Assembly (NCBI GenBank): GCA_951406725.2
Contig: OX597836.1
Coordinates: forward strand, 25,172,001 to 25,236,000
Length of the DNA: 64,000 nt
Source of the DNA: Octopus vulgaris
Taxonomy: Eukaryota
Direction: 5' to 3'
Position 1 is the stretch's first letter, and each line of letters opens with the position of its first letter. The translations under genes and the position numbers were made by a program. Positions 1 to 64,000 of the stretch are shown one piece after another. The notes beneath the pieces were generated by a model, which was given only the letters and a program-made list of their open reading frames with translations, did no database searches and was not told the origin of the DNA.

Positions 1-289
1 ACCAGTTGAACCCTGGGTGGGGTTGAAGTAAACGACTTATCTTCCTACCACTGCCACGAAATTGCTGGCCTTGTGCCAAAATTTGAAATCTTTATTAAAC
101 AATAAGAAGAACAATATTCAAATGCGTTTATTGAACTGGACAACTTGAAAAGTATTTTGACAGACAGACAGTCTGTCCTCCCTGGGTTCCAAATCGCAAA
201 TGGAAAGAACATAGAAATTCAGAAACACAAAATATGAACGGAGGCAGTCTTTTATTTCATACAAATTGTTTATTTACGTTTGTGAAAAG

Positions 290-950
290 TTGTGTCAGGC
301 AGAGTAGTTAGCATGCTGGACGAAATGCTTAGTGGTGTTTCACCTGTCATTATGTTCTGAGTTCAAATTCTACCGAGGTTGGCTTTGCCTTTCATTGTTT
401 TGAGGTCGATAAATTAAGTGCCAGTGAAACACTGGGATCACTGTAATTGACTAGTCCAGTCCCCTAAAAAATTTCAGGCCTTGTGCCTATAGTAGAAACA
501 ATTATTATTATTATTAAGGCAGCGAGCTGGCAGAACCGTTAGCACACCGGACGAAATGCTTAGCGGTATTTCGTCTGCCATTACGTTCTGAGTTCAAATT
601 CCACCGAGGACGACTTTGCCTTTCATCCTTTTGGGGTCGAATAAATAAGTACCAGTTACGCACTGGCGTTGATATAATCGACTTAATCCGTTTGTCTGTC
701 CTTGTTTGTCCTCTCTGTGTTTAGCCCCTTGTAGGTAGTAAAGATATAGGTATTGTGTCTGTCGTTACATTCTGAGTTCAAATTCCACTGAGGTCAACTT
801 TGCCTTTCATCTTTTCAGGGTTGATAAAATAAGTACCAGTTGAGTACTGGGGTCGATGTAATTGACTTATCCCCCTCCCTAAATATCAGGCCTTGTACCT
901 ATAGTAGAAAGGTTTATTATTATTATATTATTATTATTATTATTATTATT
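290..950 (+). mobile_element. Head-to-tail cluster of SINE family A copies with (TTA)n tails (similar clusters at ~1670-2530, 28070-29560, 54080-55200, 60390-61090)
   Basis: Repeated GAGTTCAAATTCC...CTTTGCCTTTCATCC...AAGTACCAG...CAGGCCTTGTGCC units separated by (TTA)n. Confidence 0.85.
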
Positions 951-1269
951 ATTGTTATTGTTCAGTAGTCTTATTTTCATTTCATGCTTTCAGTGCACAC
1001 ACAGAGTGCAGCTCTCTGTGTGCTGTGGATCTGCAGTTGTGGTTTGTTTCGGTTTTGTTATTTCTGCTGTATTGAAAGTGCTCTACAGAGGAAGTGTGCA
1101 GTGCCTGGCTGGGCTTCTTTTCTCTCAGTTACATAGTCATGAACCCTGTGGTTTTCCTTATGTATTTGTATGTTTTTTGAGTATACTTAATGCACCTTTT
1201 ATTATTATTATAGGGTTGTTTCTTCTATTATTATTATTATTATCATTATTATTATTATTATTGTTATCA

Positions 1270-1629
1270 TGTCTGCCTTAGCGAAGGTAGAGGTATTATT
1301 TTCAGTTGCATTTGTTAATCTTTTCATGGACAAGATCAAGATCTGCTGGATGGATTCAGAGGAAACTTTCAGTGATGTTTGGCTTCATGACTGGCATGAA
1401 TTGATTAGATTTTGGGATTGATCCAGTACTGGACAAGAGTTCTGGATTATTTTTCCTGTTTGTTTTTTCTACTTAATTTTTGAGAGCGATCCAGTTCATT
1501 TTTATATTTTCATTTGTAAGAGCCGTCAAGTTTATTTTGGATATTCTCATTTTAAAAATCATCTCTGGCTAATCATTTAGAGGACGTTGGTGTTGCCTTT
1601 GGAGAGGTGTGCACTCTCTGAGTGCTCTC

Positions 1630-1632
<3 letters not shown>
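1270..1632 (+). mobile_element. Possible Helentron/DINE-like non-autonomous element
   Basis: 5' hairpin CTGCCTT(agcg)AAGGTAG and 3' CCTTTGGAGAGGTGTGCACTCTCTGAGTGC hairpin, inserted in (TTA)n. Confidence 0.4.
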
Positions 1633-1664
<32 letters not shown>

Positions 1665-2028
1665 TGTTGTTGAGGTTGAATTTACCTTTGTCCTTTCTGG
1701 ATTGATAGGTTACTAGTTAGATGTAGCTTCATTAAGTACCAGTTATATGTTGAGGTTGAGCTAAACACTTTTATTCCTCCTGTTCCAGTATCTGTCCTTG
1801 AGTCAATCTTATCATCATCATTAAACTAGCAGAATCATTAACCTGGCAGGTAAAATGCTTAATGGCTTGTCATCTGTATTTTATGTTCTGAGTTCAAGTG
1901 CTGCCAATGTCAGCTTTGCCTTTCATCCTTTCAGGGTCGATAAATTAAGTACCAGTTGTGTTTTGGGGTCGACCTAATCGACTGGCCTCCTCCCCCAGCA
2001 GAAACTATTATTATTATTATAATTATTA

Positions 2029-2074
<46 letters not shown>

Positions 2075-2630
2075 GGTATGAGGTTGGTAGAATTGTTAGG
2101 ATGCCAGACAAAATGCTAAGCAGCATGCTTTCTGCTTTTATGTTCCAAGTTCAAATTCCACTGAAGTCCACTTTGCCGTTCATCCTTCTGGGGGTCAATA
2201 AAATAAGTACCAGTTGAATACTGAAAGTCAATGTGAATGACTTTTCCCCATCTCAAAATTGCTGGCCTTGTGCCTATAGAAGAAAGGATTATTACTGACA
2301 TTGGCCAAAGTGATGGAATGTTTGACTTATCGGACCAATTTTGTATTTGTTCTGCCTGTTTGCATTTTGAGTTCAATTCCTATTGATGTCACCTTTGCCT
2401 TTCCTCATTTCACGATTGATAAAATAAGCACCAGTTAATTACAGAAATCGATATAATTGACTGGCCCCCTCCCCTCAAATTTCTGGACGTGTGCCTATCT
2501 TATAAACAATTGTTATTAGTATTATTATGCAGTGGGAGCAAGGGATCTTGTGTTGTTTACTGCTGACCTTTTCAATTCTGGCATTTAAACTGGTCTAAAT
2601 ATGCTACCTGTTCTGTTCTGTGTTCAAATT

Positions 2631-2675
2631 GACCTCTGATGAGAATTCAATAAGATTTGAAAATTGATTAAGGTC
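2631..2675 (+). ncRNA. Minimal type I hammerhead ribozyme motif, canonical core
   Basis: GACCT-CTGATGA-GAATT(caataa)GATTT-GAAA-ATTGAT-TA^AGGTC. Helix I GACCT/AGGTC is perfect, the core CUGAUGA...GAAA...UH is intact, and helix III is near-palindromic. Confidence 0.65.
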
Positions 2676-3140
2676 GTTTGTTTTTTTTTTTCAATCTACA
2701 GCGAAACAACTTAATTAGCCATGTTTATATCGTTACTCTACAGTCTACAGACACACACACATGCACCCACTGCTGAACCCATGACAACCTGGAAAATGGA
2801 TGCTCTGTGTGTGTGTGAAAGAGAGAGAGAGAGAGAGAACATGAGGAGTTTATTTCATTGATGATCTAGACCCCATAGGTACACTGAGTATAAGTTCTAG
2901 AATCGGTCATCCGTTAGGTTCCAAGTTCACAGTTGAGGCTGGAGCTAGGGATCCATAGTAGGCTTCCGAGTCAGCAGGTATTAGTAGTAGTACCCTTACC
3001 GCCATATATATATATTTATAATGTCAATAACGATATGAAGATTTTTCTCATCCATAGATTTTACTTAACAGCTATTTAGAACATATTCTCCAGACATGCA
3101 CATGTTTCAACTGCTGTGATATAAAAGATATAACTATATC

Positions 3141-3660
3141 TTGGTATCTCTAAGACCGATCTATATCAGCCAATTGGTATGTTTATCTAAGGCCTGTCTC
3201 TTTCTCTCTCTCTCTGTCAGTTGGTATATCTAAGACCTGTCTCTGTCAGTTGGTATATCTAAGACCTGTCTCTGTTAGTTGGTGTATCTAAGACCTGTCT
3301 CTGTCAGTTGGTGTATCTAAGACCTGTCTCTGTCAGTTAGTTGGTATATCTAAGACCTGTCTCTGTCAGTTGGTGTATCTAAGACCTGTCTCTGTCAGTT
3401 GGTACATCTAAGATCTGTCTCTGTCATTTGGTGTATCTAAGACCTGTCTCTGTCATTTGGTGTATCTAAGACCTGTCTCTGTCATTTGGTGTATCTAAGA
3501 CCTGTCTCTGTCAGTTGGTGTATCTAAGACCTGTCTCTGTCAGTTGGTATATCTAAGACCTGTCTCTGTCAGTTGGTATATCTAAGACCTGTCTCTGTCA
3601 GTTAGTTGGTATATCTAAGACCTGTCTCTGTCAGTTAGTTGATATATCTAAGACCTGTCT
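3141..3660. repeat. 29-bp minisatellite (GTTGGTRTATCTAAGACCTGTCTCTGTCA), about 15 good copies plus degenerate leading copies
   Basis: Contiguous units without spacers; some carry a 4-bp GTTA duplication. Confidence 0.95.
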
Positions 3661-4928
3661 ATTATGAAGAATTTTCTCTCTGACCCAATGCCAAAACAGT
3701 GCTGGGATGGAATGGTGTTGTCTGCAGACGGTATCATGATGAGTCCATATTGGTTCTGGCATGATATTAACTCAAGTGTGAGCGGATGGGAACTGAAAAT
3801 GATGGCATTTGGCAGAGAAATTAACAGTTTCTACTCTTCTTTTGCCTGTTCAACAATAACAAAAACAATAATGGCTTTGTTTGATTCTTCACTTGACATT
3901 TAATGGTAAGAAGGGAAAAAGAGAGAGAAGGAGAGAGGAAGGAATTCAGCTGGTGTGAAGGGCTTTATTTTTATGTTAAAGGTTCTACTGAAGTTAACTA
4001 CTATTTGACAAGGCTACATTTCAAATAAATAAATAAATAAGATAAAAATGAACTAAAAAAAATCTGCTAAACTCATTATTTTATAAAATAAAAGAAAAAA
4101 GGGTGGAATTTTGGAACAAACATTCCCACTTTGACTTAAACAAGTTTTTGTGAGGTTTTGGGGAAAATTTCTTTGTTTCAATGTTTTAAACAATTGCAAC
4201 TGTAACAAGATATGTTGTTTAACGCCTTGTTTGTAATTAATTACAAATGTAGATAAACATAAATCAGTGGTTCTAAAATTAGTTGTAAAGCTAGATTTTT
4301 AATAAAATTAACAGAAATATATTCCAGTTTCACCATTTTCCTGCTCATATTGTACTTCTTTCAGAATACTGCACTTAACCCTTCATCAACCTATGTGGCT
4401 GTAACACTGCAGTTTCCTCACCTCTGAACTAGGACAACACGGTTACTGAGTATCTAATATGAGAGAATAAGAAAACCTATAATCCCCCATACAATATCTG
4501 AATGCACACTGACAGTGTTGTACTCTGGAGTTATTGGGTATTTCAGGTTTTACAACCTCACCCTCATCCAGACAACTTGACCTAGGTTGATCAAGTCTGA
4601 GTCCAAATAACATTCTTCTTACCCTGCCAGCCAACTCTTTTTAGCCATGTTCTTGATGGCTCATCTTTTTGCTCCTCATTCCTGTAATGCCCACAGCTTC
4701 TTAGGTCTTACTCAAAATACAACTTGTGTATCCGTGACCACTCAGAACTCAGAGAACTTGATAAAAAACATCGATAAGAAACTTCACTCAGATGTAGAAT
4801 TTATGACTGAGCATCTTATATTGGCGTTTACTACAGCTTGTATATAATCAGCCATGCTTTGACTGAATATAACAGCCAAATCTTTTCTTTCAACAAACCC
4901 CCTACCCTCCCTGAAATGAGGGCCATAT

Positions 4929-4984
<56 letters not shown>

Positions 4985-5029
4985 TGAAGCTTAGACAGTA
5001 GTAGTAACAGCAATATAATAATAATGATG

Positions 5030-5065
<36 letters not shown>

Positions 5066-5595
5066 TTCTGACCTCCCTCTTACACCCATATAAAATTAAA
5101 ACAGGATGGTCACAGTCAGAAACTAATCATCAAATGTTTCTTTTGATCTGCACACTAACCCCTGCCTATACCTCCTGTGTATTACGGCAGATTTGACTGG
5201 GGTTGTTAGGAAAAGGGGTTACCAGACAACAACAACAACAACAACAGCAGCAGCAGTAATAAGTAAAATAACATCCTAAGCTACACATGTTTATTCCAAA
5301 ATAGAATTTATAAAAGCTTTAAAGAAAAAAGTACCGAAAGTTAATCATTTCCTGATATTTGTATAGGGCCTCAAAAAATTTAGTGGTGGGTATAAAGGTT
5401 GATATAGACCCACAGTATGTGACTGGTATTGTGGTCCCATATAGAGGATGCGATAGACCGGTCATGGGCCAACTGCAACCCATGGGATTTTCTGAATGGC
5501 ATACCTAGTGAAAAATTAGCTGGAATTTTTATAGTAGTTTGGCCTGTCTGGTGATGAGCCATTTCTCATGTGGCCCTTCTTGGAAAAAATTATTC

Positions 5596-6005
5596 AGGCG
5601 TAGGAGTGGCTGTGTGGTAAGTAGCTTGCTAACCAACCACATGGTTCCGGGTTCAGTCCCACTGCGTGGCATCTTGGGCAAGTGTCTTCTGCTATAGCCC
5701 CGGGCCGACCAATGCCTTGTGAGTGGATTTGGTAGACGGAAACTGAAAGAAGCCTGTCGTATATATGTATATTTATATGTATGTATGTGTGTGTGTTTGT
5801 GTGTCTGTTTGTCCCCCTAGCATTGCTTGACAACCGATGCTTGTGTGTTTACGTCCCCGTTACTTAGCGGTTCGGCAAAAAGAGACCGATAGAATAAGTA
5901 CTGGGCTTACAAAGAATAAGTCTCGGGGTTGATTTGCTCGACTAAAGGCGGTGCTCCAGCATGGCCGCAGTCAAATGACTGAAACAAGTAAGAGTAAAAG
6001 AGAGT
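5596..6005 (+). mobile_element. tRNA-derived SINE family B (CORE-like CTTGGGCAAGT); near-identical - strand copy at ~62306-62716; others at ~10730-11030, 19615-20012, 27300-27690, 46455-46752
   Basis: Head GGCGTAGGAGTGGCTGTGTGGTAAG...GGGTTCAGTCCC, internal (TA)/(TG) microsatellite, tail GCTCCAGCATGGCCGCAGTCAAATGACTGAAACAAGTAA. Confidence 0.85.
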
Positions 6006-7307
6006 ATGTCTGATATAGAGTGTGGCTAAATGAAGGGAGTACAGGGTATATATTGGGTAAATGGAGTTCAGGGTATAGAGCAATCTTGGGAAAACTGCAG
6101 CCCATGCAAATTACAGCATAATTAGAATTGGGTCCTTTGACCTATGAGGCCCCTTGGATAAATCAGTGCACTGGTCCCTATAATATTTATTGACAGCATG
6201 CCACAGCATGCATAGATTAGAATTGGGCCCCTAGACCTATGAGGCTCCCAGACAAATCAATGCACTGAGCCCTATAGTGTATATTTATTGTCAGTAAGCT
6301 CCAGCATAAATAGATCAAATTGAAGACCCTAGACACAAGATGTCCCTACGGAACAACCTACTGTGCCCGTGCTTCAGGGCAACACTGGGTGCATAGTTTA
6401 TATTAAAGGGGAAAAGCTTTTTCGAAGGGCACATGATTTATTTTGTTAAGTGTCATGAGATTTTTTTTTCTTTTAAGAAGTAGTCTTATTTTGTTAACAG
6501 ATACATATTTTTAAGGGCCACATTAATTTTTTTTAATGTGTCACGGTCTTACTTAATTAATGGGTACATTTTAATGGGGATGGGGGAAACAGTTTTTGTT
6601 AAAAGGCACATTGTTAAATTTGTTAAATGACATAGGGGTTATTTTTAGGTTAAAATGCCAAGGGTATGGTGTTGGGGGTGGGGTCAACACAAGAGTCCCT
6701 GAATGGTTTGAGTTGCTAGAGATAGTACATTTCACTGCCTTAAATAAACCTGATCACACTGGATAATGTTGTCCTAGATATACTATGTCAGAAAATAAGA
6801 CATGATAGTTATATCAAGAATGATGATAATACATCTGTATGCGTGTGTGTACATGTGTACATCATATATACATATATTTCCATACATCCATACATACACA
6901 CACACATATATACATATACATACATATATACCTACATATATGCAGATGCATTAATACACAAAAGGTTATATGATACTGCACATACAACTGTTAATCTATG
7001 TGTGTGTATGATAGATGTGTGTTTGGTAGGTGTGTTTGTGTGTGTATTTGTATGCACATACATCTTAGCACACACACCCCACAATGCTGTATAAGATCTC
7101 AGTTTAATTATGGGAAAAGTTTAATGTTTCTCATTTTAAATGATTTCCCTTCTGTATTGTCATCTGAGCAGCTTCTGTTGTTGTTGTTGTTGTTGATATT
7201 CACAGAGCATTTATCAAATTATTTATAAACACACACACACAGATATATATATATATACATATGTGTATGTATATATATATCATCATCATCATCATCATCG
7301 TTTAACG

Positions 7308-7348
<41 letters not shown>

Positions 7349-8921
7349 TACATATATAAATATGTGTATGTATATATATATATATAGATATATATATATA
7401 TATATATATATATTTATTTATGCATACACACATTTTTATATATGCATACATGCATATGTGTATATATATGTATATATATATATACATACACACAAATTTC
7501 CTTATTTATTCTTACTCACAGACACACATATTTCATATTTATACATTTTTCATATATACATTCATTTTGTGTATGTATATATATATGTATCTATCTATAT
7601 GTGTGTGTGTGTGTGTGCACACCTATTTCCATATTTATACACACACATACACACCCATATATATTTCCAGATTCACACATACGCATAATATTATATATAA
7701 TGGAAGGTGTGTTTGTGTGTATGCCCCAGTAGGGTGATGATACGCTTGTGACAAGTGAATTCTAGCCGAAGTCTTATCATCGTTTCTGGTTTCCAATCTC
7801 AATAGAACATCCTTCTGTTGATTCACTTTTGGAAAGGCATCACCTGTATCACCTCTGTTTATTCTCCTAAAATCCTTCCTGTCTTCATGTTACATATGAA
7901 GAGGCAATGGGGAGACCCATTCTAGGGAACTCACTAACACACCCACTGTAGTGCTGCCACCACCACCCTCGTCATTATACCAGGCCCAGGCATTAGTGTG
8001 TATGTCTAAGTTTACCTTGGAATCATGTGATTTCTTGGTTGGATCCTGACTGCCTTGCATCTTGGGTACATCTTTCAGCAATTCAGATACTCAATAATGT
8101 CTGAAGGAGAGAAACCCTTCCTTGTGGCATCTGGAAGAGAGAGAGAGAGAGTGAGGGGAAAAAATATCCCCTACTCACATTTTCTGTCTGCCTTAACTGC
8201 AGAATTAAGATATTGGAGACCATCATCTCTCTGAAACTTCACTGTCAATCATTTCTATAACCATCAAGCAGGAATTTTTTGAGTAGTTCACAGAATGAGA
8301 GAAGTTATTTCTTCAAAATCTGAATGCCCTATTTGTCCCTTTTGGTAGTAGCCCCCCACGTGTTATCTTTTGAAGCTTTTCCCTCGCACAGAATGAAAAT
8401 AAATATAAAACCAAAGTCTAACCATTTAGCATTCAGATTATCCTGTCAATTCATAGTTTTTAAAAATTAATCATGAATTACCTTGCTGCTTCAAGATTTT
8501 GATGATGTGATAGAATGACATTGTAGGGAAGGTATGAGAGGTCTGATCTAGCTGGTTTGAACCATTTAACTGGTCGAATATTTTGACTGTATATGGCTGG
8601 TTTAAATGCTAAAGGAACTTGCCCCACAATGTAACAGAAATGCCATTACAAATCTGTAATATTCATAAATACCGTTTCAAAATGGTGTGAATTAAGGATG
8701 GTAGGTATCCTGGGTGGAAGAAAGTTAAACCAAGGAAGATTCTCTGGGAAAATATGGGAAATAAACTTAGATCTACAATGGATGGAATGGAGGTTTTTGG
8801 CATATTATGGCACTATTGGTGGCTTTTTTTTGTAGATTCTTCCTTTATTTAATTCTTTGAAATCTCGCAGCCAAGTTTTATAATTTCTGATGTTTTTTTT
8901 GTTTGTTTGTTTTATTCACAG

Positions 8922-9026
8922 AATTAAAGTCAATGACCAGATCATCGAAGTTGACGGCAAAAGTCTGGTGGGCGTCACCCAAGCGTATGCAGCATCAGTG
9001 CTGAGAAACACGAGTGGAACTGTGAG
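8922..9026 (+). CDS. PPP1R9A/B-like: Neurabin/spinophilin-like exon: C-terminal part of PDZ domain ((R)[34 protein letters not shown](R))
   Basis: Polypyrimidine tract + cag acceptor, AG|gtaagt donor, phase 2-2. The peptide matches the neurabin/spinophilin PDZ as I recall it (RIQVNDQIVEVDG.SLVGVTQ.FAA.VLRNT.G.VRF.IGRE). Confidence 0.95.
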
Positions 9027-9607
9027 GTAAGTTGCCGTTTAGGTCTAACTTTATCAGTTCATGTTTGTGGGAGTGAAGCTTGGTTATTTTTTCCTATCTG
9101 TATAAAGAAATGTGTGTATGTGTGTGTGTGGAGGGGATTAAAGATTGGTATCTGTGTCAAAGATTATGCTGGTTTTTTTTTGTGTGTTTTTGAGGAACAG
9201 AAACTGTTGATAAAGTGGTGGTGGTCATGTTGGTGGTGTGGTGTGTGTGGGGTTAGGATGGTGGTGTAATGGTGTAGGTGGTATCATAGTTGTAGTAGCA
9301 GTTTCAAGGTAGGAGTAGCAGTTGTAGTTTGGATAGGAGTGGTAATATTGCATATACTACTAGTAGTAGTAGTGGTGGTGGAATTTCTGATAATACTGAT
9401 TACTTAGACACAATGACTAATTCCAGACCCCTTCAGAGATGCACACACACACACACACACACACACACAACATCACATATCCACGCACAGAAATAGACTA
9501 AGAGGACCCATCATTTTGACTATTTATGAGTGTGACACTGTATCTTTCCTTCGGGGTTTTGCATAACAACAACCAGCAAACACAAAACATGGTACTTAAT
9601 TCTAATA

Positions 9608-9841
9608 TAAGGCAGCGAGCTGGCAGAAGCGTTAGCACGCCGGGCGAAATGCTTAGCGGTATTTCGTCTGCCGTTACGTTGTGAGTTCAAATTCCGCCGA
9701 GGTCGACTTTGCCTTTCATCCTTTCGGGGTCGATAAATTAAGTACCAGTTACGCACTGGGGTCGATGTAATCGACTTAATACCTATGCCTGTCCTTGTTT
9801 GTCCCCTCTGTGTTTAGCCCCTTGTGGGTAATAAAAAAATA
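9608..9841 (+). mobile_element. Young full-length tRNA-derived SINE, family A (central GCCTTTCATCCTTTCGGGGTCGATAAATTAAGTACCAG, MetaSINE-like)
   Basis: A-box/B-box-like AGCTGGCAGA and GAGTTCAAATTCC, with a perfect 17-bp TSD GGTACTTAATTCTAATA (9591-9607, 9842-9858). Confidence 0.9.
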
Positions 9842-10540
9842 GGTACTTAATTCTAATAGTTGTTAGTCTTTACATTTTTCTCTCAGTTCCAAATTACCAC
9901 CATCATCACCACCGCCGCCACCATCACCACCATATTCACATTTGTTTTTTCATGTTAGCATGAGTTCTAAGAGTCTTTTTCCAATAGCTACCACTTGTTG
10001 CCTTTCTTTACCATTTTTTCTTCATCAGATTCACATTCCTCTCGTTGTCTTTCACTGCTTCTTCTCATATTTTCCTCATTCTTTTTCTCTCCACCTCAGC
10101 TTCCTTCCATTTTTTTTTGCATCATTTCACACTTCTTGAACCCCACCCCACCCCCACCCACCTGTCATTCTTCATACTCATCCCCTGGCCGTGCCATCTC
10201 AGTCTCCTCCCTCGCACATTAAGCCTGAATACTCTTACACACACACACACCAACTTTTTCCTCTCAGATCATTTCCGTTCCATCATTTTTGCACATTAAC
10301 ATTAACATCACACATCCAGCAGAGGATGCCTGCCACCACCTCATTCAAGCTTCCTTTTCCATGTCCTCTGCAATCACTCCATGTTTTGCTGCCCTGCAGC
10401 ATCACCTTTCGTACACAAGTATCATACAACCTGCTATTTATTTGAACAGAATACCTCTTTGTTGCCAACAGACATAATAGTTTTCCTGTCCATATTTTTA
10501 CTCTGGTTCCTAAAGTTTCAGGAAAGTTTTCTCTACTGTT

Positions 10541-10800
10541 ATAGGCACAGGCATGGCTATATGGTAAGAAGTTTGCTTCTCAACCACATGGTTTCAAGTT
10601 CTATCCTACTGTGTGACATTTTTTGAAGTAGACATAGGTGCAGGAGTGGCTGTGTGGTTAAGAAGTTTGCTTTCCAACCACATGGTTTCAAGTTCTATCC
10701 TACTGTGTGACATTTTTTGAAGTAAGACATAGATGCAGGAGTGGCTGTGTGGTTAAGAAGTTTGCTTCCCAACCACATGGTTCCAGGTTCAGTCCCGCTG
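10541..10800 (+). repeat. Tandem triplication of SINE family B head (~95-bp unit)
   Basis: ATAGG..CAGG..TGGCT...AACCACATGGTTTCAAGTTCTATCCTACTGTGTGACATTTTTTGAAGTA repeats; the third copy continues as a full SINE. Confidence 0.85.
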
Positions 10801-13041
10801 CATGGCATCTTGGGCAAGTGTCTTCTACTATAGCCCCGGGCCAATCAAAGCCTTGTGAATGGATTTAGTCGACGGAAACTGAAGGAAGCCTGTCGTGTAT
10901 ATGTGTGTGTGTTTATATCAGTGTTTGTCCTCCACCACTGCTTGAGAACTGGTGTTAGTGTGGTTATGTCCCTGTAACTTAGTAGTTTGGTAAAAAAGAC
11001 TGATAGAATAAGTACCAGACATTAAAAAAGACAAGGGCTATGTATCAGCTACTCTTATTCATATATTTAACACTATGGCATCAGCACTCTATACAACCCT
11101 TTGTCATAACATTAGCAATATGTACCAGCCTGCTGTCTTTTATTTAACACTGTGACACTTGGCCTATGTAAGGGCCTTAAAAGTTTCTCAATACTTTTAT
11201 ATTGATGTATTTTAGTATTATGATTGTCCACTGTCCCTCTGGAATGCCCATAACCTTTTGGTTTGAAGCTATAAAAATATACCAGACTGTGTCACTAGAA
11301 ATTGATTACCTTTCACTGGCTCAGTCCATGTATATGTATATAGGCACCAGGGGGTGAAACTCACCTGTGTAAAGTACAAGAGGTATTTCGTGTCATTAGT
11401 GATGACTTTTCTTTTTGATAGATGACAGTGCTAAGCTTAAAATCTTGTGGTTCTCCTGAGCAAAATCCTGAAGTCTTATGATAATGTGGTTATTAAGGTT
11501 TACTTTTATATTACACTATGGAAGACTGTAGGGATTATAATTTTTTATGACTTAATAGAGTTGTCGCTATTGTTACATATTTAGGAGAGGTTGTAATTTA
11601 CTTATGGAATGTATTTATCGATACGGTTGTACATTGGGTAAATGTGTTTGAAAGTTGTGGTTCCTTTGGTATGTTTGTTCCCAAACAACACTTATTTTAG
11701 TGCTGTTGACACTGCCGGATTGGATGGTACTGCTCAGGTGTCAAAACCACAATGATATCTGTGGGGCAGCTGATGATGGAGGTATGTTGGTATGGCTGTT
11801 TTTGTTTATGTGGATTAGTATTATTGGATTATTGGTATGGCTGCAGAATAGTATTATAACACATCCTTTTGATAAATTTTCCTGAAGAACAACTCTTGAA
11901 AATATATAAATTTGCAGAACTATGCAACCAGTCCCCATACTAAAAATGATAAAAACATGACAGAATTATTACAGGGTTCCAAAATCTGTAGTTTTTTTGT
12001 TTTTTGTTTTTGTGTTTTACTTCTGGTGGAGCAGGGAGGTAGAGAAAAAGGATGAGGAAGTAAAGTTTACACAGATAGAAAAAACATGTTTGTTAGGAAG
12101 TGTTTTATCTTGAATGCATGTATGTACCGCCACAACTATCTAGAGATTCTGGATACTTAAAAAGATCTGGCTGATATCCTGATGTTGCAGCGGGTAGAAG
12201 AGTTATTGTTGTTGTTATATAGCCTGGCTGTTATTGTTGTAATAGTAGTCAGAATCAGAGGAGATATCATCCTGTTATAAAACAAATCCACTTATCTCCT
12301 TTTAAAAGTCCTCCTCACTTGTTCATTACTTCATCTTTCTTCCATCTTGTTATTTCTTCTTTTTCTTTCATCTCCTATCTTCTTTTCATCTTTTCTATTT
12401 TCCTCTCATATTATTTCACATATTATTCTTCCATTTCAACCCCTACCCCACTTATCATCCTTTCCATCTTTTCCCTATTTTTCTTCCCTATTCGCTTCTC
12501 CCTTTTATTCTATTTTGGTCCTTATTCGCTTTCTTCTTTCATTGTCCCCTATTCTTTTGGCTTTGTTCATCATCATCATCATCACCATCATCATTATTAT
12601 TATTATTCCACCGAGGTTGACTTTGCCTTTTGCCCTTTCGGGATCAATAAAAGTAAGTACTGTCTATCTACAGTATATCTACTGCCAGTGTAGACTATGC
12701 CTTGATTTCCTTTTTCTTTTCCCTTTTCTTTAGTACGTTAGCTGTTGGTCCCTAATCAAGTGTTGTAATATAATTGGGACCATAATAGTTTGTACTCACA
12801 AACATTTACTTAGCAGAAGTTATTGGACAGTTCATAAACTACAGCATCTTTCTGTGGATGTTGAGGTTTTCGTGTTGGGTAAAGTTGTTAAAAACTTACT
12901 GATGGTCTGTGATTTTCGAAAGGCAGGTGTTGTTGTTAACAGTGCATCGGCCCAGATCCAGTGGAATTTATAATCAGAGGTGTTGCAGTTTTGAAACAGC
13001 TTTGTTGATCCCTGATGGCATTATCCAACTATGGTAAAGTA

Positions 13042-13430
13042 AGGGAGGAAGCACTCCGTCGGTTACGACGATGAGGGTTCCGGTTGATCCGAATCAACGG
13101 AACAGCCTGCTCGTGAAATTAACGTGTAAGTGGCTGAGCACTCCACAGACACGTGTACCCTTAATGTAGTTCTTGGGGATATTCAGCGTGACATAAAGAG
13201 TGACAAGGCCGGCCCTTTGAAATACAGGTACAACAGAAACAGGAAGTAAGAGTGAGAGAAAGTTGTGATGAAAGAGTACAACAGGGATCACCACCATCCC
13301 CTGCCGGAGCCTCGTGGAGCTTTAGGTGTTTTCGCTCAATAAACACTCACAACGCCCGGTCTGGGAATCGAAACCACGATCCTATGACCGCGAGTCCGCT
13401 GCCCTAACCACTGGGCCATTGCGCCACCAC
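13042..13430 (-). mobile_element. Full-length tRNA-derived SINE family C (other copies at ~30250-30470, 32580-32900, 41670-41978, 55780-56100)
   Basis: Minus-strand tRNA-like head GGCGCAATGGCCCAGTGGTTAGGGCAGCGGACTCGCGG...GGTTTCGATTCCC, with a 13-bp TSD CTATGGTAAAGTA (13029-13041, 13431-13443). Confidence 0.88.
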
Positions 13431-14531
13431 CTATGGTAAAGTATTTGGTGTTTGGAAGGGCATCCAGCTGTAGAAACCAAGCTGAAACAGACTATGGCTC
13501 TCCAGCCATGAGCATCTGTTAAACTGTCCAGTCTATGCTAGCATGGAAAATGGACATTAAATGATGATAATGATGATAGGGTGTATGGTTTGAGGGAAGT
13601 TTGGCTGCTATTTCAGGCATATCAAGTGACTGCATAACAGTCTCTCTCCCTCTCTCTCACAGCTCATTTCTGAAGTGTGTAACTTGTAGATGCTATGACC
13701 AGTTGTTGATGTCTACATGGGGATTGCCCGATCAATCAATGTTCAGAGGCTGTGAATGATTTGGTTGTGTATATTGACCGTGGCCTGTTTCTCTCTGATG
13801 TGCAGCCTGATATGTGTATTAGCTGCTCTAGCCAACCAACTTGATGGCTGTTCACTGTGAGCTGTTTGGTTCCTCTCTGCAGCATGCAACCTGCTTTATG
13901 ACATAACTTCAACAAATAATTGATTTCATTTAAAAACAAAGAAATTATTTAATTCAAAAAACGTTTATTTCATTTATTTATTATTTTCTCTTTTTTTTTT
14001 TTTTTTGCATCTATCAGATCTTTTGATTATTTCTCAAACTATTGGAACAAAAATGGATTTAAGAGGAATCTGGGATTGTTGTTAGTGAGATTAGGAGAAA
14101 AGAAAAAAAAAATTGCAGACTGAAGTAAATAGTGTTGGCACAATCTGCAAGAAATTTATGGTTGGCATTGCAAGGAGAATGGTTATTTTATGACTTCCAG
14201 CCAATATGATGGATCTCTCAAACAAAAGTTCTACATGTTTGCAGATATTTTTCTTGATTCTCAAAGATTTTAGTCTTGAAAATTTCTTTAGTATTTTACA
14301 AGATTTAAACATGTCTGATGCTAATTGCCACCACCATTTCAAAGAACAGTTCTACTCTATTTCACCTTCCCCTCTAATCCTGGTGAAATTCAATATTTAT
14401 CAAGGAAGTGAGAAATTCTGTGACTCTTTGAGTCTCTTAATAATTCTTGTATCTGTTTTGTTTTTGGCTTGTTTCATTGGATTTATTTTTCATGGCTTCA
14501 AAATTTCTGATCTACTTCGAAATTCTTCTAG

Positions 14532-14841
14532 GATTCAAATTGGTCGCGAGAAGGATCCAAGCAAAAGTGAGGTGGCCCGTTTGATCCAGCAGGCTTTGGA
14601 CCAGGACCGGAAGAAAGAGGAGATGCACAGAAAGGACCAGGAGAGACTCGAGAGGCTCCAATCTGAATTCCAATCCAAAGACGAAGCTGAGCAACAGTAC
14701 GACTACGACGAGAATGGCGAACTAGAAGACGAGGACGACGAAGAAGAGGACGAAGAAGACGAGGAGGAAGAGGACCTTGAAGAAGAAGTAGAGGAGGAGG
14801 AGGAGGAAGAGGAAGAAGAAGACGAGGAAGAACTTGGCAAG
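14532..14841 (+). CDS. PPP1R9A/B-like: Neurabin/spinophilin-like exon: end of PDZ (IQIGREKDPSKSEVARLIQQALDQDR) plus long Glu/Asp tract
   Basis: ttcttctag acceptor in phase 2 continues the previous exon. The IGRE...SEVA.LI.Q.L.Q.R motif is conserved in the family. Donor AAG|gttgta is phase 0 and weaker. Confidence 0.92.
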
Positions 14842-15851
14842 GTTGTATTGTATCAATTTCTTTACTTTTGTGTTTGTTTGTTATATTATTCTCACACACA
14901 CACGCACACTATATCTACCTACCTACCTACCTATCTATCTATCTTATCTATCTATCTATCTAACTATCTTGTTTGTCTGTCTGTCTGTCATTCTTTCTTA
15001 TCTTTCTTTCTTTGTTTCTTTATATTGGAATAATTCCTGACATTTAAGTTATTGTGTACAATTTTAAACATCAAAACTAAACAAAATTGTGTCCATATAG
15101 CATATCTGTACCTTCCACTTTCCAGCTGTGCCTTGTAAAAACGTAAGATTTATATTAAAATAGGGTTTATTTGCATTCATTGATATTCAGTAAGCATGCA
15201 TTACATCCACGCAAGAAACTCTGTCAATATGTATATATATATATATATATATATAGATATATATATGGAGGCGCAATGACCCAGTGGTTAGGGCAGCGGA
15301 CTTGCGGTCGGAGGATCTCGGTTTCGATTCCCAGACCGGGCGTTGTGTGTGTTTATTGAGCGAAAACACCTAAAAGCTCCACGAGGCTCCGGCAGGGGAT
15401 GGTGGTGATCCCTGCTGTACTCTTTCACCACTCTAAAGGCGGTGCTCCAGCATGGCTGCAGTCAAATGACTGAAACAAGTACAAAAAAAAAAAAAAAAAT
15501 AGATAGATAGATATTAGTGTGTATGTTAGTCCAGTGTAATTTAAACGTTAAACTGTGTGACAAACAGCCAGTGTTTATAAACTCTGTGTGTATTTCCGTT
15601 GTATTGTAACTTCATCCTTTCTTAGAAAATCCTGGTTTGAGTCTTAGGAGTAGATGTAAAGAAAAAAAACATGAGATTTTTTCCCTAAAAAAAAAAGAAA
15701 AAAACTTTAATTCAACCTGATGGACCATAGGGAAAATTTAACCCTAACCCAGCAATAATCTGAATATCTCATAAACAATCTTTCTTGTTTTGGTTTGTTT
15801 TATTTCACGTTGCCCTGTTAATTAGTGTTAAATTTAAATAAGTCTCTTTTA

Positions 15852-16371
15852 TACGAAAGTGAGTCAAAAAGTAATGCCATTTTGCTTAGGACAGTTATAA
15901 TTACCAACACAGGAACATGTATCATACATCAAAATGAAGCTGGTCCTCTGTGGATCATATCCCTACTTCTCAACATAGTCACCGTTTCTCTCAATAGCAA
16001 TGTTCCACCTTCAAATGAGAGCATGTATCCCTGTCCCTTAAAATTCTGTTGACTGTTCTTTGAGCCACTTCTTCATTACAGGTTTCACTTCCTCGTCACT
16101 GGGGCCAAAGAGATGATAGTCCAGTGATGAGGAAGTGAAAATTGTAGTGAAGAAGTGGCTCAAAGAACAGTCAACAGAATTTTAAGGGACAGGGATACAT
16201 GCTCTCATCTGAAGGTAGAACATTTCTATTGAGAGAAACTGTGACTATGTTGAGAAGTAGGGATGTGATCCACAGAGGACCAGCTTCATTTTGATGTATG
16301 ATACATGTTCCTGTGCTGGTAATTATACCTGTCCTAAGCAAAATGGCATTACTTTTTGACTCACCCTCATA
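15852..16371. mobile_element. Mariner-derived fold-back element: two inverted copies of the mariner 3' end
   Basis: ~250-bp arms with TA at both ends, termini TACGAAAGTGAGTCAAAAAGT / ACTTTTTGACTCACCCTCATA. The right arm translates as decayed transposase C-terminus SDEEVKIVVKKWLKEQSTEF*GTGIHALI...ERNCDYVEK*. Confidence 0.88.
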
Positions 16372-16414
16372 TTTATTATTTGTGCTTATTTTCTTTTGTT
16401 GTTGTTGTTGTCAG

Positions 16415-16615
16415 GAGTTTGAAGAAGCCGACCAATCATTGGAAGACCCAATGGCAGGGGAAGCTACTCCATTGTCGATGCCTTCCAGCGAGCTGCTCAG
16501 CTCCCCGGAAGAAACTTCCAAAGCTTCTATAGAAGTGTTTGAGTTGGAGGAGAGTAGCAGTGAATCGATTTCACCCGATATGGAGTCCCAGGCAATGTTT
16601 GTCAAGTTAAAAGAA
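16415..16615 (+). CDS. PPP1R9A/B-like: Neurabin/spinophilin-like exon (EFEEADQ...IEVFELEESSSESISPDMESQAMFVKLKE)
   Basis: tcag acceptor, GAA|gtaagt donor, 201 nt, phase 0-0. The IEVFEL.E...SP......K.KE motif precedes the neurabin coiled coil. Confidence 0.93.
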
Positions 16616-18136
16616 GTAAGTACCATTCTGTTTGTGGTTTGTTCTGATAATATGACACCTCTCACTTTTTGGTTAAATGTTTTAGTTAGCAGAAAAAAGG
16701 CTGTTGCAGCGATCTTTGCAGGATCTTTGAGTCTGCTGAGGGGTAGGAGAGGAAGAATCTATAACTCTGTATATAAAGCCATTGTCTAATCTAATCTCAG
16801 ACGAAAAGTACACAAGAACCTTGTGTTGGTGTTAAACCAAGTGGCTGCATATTAGACCCAACATCCTGTCCAGTAAAGGTATCCAGGGCCCTGCTGGTAG
16901 TATTAAGCCTACTGGCTCTGTGTTAGACCCAAAACCCAGTCTACTAGACACCCACAAGATTAACCACCATCTTTCCAACAATAAACCTTGGGCACTTTTT
17001 TGAATTCCTTATGTCTAACACTTGTGGATGTGCTTCCAAAATCAGAAAAAAGATAACACTGCACCCATGACTTTTCTCACACTCAGAGTTGCCGAAATAA
17101 ACTACCCACATCAGTTGTTAGATATCAGGACACTACATCCTTCAAAACTCCCATGCTTCCCAAAATTCCCCAACAGTACACCTGATGCCTCACTCTACTT
17201 TTTTTTTTTAAATGACTCATTTACTCTTCATTTCCTGTGCATTATTCTATGGACTATTCGAGCACTTTTGGCTACTTTATTTGATGAGCTGTAATTTACC
17301 TGAGCACTGTAGACAATAAATTCATTAGTATCATCATCATCATCATCATTGTTTAACGTCCGTTTTGCATGCTGGCAATGGGTTGGACAGTTCAACTGGG
17401 GTCTGGGAAGCCAGGTGGCTGCACCAGGCACCAGTCTGATCTGGCAATGTTTCTACAGCTGGATGCCCTTCCTAATGCCAACCACTCTGAGAGTGTAGTG
17501 GGTGCTTTTTACATACCACCAGCACAGGAGCCAGTCAAGGTGGTGCTGGCATTGGCCTCATTCGGATGGTGCTTTTTACATGCCACTAGCATGAGGACCA
17601 AAGCTACAATTTCCATTTGATTGTGATTTGATTTCATTTTGATGTTGATGTACTTGACTCAATAGGTCTCCTCAAGCACAGCATATCGCTCTACGATCCA
17701 ATGGTACTTTTTGAGTTGGCCAGTTATGCGACACTGGTGTAGGTTACAGCTGTGATCTCACTTTATTTGCCGGTATATTTATCATTATTATATTCTAAAT
17801 CCACCCAAGGAGCAATAATGGTGTTAAACTGGGTGGTATGTTAGAGCCAACACCCAATCTACTAAAAACATCCAAGGACCGGTTGATGGTATTAAACCAG
17901 GCAGTGTTAGGTCTACCACTCAAGCACTCTACTAGGAGTGTCAGAAACAGTTGTCGGGTTTAGCTATATCTGTTTATGTTCTGAGTTCAAATCCTGCAAG
18001 GGGCTTTGAATTGGTTTTGTGCCTTGCTAGGACTCCTTAAATTGTTCAACTAGATCCCTTTTATGTGTGATCCTATCAGAAATCAGTTTGCACCCATGTA
18101 CACATACTTTTTCCCTCTCACTGACACACACACACA

Positions 18137-18169
<33 letters not shown>

Positions 18170-18241
18170 CCCTCTCACACAAAATACACACATTCACATG
18201 ACATGTGACATGTTATCATCCTTATATTTTTTATCTTTCAG

Positions 18242-18295
18242 CTCCAGTACAAAAATGCTGTTGCTGAAGCAGAATTAGCAAAATTGAAAGCAAAG
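18242..18295 (+). CDS. PPP1R9A/B-like: Neurabin/spinophilin-like exon: start of coiled coil (LQYKNAVAEAELAKLKAK)
   Basis: tctttcag acceptor, AAG|gtgagt donor, 54 nt, phase 0-0. Resembles vertebrate LQIKHAVTEAEIQ.LK.K. Confidence 0.93.
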
Positions 18296-18303
18296 GTGAG
18301 TCG

Positions 18304-18397
18304 CATCACCACCACCACCACCACCACAATCATCACCACCACCACCTCCACTATCATCACCACTCATCATCACCACCACCACTCTCATCAAAATCAT

Positions 18398-18429
<32 letters not shown>

Positions 18430-19190
18430 CCACTCATCATCATCACCACCACAATCATCACCACCATCACCTCCACTATCATCACCACTCATCATCACCA
18501 CCACCACTGTCATCAAAATCATCACCACCACCATCATCATCATCATCACTACTCATCATCATCACCACCACCACCACAATCATCACCACCATCACCTCCA
18601 CTATCATCACCACTCATCATCACCACCACCACTGTCATCAAAATCATCACCACCACCATCATCATCATCATCACTACTCATCATCATCACCACCACCACC
18701 ACAATCATCACCACCATCACCTCCACTATCATCACCACTCATCATCACCACCACCACTGTCATCAAAATCATCACCACCACCATCATCATCATCACATCA
18801 TCACCACCACCACCACAATCATCACCACCACCATCACCTCCACTATCATCACCACTCATCATCACCACCACCACTGTCATCAAAATCATCACCACCACAT
18901 TCACCACCACCACCACCATCACTGCCATCATCATCCCCACCACCACCACCACTGTCATCATCACCACCACCACCACAATCATTACCACCATCACCACCAC
19001 CACTATCATCACCACTCATCATCACCAACATCATCAACATCATCACCACCACATTCACCACCATCACTGCCATCATCATCCCCACCACCATCACTGCCAT
19101 CATCCACCATCACCACCACCACCACCACTGTCATCATCACCACTGCCATCATCATCACCACCATCACCACCACCATCATTACCAACATCA
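18304..19190. repeat. (CAY)n-derived higher-order tandem repeat filling most of a ~985-nt intron
   Basis: Recurrent blocks ACAATCATCACC...CTCCACTATCATCACCACTCATC...CTGTCATCAAAATC at roughly 115-130-bp period. Confidence 0.92.
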
Positions 19191-19280
19191 GTAAAACCAA
19201 TAATTCCTATATTGTTGACTTGGTGGATTATTGCTAATCTATTCCCCCCCCTCACCCCTGTATCTCTTTAATCCCTACAG

Positions 19281-19409
19281 ATGATACTGCTAGAAAATGC
19301 CGAAGGTCAGAAACGTCATTATGAGAAGAAATGTGAAGAAATGGCTCAACGCTTACTCGAAAAGGAGAAATCCCTTGAGAATTCTCGCAAAGAAATAAAC
19401 AGATACCAG
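19281..19409 (+). CDS. PPP1R9A/B-like: Neurabin/spinophilin-like coiled-coil exon (MILLENAEGQKRHYEKKCEEMAQRLLEKEKSLENSRKEINRYQ)
   Basis: ccctacag acceptor, CAG|gtagac donor, 129 nt, phase 0-0, heptad-like composition. Confidence 0.9.
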
Positions 19410-21004
19410 GTAGACTTCGGCCTTGATTCCTTTTGCTTGTTTTGGTGTGTTTTTTTTCTCATTTTGTTGTTTTTGTCATCGCTGCTAAACCCTTTTTAAT
19501 GTGGAAGTCAGAGAGATCCACGCCAAACTTCATGGCTCTTAATTCTGGGAAGTGGTTTTATAAGTCTCCCTTTTAATTGGGAATGGTTCAGAAAGTATAA
19601 ATCTATCTTTTGTTCTTTTAGTTATTTCAGTAATTTGACTGTGGCCTTGCTGGAGCACCACCTTTGAGAGTCTTGGTCAAACAAATCGCACCCCACTCCC
19701 AGGACTTATTTTTTTTCTTTTTAAGCCTGCTACTTATTTTATCAGTCTCTTTTGCTGAACTGCTAAGTTACAGGGATGTAAACAAACCAACACTGGTTGC
19801 CAAGTGGTGATGAGGACACACACGCACATGCGCGCGCACACACATACACACATAGATGGTGGGTTTCTTTCAGTTTCCATCTACTGAATCTGCTCTCAAG
19901 GTTTTGGTCAGCCCAAGGCTATAGTAGAACACACATACCCAAGGTGCCTTACTGTGGGACTGAACCTGGAACCATGTGGTTGGGAAGCAAGCTTCTTACC
20001 ACACAGTCACGCCTTTTTTTTGTAAACTGATAACAAATCTTCAATTTTAAACCAATTGAAACAAGAAAAAAAAGAAAATGTGTGTGTGGGGGGAGGGCAT
20101 GGGGGCGGTAAGCAGCAAAAGATGGAGGTGGAAGGGAGTGATGTCCTCCATTGTTCCCTGAACATATTATTATACACAAACACGTACACATCTACATGCA
20201 CCTCTATACTGCACGCACACAGGTATTCATGAAGAATGGCGTAGAAACAAGGTGAGAGAAAGACGGCAGCTAAGAGGAGAGCAGGTGTAGTGAGTAAGGA
20301 AGAAGACAATGTTTGTATGATGGGTATGGAGGAGGAGGAAGAGGAGAAGGAGAGCTGAGTAAAGATGTAGCATGGGCTGAAAGGGAATGGAACTTGTGGA
20401 AAGAGGGAGAGACAGAAAGCAATAATAAGTACATCATCATCATCATCTGTCTTCCATGCTGTCATGGGTTGGATGGTTTGACAGGAGCTGGCAAGACTGC
20501 GCCAAGCCCCACATTCTGTTTGGCGTGGATTTTATGCAGCTGGATGTTCTTCCTACTGCCATCCACTTTACAGAGTGGACTGGGTGCTTTTTTTACGTGA
20601 CACCAGCACCAGCGAGGCCTGCTTTGGCATGGGTTTTACAACTGGATGCCCTTTCTAATGCCAACCACTTTACAGAGTGTGCTCGGAGCTTTTTGCATGG
20701 CACCTTGGGTATGTGTCTTCTACTATAGCCTTGGGCTGACCAAAACCTTGAGGTCTGTTTTGGCATGATTTTTACTGCTGGATGCCCCAGCACAAACAGA
20801 AAACTGAATCGTAAAAGATTCATAAAGAGGAAAGGGTAGACCGCCATATCAAGAGAAGGGTTAACAAATTCCATAAAAGATGAGATTTTTTAAGGATCCA
20901 GTGTCTTGACATGTAACAGCCAAACTGGGCAGTCTCTTCAATGCCTCAATACTTCTGAAGTAAATGAATCTCTTCAGATTATTTGTATGATGAATATTCA
21001 GTTG

Positions 21005-21261
21005 AGTGATTCCCAACCCTTTTTTTTTTTTATCTGTGGACCCCTTTGATTACTGTTTAACTCAGCTGGACCCTCATAACCATTCCATTTTTAAAAAATC
21101 CTTTTATATTTTTATAATTAAACATTAGGGATTTTGTAAATAAGATTATCAAAATATTTTGTGTATTGTAGAAGTATAACAAATTTGTTGCAGATAAATT
21201 TTAACAACAAAATCTTATGTGGACCCCTCACTGTCATGTGGACCCTGGTTGAGGGCCTCTG
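21005..21261. mobile_element. Decayed hAT-like MITE
   Basis: GAGTGATTCCCAACC...GTGGACCCC...GTGGACCCTGGTTGAGGGCCTCTG termini and subterminal repeats. Confidence 0.5.
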
Positions 21262-21334
21262 GTTTATTTGATCAAATAAATTCAGTAGTCTTTGAATTAG
21301 TAGTAAGTGGCTGACTATACCAACTGTCATATAC

Positions 21335-21615
21335 AGGAGCTCAGCTAGGGTAAATGGCGCCCAGAGCAAGCATCAGAATTGCACCCCACTTAAACTGGTG
21401 GGGATTTCAGCACATGCATTTTGTGAGGTCAAGTAAGAACACCTATTCTGTTCCAGTGGCATGGATGGTGATAAGCAAAACAAACTATGCCTAAAAAAGA
21501 TTAAAAATTTTTTATTAATGGCTTAATTAGAAAATGATCTTGGCTAAAATTGCGTCCCTGTTCAAAGTGGTGCCTAGGGCATATGCCCTGCTTGCCCCAC
21601 CCTAGCTACACTCCT
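21335..21615. mobile_element. Non-autonomous DNA element with ~16-bp TIRs
   Basis: AGGAGCTCAGCTAGGG ... CCCTAGCTACACTCCT. Confidence 0.55.
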
Positions 21616-22585
21616 TTTAACATAATTGTTGGGCAGAATCAATGATACAGAGTGACAAAACTGGTGGAATCCATCCAGTGAGGTTCTGTACAGTTTCCAT
21701 CTCCCCAAAACACAGGATATTCCAAATGGGTGGTACGTGTACCACACTGAGGAACTCACCTGTACAACAAAACAAAGCTAATATCAAGAAATGACCAACA
21801 AAATGACCACTTGGACATTCATGGGGCACAGGTTGTTGTTGTTGTGGCAAGTTACAACCAGTTATTGCTATTACAGACACAATCACACTGTCTCATTATA
21901 TCTGATTGGATTAATTCATCTGTTATGTCTGTCAATGACGACCAAGGACAAAACAGGGGAGAAGACAGGGCACAGTGTGTCTGGCTGTGGCCAATCAGTG
22001 TGTTTGGGAGGCTCTGCCGCAGTTCAAGCTGTGGTGGTTTGTTGTGACTAAACGCAGTGAGTTGGCTCTGAACTTGCACAGTTTGCATTTTCTTTGTGCA
22101 TCTGCAATCCCGTTCTGTTTGTATGAGGTGACACCTCTGTTAGTGTAGCTTTGTCAGGCAGGGCAGTCTTGTGCTTGCATTTCCCAATTGTTGGGGGTTG
22201 ATCTCAAAGCTCTTTAGTGAGAACTTCATGCTCTTGCTTTCCGCCAATTCACAGAAAAGTCATCTAGTAAAACAAGGTCCCAGACACAGAGGTCCCACTC
22301 TCGAGCTGATCTGCCAAACATTTACTACTGAGGCAAGCACAAGCCAAGTGAGCCAGCCACCTTGTTCAAATGCCCGGCAGGCGACTCCCGATAGACTGCT
22401 TTTACAGCAAACTGGCAGATAATATCAACAACGATAGCAGAACAGCATCCAAACAAACACTAAATCTCCTTTCAGTCCAGACCAATAAGACAGTTGTATA
22501 TACACAGAGTAACTGCAGCATGAATAATATTAACTTTGTTAGCTGTAAACATTGCTGGGTTGTACAGCAATAATAATAATAATAA

Positions 22586-22616
<31 letters not shown>

Positions 22617-23151
22617 AATGATTGTTACAGAGTTGCAGTGGATGTTATTTCTGAACCAAGTTAACTCTGATAACCTCTGTTGTGTCCACAGACTGGACAG
22701 TAGAGCAAGAGAGAGACAGAGAAAGAGTACAGCATCCCCAGTCTTCCAGTCTGCATCGCATATAATTAACCACTGCATGTCCAAATGTGCAGTATGGCAT
22801 GCAGCTTGCAGCTAGATGCAGTCTGATACTGTCATGTTTCAGACACTGTGGCACACTCGGATTAGCTCTAGTTGTTAATCCAGTCGCCTAAAGCTGTTGT
22901 CGGTCTTTTTTTTTTGATTGGCATTGACCTGGGGTTATATAACAACAGCAACATGGCTACCCTGCGATACCCCTCCCCCCATCACACTTCGCTACCCCCA
23001 CCATCCTGCTCTACATCGCACCATACCACTCCACTCCACCCACCCCCACATCTGTATATTTATCCTGTCTTCAGAGAAATGATGTTGAGTATTGGAAAAT
23101 ATATATTGTGAAGCCACTTGTCATAGCTGTAGCAACAATGGCCATTATTAA

Positions 23152-23185
<34 letters not shown>

Positions 23186-24292
23186 GTTGTTGTTGTTGTT
23201 GTTGTTAGTAGTGGTGGCGGTAGTAGTTGTAGTAGTAGTAGTGGTTGTGGTGGCAGCGATCACTTGCTTTTAGGGTGTGACAGATTTCTAATTCTTTATG
23301 TAGATAATGTGTCATCCCGTCAGAAACGTGTGTGTGTGCGCGCGCATATACATACATACATACATACACACACACACATGTATATGTATACACATACATG
23401 CAGACGCACATACACATGAGAGAGAGAGAGAGCAAAAGAGAGAGAGATATACTCATGTAGCCATCATTAACATGAGCAGTATTGCAGTCCACATCATCAT
23501 CATCACCATCATCACCATGATGTCATGCAGTGTTAATCAGTGACCATCACACCACTACCATCTCTACCGCCGCCACCACCACCACCGCTGTCTCTAGAGT
23601 CAACAATATTAGCACAATTGTCTGAAACTGACCCAGAGATTCTCTTGGACTCTTACCATTCCAATGACCTGGATTTCTTTTGTTATTGTTTCTGTTTTGT
23701 TGCAGTCAGTGGTGCAGCATGGGGGAGGGAAAGAGGGCTATGGGGGTGCCAATCATACAGGGTGGCCACTTGGTTGTCGTGGTGGTGGTGGTGGTGGTGG
23801 TGGTGGCAAGGCCAGTTGGGAGATCAAATGTGTTGAAACTGTTACGTGGCTGAGTGGTTAAGGGGCTCTCTTTTGCAACTGCTTGATTTTGAGTTCAATT
23901 CCACTGCACTGCATCTTGGTCTAGTGCCTTGTGCTGACTAGTGTCTCAGGCTAACTAGTGTCTTGTCAGTCAGTTTGGTAGATGGAGACTGCATGGAAGC
24001 CCATCATACGTGAAAAGCATTCATGGCAGTGCCATGTGAAACCACCCATGTGGAGATGCGAAAAAGTGCTCATATGCTGCCCTGTAAAAGCACCCATGTG
24101 GCGTTACATGCAAGTGCCCATGTTGTGCCATGTGAAAGCACCCAGTGCCCTCTGTAAAGAAGTTAACATTAGGAAGGGCATTCAGGTTCAAATCGAACCT
24201 GGTGCAGCTCCCCAGCTTGCCAGCTCTGATCACGCCATCCAACCCATGCCAGCATGGACAACGGACATTAAATGATGATAATGATGATGATG

Positions 24293-24356
<64 letters not shown>

Positions 24357-24699
24357 AAATTTAAAGGACTGACCACTAAAAGTGGACGGTCAATATGCTA
24401 AATTTTGTATGTAAAAATATTTTAATCTTCGGATTTCTTTAATATGCTAGGCCACTGGTTTTAATTGATTAATATCAATTTCTACCCTTATTCAATTTTA
24501 TATATATAGCTCCGTCTGGCACCTGTGCGGGTGGCACGTAAAAAGCACCCACTACACTCACGGAGTGGTTGGCGTTAGGAAGGGCATCCAGCCGTAGAAA
24601 CATTGCCTGATCAGACTGGGTCTGATGCAGCCTTCTGGCTTCACAGACCCCAGTTGAACCGTCCAACCCATGCTAGCATGGAAGGCGGATGCTAAATGA

Positions 24700-24749
<50 letters not shown>

Positions 24750-25282
24750 ATTTGTATATCTGTATGAGTCTTTGTGCACCTCCACTGCTTGACAACCATT
24801 GTTGCTTTGTTTATGTTCCTCTAACTTTGCAGTTTAGCAAAAGACTTGATAGAATAAGTCCCAAACTTTAAATGAAAGGGATTACTGGGGTAAACCTGTG
24901 AACTAAAACCTGTGAAGGTGGTGCCCCAGCATGGCCACAGTGCAATGCCTGAAATAAGAAAAAGATAAAAGGAGGAGCCAATCACTTTGTCTATTGAATA
25001 GGGTGGCCAAAACCTAAACTACATCAGTGGCCCCTGGTCACCTTTGATTGCAATGACTTGAGGACAATCTGAGTCTGGAAATATCTCTACTATTTTTGAA
25101 ATAATGCACCTAAGAACTACATTGTCCAGTGTGGTCATTCTTGCTTCTTTTTAAGATGGCAGGGTGTAATTTAGCTTCTGTTTCTAGCTTGCTGAGTGAT
25201 TCCATTGGGGTATTTTTATGGTAGGTAGAGGTTTGGAGGTGAATGACCGGTGGAAGGACCTTCACAACTTTGTAGTGCCTCT

Positions 25283-25460
25283 TGACCACTCATACAACTG
25301 TCAACATCACCAGGTTTTCTGGGGGGGTAGGGGTTGGAGATGGGATGGGATAGGATGGGGGTGGGGTGTACTGACCACTCATACAGCTGTCAACATCACC
25401 AGGTTTTCTGGGGGGGTAGGGGTTGGAGATGGAATGGGACAGGATAGGGGGTGGGGGTGT
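25283..25460. repeat. Tandem duplication of a ~90-bp G-rich unit
   Basis: TGACCACTCATACA.CTGTCAACATCACCAGGTTTTCTGGGGGGGTAGGGGTTGGAGATGG occurs twice. Confidence 0.85.
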
Positions 25461-26338
25461 CCAGCTTTAACGAACTTCCTACTTGTAGTACTACCCACCC
25501 CCCTCAACAAACGTTCGTGGCCCCCACCCCACCCTTCCACCAAATCTATCACCGCTTCCACCACCACCACCACATGTACATAATTATCTTCCAGAAATTA
25601 ATTGAAAAATCTACCGTAATAATGGGGTGTTTTGTTTGCAGTAGGAGAGACAATGACATCACAGCCCTGCAGCAGCACCCCCACCACCCCAACCCCACCA
25701 CCACCACCCCCAATATCACTACCACCATCATAATCATCATCATCAGTGACGGTGGTGGTTTTGGTAATATGGAGTAACTAGAAAGACTGGCCAAATCTCC
25801 CTTGAGGCCCATTGCACATTGGATAATGTATTCCTAGATATATCATGCTTAATGGGTGGGGGCGGAAATGTGATGGTCGTGTCTGGAATAACCATAATCA
25901 TAGGTCTGCTAAATCAGGGCACCACATACATTGCCACCATCACCACCACCATCATCACCACCACCACCAATAATAAAATCCTGTTTTAACACAACTTTAT
26001 TAATTGTTTTAAAAAAATGCTGACTGGTTAATTTCTACCAATGTGTGTACGCGTGTGTGTAATATATGTACATATGTGTTTATGTATAACTGTGTGTGCA
26101 TATATTTGTGTGTGTGTGTGTAATATATATATATATATGTAATATATGTATAGGAATGTCTGTTTCTGAGTGTATATATATATATATATGTGCATGTATA
26201 ACTGTGTGTATATAGGAATGTCTTTTCTTGAGTGTATATATATATGTGTGTATGTATAACAGTAAATATATTTTTATGTATGTGTGTAATATACATATGT
26301 ACATACACACACACATATATATGTACATATATTTATGT

Positions 26339-26377
<39 letters not shown>

Positions 26378-26829
26378 CACACACATACATACATACATAC
26401 ATATGCATACGGGTGTGAACATATGTATGAGCAAGTCTTTCAGCTTATTCTATTTTTGCTGACCATTCCACCAGTTCAATCATTCACCACCACCACCACA
26501 CGACTGCTGCTGCTGCTCCTCCCCCTCCTGCTGCTTCTTCCCCCCCTACACTCTCATTCTTTATTCTCTCCTTTATTATTTCTCCATTACTCTCCATCAC
26601 TCCTTCCCTGGTTTTCTCATTTTTCTCTAGCACTTCCACCTCCCTCTCCACCCTCACTCTCTCTCTCCTTCTCTCTCATCTCTCTTCTCTCACTCATGTG
26701 TCTTCCTCTTTCTCTCTCTCTTCTCCTTTCTTTGTATTCCTCTTTTGTTTCTTCCTCTCCCTTGTCTTTATTTCTCCCTCATCTCTTCTCTCATTCTCAT
26801 GTTTTTGTCTCTCTCTGTCTCTCTGTGTG

Positions 26830-26950
<121 letters not shown>

Positions 26951-27689
26951 TCTGCTACTTCTCTTCCTTACCCCTCCACCTGTCCCCAACCTCTCGGTAC
27001 CTATCTATATTCAGTCCTCTCTCTTTCTCTCTCATTACTAAACTACTGCAATAACTAAATCACATTTCCACAATCACTTAATGAAGAAAAAGAAAAAGAA
27101 AAAAACACGACTCTTTAACTGGTCATGGATGAAGTCCATTAATTCACATTGGAAGTTTTAGATTCCTGTCTTTCTGCATGTCCATCTCATGTATGTATAC
27201 ATATTATATATGCTTGTGTGTGTATATCTGTGTGTGTGTATATATATATGTATGTATGTGTGTAGTATATCCATTTCATGTATGTATGTATTCGTTTATT
27301 CTTTTACTTGTTTCGGTCATTTGACTGCGGCCGTGCTGGAGCACCGCCTTTAGTCAAGCAAACCGACCTCAGGACTTATTCTTTGAAAGCATAGTGCTTA
27401 TTCTATTGGTGTCTTTTGCTGAACTGCTAAGTTACAGGGTATATAAACACACCAGCATCGGTTGTCAAGCGATGGTGGTGGGGATAAACATACACAAACA
27501 TATACACATACATACACACACACACACATACACGGTCTTCTTTCAGTTTCCGTCTACCAAATCCACTCACAAGGCTTTGGGCAGCCCAAGGCTATAGTAG
27601 AAGACACTTGCCCAAGGTACCACGCATTGGGACCGAACCCAGAACATGTAGGTTGGTAAGCAAGCTGCTTACCACACAGCCACTCCTGC

Positions 27690-27728
<39 letters not shown>

Positions 27729-28670
27729 TAAATTAGAGATAAACCACTATTAGGCAAATCAAACAATGAAAAACTTAAGCCAATACATAAAATTAATTAA
27801 TTTATATTATTTTAAATATATATCGAAAGTATTAAAAGTTTAATAAAAGATAATGAGTAAAACACTACGATTGTGTGTTTCTCTGTATGTATGGTTGTGT
27901 GGTTGTTATGTTTGGATGTCTTTTATTTCGTCATTAAATTCTGTATTAAATTTCATATGTTTTAGCTGTGGTTTCCTTTCGTTTGCCTTCCATCATTTCA
28001 AAGGATACCAGACAAATACTAGGGGTCCCTATTTCCATCCCTTAGAATTAGCAACCCAGGACCACTGATGAAATACTTAGTAGTTTTTTGCCTGTCACTA
28101 CGTTCTGAGTTCAAACTCCACTAAGGTCAACTTCACCTTTCATTTTTTTGGGGTTGGTAAATTAAGTACCAGTTAAACACTTGGGGGTCGATGTAATCGA
28201 CTCATCCCCTCCCCCAAAATTGCTGCCCTTGTGGGAAAATATGAGTCCATTGTTATTATTATCATTATTATTATGCTGCCAAAGTCGACTTGGCCTTTCA
28301 CCTTTTCAGGGTTGATAAATTAAGTATTAATTAAGTGAAATACTAGGATCAATGTAATTGACTTATGCCTCCTCCCACATTTCAGGCCTTGTGCTTTTAG
28401 TAGAAAGGATTATTATTATTATTGTTGGTCAATCTAATTGACTAAGCCCTGTCTTGTAAAGTTGCTGGCCTTGTGCCAAAATTTGAAACCATTATCAACA
28501 TTCAGCTCTTTACTTTGTGAGTTCAAATGTGACTAAGTTCAGCTTTGTCTTTCAACTTTCCTGGGTCGATAAAATAAAGTAACATACAATTACTGGGATG
28601 AGTGTGATCGATCACCTCTTCTCCCCAAATTGCTGGCGTTGGGCCAGAATTTGCCACCACTTATTATTAC

Positions 28671-28706
<36 letters not shown>

Positions 28707-31700
28707 TACTAGTAAGGTGAGCTGGCAGAATTGTTAGCACGCTGGGTGAAATGCTTAGTGGCATTTCAACCGTCTCTATGTTCTGGGTTCAAATTCTGAT
28801 GAAGTCAACTTCATCTTTCATTCTTTCAGGGTCGATAAATTCAGTATCATTTGTGTACTGGGATCGATCTAATTGACTGACCCCCTCCCCCAAAATTTCG
28901 TGCCTATAGTAGAAAGGATTATTATTATTATTATTATTATTATGGCACAAAGCTGTTAGAACTGTTACTGCACCAGACGAAATGTAGTCAAGCATTTCAT
29001 CTGTCTTTACATTTGAGTATAAATTCTGTTATGGTGGACTTTGCCTTTCTTCCTTTCCAGCTCGATAAAATAAGTACCAGTTGCGTATTGGAGTCAATCT
29101 AATCAACTGACCCCATCCCCCAAAATTTTGGGCTTGCCTAGAGTAGAGAAAAAAAAAAATGTACCAATTGAGTGCTGGGGGCGATGTAATCAACCTAGCC
29201 CCTTCCTCCAAAACTTGCTGGCCTGGTGTCAAAATTTAAAACCCTTATTATCAAGGTGGTGAGCTGGTGGAATCGTTACCACGATGGACAAAATGCTTGG
29301 CAGGATTTTGACCATCTTTACATTCTGAGTCCAAATTCTGGCAAGATTGACTTTGTCTTTCATCCTTTTGGAGTCGATAGAATGGAGTAGCAGTCAAGTA
29401 CTGGGGTTCAATGACATTGACAACCCCCCCCACCTACTCTAAAATTGCTGGCTTTGTGCCACATTTAGAAACAGTTATTATTAGGTTGGTGAATTGGCAG
29501 ATTCGTTAGAATGTTGAAGAAAATACATTTTGGGGTCAATAAAATAAAATACTGGCCATGTACCGGGGCTGGTTTAATTAAAGTTGCTGGCCTTGTGCCA
29601 GATGAGAACTGATCATTTTTAATTTTGGCACAAGACCAAAATTTTGTCTTTGAGGTGTGAGTCACAAGAAATGTTAAGAACACAAAACTCAGTTCCTTGC
29701 TGTGTTTTAGTTTTATCTGTTGATAGCTCTTAGTTGAAATTCCTGTGAGACCCCTCTCTCTCTTTCGGAGAGGCACAAGCACCTACACGCACTTATACAC
29801 ACACGGCAGTAACTTCCGCCTGCCGAATTCAATCACAAAGCTTCGGTCGGCTCGGGGCTATAGCGGAAGACACCTACCTGCAGACCATCTTCAAATTTTG
29901 CTCCCCACCCCACCGGGACTAATGGAATTCTGATTGATTTTTCACTAAGCTTATTTCTTTCTCCTTTCCCTATTTGTGCCACTGAGGCATCAAGAACGGT
30001 AAGGGAGGGGCACGAATTTTATTGCTTTTTTCCATTGTATTCGGCCGAGGTTAACTTCGCCAGTCATCCTTTTGGGTTCAACGAAATAAGTACCAGTTAC
30101 GTACTGAGGTTGGTGTTATTGACTTTTCCCCCTTCCCCTCGAAATAGCTGCCCTTGTTTGTGGAAAAATTTGAAACCCTTATTTTGTTCCCTTGTTTTGA
30201 GTTCAGTTTCCTGCCTGAATCAACTTCACTTTTCATCTCTCTGAGAATGGCTTGAAATTAATGCCCAAGTGGCTGAGTACTCTACAGACACACATGCCCT
30301 TAACATAGTTCTCAGGGAGACACAGCAGTGTGACAAAGCTGTCCCTGAGTCAATTGGAGCAACAAGAAGTCAAGTGTCTTGCTCAAGAACGCAATGCCTT
30401 ACCAGGAATTGAACTCCTGATCCTATGGTTGTCGGCCAAATACCCTAGCCACTAAGCCATGCACCTCTGGGAGTAATATGATTAAAACTAACGAATCATA
30501 TGACTGAATTAGTTTAATTAACAATGGCTCTCTCTCTCTTTCTTCTTCCCTTTCTTTCACTCTCTCTTTCTCTTTCTCTCTCTCTTTCTTCTATTTTTTC
30601 ACTCTCATTCTTTCTCTCTTTCTTTCTCTCTTTCACTCTCTCTCCCTCTATCTCTCTTTCTCTTTCACCATCTCTTTCTCTTCCATTCTCTCTTTCTCTT
30701 TTGACAAATTTAATCAAACCGTTTTAGTTTTCCACTGAGTTGTTTTGGTTCGTAACAACCTTCTCCTATTCTCACTCCTACACAGTGTCATTGGGGTCAG
30801 TGTTTTTCGTAAAGGTGTTAGGGGCCCAGTTTGTATGATATTCAACAGTTGGTGAACTGTGATCTCGTGGTGCCTTGTTGCACCACTTTTGTGTTGCTAA
30901 AGTTCCTGGGAAATGTTAGGTGGAGTTTCCTATTTCTTTGCTGTCAACCTGAAACTCTTGTGTTTCTGTTCAACAACTTGTTGTCATTGTTTAATCTCCA
31001 CCCTTCAGTTCAGCTCTCATTTAGCCTTATGTTACTCAATACAGGCACTCCAACCGTGGCCATCCTACCTTTTCCCACCCACAGGGCACCCAAGATCACT
31101 TGTTCATTATGCTTATTAGCTAATGATCTGTGGGATTTGAGGGAGATTTAGCCGCTATTTCTAGTAGGCTGTTTGACCACATGGTGGCTCCCTTGTTGGT
31201 TAATGCGACTGTGTTGTTTGTTGGGGGTAGGGTATGTGGCTTCTTGGTGGGAGGTATATAATGTGCTCACCAAATGAAATCACTGTCAAGGTTTCAAATC
31301 TCACCAAAGCAGTTACTCATGTGGATGATGTTCAGTCCTGATCTGGTTGACCTATAATGAAAGAAACTCCAAATATGACCATCCCATCATAGTATATCAG
31401 ACTATAGTATTTTTGCCCCCCTCCTCACCCTGCCCTCTTGGTAGTGTTTTTATGAGCAGTTGGGGACATACAGACACATAAACCAAACTTGTGATTGGCC
31501 CCTTTTTGCAGTGAACATTTGGAATGGTTTCATGCATGAAGGCCATCACTTCATGTTTCAATCTACTGGCAGGCTTAGCATTGTCTTTTTCCTTCTTGTA
31601 ATTATTGATGCTGTTTCCTTGCGTGTGTTTGTGTGTCACGCTGTTTCTGTTTGGGGGGGGAAATTCCTGAATTATTCTGGTAGGGAAGGGGGCAAGCTGG

Positions 31701-31759
31701 AAGAACCATTAACACACTGGACAAAATATCATGAGGTTGTTGATTGAAGATATTGTGCC

Positions 31760-32125
31760 TACCGGGGGTTTGTACTGTCCATCAAGTCACAACAGGGACC
31801 TCAGGCTGACAATACTTTATGCAATATGCATGTAGTTCCAAGTAATGCCGACTTTTGCAATACTCCTAGATTGTAGGGTATTTCTAAAATTTTCAGATTT
31901 TTTTTTCACATTGGGTGGTATTGAACCCAATACTCCGGTGACAATAGGGATGACATTTATATCTGATTCTCGTAGCTGCCACATCTTAGCAACTCAATTC
32001 TCAGGTCTCCATATTTATCGACCTTTCTCTTTCTTTCCTGATGATACGTTGATCTCCTGGCATTGCCACATCAATTATTAGGCACTCTTGTTTGTCCCTC
32101 CTAAAGGTTATTATATCTGGCCTTC
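31760..32125 (-). mobile_element. R4/Dong-like non-LTR retrotransposon 3' fragment (restriction-like endonuclease end)
   Basis: Minus strand, frameshifted: IIDVAMPGD....KE..KVDKYGDL...KMWQL...VIPIVTGVLGSIP.....LQKSALLGT..IL.KVL. It abuts a (TAA)n tract. Confidence 0.75.
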
Positions 32126-32161
<36 letters not shown>

Positions 32162-33557
32162 GGCAGTAAGCTGGCAGAATTGTTAGCATGCTAAACAAAA
32201 TGCTTAGCAACATTTCATATGGTTCTTTACATTTTGAGTTCAAATTCCACCAAGGTCAGCTTTGCCTTTCGTCCATTCAGGGTCAGTAAAATTGACCCCA
32301 GTTGAGCCCTGGAGAGGTTGTCAATGTAACTGCTTAACACCGTTCACTTGAAATTTCAGGCTTTCTCCCTATAATAGAAAGAAGTGGATAAGGGTGTTAA
32401 AAGAAGAAAAGCAAAATGTTCTAAATATCCCCCACCCCACATCACCCCAGACTGGCTACTATACTCCTAGGTTGGGTGGTGGTGATAGTGGGGGTGGGTG
32501 TTCTCTTTACTCCCTCTCCACCTCAACCCTCTTGTATATATTGTGCTTATGCAGGATGATATATAAATGGCAGTGGGCAGGGGAGGCATGTGGCTTAGAG
32601 GTCAGGGTAATCGGCTCCCAATTTTAAGGTCCTGAGTTCAATTCTTGGCAGTGCATTGTTGCCTTCAGCAAGACTCTTTGACATTGGTCCAGTCCACTCA
32701 CCTGGCAAAATTGAGATCTACCTGTAATTCAAAAGGGGGCCAGCCATGTCTCGTTCTGTGTCCTGCTGAATCACCCTGAGAACTACCTATAGGGTACATG
32801 TGTCTGTGGGATACTCAGCTGCTTGCACATTCATTCCACAAGTAGGCTGTTCTGTTGATTGGATCAACTCGGATCCTCATTATCAGAACTGATAGATTAA
32901 CAGTATATAACCTGGCAACTATTTGGGTCTTTAACCTTTGACCTAAAAGCTCTTACTATGAAATGATGTAGCTGGGGTGGCCTTCATGCCTTTCTAATTC
33001 ATGCTGGTATGGAAAAAGATTTGAAATCGTGATGATGATGAGGATGACAGACTGATCAGTATGTGCTTGATAAGATTAGTAATTATGATAAAAATGATGC
33101 TAATAACAATGATAATTAAAGGTGATTAATTAATTAGTATATAATTATTCCAATTGTTGGCATGTGAAATACCCAAATCAGAGGGTATTGACTTACCTGC
33201 TTTGTTTCATTGTAAATTAACGGGGCAGGGGAACATCAATGACTTGTTGATAATACCTCACATACCTCCATAACCCCTCTCAGTACCTCTGATGTGTTTA
33301 ATGTACCTTACATACCTCCTCGATCCCTCTCATTGCTTCTGATGTGTTACATGGTTCATCTGAGAGAGAGAGAGAAAGAAAGAGAGAGAGAGAGAGCGAG
33401 CGAGTGAGTCACACTCAGTGAAGGCCTATCTCCTTACCCATTGTTACACCACTTCCCTTCTAACAGAACATATTTACATTGGGATGGTTCTCTTGCAGTA
33501 CACTACAGCAACCTCACTGCTACTGTGTTGGTTATGTTTAATATAAGTTAACCAGTG

Positions 33558-33600
<43 letters not shown>

Positions 33601-33932
33601 CACACACTCACATGCACACACACACACATACACCTATACAACTCTGTTTTCTCTCTGTAAAAGTTTGTATTTACATTCCTGTGTTTGTATATATGCTTAT
33701 GTTTATATGTGTGTGTGCGCGCGTATAGGAATATATGTTTATGGCAATATGCCTGCATCACGAAGTGGACATTTTACACACAAATATAAATATATATACA
33801 TACATATATATATATATGTCTATAACATACACATATGTATAAATATATACATACATACATACACTCATGTGTATATATATATATATATACTCATAATCTA
33901 TATTTATCATCTAATGTTCACTTGTTCTGCAA

Positions 33933-33990
<58 letters not shown>

Positions 33991-34066
33991 TCACAATCTA
34001 TATTTATCATTTAATGTTCACTTGTTCTGCAAGCATGTTGCGTTTATATGTGTGTCTATTTATTTA

Positions 34067-34105
<39 letters not shown>

Positions 34106-34224
34106 ATACACATACGCACAAACACATATATATGCATACACACAAACACACACTTATATCGACATACCCACTGAAAGAAAGGTAAATATAGATATACTTG
34201 CGTATGTTTGCATGTCAATCTATA

Positions 34225-34289
<65 letters not shown>

Positions 34290-34986
34290 AAATGAATATA
34301 CATAGTTAGTTATTAGTCACTGCTGTAGTTGTATTGATTTTGTCTCATTGAAGTTCTTTCATAGCAACCATTCCACCAATTCCATCCCCACCCCCCACTC
34401 CACCCTTCCCATGGATCTTTTCAACAATTCACCAATTTAGATTCCAGTGGATTCCTGTTTTTCTTTTTACGCCCCCTCACCACTCCACACCATCACATCT
34501 CCCCGTCTCTCTTGATTATTGTTCATGCTGTTGTTGTTGTTGTTGTTTTGAAGATTTGTCTTAGAAGCTACTCATCAACAGTTGTTTTGTTTTGATTCTT
34601 ATTCTTCTCACCCCTACTCTCTTCACACCCCTCCTCTCTCACACACACACACACACACAAATGTTGCATACACACACTCATTCTTACATATACACACACA
34701 CATATACACATACTTTCTTACATACACACACATACATACATATTCAAATACACACATGCTCTCTCACACACAATCTTGCATGCGCGCACACACACACACA
34801 CACACTCTTGTACACGCGCATTCTCACACATACATACTCTTTCACATACGCACACACACTTATGCATGCACATCCCTTACATACATGCATGCTTACCATC
34901 TTACACATCCTCTATGTATACGTAGCTATACAACTGTACACACACATCCATGCATAGATATGCACACACATCCATTCACTCATTCC

Positions 34987-35017
<31 letters not shown>

Positions 35018-35714
35018 GCCATGTTGGCATATGTCTCCTTTTCATTAGATAGATGTTATGCTTGTATTACAGAAATCCCAAGATATTTCATGCTAAACAT
35101 TCAAAACCAGTCAAGTGGAACTGTTTTTGTGTGGGTGTTTGTTGCAGTCAATGGAACAGTGACAAGGCCACCTTTTACATGCACACATACTTTCAATGGC
35201 ATAAAAGGGGCCCTTTTTTTCTTCAAAAGAGTGTCTCAAAAATTTCCCCCTGGGTCCTTTATGCGAGATTGCTTTAAATATTACATGCTTTAATGCACTT
35301 AAAACCCCTTTTTCCCTTAACATATGTTGTTGAAATTGGGATGCATCTAAAATGCACATGCATCTATAATGCCATTAGATATGGTCTGTGTTTACACTGT
35401 CTTTTATCCAGTTGCATCCATGGCAGAATAAGCAGGATCACCTGTGCTGGAGCAGGTTTTTTTTGTGGAGAATTCTGGTTCCACTAATACATGTACCCTA
35501 TGTCTGTTCATAGTGATGGTGATGGTCTAGTTGGTAAAAGAAGCAAAAAACACAAACAAATCCCAAAGGGTATTGGATTCATAGACATCTCCTTATTTTC
35601 CAATTACAAGGCCAATATCAACACAAAGTGTAATGGAATATGTAAAATATAATCTTTGGTTTTCCTCTGCTGTCTCCTATGATGGAAATCCTCATTGATA
35701 GAAATTCATAAAGG

Positions 35715-35812
35715 TTGGGATGTGTACACATGATGGACAACAGTAGACTTCCCAGGCAACTCTTTTACTCCCATCTACACAAAGGAATAAGAAACCATGG
35801 AAGACTGAGATT
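35715..35812 (+). mobile_element. Short RTE LINE fragment
   Basis: GCVHMMDNSRLPRQLFYSHLHKGIRNHGR matches the RTE GHV.RM...RLP.QL.Y..L..G.R..GR motif. Confidence 0.6.
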
Positions 35813-37446
35813 CAGACACATACATGGTGAACATCTTTCAGTTTCTGTCTACCAGTTCCACTCACATGGCTTTGGTCAGCTCAAGGCTGTAGACTATAGA
35901 AGAAAAATATTCACCTGAGGTGCCACACAGCAGCACAGAATCCACTGACACACCATCATCATCATCATCATCATTTAATATCCACTTTCCATGCTAGCAT
36001 GGGTTGGATCATTTGACTGAGGACTGACGAACCAGATGGCTGCACCAGGCCCCAATCTGATCTGGCAGTGTTTCTACAGCTGGATGTCCTTCCTAACGCC
36101 AACCACTCCGAGAGTATAGTGGGTGCTTTTACGTGCCAGTCAAGCGGTACTGGCAACAGCTACACTCAAGTGGTGTTTTTTACATGACACCAGCACAGTC
36201 CAGCGGCACTGACAACAATCTCGCTTGAATGCTTTTCACGTGCCACCAGCACAAGTGTCAGTAAGGTGATGCTGGTAACGATCATGTTTGAATGGTGCTT
36301 TTTACGTGCCATTGGCACAGAGAGCCAATCAGGCGGCACTGGCATCAGCCACAACTACAATTTCCATTTGATTGTGATTTGATTTTTGATTTTACTTGAC
36401 TCAATAACTCTCCTCAAGCATGGCGTGTCGATAAAATAAATACCAGTTGGATATTGGGGTTAATGTAATCGACTTACCTGCTTCTCTGAAACTGGTGGCC
36501 TTGTGCCAAACTTTGAAATCAATATTCTCAAAAGAAACACAAGATTAAAACACATTGAAGCAGTGTCTCTACCCAAATTCTTCCAAACAGTCCCAGACAG
36601 ATATTTCTATATAAGGGCATGTCTGATTAAACAATGATTCGTTGCTTGAATGAGCAATGGAGATGATGTTTAGAGAAAAATTTTGCTAATTAGCAGGTGC
36701 TATTCTTAGCTATATCCTTGACCACCACATTCTGAGGTAGAGACAATGGTCTCTGCTGCAGCTAAGATCGGGGTTTGGGTGGGAGAAAGAAAGAGATTCT
36801 GACACCATTCAATATTAATTATATTGTTGGTTTATATAGACAGCAAAAAATGACAAGCATACATTGTTTCTGTGGCATATGCACACACACATGCACTCAC
36901 TATCACTCTTTCACTCACACACATGTGTGCACTCTCTCTCTCTCTCTTTCTCTCTGTGATAGTCAGAAGATTTGTTGATCACACAAAGACCTCATTGCAA
37001 AGAAGTCTGAGATTTAGCCTTGAATTTCCACAGCAGTTAATTTATCAATACATCTGTATAGTAGAGAATACGGAGGTGCATGGCTTAGTGGTTCGGGTGT
37101 TGGACTCATAATTGTAAGATTGTGGTTTTGATTCTTGGACTGGGAGATACCTTGTGGTTTTTAGCAAGACATTTCATTTCACATTGTTCCAGTTCACCCA
37201 ACTGATAAAGTAAGTAACCTTGTGATAAACCAGCATCCTATCCAGGGAGGAATATATGTGTCCGAGAAACTGGATAACTGGCTCTATGCTCCTTACCAAG
37301 TAAGGCAGACTAACCATCGTAGATATTTATGATAATGGCATTAATTGAAATCTCTAAACAATGCATAAAATCCAAATGAATTTTGTTGTGATAATCATAA
37401 ATTTGTTGTAATTTCCAACATTCTTTGTATTTTGGAATTTTTTTAG

Positions 37447-37568
37447 GATTTAATGGAGAATTCTCAAGGACAGTACATTGCCTTGGAGAAGAAAATGCAA
37501 GGAGATTATTCCATTTTGGAGAAAAAATACCATAAAGCCAAAAAGTTGATCAAAGAATTTCAACAGAG
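37447..37568 (+). CDS. PPP1R9A/B-like: Neurabin/spinophilin-like coiled-coil exon (DLMENSQGQYIALEKKMQGDYSILEKKYHKAKKLIKEFQQ(R))
   Basis: ttttag acceptor, AG|gtaagt donor, phase 0-2. LEKKY.KAKKLIK.FQQ is a family hallmark. Confidence 0.94.
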
Positions 37569-38217
37569 GTAAGTTATTGTCTACGGTTGCTTTCACTTGG
37601 GGGTGGGTAAGTGTGTCACAGAGGGTAAATGTGTAGCTGTTCAAACTGGTCAGATCCAGCTTCTCACACCTACCTTACAATGTCATTCTGAAAATAAACA
37701 CCTCCATCATTGAAATCGCAAAGCTATGAGACTACAAGATAATGCATGATTAATTCAAAACAAAACAAAGAGAATAAGTAAGCGTTACAGTTCACGGAAT
37801 AATCCTGATCATTAAAGGGTTAATCTTGGCTGCATTGGAAACAGACATTACCAATTGCTTTAACAATTCTTCACTATCTGCTAAATATAAATTCTTTCTT
37901 TACCATTTGATGTATCTATCACTGTGATATATTTTATCAATGGGAATTTTTATGGCCATGGAAGTAGAACCGATTCCTGATTCTTAATGAGCTTCACATG
38001 GCTGCTGTCTTTTGATAAGCAATCATTGTTGATGGATTTCTTTCTTTCGGCTTTGGTTGAGTTATTGAACCACGGCAAATGTCCAGTGCTTTTCTGGAAT
38101 CAATGTTGGTGGTTGTTAGGAGAATTCAATGTAGGTTTTGCAGCAAGACTTTTAGACTTATTCACACACACACATGCAAACACATGCTTAAACATATATC
38201 TATAGGCACATGCATAG

Positions 38218-38255
<38 letters not shown>

Positions 38256-38676
38256 ACAAACACATGCTCATACAAACACACACACACAAACATGCTTAAG
38301 TTTATATCTGCATGCACATGCATATAAACACGTCTACACACATGTATATATATATAGTTACAAACACATGCACATATAGTTGCAAACACAAACACACATA
38401 CACACATAAATATGCATACACTCACACACAAAATAATATACAGACCCATACAAAAGTATATAGGCATATACAGATAGATAAATGCACACTCAGAAATATG
38501 TATACACATTCATACCAACATATACAACACACACACGTGCACACACTGGGTACTCCTCAATGCTCTTTTTTATGATGGTATTAAACTCCGGGTTTGTGTG
38601 GACTGAGTATCTCTTTGACTAAGAAGGTTAAACTTTGTTGCTATGGCAACGTGATGACCCAATTAAATTTTCACAG

Positions 38677-38716
<40 letters not shown>

Positions 38717-38779
38717 CTGTTCCTCCCCACTCTCTATGTTGAATATAAATTTGAAGTGGAATTTTTTTGTGTTTTCCAG

Positions 38780-38876
38780 AGAGAAGGACTTTATCCAGGA
38801 ACGAGAATCGTTATTGCAGCAACAGGCAGAACGTGATCAACAATATAATGCTTTAGTGAAATCTTTGAAGGACAGA
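38780..38876 (+). CDS. PPP1R9A/B-like: Neurabin/spinophilin-like coiled-coil exon (EKDFIQERESLLQQQAERDQQYNALVKSLKDR)
   Basis: ttttccag acceptor, AGA|gtaagt donor, 97 nt, phase 2-0, in frame with neighbours. Confidence 0.92.
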
Positions 38877-38995
38877 GTAAGTTTCTGATGTTACAAACTT
38901 TCTTCAATGGTTATTTCACTTCAGAAAGTTTAAAGTTGTTAGCTCTTTTTTTCATAAATCTTGAGCTTTTTTTTTTAAAACTCATCTCAGTTTAT

Positions 38996-39202
38996 CACAA
39001 AAGCCGTTCGATTCACTTCAACATTTAAGTTTAATTTGTCAAAATATTTTCATCGCTTTAAGACTGCAACCTGTTCACTGACAAAAATCCGTGTAGATGC
39101 ATCGCACGGATTTTTGTCAGTGAACAGGTCACGGTCTTAAAGCGACGAAAATATTTTGACAAATTAAACTTAAATGTTGAAGTGAATCGAACGGCTTTTG
39201 TG
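38996..39202. repeat. Fold-back inverted repeat (~100-bp arms), probable Penelope-like pLTR remnant
   Basis: CACAAAAGCCGTTCGATTCAC... is the reverse complement of ...GTGAATCGAACGGCTTTTGTG, with a short loop near 39095-39103. Each arm has a hammerhead motif. Confidence 0.85.
39113..39163 (+). ncRNA. Hammerhead-like motif with swapped G3-C8 core pair (second copy on - strand at 39035-39085)
   Basis: TTTGTCA-GTGAACA-g-GTCAC(ggtcttaaa)GCGAC-GAAA-ATAT-TT^TGACAAA. Perfect 7-bp helix I, palindromic helix III AATATT. Confidence 0.55.
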
Positions 39203-39437
39203 TGTTTCTTAAATGGCTTACAAACACCTTCCACGCTGCAATTGTTTTCGTTTCAGCACACGATCTCAGATCAAATCACTTGCTATGCAAGTACATCTCA
39301 GTTAATCTCCTTCAGTAAAATCTTAATGATATTTTTGAACCCTCTTTCGTAGTGTTGCCATCTTCCTTTAGTAAAAACTATTGACCTTCTCCTGTACAGG
39401 CTGTTTTTTAATTTTATCATTTTTCTTTCTTCATCAG

Positions 39438-39588
39438 ATATTCCAACTGGAACATGATTTAGCAGAAACACAAAAAGCCGCAGGATTACCTGTGGCTATA
39501 CCTAAAGAATCTGGTTCTCCCAGTAACCAACGGGTTGAGAAAACCGTTGTTACCATGGGGAACCCAACAAGTTTACCAAAGTCACCCG
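39438..39588 (+). CDS. PPP1R9A/B-like: Neurabin/spinophilin-like exon: end of coiled coil (IFQLEHDLAETQKAAGLPVAIPKES...LPKSP)
   Basis: Polypyrimidine tract + catcag acceptor, G|gtaagt donor, 151 nt, phase 0-1. Confidence 0.9.
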
Positions 39589-42500
39589 GTAAGTCTCTGT
39601 TGTCTGTCATGTTGTTGCTTGCAATGAAAGAAACAACTCCAAGCTCCAAAATCTCTTGAAGTGAGGGTTAAAAGAGGTGAAAAATCTCTTGGGTAGGGAG
39701 ATGTTTAGCCTTCCAACAATTCCATTTAAGATTTCAATTGTTTTCATGAGGTATGTAGAGCAAATGCCATCTCCCTCATAGGATACAATTGGACATGGAA
39801 AGATGTTCCAAAGAAAACATTTGTTGATTTATAAAATGTTCTCATTGATGAGTCTAAAAGTATGTTCTACCACTCCATGGTACTTATTTTCTCTTAGATT
39901 GACTGAATTAGCTATTCAACAGTTAAATTATCTTCACCGTGGACAAGGAGTAATGTAGCGTCTGATGGGATGTGAACCATTAACTCTTTGATTGGCAGCC
40001 TAGTGCTCTATATGACTCAGTCAGGTCTAACTGCCACTTGACTAATTGACATAAAGTCACTTATACTAGTTCCATCCACTGGCCCACAATATTGCTCAGT
40101 TTCCTTTCTTTGTCTTTTTCAGCAGCTACCGTTATGGCCTCTGCTCCTCAGAACTGACTGACTCGTACCACTTCCACTTAAGAATTCCTAACCCTGTGTC
40201 ATCTCTCCTCCTCTCATCACTACTGTTGTGTCCAGACCCTTCCCAAACCACAGTCCTTTCTTCCCAGAATGGTGGCACTCTTTGGAGTTTCCTGCTTGTT
40301 CATATCTTTTCCATAGGTGTTGACTTAAAAAACGTCCACGAGGAACTTTATTAATACCACCCTCGCTAGTCTAGGAAGGACTGCAGAAGGCTATGAAACG
40401 ATTATTCTGTTCATTCCATTTTCTTCTTGTCTAAATTTTCATATCACACACACTCACACACTCTTTCTCTTCTTACTCCTTCACAACAAAAGGTGATGTA
40501 TCAGGAAGCTGCTTGTTTCTTTTTTTATCTTAAACCATTACTGTTGTATTCTTTTGATGTTTGTGTACTGGTGCTTGGACAGAAATCTCATAATATTCAC
40601 AAGGAGGGATTCTTAGACTGGAGACTGAAAAAGGCTATTTTGGCCTGGGTCACCACCAAGAGAAGACCTTATAAGACTAATTTTTATATATAATATATAT
40701 AATTATATTTTCTTGTAAACTATTCTTTCAATATAACTTTATATACTAATTGTAAGATTTTAACTTTTCCTTTTTAACAGGGGTTTAATTTTTATTTAGC
40801 AGGGCTTCAGCTCATACACACACACAGACACACACATACACACACACAAGCATATACTCACACTCACATGCGTAAATATTTAGGCTCTGTGTGTATGTGT
40901 TTATCTGTGTGTGTATGTATGTGTATTTATGTATGGTTATTTCCGAAGTCCTGCTAAATGTCAACCTGAAGAGAATGGTGGCAGTGGTGACAGGGTGTGG
41001 GGGAGGGGGTCTGTCTGTTCATTATTTCTGTCTCATCTCCAGGTGTTTTCATCTTACTCCCATTTGGGCACACTTGCCCTCATCACACAACTCATAAGCC
41101 CCTCTCCTCTTCCCCCTTAAGTACCTGTTCCAAACCGCTACTAATATCAATCAGATTTAATTAACCTCTTGACTTCACAGAACTCTTGATCCTTTCATCA
41201 ATCAATCAGTCTTTCATCAATCAGTTGGTTGACCCTTTAATCACCCACCTTATATGCTTGGTTCATTTTGGCTTCAGTATTACTTAAAAGCTTACTCCCA
41301 TGAGTCACTTGGGTTGCATGGGTTAACAGTGACATATTCAGGTGAGCTGCTGATAAAGTTTGTTCTGCATGGTTTTAACAGCTTCAAGCTTTCACTAGAA
41401 ATTCGAATTTTCTTTCTTCTTACCGGTTTCAGCCTTGGTTTGCTTCATTTTCATTCTTCTATGTCTCACAATTTTCTTTTTTGCTCTACGAACACCTGTG
41501 ACTTGTTTTTTTTATTATAACATAACTCTTTAGCATTTAAACCAACCATATTCAGCCCAACTATTCCACCTGTTTAATGTTCAAACTGGCCAGATCGGGT
41601 TTCTCACACCTACCCTGCAATGTCATTCTAAAAAATAAACATTCACATCATTGAAATCTCATAGCTATGACGATGAGGATTTCCAGTCGATCCAATCAAT
41701 GGAACAACCTGCTCATAAAATTAACATGCAAGTGGCTGAGTACTCCACAAACACGTGAACACTTAATATAGCTTCCAGGGAGATTCAGCATGACACAGAG
41801 TGTGGCAAAGTTGGCCCCTTTGAAATACAGATATTACTCATTTTTTTGCCAGCTGAGTGAACTGGAGCAATGTGAAATAAAGTGTCTTGCTCAAGGACAC
41901 AAAGCATTGCCAGGAATTGAACCTATGACCTTGCAATTGTGAACTGAATACCCTAACCACTAAGCCACACGCCTTCACATAGGTATGAGATAATGCACGA
42001 TTAATTCAAAGCAATGTGAATAAATAAGCATGGGTGCCGGCCTGGCTATGTGGGTAAGAAGCTTGCTTCCAGGCCTTATGGTTTTTGGTTCAGTCCCACT
42101 GCATGGCACCTCGAGCAAATGACCTCTGCTATAGCCTCAGGCCAACCAAAGCCTTGTGAATGGATTCAGTAGGGGGAAGTTCCATTGTGTGTGTGTGAAA
42201 GTGCTTGTGTGTCCTTGAATAGGTTGGAGGGAAAACATTTGACAAGGTAATCTGAATTCTAAGGATGTTAAGCTCCCTAGCCCATCATTAATTCTTATGA
42301 TTTTGTATTTTCATTGCTGTTTTATTCACATTCAAATGCAATGTTGAGTTCACAGTTGTCCTTTTCATTCTTCTGAGGTTGATGATTAAATTATAGATAC
42401 CTGAAACGTACTTGTGTTGAGCCAATTAATTGTCCTGCCAACCTAAACAAAAATATGGTTTTCTTCTTATTTAGCAGGGACTGGATTGGCTGAATCATTA

Positions 42501-43067
42501 GGGAGTCAGAAAAAAATGTCTTTACATTCTAAGTTCAAATCTTGCTGAGGTCAACTTTGCTTTTCATCCTTTTGGGTCAATTAAATAAAGTATCTGTCAA
42601 GTGCAGAGGTTGTTGATTGTCACTGCCCCTAAATATTACAGGTGTTCTGATGAAGGTTAATTGATGAGTTCTTTGTTAACTTGCAATGCAGCACTGACTC
42701 TGAATTTTCTCCTGAGTCTGAAGAAGGCTGCAAGAAGCAACCCCCGGAGGGAATTTTTCTTTCAATTTCAAATCCTGACAACAGAAGTATTAAGTGTTAC
42801 CCTAATGACCCAACCCACTCAATATAGATTGCCAGAACATGATTAACTTTCTAGAAAATATCCAACGAAACACCCTTTACAAAATCTTGTGCAGACAATT
42901 CTTTAATTTTAGAACAAAACCCATATTGAGCTCTGTTACTAAAGTGTCTTGCTCAATACAATACAATAACTTGCTTCAAATCCTGTATATTACTTTCTAT
43001 TTATTATGGACTGTCTTCAGCTGTTCCATTTATTATAGAGTTTTTATTTTATGATACAGAAGCATAA

Positions 43068-43672
43068 AAAGTTTTGTTGTGTCTGGGGAGAGTCATTCTC
43101 TTTTAGTGCCTTATTATTTAACACACTCGACAAGCTGGCAGAATCGTTAGCACGCCAGGTGAAATGCCTAGCGGTATTTTGTCTGCTGTTACGTTCTGAG
43201 TTTAAATTCCACTGAGGTCAACTTTGCCTTTCATCCTTTCAGGGTTGATTAAATAAGTACCAGTTATGCACTGGGGTCAATGTAATCGACTTAACCCTTT
43301 TGTCTGCCCTTGTTTGCCCTTTTTATGTTTAGCCTCCTGTGGGCAGTAAAGAAATAATTATTTAACACACTCACTGGTAAAGTTTCCACTTATTTATTTT
43401 TTCCTAATATTTCATTGCATCTTGCAACCTCTTCAATAGTTGTTAACTCTGTCTGTTATCCAAGCTGCGTCCTTTTTGTTTGTTTGTTTGGGTGAAGAGC
43501 GCAGCAAGAATGCAGCTTGGTTAACAGACAGAGTTAACAACCATTGAAGAGGTTGCAAAACGCAATGAAAGTTTTAGGAAAAATAAATAAATAAATGAGT
43601 GGAAACTTTACTGGTGTGTGTGTTAAATAATAAGGCACTGAAAGAGAATGACTCTCCCCAGACACAACAAAA
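43068..43672. repeat. Inverted repeat (Penelope-like) interrupted in the left arm by a SINE
   Basis: TTTTGTTGTGTCTGGGGAGAGTCATTCTC... pairs with ...GAGAATGACTCTCCCCAGACACAACAAAA. Degenerate hammerhead-like cores lie at 43541-43578 (+) and 43403-43439 (-). Confidence 0.8.
43129..43356 (+). mobile_element. SINE family A copy inserted in an inverted-repeat arm
   Basis: 16-bp TSD ATTATTTAACACACTC (43113-43128, 43357-43372). Confidence 0.9.
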
Positions 43673-43901
43673 TATGCTTCAACACACAAACTCACATAAA
43701 GAATCTTGCAAACCAAATCCAAAAATGAAACCTTAAAAGTGTTTCTGTTGGAAGTCTTTATAGTGATGTGTTAGTTTATGTTAGGTAAACTGAGATTGCA
43801 CCTCCAGGCTGTAGTTTGGTTTGGGTAGTTCTCCATCAATCGTATTTATCAGTTAAGAAAAAGAAATGCTTTTTACTTTTGAAAACTTCTCTCATGTACA
43901 T

Positions 43902-44207
43902 CAGGGGTCTCCAACCACCAGCCATGGACCAATTCCAGAACATGGAGCATTTGGTGCCTGGTTGCACAGAAAGAATAAATTTTAAAATTTTATTTCTATT
44001 TTATTAATTATCACAGCCTGCAGAGTTTTTTTTTTTTGTATTATATATATATATATATATGTAATACAAAAAAAAAATTATATATGCAATAATTAAATAA
44101 TTTTTATGCACTTTATTCTGCTTTGTTATGCATGTGTTTCCTTGGTCTGTGGAAAAATTGTGTTGCATGAAACCAGCCCATGGTGCAATAATGGTTGGGA
44201 ATCGCTG
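43902..44207. mobile_element. hAT (Charlie-like) MITE
   Basis: Termini CAGGGGTCTCCAACC / GGTTGGGAATCGCTG, with a perfect 8-bp TSD ATGTACAT (43894-43901, 44208-44215). Confidence 0.85.
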
Positions 44208-44548
44208 ATGTACATCAACTGAAGAGTCAAAAGAATGAAGACATGCTCCATGTGCGCGTGCGTGTATGTGTGTGTGTGCGTGTGCATTTACTGAAACTGT
44301 TTTCCTGGTTAGTCAACCACTTTGGGGTATCTATAGAAATTTGTAATTTATAGTTGAAATTTTATAGAAACTAGAAAAAGCATTGGAATTTCTGACTCCA
44401 GCACCAACCCCATCTACTTGCTTTCGTTGTGTTTCGGTTTTTTATATATATTTATATAGGTATTTTGTGTAGTTTTTATTCGTTTTGTTTCATTATTTAA
44501 AAAATATATGTATATGTGTGTGAGCATGTTGTGTATGTTTATAATATA

Positions 44549-44594
<46 letters not shown>

Positions 44595-45341
44595 ATATAG
44601 CTAAATATTGTTTGGGATATCATTATTTTGTGTTGTGCTAATTTTGTTCCATTTCTTCACTATTAAAATCCATAACAAAAGTGTGTCAAACATGTTGTAA
44701 AGGGAAAACATTGTCCCTTCATAGTAAATAACCTAAAACAAGGAGGAAAGAGATAATGTTATTAGAAACCATTTAAAATGCTTGGTAACTGTTTTAATAT
44801 GTAGATATGTTTTAATATATATTGTCATGAGTCTATGGGTATATGTATAGCTGACTGGCTAAAATGCTTGGTTTTCAATCACAAGATCCCAGTTTCAATA
44901 TAACATCGTGGACCTGAGGCAAGGGTGTTTTATTATAGATAACCCTGTGTTGACTGAAGTTCATGGAATGGAACTGGTTCAACAGAAACTGTGTGGAAGC
45001 TTGTTGAAAGAATTATACCTGTGGTTCAAAGAGCTATCTTTGTCTCACACACACACACACAGTCTCACTATGAAGTTTGCCTGAGATGATACAAGTGTCT
45101 GTGGAATTTTCAGCCATTTAGGCAATGATTCATTACGTATGTGGTTCCATTTGTCATGCCATTGGACTACTGGAATATTTGTTCTTTGAAATCAACGTAA
45201 GAATTCTTCATGTTATGAATAGATAAGATATTGGTATCCTAATGTGTAGTCTATGTATTGCTGCATGTAATTTCAATGAAAGTATTTATGTACTAACAAC
45301 CAGTGTGATTGTCATGCAAATGAAGATGTAGATATACACAA

Positions 45342-45375
<34 letters not shown>

Positions 45376-47353
45376 GGATATATATACACACACAAACATA
45401 TATATATATATGTATATATATATACATATATATATATATGTATATATATTGTTGTCAGTAGAGTGCTAGACTAAGAGCCTTGTGATAATCTCATTAAGCT
45501 TATTTTATCTTTCATCATTTCTGGCTTTTTGTAGCTTACTACCAAAATTTGGTATTATCATCATCATCAGCATTATTATCGTGACGATCATCATTTCAGC
45601 AATTCTATGTTGTGTTCTTTCACTGCACAACTGATTGTAAGTTTGTGTGTGAACCCTGGTACGTGTAGGCAATAACATTATCAAGGCAGCAAGCTGGCCG
45701 AATCGTTAAGAGTGTCAGACAAGCTTCTTTCAGCTCTTTACGTTCTAAGTTCAAATGCTGACAAGGTCAACATATCCTTTCATCCTTTCAGGCTCAATAA
45801 AGTACATATCAACTGGGAACTAGGGTTGGTGTATTTGATTCCCTCCTCACTACCAAAATTGCTGGCCTAGTGCCAAAATTTGAAACCATTATTATTATAG
45901 TTAATATTAGGGTATTGGATTGGTAGAATCCCTAGAAGATTGATCAAAATAGTTTGGGGAATGTGGTTACGACCCTTTATGTTTTGAGTTCAAATTCCAC
46001 CATGGTCAACTTTGTCTTTTAACCTTCTAGGGGTCAGTATTATTCAGAAACTATCAATCAAGTGCTGAGACTGATTAACGCAACTAACCCCTCCCCTCAA
46101 ATTTGTGGCTTTGTGCATATTTTAGAAAGTATTATTATTATTTTAATATTTCTCTCTATTATAGACATGAAACCTGAAATTTGGAGGGGAGGGGAGCTAA
46201 TTGATTACATCATCCTCAGTATGCAACTGGTACTAATTTATTGACCCCTGAAAGGACGAACGGCAAAGTTGACCTTGGTGGAACTTGAACTCAGAACATA
46301 AACGCAGACAAAGTACTGCTAAGCATTCCTCCTGGGGTGGTAGTGATACTGCCAGCTCACCACTTTGTTTTGTTAGTATTGAAAACTTGGTCTTTGGATG
46401 GGTTTGTCTCACAGTAATTGTATCAACATCTGTTAATTCGTTTTTATATTCTTTCAATTGCTTCAGTTATTTGACTGTGGCCATGCTGGTGCACCACCTT
46501 TAGTTGAACAAACTGACCCCAAGACTTATTCTTTGTAAGCCTATTACTTATTCTATCAGTCTCTTTTGCCGAACCGCTAAGTTATGAGAATGTTGGGAGG
46601 ACAAATGCGCACACACACACACATGTGACGGGCTTCTTTCAGTTTCCGTCTACCACATCCACTCAAGGCTTTGGTCATCCTGAGGCTATAGTAGAAGGCA
46701 CTTGCCCAAGGTGCCATGCAGTGTGACTGACCCCGGAACCATGTGGTTGGTAGACCATATATGGTAAAAAGAATACTTTTTAATGTGTGGAAATGAAATC
46801 ATTGGAAGAGGTATTGATTACCTCGACCTACCCTGAATCTGTTGTTGACGATAATTATGATGATGATGATAACGATGATGATAATGATAATGAGTCGAAA
46901 CAACTATCAGAGCTGATTCAATAATGTTTTGTTTTTCTCTTTTTGTTTATTTTATTCATTTACTTTATTTTATATTATTTTGTTATCAAGTTTTTTTTAA
47001 AGTTGATGTTGTTACCTCTTCATTTTGCATCCACCCCCATCCCTTCTACCCTCATGTTCATTTATTGGCACTGAAGCCTGTTTCTATTTTGTGTTGTTGT
47101 TGTACTTTGTTATTGTTGTTGATCATACAGTTTTTTGTTGTATTGCTTTTGGGATTTTTGTGTAATTATTTTTTGTGTTTAACATTATATATATATGTAA
47201 TTATATATATATATATATATATAATGTGATATCTTTGTAAACACCAATTTGAGATTGGCTATATATATGCTCACTGCAAGTTATAGATATGCGTACATAC
47301 ATACATACATACATACATACATACATTCTTGTGTAAATATATATATATATATA

Positions 47354-47403
<50 letters not shown>

Positions 47404-47720
47404 ACTCTTATTTGCTTTTCGTTTTCAATTGCAAGCTGGTGTTTACAAAGGCATAATGTTTGAGATTATTTATATCAGTAAAACTTATCACTCATTCACA
47501 CACACACACACACACACACGTACATACACACACATCAAAGTATACACTTTTATAGATCCACTTCAGCCAATCTTTTACCGATCAGTTTCTCTGAAATGGA
47601 TCTATAATACTGTATACTTTGATTTCTATACCCATTCTATAGACAAATATATGAGTGCATATTTTTTCTGATGTATTGATTCTTAGATGACTATATAGAG
47701 ATACATACATACACACACTC

Positions 47721-47764
<44 letters not shown>

Positions 47765-48090
47765 AATACACATGTATGTATGTATTTGTATATGTATACT
47801 TATGGAGTTATTTTAGATTGCATGGGAGTAGTAATTATTTTATTAATTAACTTAATGAAAATCTTATGTTAATTTTTACTACTGAAAAGAATGAACTCTT
47901 ACTCTCTCCCCCTCCTCTTCACTCAATTTCTGGAAGAACAGAATTCGAAGGTTTCAAAAAATTCCAACTGGAACTGACCGGTTCGGAAAATGCAGTGGAG
48001 CATTTACACCTGATTCTGTGTTCGTGTGTTTCCCCACCGTTGCCTGTTTGTCAGTGTTCATCATGATGATTTTGTCTCTGCTATTTTTAG

Positions 48091-48168
48091 ATAATGACCT
48101 CAGCCTTGACACAGACACCATGTCGTCCGGATCAGAAATATCTATTTCAGATGTAGGATTAAGTCCAG
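48091..48168 (+). CDS. PPP1R9A/B-like: Neurabin-like exon (DNDLSLDTDTMSSGSEISISDVGLSP)
   Basis: tttttag acceptor, CAG|gtaaga donor, 78 nt, symmetric phase 1-1, open in the frame set by the upstream exon. Confidence 0.8.
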
Positions 48169-48893
48169 GTAAGACACAATGTGCAGGACAAAAACCACAC
48201 CAAACTTGCTTGCATTACGCTGGACTCGTTGTTAGAAAAATATGTCACACTAATAGAGCTCAAAGCATTTCTTTGATTTTAAAGAGTCTGAAAAACAGCT
48301 GTTGGTTTCTTGTCTTATTTGTTTGTGTTTTTGTTTATTATTATTTTGATTTGTTTTATATATTTTTTTATTTCACTGTGTTTCACTTTTAGCTTTGTTA
48401 AGTTTCAATATAAAAAAATGAATTTATTATCCTCCAGTTAATATGGGTTGACTATGTATGCAAATTCTGATATTTACATATACATTTCTGGAGGGGTTTT
48501 TTTTGTTTATTTTTTTTATCTACCACTACCAATATTCCTTAAATTCTATACAACTATCTATACAAGAAAAGACATTTTTGGATCTTGTCGTCCAGCATTG
48601 TCTGGAATAGTTGTAACTGGAACATTTTTAATCATAGGGCTGAACAGTAACACTAAGAAAAGACATATTAAATGATGTAGTCCTTGATGGACTGCCTGGA
48701 AAGTAAAGACAGGATGCTCATGGTTGGGTTGTCTTTGACAGTAGTTTTGCTTTTATCAGGAATGCTATAGGGTAAACAACAATTAAGTAATTATACGAAT
48801 GTATTTTCATTAATTTCATGAGAACAAAACAAGATAATTACAGCAAAGCTGCATGATAGTTGTCAGATGAGGCACACAGACCACCTTAGAACT

Positions 48894-49524
48894 TAGAAAT
48901 AATATATTTCTAAACCTCTCAAATAGATTTATGCAGTAGCAGCACGATAAAGTGATAGCATGTTGTCAACTTAATGTGACAGTCCCATGAAAGGGAAGAA
49001 TATTACTGTTATTTAGCCTTAGGAAACACCATTTCCTGTTGGACTTGATACATTTCCCGCATCTTTATATTTTCAAAGGGGAGACAAGCACCTTCACCCA
49101 GCAAAGCCACCTTCCAGAGACTAGTTTCAGCATCATTGCTCATCATCAGTTCTGGAGTAGCATGTCTTGCTAGCAGTCGATGCCTATCCGCCTTTGGAAA
49201 CATATTTCAAGTGAAATACATTCACTGATTTTTGAAAATAGAAATAATATATTTCTAAATCTCTCAGAGAGATTTATGCAGTATCAGCAATGCTACTCCA
49301 GCTAGCAGGCCATGCTACTCCTGCCTGATGAGGAGCAACGACTCTGAAACTAGTTTATGGTTGCTGGCTTTGCTGGGTGGAGATGCTTATCTCCACTTTG
49401 CAAACATAAAGACACAGGAAATGAGTCAAGTCCAACAGGAAACGGTGTTTCCTAGGGCTAAATAACAGTAGCATTCTTCCCTTTTATGCGACTGTCACAT
49501 TAAGTTGACAACATACTGTCACTT
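48894..49524. repeat. Inverted repeat (~225-bp arms, 48950-49174 / 49301-49524), each arm preceded by a ~51-bp direct repeat; Penelope-like
   Basis: The arms are diverged reverse complements. The direct repeat TAGAAATAATATATTTCTAAA...GATTTATGCAGTA.CAGCA occurs at 48894 and 49239. Each arm has a hammerhead core. Confidence 0.8.
49114..49155 (-). ncRNA. Minimal hammerhead motif, C3-G8 core (decayed + strand copy at 49320-49360)
   Basis: Reverse strand reads CCAGA-a-CTGATGA-tgAGCA(atga)TGCT-GAAAC-TA-GTC^TCTGG, with palindromic helix III ACTAGT. Confidence 0.6.
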
Positions 49525-50980
49525 CACCTTATAACTCATTAGACATTTGCATTCCATCTTGATTCTTCTCTTCCATTTTATTTTGACATGCACATTGCAT
49601 TTTAATTCTCTTCCTTTCTACAAATCTAGTCCATACATGTGCATTGCATCTTCGTACGTCTCTTTCCAGTTCCTACTCAAAACTGTTTTTATATCACAAC
49701 CATTTCATGAGCTGGCATTCGTGATGAGTGCTTTGTGCTGTGATGGTTGTGAAAAACGTTTGTCTCTCTGGCTTCCATCAGATCTGATTTTTTATTTGTA
49801 AATTTTATATTTTATGGAGGAACTTTGTGATTCACTTTAAACTAATCTGTTTTGTGCCTTTTTAAAGAAAAGTATGTCAATAAGCTATAGTTACTGAACA
49901 TAATAAGTCAAATATATCTTTTGATCAATTAAGATCAGTCATGAAGATCAATTAAGATCAGACGTAATAATGTCTGGAAAGACAATGTTGAAAACACCAG
50001 AATTTAAATTCATTAAAAATTCCTTGGAGATATACAGTGGGAAATGAGAATAATCTTTGGTAGTTATGGTTACAATTCTGAAGGAGAAGCAGCATCTAAT
50101 ATATTATAAGACGTTAGAATTATTTTGAGAGATCTTCATTTATTATGGTCCTAGATTGCTTGGTATCAAAAATTTTTATCTATGATAAACTTCAGGTTCT
50201 AAATTAAATAGTTCCATTAAAAGTCTTATGTTAATTTATATTCTAAACAGTAGTTTGGTAATGACTGGTATTTTACTAAATTTTTCATAATTTTCAAAAT
50301 TGAAACAAAGGCAATTGAATTTCAAAATAATTATTACAAAAATATTAAAATAGTGAATATAATCTTTAGTTTCTATTCCTAAAAAAAAAACAAAAAAACA
50401 TAACAACAAACCACCAACTGGATATCTTAACTCTGCTTATTTTGGCCAACATCACACAGTGAGAAGCAAGCCCTTGTTAGGGTACACCTGGTTTCAGTTC
50501 TCTTTTACAGCTGTTTGAATTGGTTCATGATGTTTATTAAGCCCCCTAGAAATTCAGGAACATTGCAACATCTTGTTTCCATATTTCTCTCTCCCTATAA
50601 ATTTTAGCGTCCTGTACATTTTTTATTGTTTTGCCTCCACCCATTTAAAAAAAATCATCCTTCTTCTTACTTAGAAAATACAAAACAGTGTCAGATCCAT
50701 AGCCCTTTTTTTTATCTTCCCTAAATCATACTCCCATATTCCCAGTTTTGTTTCCCTTAAATACAAACATACCTCAACTTACGTCTGTAATTTGTGCCAA
50801 GACATGCAACTTAACTTGAAAAATGATATAATATAAAAAAACCATTAAAAAAAAAAATCTGTTAGCTTATATTTGTTTCAGGAAATCTTTAGTAAATATT
50901 TTTACGTATTTTATTTGTTTTTTTTTTTCATTTCTGTGTTAGTTTTTAGGTGTTTTTTTTAAAAATTACTATGCTTTTAA

Positions 50981-51193
50981 CCCTTCAGCATTCAAATTAT
51001 TCTCTCAAATGCAAAACTTATTCCCTTTCTTTTCTGTTGATCATTCATTATCTTGTAACCTCAAGATTGCAATCACGTGATTGTTTATTTTTAGAATAAC
51101 ATTGTAGAGCAGGTGTGATAGGCCAGATCCAATCAGTTTGAACATAAAACAGAATATTTGGGCTGGATTTGACCCCGTTTTAATACTAAAGGG
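50981..51193. mobile_element. piggyBac-type MITE (related copies at ~8420-8615, ~37620-37822, 41524-42272, 56452-56667)
   Basis: TTAA-CCCTTCAGCATT ... AATACTAAAGGG-TTAA. The internal sequence recurs in the other copies. Confidence 0.75.
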
Positions 51194-51739
51194 TTAAATG
51201 TTCAGGGAGTTGAATAAACTGACTAAATAGTTGCGTTGAGGTATTTCCATTAATTTCTTTAAAAAAAAAAATGACAAAGTCAAAACAAAGACATCTCTCG
51301 AAACAACATAAGTTGAGGTATTTTTGTATAATGTTCGTTTATTTTTACCGTTTGTTTTGTTTGCTTTAGTTCAAACAGCTCTCCTCTGCGAACACCAACA
51401 CTTCCAGAAATGTATTTTGCTTTCCTTTTGCCATCTGTTGATTCAGACTCTTTAATAATCACAGAAATGTGCTACCTTCTGCCAACAGGCTTCTTCTGAA
51501 CAAAATGTCCCCTTTTATTTATATATATCTATATATATCCCTTCCATTTTTCTGGGTTTTTAAAATTTTTTTTTTTAACATTTTGATTTTGCCAATGAAA
51601 CGGTAAACTGCAACATATGGAACGGAATTAAACAGACCAATATTTAGATAGTTTTAGATTTTAGATATTCATGTCTGAGCTGGTTGCTTCTCATCCACAT
51701 ATATCAGCAAAAGGAAAAAATAATAAAAGATATAACACA

Positions 51740-51822
<83 letters not shown>

Positions 51823-51973
51823 TTTATTATTATTATTACTATTATTATTATTTTGCACTTTGCTACAGCCAATTAACAAATAAATAAGGACTTAGAGATG
51901 TAACATAGTGTGTCACTAGTGAAACTAAAGCACCTAACTTAATAATAATAATAATAATAAGGAAATTATAATA

Positions 51974-52016
<43 letters not shown>

Positions 52017-52304
52017 TAATGGTAGTAGTGATTATAGTCGTAGTAACAATGATAATAGTAGTAGTAGTACTAGTAATAATATGAAGATAATAACGATATA
52101 ATAATTTGCTGCTGCTTCTACTACTACTAATATTAATTATTATAATCATAATGATAATCTAATAATAGTGATATAATTATTTTTTGTTAGTAATATTAAC
52201 AATAAATCTCAAAATCAACAAACGAAACGAAAACATTTTAATTATAATAAACTTTCTAAAGACAGTTGATTATGAATAGTAAATGTGTGTGTGTGTGTGC
52301 ATGT

Positions 52305-53160
52305 CATCATTATCATCATCATCATCATTTAATGTCCTTTGTCCATGCTGGCATGGGTTGGACAGTTTGGCCAGGGCTGGCAAACTGGAAGGCTGCACCA
52401 GACTCCAGTCTGATTTGGCATAGTTTCTATGGTTGGATGCCCTTCCTAATGCCAAGTGCTCCAAGAGTGTAATGGGTGCTTTTATATGCCATTGGCACAA
52501 GTGCCATTTGCGTGACAGTAGTATCTGCCATGACTGTGATTTTACTTGGTTTGATGAGTCTGCTTCTCAAGCATGGCATAATGCCAAGGGTCTCATTCAT
52601 TTGTTATTGCCTCTGTGAACCCCAACACTCAAACGGAACTTTTCATGCGCCACCAGCATCAGCCATCTTACCTTAATGAAGCCCAATGCTTGAAAGGTGC
52701 TTTTCATGTGCCACTGGCACAGGTGCTGGTTACGTGACACCAGCATCAGCTACAACTACAATTTCACTTGGCTCGATAGTTCTTCATAAACACAGCATAT
52801 CACCAAAGGTCTTGGTCACTAGCCATTACCTCTAAGAGGCCCAAAGTTCAAAGATCATGCTTCACCACCTTGTCTCATGTCTTCCTAGGTCTACCTCTCC
52901 CACAGGTTCCCTCCACAGCTGTCCTTGTCCATATGCATCACACAACCACACCAGCGCAGTTGTCTCTCTTGCACACTACATCTGATGCTTCTTATGCCCA
53001 ACTTTTCCCTCAAGATGCTTACACTTTGTCGTACATGCACACTGACATTGCACATATAGCAAAACATACTGGCTTCATGTCTTTCAAGCCTAGGTGTGTC
53101 CTTGGCTGTCACAGCTCATGTTTAACAGCTGTATAGCATAGCTTTCTCATACAGGTATCA
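52305..53160 (-). mobile_element. RTE-clade LINE 3' fragment with (GAT)n tail; the same 3' end recurs at ~17331-17770, 20434-20790, 24000-24290, 24510-24700, 35955-36430
   Basis: Minus frame reads LREKLGIRSIRCSVQERQLRWCGCVMHMD...GRPRKT, the RTE ORF C-terminal RLRW.GHV.RM...GRPR motif. Confidence 0.8.
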
Positions 53161-53174
53161 TACAGGCTTTCTTT

Positions 53175-53524
53175 CATATGGAATAATGAATGCAGGCATA
53201 TCATCGCCATCACTAGTGATCACTCTAAACACCATGATGTTGACTGGATGTTTGATTTTCATCACTCTTAGTACGTGTCCTCAGATTGACACCCAAACGC
53301 TCTGAAATGTTTGTATTGGAGCTTCCAGTGTGACTGCCAAGCAGCAGTACAGCATGCCGTTTCCAAATTTCTGGCAGAGTGAATTGCATCAGGGTGCTGT
53401 TTTTCTCACAGAAGGTGCCCAATTGACCCTACAATACTGTGTAGTCAACAAAATCAAAAGCAAATGATGCTCATGTGTGAAATTTAAAATATAAAATGGT
53501 AACGATTACCCATTACACCCTGTA
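53175..53524 (-). mobile_element. Tc1/mariner-superfamily fragment (left TIR and transposase N-terminus)
   Basis: Minus strand begins TACAGGGTGTAATGGG. The ORF piece KRHAVLLLGSHTGSSNTNISERLGVNLRT resembles an HTH N-terminus. Confidence 0.55.
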
Positions 53525-54037
53525 TGTGTGTGTATATGTATGTGTGTATGTATGATGAATCTATTGGACTGCCAAGTTACAGAACATACAATAACAAAAC
53601 ATAGTAAAAACAGTAGTTTTTACTCACACAGACACATTATGCACAACAGTGCATAAATCCTGAAGGGTTGAAATAAATTTAATTAAAAAGTCTGTGAGAG
53701 AAATATGAAAATGTAAACATATTCCTTTGATACTTATGACATGTGAAAAAAAAAACGAGTGGCAAGGAGAGAGTCTCTTGAGAGACCATTTCATGGCTTG
53801 TTGACTGCTCCTCAGAGTAAATGGTCCAGTGTGTGTGGGTGTGCAGTGAGTCAACACACACGTACATAACAACACACATGCATACATACAGAAGAGACAA
53901 ACACACACACACACAACATGGATGTGTTTTAGTTGTAGTCTGTTCATATTTTAGTGGTTTTGTTGTTGTTATAAGTTCTATATTTGTAACACATTACCAC
54001 AATTTGTAGATAAGCTGTTCCTGCTATAGTTGTTGTG

Positions 54038-54080
<43 letters not shown>

Positions 54081-57066
54081 GGGTGGTGAGCTGGCAGAAT
54101 TGTTAGCACACTGAATGAAATGCTTAGCAGTATTTTGTCCATTTTTATGTTCTGAGTTTGAGTTTGCCTTTCACCCTTGAAAAATGAAGTACCAGTGTAA
54201 CACTGGTACTTCAATGTAATCGATAAGTCTCTCTCCTCCAAAATGTCAGGCCTTGTGCCTTTAGCAGAAAGGATTATTGTTGTTATTAATGTTAAGGTAG
54301 TGAGAAGGCAGAGTTGTTAACATGCCAGGGAAAAAGCTTAGCACCATTTCTTCTGGCATGACATTCTGCATTCAAATCCAAAGGTCACTGAGGTCATCTT
54401 TGCCTTTCATGCTTTGGGGTGGGGGGGTCAATAAAATAAATACCAGTTGACTACTGGGGCTGATGTAATCAAGTAGCCCCTTGCCACACTATTTAGAGTC
54501 TTGTGACTAGAGTAGAAAGGATTATTATTACGATTATTGAGGTGGTAAACTGGCAGAAACATCAGCATTTTGTCCATCTCCGTTCTGAGTTCAAATTCCA
54601 CCGAAGTCAACTTTGTCTTTCATTCTTTTGGGGGTCAATAAATTAAGTACCAGTGAAACACTGAGGTCGATGTAATCAACTAGTCCACTACCCCCAACAA
54701 AATTTCAGGCCTTGTGCCTTTAGAAAGGATTATTATTATTATTGAGGAGGTAATCTGGCAGAAACATGAGTTTCAAATTCCGCCAAGGTCAACTTTGCCA
54801 TTTATCTGTTCAGGGTTGAAAGGATGGAAGCCACTGGGAGCTGATGTGATTGACAAGCTCTCTCCCCTAAAAGAATTTCAAACCTTGTGCCTATAATAGA
54901 AAGGATCATCATCATTATTATTATTATTATGGTGGTGAGCTGGCAGAATCGTTAGCACGCTGGACAAAATGCTTAGCAGTGTTTCGCTTGTTGCTGCATT
55001 CCTGAGTTCAAATTCTGCTGTGGTCGACTTTGCCTTTCATCCTTTCGGGGTCGATGAAATAAGTACCAGTTACACACTGGGGTCAATGTAATCAGCTAGT
55101 CCCCTCCCCCTGAACTTCAGGCCTTGTGCCTATAGCAGAAAAGATTATTATTATTATTATTATTATTATTATTGTTATTATTATTATTATTGTTATTATT
55201 AGTGACGTTAGTGACTGTTGTACATTGTCATAATGAATTAATTTTGTGTAGCTTTTTTTTTTTGTTCACCCTGTCTTCAGCATTCCACCATTGTCGTTAA
55301 CCACTTTAATTATTACAGCTGCATGTGATCACCTCGAACCTTCCTTGCCTTCAATGTGTACCTTTTGTTTTTGTTTTCTAATATGTGATTAAGTAAAATG
55401 CTCCAGCATGGCGTGTGTATTACTGGTATCACTCATTCAACCACCTGCTGTCACCACCACCACTACCACCACCGCCACTGTCATCACCAACCTGTGTGTT
55501 GATGTATGTTTGTATGTATGTATGTATGTGTGTGTTTATCTTTTCAGGTGAAAATATTTCATGTTGTTAATTATTAATTGTTTTAATTGAAAATTCTTCT
55601 CTAGAGAAAAAAAAAAAATGAAAAACAATTTTTTTTTTCTTTTTTGTGAAAAATTAAATTTTCAGTATTGTTGGCCAGAACTGGTTGTGTTGGATCTAAT
55701 TTCGTTTTGAGCTCATAATCCACCATGGGTCCATTTTACTTTCATTGCTTTGAATGATTGATTAAATAAGTATGAATCATGAAGGCATACGACTTAGTGG
55801 TTGGGGTATTCAGCTCTTGAATGTAAGGTCGTGAGTTTGATTCCTGGCAGCACATAGTGTTCTTGAGCAAGACACTTTATTTCATGTTGCTCCATTCTGC
55901 TCAGCTGATAGAAATGAGTAGTAGTACCTGTAATTCAGAAGGGGCCAGCCTTGTCACATTCTGTGTCATGCTGACTCCCTTGAGATCTATGTTGAGGGTA
56001 CATGTGTCTGTAAAATACTCAGCCAGTTGCTTATTAATTTCCCAAGCAGGCTGTTCTGTTGATCAGACCAACTGAAACCCTCTTTGATGTAACTAATGGG
56101 CCACCTGTTACAATATGAACCCTTTTCTGCAGTTAACATAATTGTCTCTTCTTTTCCCTAAACTTCCTCAAATATCTCATCTTGAGATTATTTTAAAAAA
56201 ACATTGTTGTTGTTGTTATTAAGATAGCAAGCTAGCAGAATCATTTGAGTGTTGGAAGAAAAGCTTATCAACTTTTCTTTTGGCTTTACATTCTAAGTTC
56301 AAATTCTGCTGAGGTGAACTTTTCCTTTCATTCTTTTGGACTTGATAAAGCAAGAACCAGTTGAGCATTGGAATCAATGTGATTGGTTCTCTGGTGCCCT
56401 CCAACTTTCAGGCTTTGTGCCTATAATACAAAGAATTATTATTATTGTTAACCTTTTAGCATTTAGATTTCTTTGTCAAACGTGACATTTATTCACATTG
56501 TTTTGAATTAATCACGCATCATTTTGTAGCTTCAAGATTTCAATGGTGTGTTTTTATATTTTTAAAATGACATTTTATGGTAGGTGTGAGAGGTTAAATC
56601 TGGTCAGTTTTAATATAAAACAGGTTGAATATTTAGGCTGGATATGGCTGGATTAAATGCTAAAGGGTTTAGGCAGGGAGCTGACAGAATCATCTACAGC
56701 ATTTCCTCTGACTTTCTATATTCTGAGCTAAAAAATTCCTGCCTTTCATGGGCCCCCTAAAATAAAAAACCAGTTGAGCAAGATTGGTGCAGGCAGCTTC
56801 TGCTTTCCCATCAAAACTGCTGGTCTTGTGTCAGTTTGCAACAGAGTGAATTCTACTAAAAGAATGTGTGTGTCTGTATTTGTCCCCCGACATCTCTTGA
56901 CAACTGATGCTGATGTGTTTACGTTCCTGTAACCTTAACGGTTTGGCAAAAGAGACTAATAGAATAAGTACTGGGCTTACAAAGAATAAGTTCTGGGGTT
57001 TATTTGCTCAACTAAAAGCGATGCCCTAGCATGGCCGCAATCAAATGACTGAAACAAGTAAAAGAG

Positions 57067-57099
<33 letters not shown>

Positions 57100-57754
57100 G
57101 TGAAAGTAAGGTTGGTCATGGTTGGAAAGCCTTTGAATGTATATCTACTTGATCATAATTGATCCTATAGTCAAACAGCATCATCTTTGAGTAATAAAAG
57201 GTAACAACCACCACCACTGGTAGAATCTCAACTCAAGTAACATGATTTCTACTTTCATTTACTTCAGTATCACGGACATTAAACCCAAGGTCAGTTTTTG
57301 TAAGCAAGGCAGCATAATCTATTGAATGAGACCCAGTTTTTTCTGTGGCAATTCCTTATTTTATCAACTCCAAAGGATTGACCATTTACAGGTCAACTTT
57401 TACTGCAATTTGAAATCGTAACCGATCTAAATTCTTCATCCAATCTGTTGCACCACCATTTCTGCCAACACCCTGATACCTACTTATCCTACCTCTCATT
57501 TTGCTCATCTTAATCCAATTACAGTTATTTTCTCTGTTATTCTTCAATTATTATATATTAATGTATTTTTTCAGTTAAGGTTTGTTTCTTCCAGTTGTTA
57601 ATTTGTTGTTTTTGTAAACATTTTCAATTCCCTTTTTTTAATTTTACCATAACCTTTTTGTTCAAACTCCCATCCTTGAAGTTCCCTGTATCCTGAAGTG
57701 CCATCTTTGTTCCCAGTTATTCTGTATTTCTGATTCTGTATTTTGTCCTTTTAG

Positions 57755-57775
57755 AATTTTACTCTGAATCTACAT
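57755..57775 (+). CDS. Candidate 21-nt microexon (EFYSEST)
   Basis: Long pyrimidine tract + ttttag acceptor, CAT|gtatgt donor, symmetric phase 1-1. Confidence 0.4.
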
Positions 57776-58317
57776 GTATGTTTGTGTGTGTATATTTATA
57801 CATATCCGACTTGTATTGTGCCGACGAAATGCTTAGTGGTATTTCGTCTGTCGCTACGTTCTGAGTTCAAATTCCGCCGCAGTCGATTTTTGCCTTTCAT
57901 CCTTTCGGGGTCCATAAATTAAGTACCAGTTTCGCACTGGGGTCGATGTAATCAACTTAATCCGTTTGTCTGTCCTTGTTAGTCCACTCTATGTTTAGCC
58001 CCTTGTGGGTAGTAAAGAAATATATGGGAGATATGTACACCAATATAACAAATGTATATAAATGCACATTAGAAATTGTAACACACACACCAACATACTT
58101 GTACATTTTCAGCTCTCTACATTTTTGTTTCAGGTCATGTGTTTTGCCAGTAAAACACAAAGAATTTAACTGGTTGTTTTCAAGAATTCAACTGGTTGTT
58201 TTCAAGTCTTATGTGCAATGTCATGCAGTTGTGAGGCAATTATGTCTTTCATCTGCTAATTAGCGAAGAGGAATTAGTATTTTTTGAGTTGTAACAATAT
58301 CTGTTGTTTTGCCATAG

Positions 58318-58496
58318 AAGCTGAATTATTGGACTCCCAAGTGGTGATAGAAAAGAGTGGCGCCAAGCCTCAAGACCTGGATGCTGTCCCAGAAACAGAG
58401 CTCTTGGATATTTCTGCCAACAGAACTAAGGCAACGCTAGCAAACGTTGGCAGTCTTGCTACTAGGCGACCACCCACAAAGAAAGGAAAAAGTGAA
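58318..58496 (+). CDS. PPP1R9A/B-like: Neurabin-1-like exon (EAELLDSQVVIEKSGAKPQDLDAVPETELLDISANRTKATLANVGSLATRRPPTKKGKSE)
   Basis: Tandem TAG/AAG acceptor, GAA|gtaaga donor, phase 1-0. AVPETE.LD..A....A.L......R.P resembles the post-coiled-coil motif of neurabin-1. Confidence 0.9.
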
Positions 58497-58969
58497 GTAA
58501 GATAACTGTTGTTTTATTTATTTACTTACTGACAGTGTTTGCTAGAAATAGCAGCTGTGGTTTTATGAAAGTTTAATGTTTCAAAGAAGGACTCAGATAA
58601 AGCAAATTGTATTTTTTGGACCCTCAATTTGGGTGTTTGCCAGCTAATATTCTGCCATGGGTCTCTTTTACATGTGGCCTAACCCTTTAAGATGTTAATG
58701 CTTATATTATGTAATATTTTGATGTGGCTGTGTGTTAAGAAGTTTTCTTCCCAACCACATGGTTCTGTGTTCAGTCCTACTGCACAGCACCTTGTGCAAG
58801 TGTCCTATTATAACATTGGGCTTCTTACCACACAGCCATGTGGTAAGTGTGGTATATATATATATATATATATTATATGTATAGAAACTCCCATCTTATT
58901 TTTAACCTAATTTTTGACAAAAAAAAAGAGTTCTTTATACATGTTAAAATATGGTAATGTGTGTGTATA

Positions 58970-59272
58970 ATAATAATAATGAAATTATTGTATACAGTGC
59001 TCAGGTGCACCACAACTTGTCAGAAAGTGCATATAAAGTACATGCAGTAATGTAGAAATGTCTGGAAAGCGAACAATGTATGAGTCAGATACATGCTTGT
59101 GTGTGTATGGAGGGGAGAAAATCAAGTGTAGTGTTGGCGAATCTCAGGAAGCATGGAAGTTTTGAAGGATGCAGTGCTCCGACAACTAACAACCGATGCC
59201 GGCAGTTTGTTCCATGCTTCAGCAACTCTCAGCGTGAAAAAATGTTTCCTGAAGTCATGGGAGCTGTGCTGT
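58970..59272 (-). mobile_element. CR1-clade LINE 3' end (older + strand copy at ~16990-17330)
   Basis: Minus frame reads HDFRKHFFTLRVAEAWNKLPASVVSCRSTASFK (the FF..RV...WN.LP motif), with an (ATT)n tail. Confidence 0.85.
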
Positions 59273-59603
59273 TTATATATATATAATTTTAAAATAGGAT
59301 AAAAGTAGTTTGCATGAAAAACCTCATAAGAGAAAGATCCACCAATATTTCTCTTAAATATATTTATTTATATTATATATAGGGCATTACTATACATAAA
59401 TGCCATACGCTAGGAGGTTGGTTCATTCAATTAAAATTCTTCAAGGTTGTGCCCCAGCATGGCCACAGTCTAATGACTGAAACAAGTAAAAGAATAAAAA
59501 ATATGACCTAGTCTATGTAGCTGTTAATAGGTACCACAAGGTAGCAAGATCTTCACGGTTTAAGCAGCAGTAACAGATTAAGGGTTCACTTTTACCTGTA
59601 TTA

Positions 59604-59635
59604 GAGAGAGAGGCACACACACACACAGAGAAAGT

Positions 59636-59669
<34 letters not shown>

Positions 59670-59925
59670 ATGAGAGAGGAAAACACGCACACACAAAGTT
59701 AGATAGATAGAGAGGGAGAGAGAAAGGGAAAGAGAGAGACGCACACACACAGAAAGTGAGATAGATAAATAGAGAGGGAGAGAGAGAAGCACACACACAC
59801 ACACCTAGAGAAAGTGAGATAGAGAGAGAGAAAGACATAGACACACACTCATACAGATAGATAGAGGGAGAGGGGGGGAGACACACTCACAGAAAGTGAG
59901 ATAGGTAATTAGAGAGGGAGGGAAA
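59604..59925. repeat. Composite (CA)/(GATA)/(GA) minisatellite, ~60-bp period
   Basis: CACAC..AGAAAGTGAGATAGATAGATAGAGAG recurs about 5 times. Confidence 0.8.
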
Positions 59926-60082
59926 GAGACGGAGGCTGGATGGAAGGGATCTGCTAGTCTGAGTTTTTTTCTGAGGAACACTAAATGGAAACGATACCTG
60001 GAATGGTGCCCCTTAAGACCCATGAGGTTATAGTAGTCACCACGTCCCTACGTTTTTTTTTTTTTTTTTGTTTTTCTCTCAG

Positions 60083-60225
60083 TGTGACAGTGATCAAGAA
60101 GATATGGAAGAGAACAATGAAGGGATTCCAGAAATTCAGGGAGAGAACACTAACAACAACATCGGTAACAATGGTGTTGATGGCGGTGACGGCGGTGGCT
60201 TGGAGACCTGGATCAAACACGACAG
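60083..60225 (+). CDS. PPP1R9A/B-like: Neurabin-like exon (CDSDQEDMEENNEGIPEIQGENTNNNIGNNGVDGGDGGGLETWIKHD)
   Basis: Long T tract + ctctcag acceptor, CAG|gtaagc donor, 143 nt, phase 0-2, open in frame. Confidence 0.82.
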
Positions 60226-61964
60226 GTAAGCAATGTTTGTTGTTACCATTGGCAACAGTTAATCAGAACATTGGTTAGTGAAGATCATCATTAGTTAAGA
60301 CTATTTTTATTATTATCATTATTATTATCATTATTATCATTATTATTATCATTAGTATTATTATCATCATCATTATTGTTGTTGTTGTTAAGGCGGTCAG
60401 CTGGCAGAATCGTTAGTGCACTGGACGAAATGCTTAGCGGTATTTCATTGGCCATTACGTTTTGAGTTCAAATTCCACCGAGGTCGGTGGAATTTGCCTT
60501 TCATCCTTTCGGGGTTTGATGAAATAAGTACCAGTTACGCACTGGGTTGATGAAATCGACTGTCCCCCTCCCCCAAATTTCAGGCCCTGTGCCTTGTGTA
60601 GAATGGATTATTATTGTTGTTCTGGCAGTGAGCTGGTAGAATTGTTAGCATGCCGGGTGCAATGCTTAGCACTATTTTGTCTGTTTTTACATCTGGAGTT
60701 CAAATTCTGCTGAGGTCGACTTCAGTTTACATCCTTTTAGGGGTCTATAAATAAAGTACCAGTTGAATACTGGGTTGATGTTATTGACTAGCCCCCTCTC
60801 CCCAAATTTCAGGCCTTGTACCTATAGAAGAAAGGATTATTATTATTATTATCATTATTATTATTATTAAGGTGGTGACCTGGCAGAATCATTAGCACAC
60901 TGGACAGAATGCTTGACAACATTTTGCTTTATGTTCTGAGTTCAGATCCTGTCGAGGTTAACTTTACCTTTTATCTTTTTAGGGTTGATAAAATTAGTAC
61001 CAGTTGAATATTGGTGTTGATGAAATCGACCAGCCCCCTCCCTCAAAATTTCAAGACTTGTGCTTATAGTAGAAAGGATTATTATTATCATCATCATGTT
61101 TCCAAAGACCAGGTCTTTTGGATTTACTTTATTGTGTTGGCAATGACTCCTGTTGAATTCCTGCTTTGGTCTTCCTTTAAATCTAGTTAGCGGGTGGAGG
61201 AAGTTGACAGACTAAAAACAGTTTCAAAACTGTTTGAAGGTTGTGCAAATAAGAGGTGACAACCCAGCTGTCAAACAATAAGTTATGGTTGGAAGATTTT
61301 GTTTGGTTTGCTGTAGGAATTGTGTTGTTGCTTAGAGTTCAAATATTCTTGCACAGAGGTAAGTACCACTGCCAATAAGCTAAATACAAGGCATCTATAT
61401 GCCTAGGTGACAAGTATTCAGTGAGCTGGCAGAATTGTTAGCACGCTTGATAAAATACTTAGCGGTATTTCATCCATCTGCATGTTCTGAGTTCAAATTC
61501 TGCTGAAGTTGACTTTGCCTTTCATCGTTTCGGAGTCGATAAATTAAGTACCAGTGAAATACTGGGGTCGATGTAATCGACTAACCCCCGCCTAAAATTT
61601 CAGGCCTTGTGCCTTTAGTAGAAAGGACTATTATTATTATTGGCATTATTATTATAGTTGATTCCAGGGGCAGTGTCCCCTACTATTTTATTCATTGAAT
61701 TTGTTTGTATTTTTTAAAATTTCTTTTCATCTCTTTTGGTTTATTTCTATGATGAACACACACACAAACATACACACATTACTCACTACTCACGCATGAC
61801 CACTTTATGCATACACACACATATTTCCACTATACATACACATATACTCACATTACTCAAGACCTTCAGTTCCACACATACCCGCATATACATAGATACA
61901 TGTAGCCACTACTACACCCACCCGTATGTCTATTCATTCTTCTTCTTCTGACTTGCTACAACAG

Positions 61965-61985
61965 ACTGCCTGCATTTGTACACAT
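61965..61985 (+). CDS. Candidate 21-nt microexon ((R)LPAFVH)
   Basis: CTGAC branch site and TGC upstream of caacag acceptor, CAT|gtaagt donor, symmetric phase 2-2 matching the upstream exon, no stop. Confidence 0.6.
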
Positions 61986-62514
61986 GTAAGTACTTTGTGG
62001 CTCCCCGGTTTCTTATTCTTTATATATTCTGCATGACACATTGGCACTTTCCTTGCAGATTCCTGAGATTATCAATGTTTTGTTTTTAACCATTATCATT
62101 GTTATTGTTGTTGTTTTTATTATTATTATTCTCATTAATATTAATTAATCATCTCTTAAATTTTTTCACTCACCATTTGTTATTTTCTTTTTTCCATCAA
62201 ATGCAGAAGCGTAGCAGCGTGGGTATTGAGGCAAGGAGAGGCATTTGCTCATTCCTGGCTGTTTGCATTAAAGGGAGCACCAATCCCCTTTCTTTCTTTC
62301 TTTTTTCTTTTTTACTTGTTTCAGTCATTTGACTGCGGCCATGCTGGAGCACCGCCTTTAGTCGAGCAGATCGACCCCGGCACTTATTCTTTGTAAGCCC
62401 AGTACTTATTCTATCGGTCTCTTTTTGCTGAACCGCTAAGTGACGGGGACATAAACACACCAGCATCGGTTGTCAAGCAATGCTAGGAGAACAAACACAG
62501 ACACACAAACATAT

Positions 62515-62547
<33 letters not shown>

Positions 62548-63522
62548 CATATATACGACGGGCTTCTTTCAGTTTCCGTCTACCAAATCCACTCACAAGG
62601 CATTGGTCGGCCCGGGGCTATAGCAGAAGACACTTGCCCAAGGTGCCACGCAGTGGGACTGAACCCGGAACCATGTGGTTGGTAAGCAAGCTACTTACCA
62701 CACAGCCACTCCTGCACCTTCTTGACTTTTCATACCTAATAATTAAGGTGGGGGGGGCCACCAAAAGGATTGTTTGTTTTCCCTGCCTTCTGGTGCCAAG
62801 AACCCTTGCTACGCTCCTGCATCAACACCAATTAAAAAAAGAAAATGAAAACAATTTCCAATCGTTATACTTTTGCTGTTGTCACATGACATGAATTGTC
62901 TCCCTTGTGATTGTTACCTCCCCTTTTCATATTCTTAATTTAGAAAAGCTTCATAGACGTAGTGAGAGACGCTGCTGTTCTTGATATTGCTGCCCCCTCA
63001 TATTTATTTTTGTTTTTTTTTTCTTGTTTTATTTCTTCCCTTTTTGAACTGCATGATTTGATTGGTTTTATCACACGTTTCTTTCCCTACATTTGCCATG
63101 TAGACAAAATATTTACTTTCCAGCTACATAACACCCAGGATATTCCCACTGCAGAATCTTTGACTGTAATATCTCTGGTTGGAATTTAAGCGTGGAATTC
63201 CATGGACAGCACACACACTTGTGTTTAACATCACTGATTCAGAGACACATTACTGAATCGAAACAGAATCTTAGTCTATTGATAAAATATAGATTGACAA
63301 AAATAAATACCTGATTGAAATTGTATCGAGACGTTGATGTGCTTGGCTAAAATCCCTTAAAATGCTACCCTAGTTAGGTCACAGTCATATGACTGAAACA
63401 AGTGAAAGAGTATCCGTAATTTATTCACACGTTTATGCATATGTACATATGATGTATACCTAATATTGTACATGCAGAAGTGCAGTATTGAGCACTCATT
63501 TTCAATCTTTAACATTTATGTA

Positions 63523-63573
<51 letters not shown>

Positions 63574-63577
<4 letters not shown>

Positions 63578-64000
63578 GTAAAAAGTGAAAAACTACAGAA
63601 GGCTTAAAGGTTAAAATATATATATTTGCGTCAATATGTCTGAAGAATATTAAAAAATTTTTTCTTACAATGACATAATTTAGAAGAAAGACCGGTTTCG
63701 CGTTTAGCTTTTCAAATTTCTTGCGACGTTATGTTTATCTTGAACAGAGTTATCAGATAACAGATAACTCTGTTCAAGATAACAGAGTTATCAGATAACA
63801 GAGTTATCAGATAACAGATAACTCTGTTCAAGATAAACATAACGTCGCAAGAAATTTGAAAAGCTAAACGCGAAACCGGTCTTTCTTCTAAATTATGTCA
63901 TTGTAATAAAAAAATTTTTAATATTCTTCAGACATATTGACGCAAATATATATATTTTTTAACCTTTAAGCCTTCTGTAGTTTTTTCACTTTTTACTATT
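63574..64000. repeat. Near-perfect palindrome next to (TA)n, running to the window end; Penelope-like
   Basis: AATAGTAAAAAGTGAAAAACTAC... pairs with ...GTAGTTTTTTCACTTTTTACTATT. The centre is built of reiterated CAGAGTTATC/AGATAAC pieces. Confidence 0.88.
63849..63887 (+). ncRNA. Hammerhead-like motif with U3-A8 core pair (identical - strand copy at 63684-63722)
   Basis: AAGAAA-t-TTGAAAA-GC(taaac)GC-GAAAC-CG-GTC^TTTCTT. GAAACCGGTC is typical of Penelope-associated minimal hammerheads. Confidence 0.55.

What the first reader, a model, noticed from the sequence alone, without database searches (positions are those of the whole stretch)
38996..39202. 207-bp hairpin with G3-C8 swapped hammerheads in a short intron between two coiled-coil exons
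Each arm has a perfect 7-bp helix I (TTTGTCA/TGACAAA) in exact register around GUGAACA...GAAAAUAUUU. The two arms differ mainly in helix II (GTCAC/GCGAC versus GTTGC/GCGAT), pointing to an ancestral GTCGC/GCGAC. An extra G follows A9 and the cleavage triplet is UUU, both atypical. The hairpin fills about a third of a 561-nt intron.
Basis: partly seen in the sequence, partly recalled or inferred. Interest (0 to 1): 0.7.

Follow-up and report, generated by a model that had tools for sequence, protein, structure and literature searches.

The report
Swapped-core hammerhead in Penelope-end hairpin
The hairpin is a short folded-back end-piece of a common jumping gene sitting in an intron of a neurabin-like gene; it carries a hammerhead-type motif whose paired core letters are swapped (G-C instead of C-G) in thousands of copies, a natural variant that likely can still cut RNA in the parent element but is predicted to be locked inactive at this spot.

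Summary
The hairpin is real (98-nt arms, 4 mismatches, z -28.6), but it is only part of a 304-nt insertion (38996-39299) flanked by a 7-nt target duplication. The insertion is the terminal repeat (pLTR) of a Penelope-like retroelement with a Neptune/Nematis-type linker, joined to an inverted truncated copy. That structure is typical: 12 of 26 sampled sites are such hairpins.

The motif is a true homologue of PLE minimal type I hammerheads. It sits in the pLTR about 60 nt before the ORF start, with an extra nucleotide after A9 and a palindromic helix III. G3-C8 is fixed in this family (8,871 exact hits) and dominant in an older relative. The sister families keep C3-G8 at the same position. I found no natural G3-C8 hammerhead in the papers I could read; a key survey (Lünse 2017) was unavailable.

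In the host pre-mRNA it is buried in the hairpin (about 70 kcal/mol to release). The extra nucleotide and U17 are normal for PLE hammerheads. Cleavage is untested, and inserted copies do not begin at the predicted cut.

The parts
38780..38876 (+). Host exon (coiled-coil-like, 97 nt) of a neurabin/spinophilin-like gene
   Evidence: AG/GT ends and a frame continuous with the next exon; a PDZ exon upstream on the same strand (8922-9026) matches neurabin/spinophilin, E 6.5e-15; that both belong to one gene is inferred
38877..39437 (+). 561-nt GT-AG host intron containing the insertion
   Evidence: splicing not shown by reads
38989..38995 (+). Left target-site duplication AGTTTAT
   Evidence: Matches the right copy at 6 of 7; one low-depth contig (4.1) of another organism (run X16) reads T38993A, which makes the two copies identical
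38996..39093 (-). Inverted, truncated copy of the PLE pseudo-LTR (left arm)
   Evidence: 96% to the right arm; such inverted arms at 12 of 26 sampled sites
39035..39085 (-). Hammerhead motif of the inverted arm (antisense to the host pre-mRNA); helix II decayed by CpG-type transitions
   Evidence: G3 at 39078; folds into helices I and II when alone
39104..39299 (+). 3' end of the PLE pseudo-LTR (direct copy), including the 97 nt beyond the hairpin
   Evidence: 93-96% to the pLTR downstream of RT/GIY-YIG frames in 29 of 30 loci and to a 5' pLTR that runs into the ORF
39113..39163 (+). Minimal type I hammerhead motif: helix I 39113-19/39157-63; G3 39120, C8 39125, extra G 39127; helix II 39128-32/39142-46; GAAA 39147-50; palindrome AAUAUU 39150-55; U17 39156; predicted cut 39156/39157
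   Evidence: Sequence, descriptor scan, cross-family pairing; cleavage not tested
39213..39299 (+). First 29 codons of the PLE ORF (start ATG at 39213), including the optional tail of about 55-60 nt (about 39245-39299)
   Evidence: In-frame continuation into the RT ORF in L100, L102, L109, L111; two clustered 3' ends
39300..39306 (+). Right target-site duplication AGTTAAT
39438..39588 (+). Downstream host exon (151 nt)

Best explanation
The hairpin is a 304-nt insertion of a Penelope-like retroelement end (pLTR plus an inverted truncated copy) carrying a minimal type I hammerhead homologue with a lineage-wide G3-C8 swap, which likely still works as a slow, dimer- or protein-dependent ribozyme in the parent element but is predicted to be inert here. 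SHOWN: family membership, link to an RT + CX3CxxC + GIY-YIG ORF, position of the motif in the pLTR before the ORF start, target duplication, two preferred 3' ends, G3-C8 in families A and A', C3-G8 in sister families B and C. INFERRED from PLE literature: the element's protein nicked AT-rich DNA and started reverse transcription inside the ORF start of an uncleaved transcript; early termination plus an inverted second copy gave the palindrome. INFERRED: in tandem pLTR transcripts two motifs pair through the palindromic AAUAUU to build helix III and cut after UUU; G3-C8 keeps the Watson-Crick geometry of the 3-8 pair, and U17 instead of C17 would avoid a G3-C17 mispair. PREDICTED: in the host pre-mRNA the single sense motif is bound in a 98-bp duplex and has no partner, so the intron copy is a passive fossil and at most a double-stranded RNA substrate.
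For: PLE link: the arm lies about 1 kb downstream of GIY-YIG frames, same strand, in 29 of 30 loci. L094 has a 1025-aa open frame with RT motifs and Pfam GIY-YIG above cut-off. The 5' pLTR runs in frame into the ORF. Inverted 5'-truncated copies and tails are typical PLE features (PMC8557442 passages; PMC11167929 parts 1-2). Hammerhead homology: the closest relative found, family C (RT/EN 55% identical), has a C3-G8 motif in its pLTR before the ORF start. Family B is C3-G8 in 93 of the first 100 listed of 658 hits, none G3-C8 (counted by eye). With positions 3, 7 and 8 left free, older family A' is G3-C8 in 39 of 57 and C3-G8 in none, while N7 differs (C versus A) (by eye). Exact-pattern counts: G3-C8 8,871, C3-G8 303, G3-G8 299, C3-C8 45. 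In 27 hand-picked motifs the 3-8 pair is paired in all 27 (GC 16, CG 8, UG 2, GU 1). A tree of pLTR sequence downstream of the core splits B+C from A+A' at 100/99. Helix III changes sequence between families but stays self-complementary or nearly so. The C3G/G8C double mutant partly restores cleavage in a PLE hammerhead (PMC11167929). A G3-C8 variant did better with G17 than with C17 (PMC3884650 passage, data not shown there). Sequestration: helix I/II pair probabilities 0.0 in the intron, 69.9 kcal/mol to force them.
Against: No cleavage data. 0 of 24 usable copies (30 examined, 6 dropped because the alignment ran into microsatellite) begin at the predicted cut. 299 copies carry the mismatched G3-G8, including an ORF-linked older copy (L219), and the very young, intact family C has C instead of the conserved A9; a working hammerhead may therefore not be needed in this lineage. 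The swap is probably one event, so the covariation counts are not independent. No Rfam hammerhead model matched the locus at E<=10, nor appeared among the 150 of 186 matches shown for four relatives. The window's own arms fold no better than shuffles (z -0.35 and -1.06; the ORF-linked copy L100 z -2.68). Clade assignment rests on the linker motif, not on a tree with reference PLEs.
Confidence: 0.72

Rival explanations
1. Same origin, but the G3-C8 motif is a dead or non-catalytic relic. The swap drifted in while cleavage was dispensable, and the fold is kept, if at all, as a protein-binding or splicing-related structure of the pLTR.
For: Hammerhead mutants did not affect insertion in vitro and no RNA ends were seen at the site for PAc (PMC11167929). 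Copies do not start at the cut. G3-G8 copies and the A9C family exist.
Against: Both partners changed to a new Watson-Crick pair, and G3 and C8 were kept between A' and A while N7 and loop II changed. G3-G8 copies are scattered on the tree (12 changes for 12 rows) and do not form a founding lineage.
Confidence: 0.2
2. The hairpin has been co-opted by the host gene, as an intronic self-cleaving element or as a double-stranded structure that steers A-to-I editing or splicing of the neighbouring exons.
For: It is a near-perfect 98-bp duplex in a short intron. The left part of the insertion is also present in one contig of another organism. Heavy A-to-I editing in cephalopods is recalled, not tested.
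Against: Both arms show CpG-type decay of helix II; the motif cannot fold in the pre-mRNA; such hairpins are common by-products (12 of 26 sites); the duplex is closed on itself and does not pair with the exons.
Confidence: 0.05
3. The hairpin is a MITE or a microRNA-like precursor, and the hammerhead resemblance is chance.
For: Palindromic shape; sub-threshold Rfam microRNA hits.
Against: The arms are unequal pieces of a retroelement end; all Rfam hits are far below gathering score; related families carry canonical hammerhead cores at the same place.
Confidence: 0.03

Closest known systems
Minimal type I hammerheads in pLTRs of metazoan Penelope-like elements (Cervera & de la Peña 2014, PMC4209133; read: main text parts 1-2 of 4, supplement file 2 parts 1-2 of 3; file 1 not available)
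   Same: Location in the pLTR; extra nucleotide between A9 and G10.1; G10.1-C11.1; palindromic rudimentary helix III; U17 common (UUU in the oyster row); second copy on the opposite strand nearby; a 3' splice-site-like signal just upstream as in D. virilis Penelope.
   Different: Core is GUGANCA. The 56 rows of Fig. S3 have CUGA..GA or UUGA..AA cores, none G3-C8. The extra base is G (consensus H; G in 1 of 56 rows). Helix I is 7 bp, longer than the usual 2-5.
PAc Poseidon element of Anolis (Frangieh et al. 2024, PMC11167929; read parts 1-2 of 4)
   Same: Hammerhead next to the ORF start; two preferred 3' ends inside the ORF start defining a tail; AT-rich targets; the engineered C3G/G8C double mutant is the core found naturally here.
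   Different: Here the ATG is 57 nt after the cut site rather than inside helix II, the tail is about 55-60 nt rather than 30-40, and the ORF has the CX3CxxC linker.
Neptune/Nematis-type EN+ PLEs (Craig et al. 2021, PMC8557442; passages only)
   Same: RT, CX2-5CxxC linker, C-terminal GIY-YIG; partial tandems; inverted 5'-truncated copies; (TA)n targets.
   Different: Clade not fixed by a reference tree here; this family was not found described.
Natural U3-A8 core covariation (Perreault et al. 2011, PMC3088659, passages; PMC4209133)
   Same: Compensatory change of the 3-8 pair in nature.
   Different: U3-A8 keeps pyrimidine-3/purine-8; G3-C8 needs two transversions and reverses the pair.

Membership tests
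EN+ Penelope-like element (pLTR fragment) | Linked single ORF with PLE-type RT and C-terminal GIY-YIG endonuclease | tested here: met
   L094 1025-aa frame; Pfam GIY-YIG 25.5 bits, cut-off 22.6; RT motifs read by eye, homologues labelled RT-domain proteins; Pfam RVT_1 itself did not score
EN+ Penelope-like element (pLTR fragment) | pLTR both downstream of the ORF and running into the ORF start | tested here: met
   29 of 30 loci downstream; in-frame 5' junction in L100, L102, L109, L111
EN+ Penelope-like element (pLTR fragment) | Optional tail, 5' truncation, inverted copies, AT-rich targets | tested here: met
   3' ends at +29 to +36 from the ATG in 13 of 30 and at +83 or beyond in 14 of 30 (reference ended at +92); ends at the ..CATCTCCGT motif; 12 of 26 sites inverted
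Neptune clade | CX2-5CxxC linker before GIY-YIG | tested here: met
   CQSNCAVC in P0002; shared with Nematis
Neptune clade | RT phylogeny with reference PLEs | not tested
   No named reference PLE proteins were in hand
Minimal type I hammerhead of PLEs | Core consensus CUGANGA..GAAA..UH | tested here: not met
   C3 and G8 are replaced by G3 and C8; all other core positions are met, so it is filed as a variant
Minimal type I hammerhead of PLEs | Watson-Crick pair between positions 3 and 8 | tested here: met
   G3-C8; paired in 27 of 27 hand-picked motifs from five families
Minimal type I hammerhead of PLEs | Helix I, helix II closed by G10.1-C11.1, extra nucleotide after A9 | tested here: met
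   the left arm has decayed to G10.1-U11.1
Minimal type I hammerhead of PLEs | Palindromic helix III for dimer formation | tested here: met
   AAUAUU; self-duplex -4.6 kcal/mol for the 11-mer. The cofold MFE of two monomers did not give the hammerhead dimer fold
Minimal type I hammerhead of PLEs | Self-cleavage 3' of N17 | not testable with these tools
   Only contigs were available; genomic 5' ends do not mark the site
MITE / DNA transposon | Terminal inverted repeats at both ends of a fixed-length unit | tested here: not met
   Arms are unequal and variable, and many copies have one arm only

The most novel reading that the evidence does not exclude
G3-C8 is a working, selected natural hammerhead core. 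It arose once in this cephalopod PLE lineage, was kept through at least two successive families, and was made possible by U17, which avoids a G3-C17 trap. Together with the canonical (B) and A9C (C) sister families, it forms a natural mutant series that all CUGANGA-based searches miss and that can test directly whether PLE hammerheads are under selection for cleavage.
Probability: 0.45. Interest if true: 0.6.

Novelty: new variant of a known kind. Interest (0 to 1): 0.42.

Why it matters
Hammerheads in PLE ends are well known, but their function is open. A double-transversion swap of the 3-8 pair, kept across families, is among the best sequence-level signs that the catalytic geometry is still selected. 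It would widen the natural core consensus and show that standard descriptors miss thousands of motifs in one genome. The sister family with A9C and intact ORFs points the other way, so the lineage offers a ready comparison. The locus itself is an ordinary decayed insertion.

Tried and rejected
Rfam: no hammerhead model hit at the locus, none among the 150 of 186 matches shown for relatives; microRNA hits are generic hairpin or microsatellite matches.

Direct-repeat pairs L061, L062 and L166 as full elements: tandem duplications of host DNA; no long ORF in L061 or L062, and no match to the family A protein in L166. Family B's link to a PLE ORF therefore rests on its shared pLTR and ORF-start sequence with family C.

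G3-G8 as an ancestral intermediate: rejected, the copies are scattered on the tree and some sit in one arm of a palindrome only. One 6-row clade in that tree is probably an artefact of (TA)n flanks; two picked rows (L042, L057) had no core match and were left out.

Conservation test A versus A' (26 of 30 structured versus 49 of 80 free positions, p 0.012): not used as evidence, because the search pattern had fixed most structured positions.

In alignment A1 the two family D rows are one column off in helix II.

RNA evidence: no RNA holder on record was listed. Contigs of guessed-RNA runs hold family sequence but cannot show ends, strand or editing; most of the flanking exons were not covered; no splice joint was seen in the pLTR.

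Literature for a natural G3-C8 hammerhead: searches and octopus searches found only engineered mutants. Lünse et al. 2017 (about PLE variants) and Przybilski & Hammann 2007 were not held, so prior description there cannot be excluded; bioRxiv supplements were not seen.

Full report
OBSERVATION. The 207-nt hairpin is real: -154.8 kcal/mol, z -28.6, 98-nt arms with four mismatches. It lies in a 561-nt GT-AG intron (38877-39437) between two exons that read in one frame. A PDZ exon upstream on the same strand matches neurabin/spinophilin, so the host is likely that gene. The genome is 2.8 Gb and probably an octopus: the closest named relative of the element's protein is labelled Octopus vulgaris (62%).

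WHAT IT IS. The right arm has at least 924 candidate copies, and the shared sequence continues 97 nt past the hairpin to 39299. The whole insertion, 38996-39299, is flanked by AGTTTAT and AGTTAAT; one low-depth contig of another organism has identical copies and the same left junction. Following longer copies upstream led to a GIY-YIG frame. In 29 of 30 loci found with that protein the arm lies about 1 kb downstream on the same strand. L094 holds a 1025-aa frame with RT motifs, a CX3CxxC linker and GIY-YIG. In L100, L102, L109 and L111 the same arm runs in frame into the ORF start; in the window that ATG is at 39213. So the arm is the 3' end of a PLE pseudo-LTR. Copies end at two places, +29 to +36 from the ATG (13 of 30) or at +83 and beyond (14 of 30; reference ended at +92). 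This is the PLE tail. Of 26 distinct sites in a sample chosen only by a downstream motif, 12 are inverted pairs (11 flagged by the script, plus L270/L271). These features match the descriptions in PMC8557442 (passages) and PMC11167929 (parts 1-2).

IS IT A HAMMERHEAD? PLE pLTRs carry minimal type I hammerheads with an extra nucleotide after A9, G10.1-C11.1 and a palindromic helix III (PMC4209133). All are present here, with AAUAUU as the palindrome and UUU as an allowed NUH triplet; U17 is common in that paper's Fig. S3. Only the 3-8 pair departs. Exact patterns in the genome give G3-C8 8,871, C3-G8 303, G3-G8 299 (by subtraction) and C3-C8 45 (both arms of hairpins count). The C3-G8 class is mostly another family, B; with positions 3, 7, 8 and 9 left free it is C3-G8 in 93 of the first 100 listed of 658 and never G3-C8 (by eye). 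The closest intact relative, family C (1312-aa frames, 55% identical over RT/EN), has the motif in its pLTR before the ORF start with C3-G8 but C in place of A9. An older family A' is G3-C8 in 39 of 57, G3-U8 in 8 and C3-G8 in none, with N7 = C rather than A (by eye). In 27 hand-picked motifs the 3-8 pair is paired in all. A tree from the sequence downstream of the core separates B+C from A+A' (100/99) and scatters the G3-G8 copies. Since all 56 published rows are C3-G8 or U3-A8, G3-C8 is the derived state, probably one event.

HOW IT LIKELY WORKS. In the parent element, tandem pLTRs in one transcript would pair their palindromes to form helix III and cut after U17, slowly and perhaps only with the element's protein, as shown for other PLE motifs. 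The engineered C3G/G8C double mutant partly restores cleavage. U17 would spare G3 from mispairing with C17, by analogy with a remark in PMC3884650; this is my inference. Against a need for cleavage: none of 24 usable copies starts at the predicted cut (14 start 53-71 nt upstream, near a 3' splice-site-like signal; 6 of 30 rows dropped), 299 copies carry G3-G8, and family C spreads with A9C. At this locus the host RNA contains one sense motif, with a mismatch in helix II, whose helices have pair probability 0.0 in the folded intron; forcing them costs 69.9 kcal/mol. The four arm differences are CpG-type transitions from the family form GTCGC/GCGAC. The copy is best read as a passive fossil.

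NOVELTY. The element type, the hairpin and the hammerhead location are known. A natural G3-C8 core was not found in searches, nor in the Cervera alignment or the Perreault passages, which report U3-A8. Lünse 2017 and Przybilski 2007 could not be read. Other papers seen: bioRxiv 10.64898/2026.07.22.740005 part 1 of 5; passages of PMC8495972, PMC6765202, PMC6155905 and PMC10085705. Other agents of this scan reported what appears to be the same family from other windows; that is agreement, not independent support. Verdict: new variant of a known kind, interest 0.42.

Noticed in passing
L186:1126-1185 and 5714-5773; L187: A young PLE family with many intact 1312-aa ORFs carries a hammerhead with C3-G8 but C in place of the conserved A9.
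   Followed up: partly
G000: G3-G8 copies (299) outnumber C3-C8 copies (45) about 6.6-fold although scattered on the tree; unexplained. A small cluster L194-L198 shares one variant.
   Followed up: partly
L256-L285; L063, L094: Most short copies begin 53-71 nt upstream of the predicted cut, at a branch-point/acceptor-like signal (ACTAAC..tttctcAG; 480 exact hits). This suggests a defined RNA 5' end or an RT stop at an intron boundary.
   Followed up: partly
L012:907-1871; L113: Tandem arrays of a roughly 166-190-nt unit made of this pLTR end, retrozyme-like; there the sense motifs could dimerise.
   Followed up: no
L189:3617-3678; L210:1872-1933: Another family (D) with a canonical C3-G8 minimal hammerhead; its ORF was not identified.
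   Followed up: no
window 15851-16372, 48950-49524, 63613-63958: Three more long inverted repeats; no hammerhead motif in them by descriptor scan; probably other palindromic transposon relics.
   Followed up: partly
window 2630-2675 (+): A CUGAUGA..GAAA descriptor hit with weak helices and no G10.1-C11.1 pair; probably chance.
   Followed up: no
window 8922-9026, 16415-, 37447-37568 (+): Further candidate exons of the neurabin/spinophilin-like host gene.
   Followed up: partly
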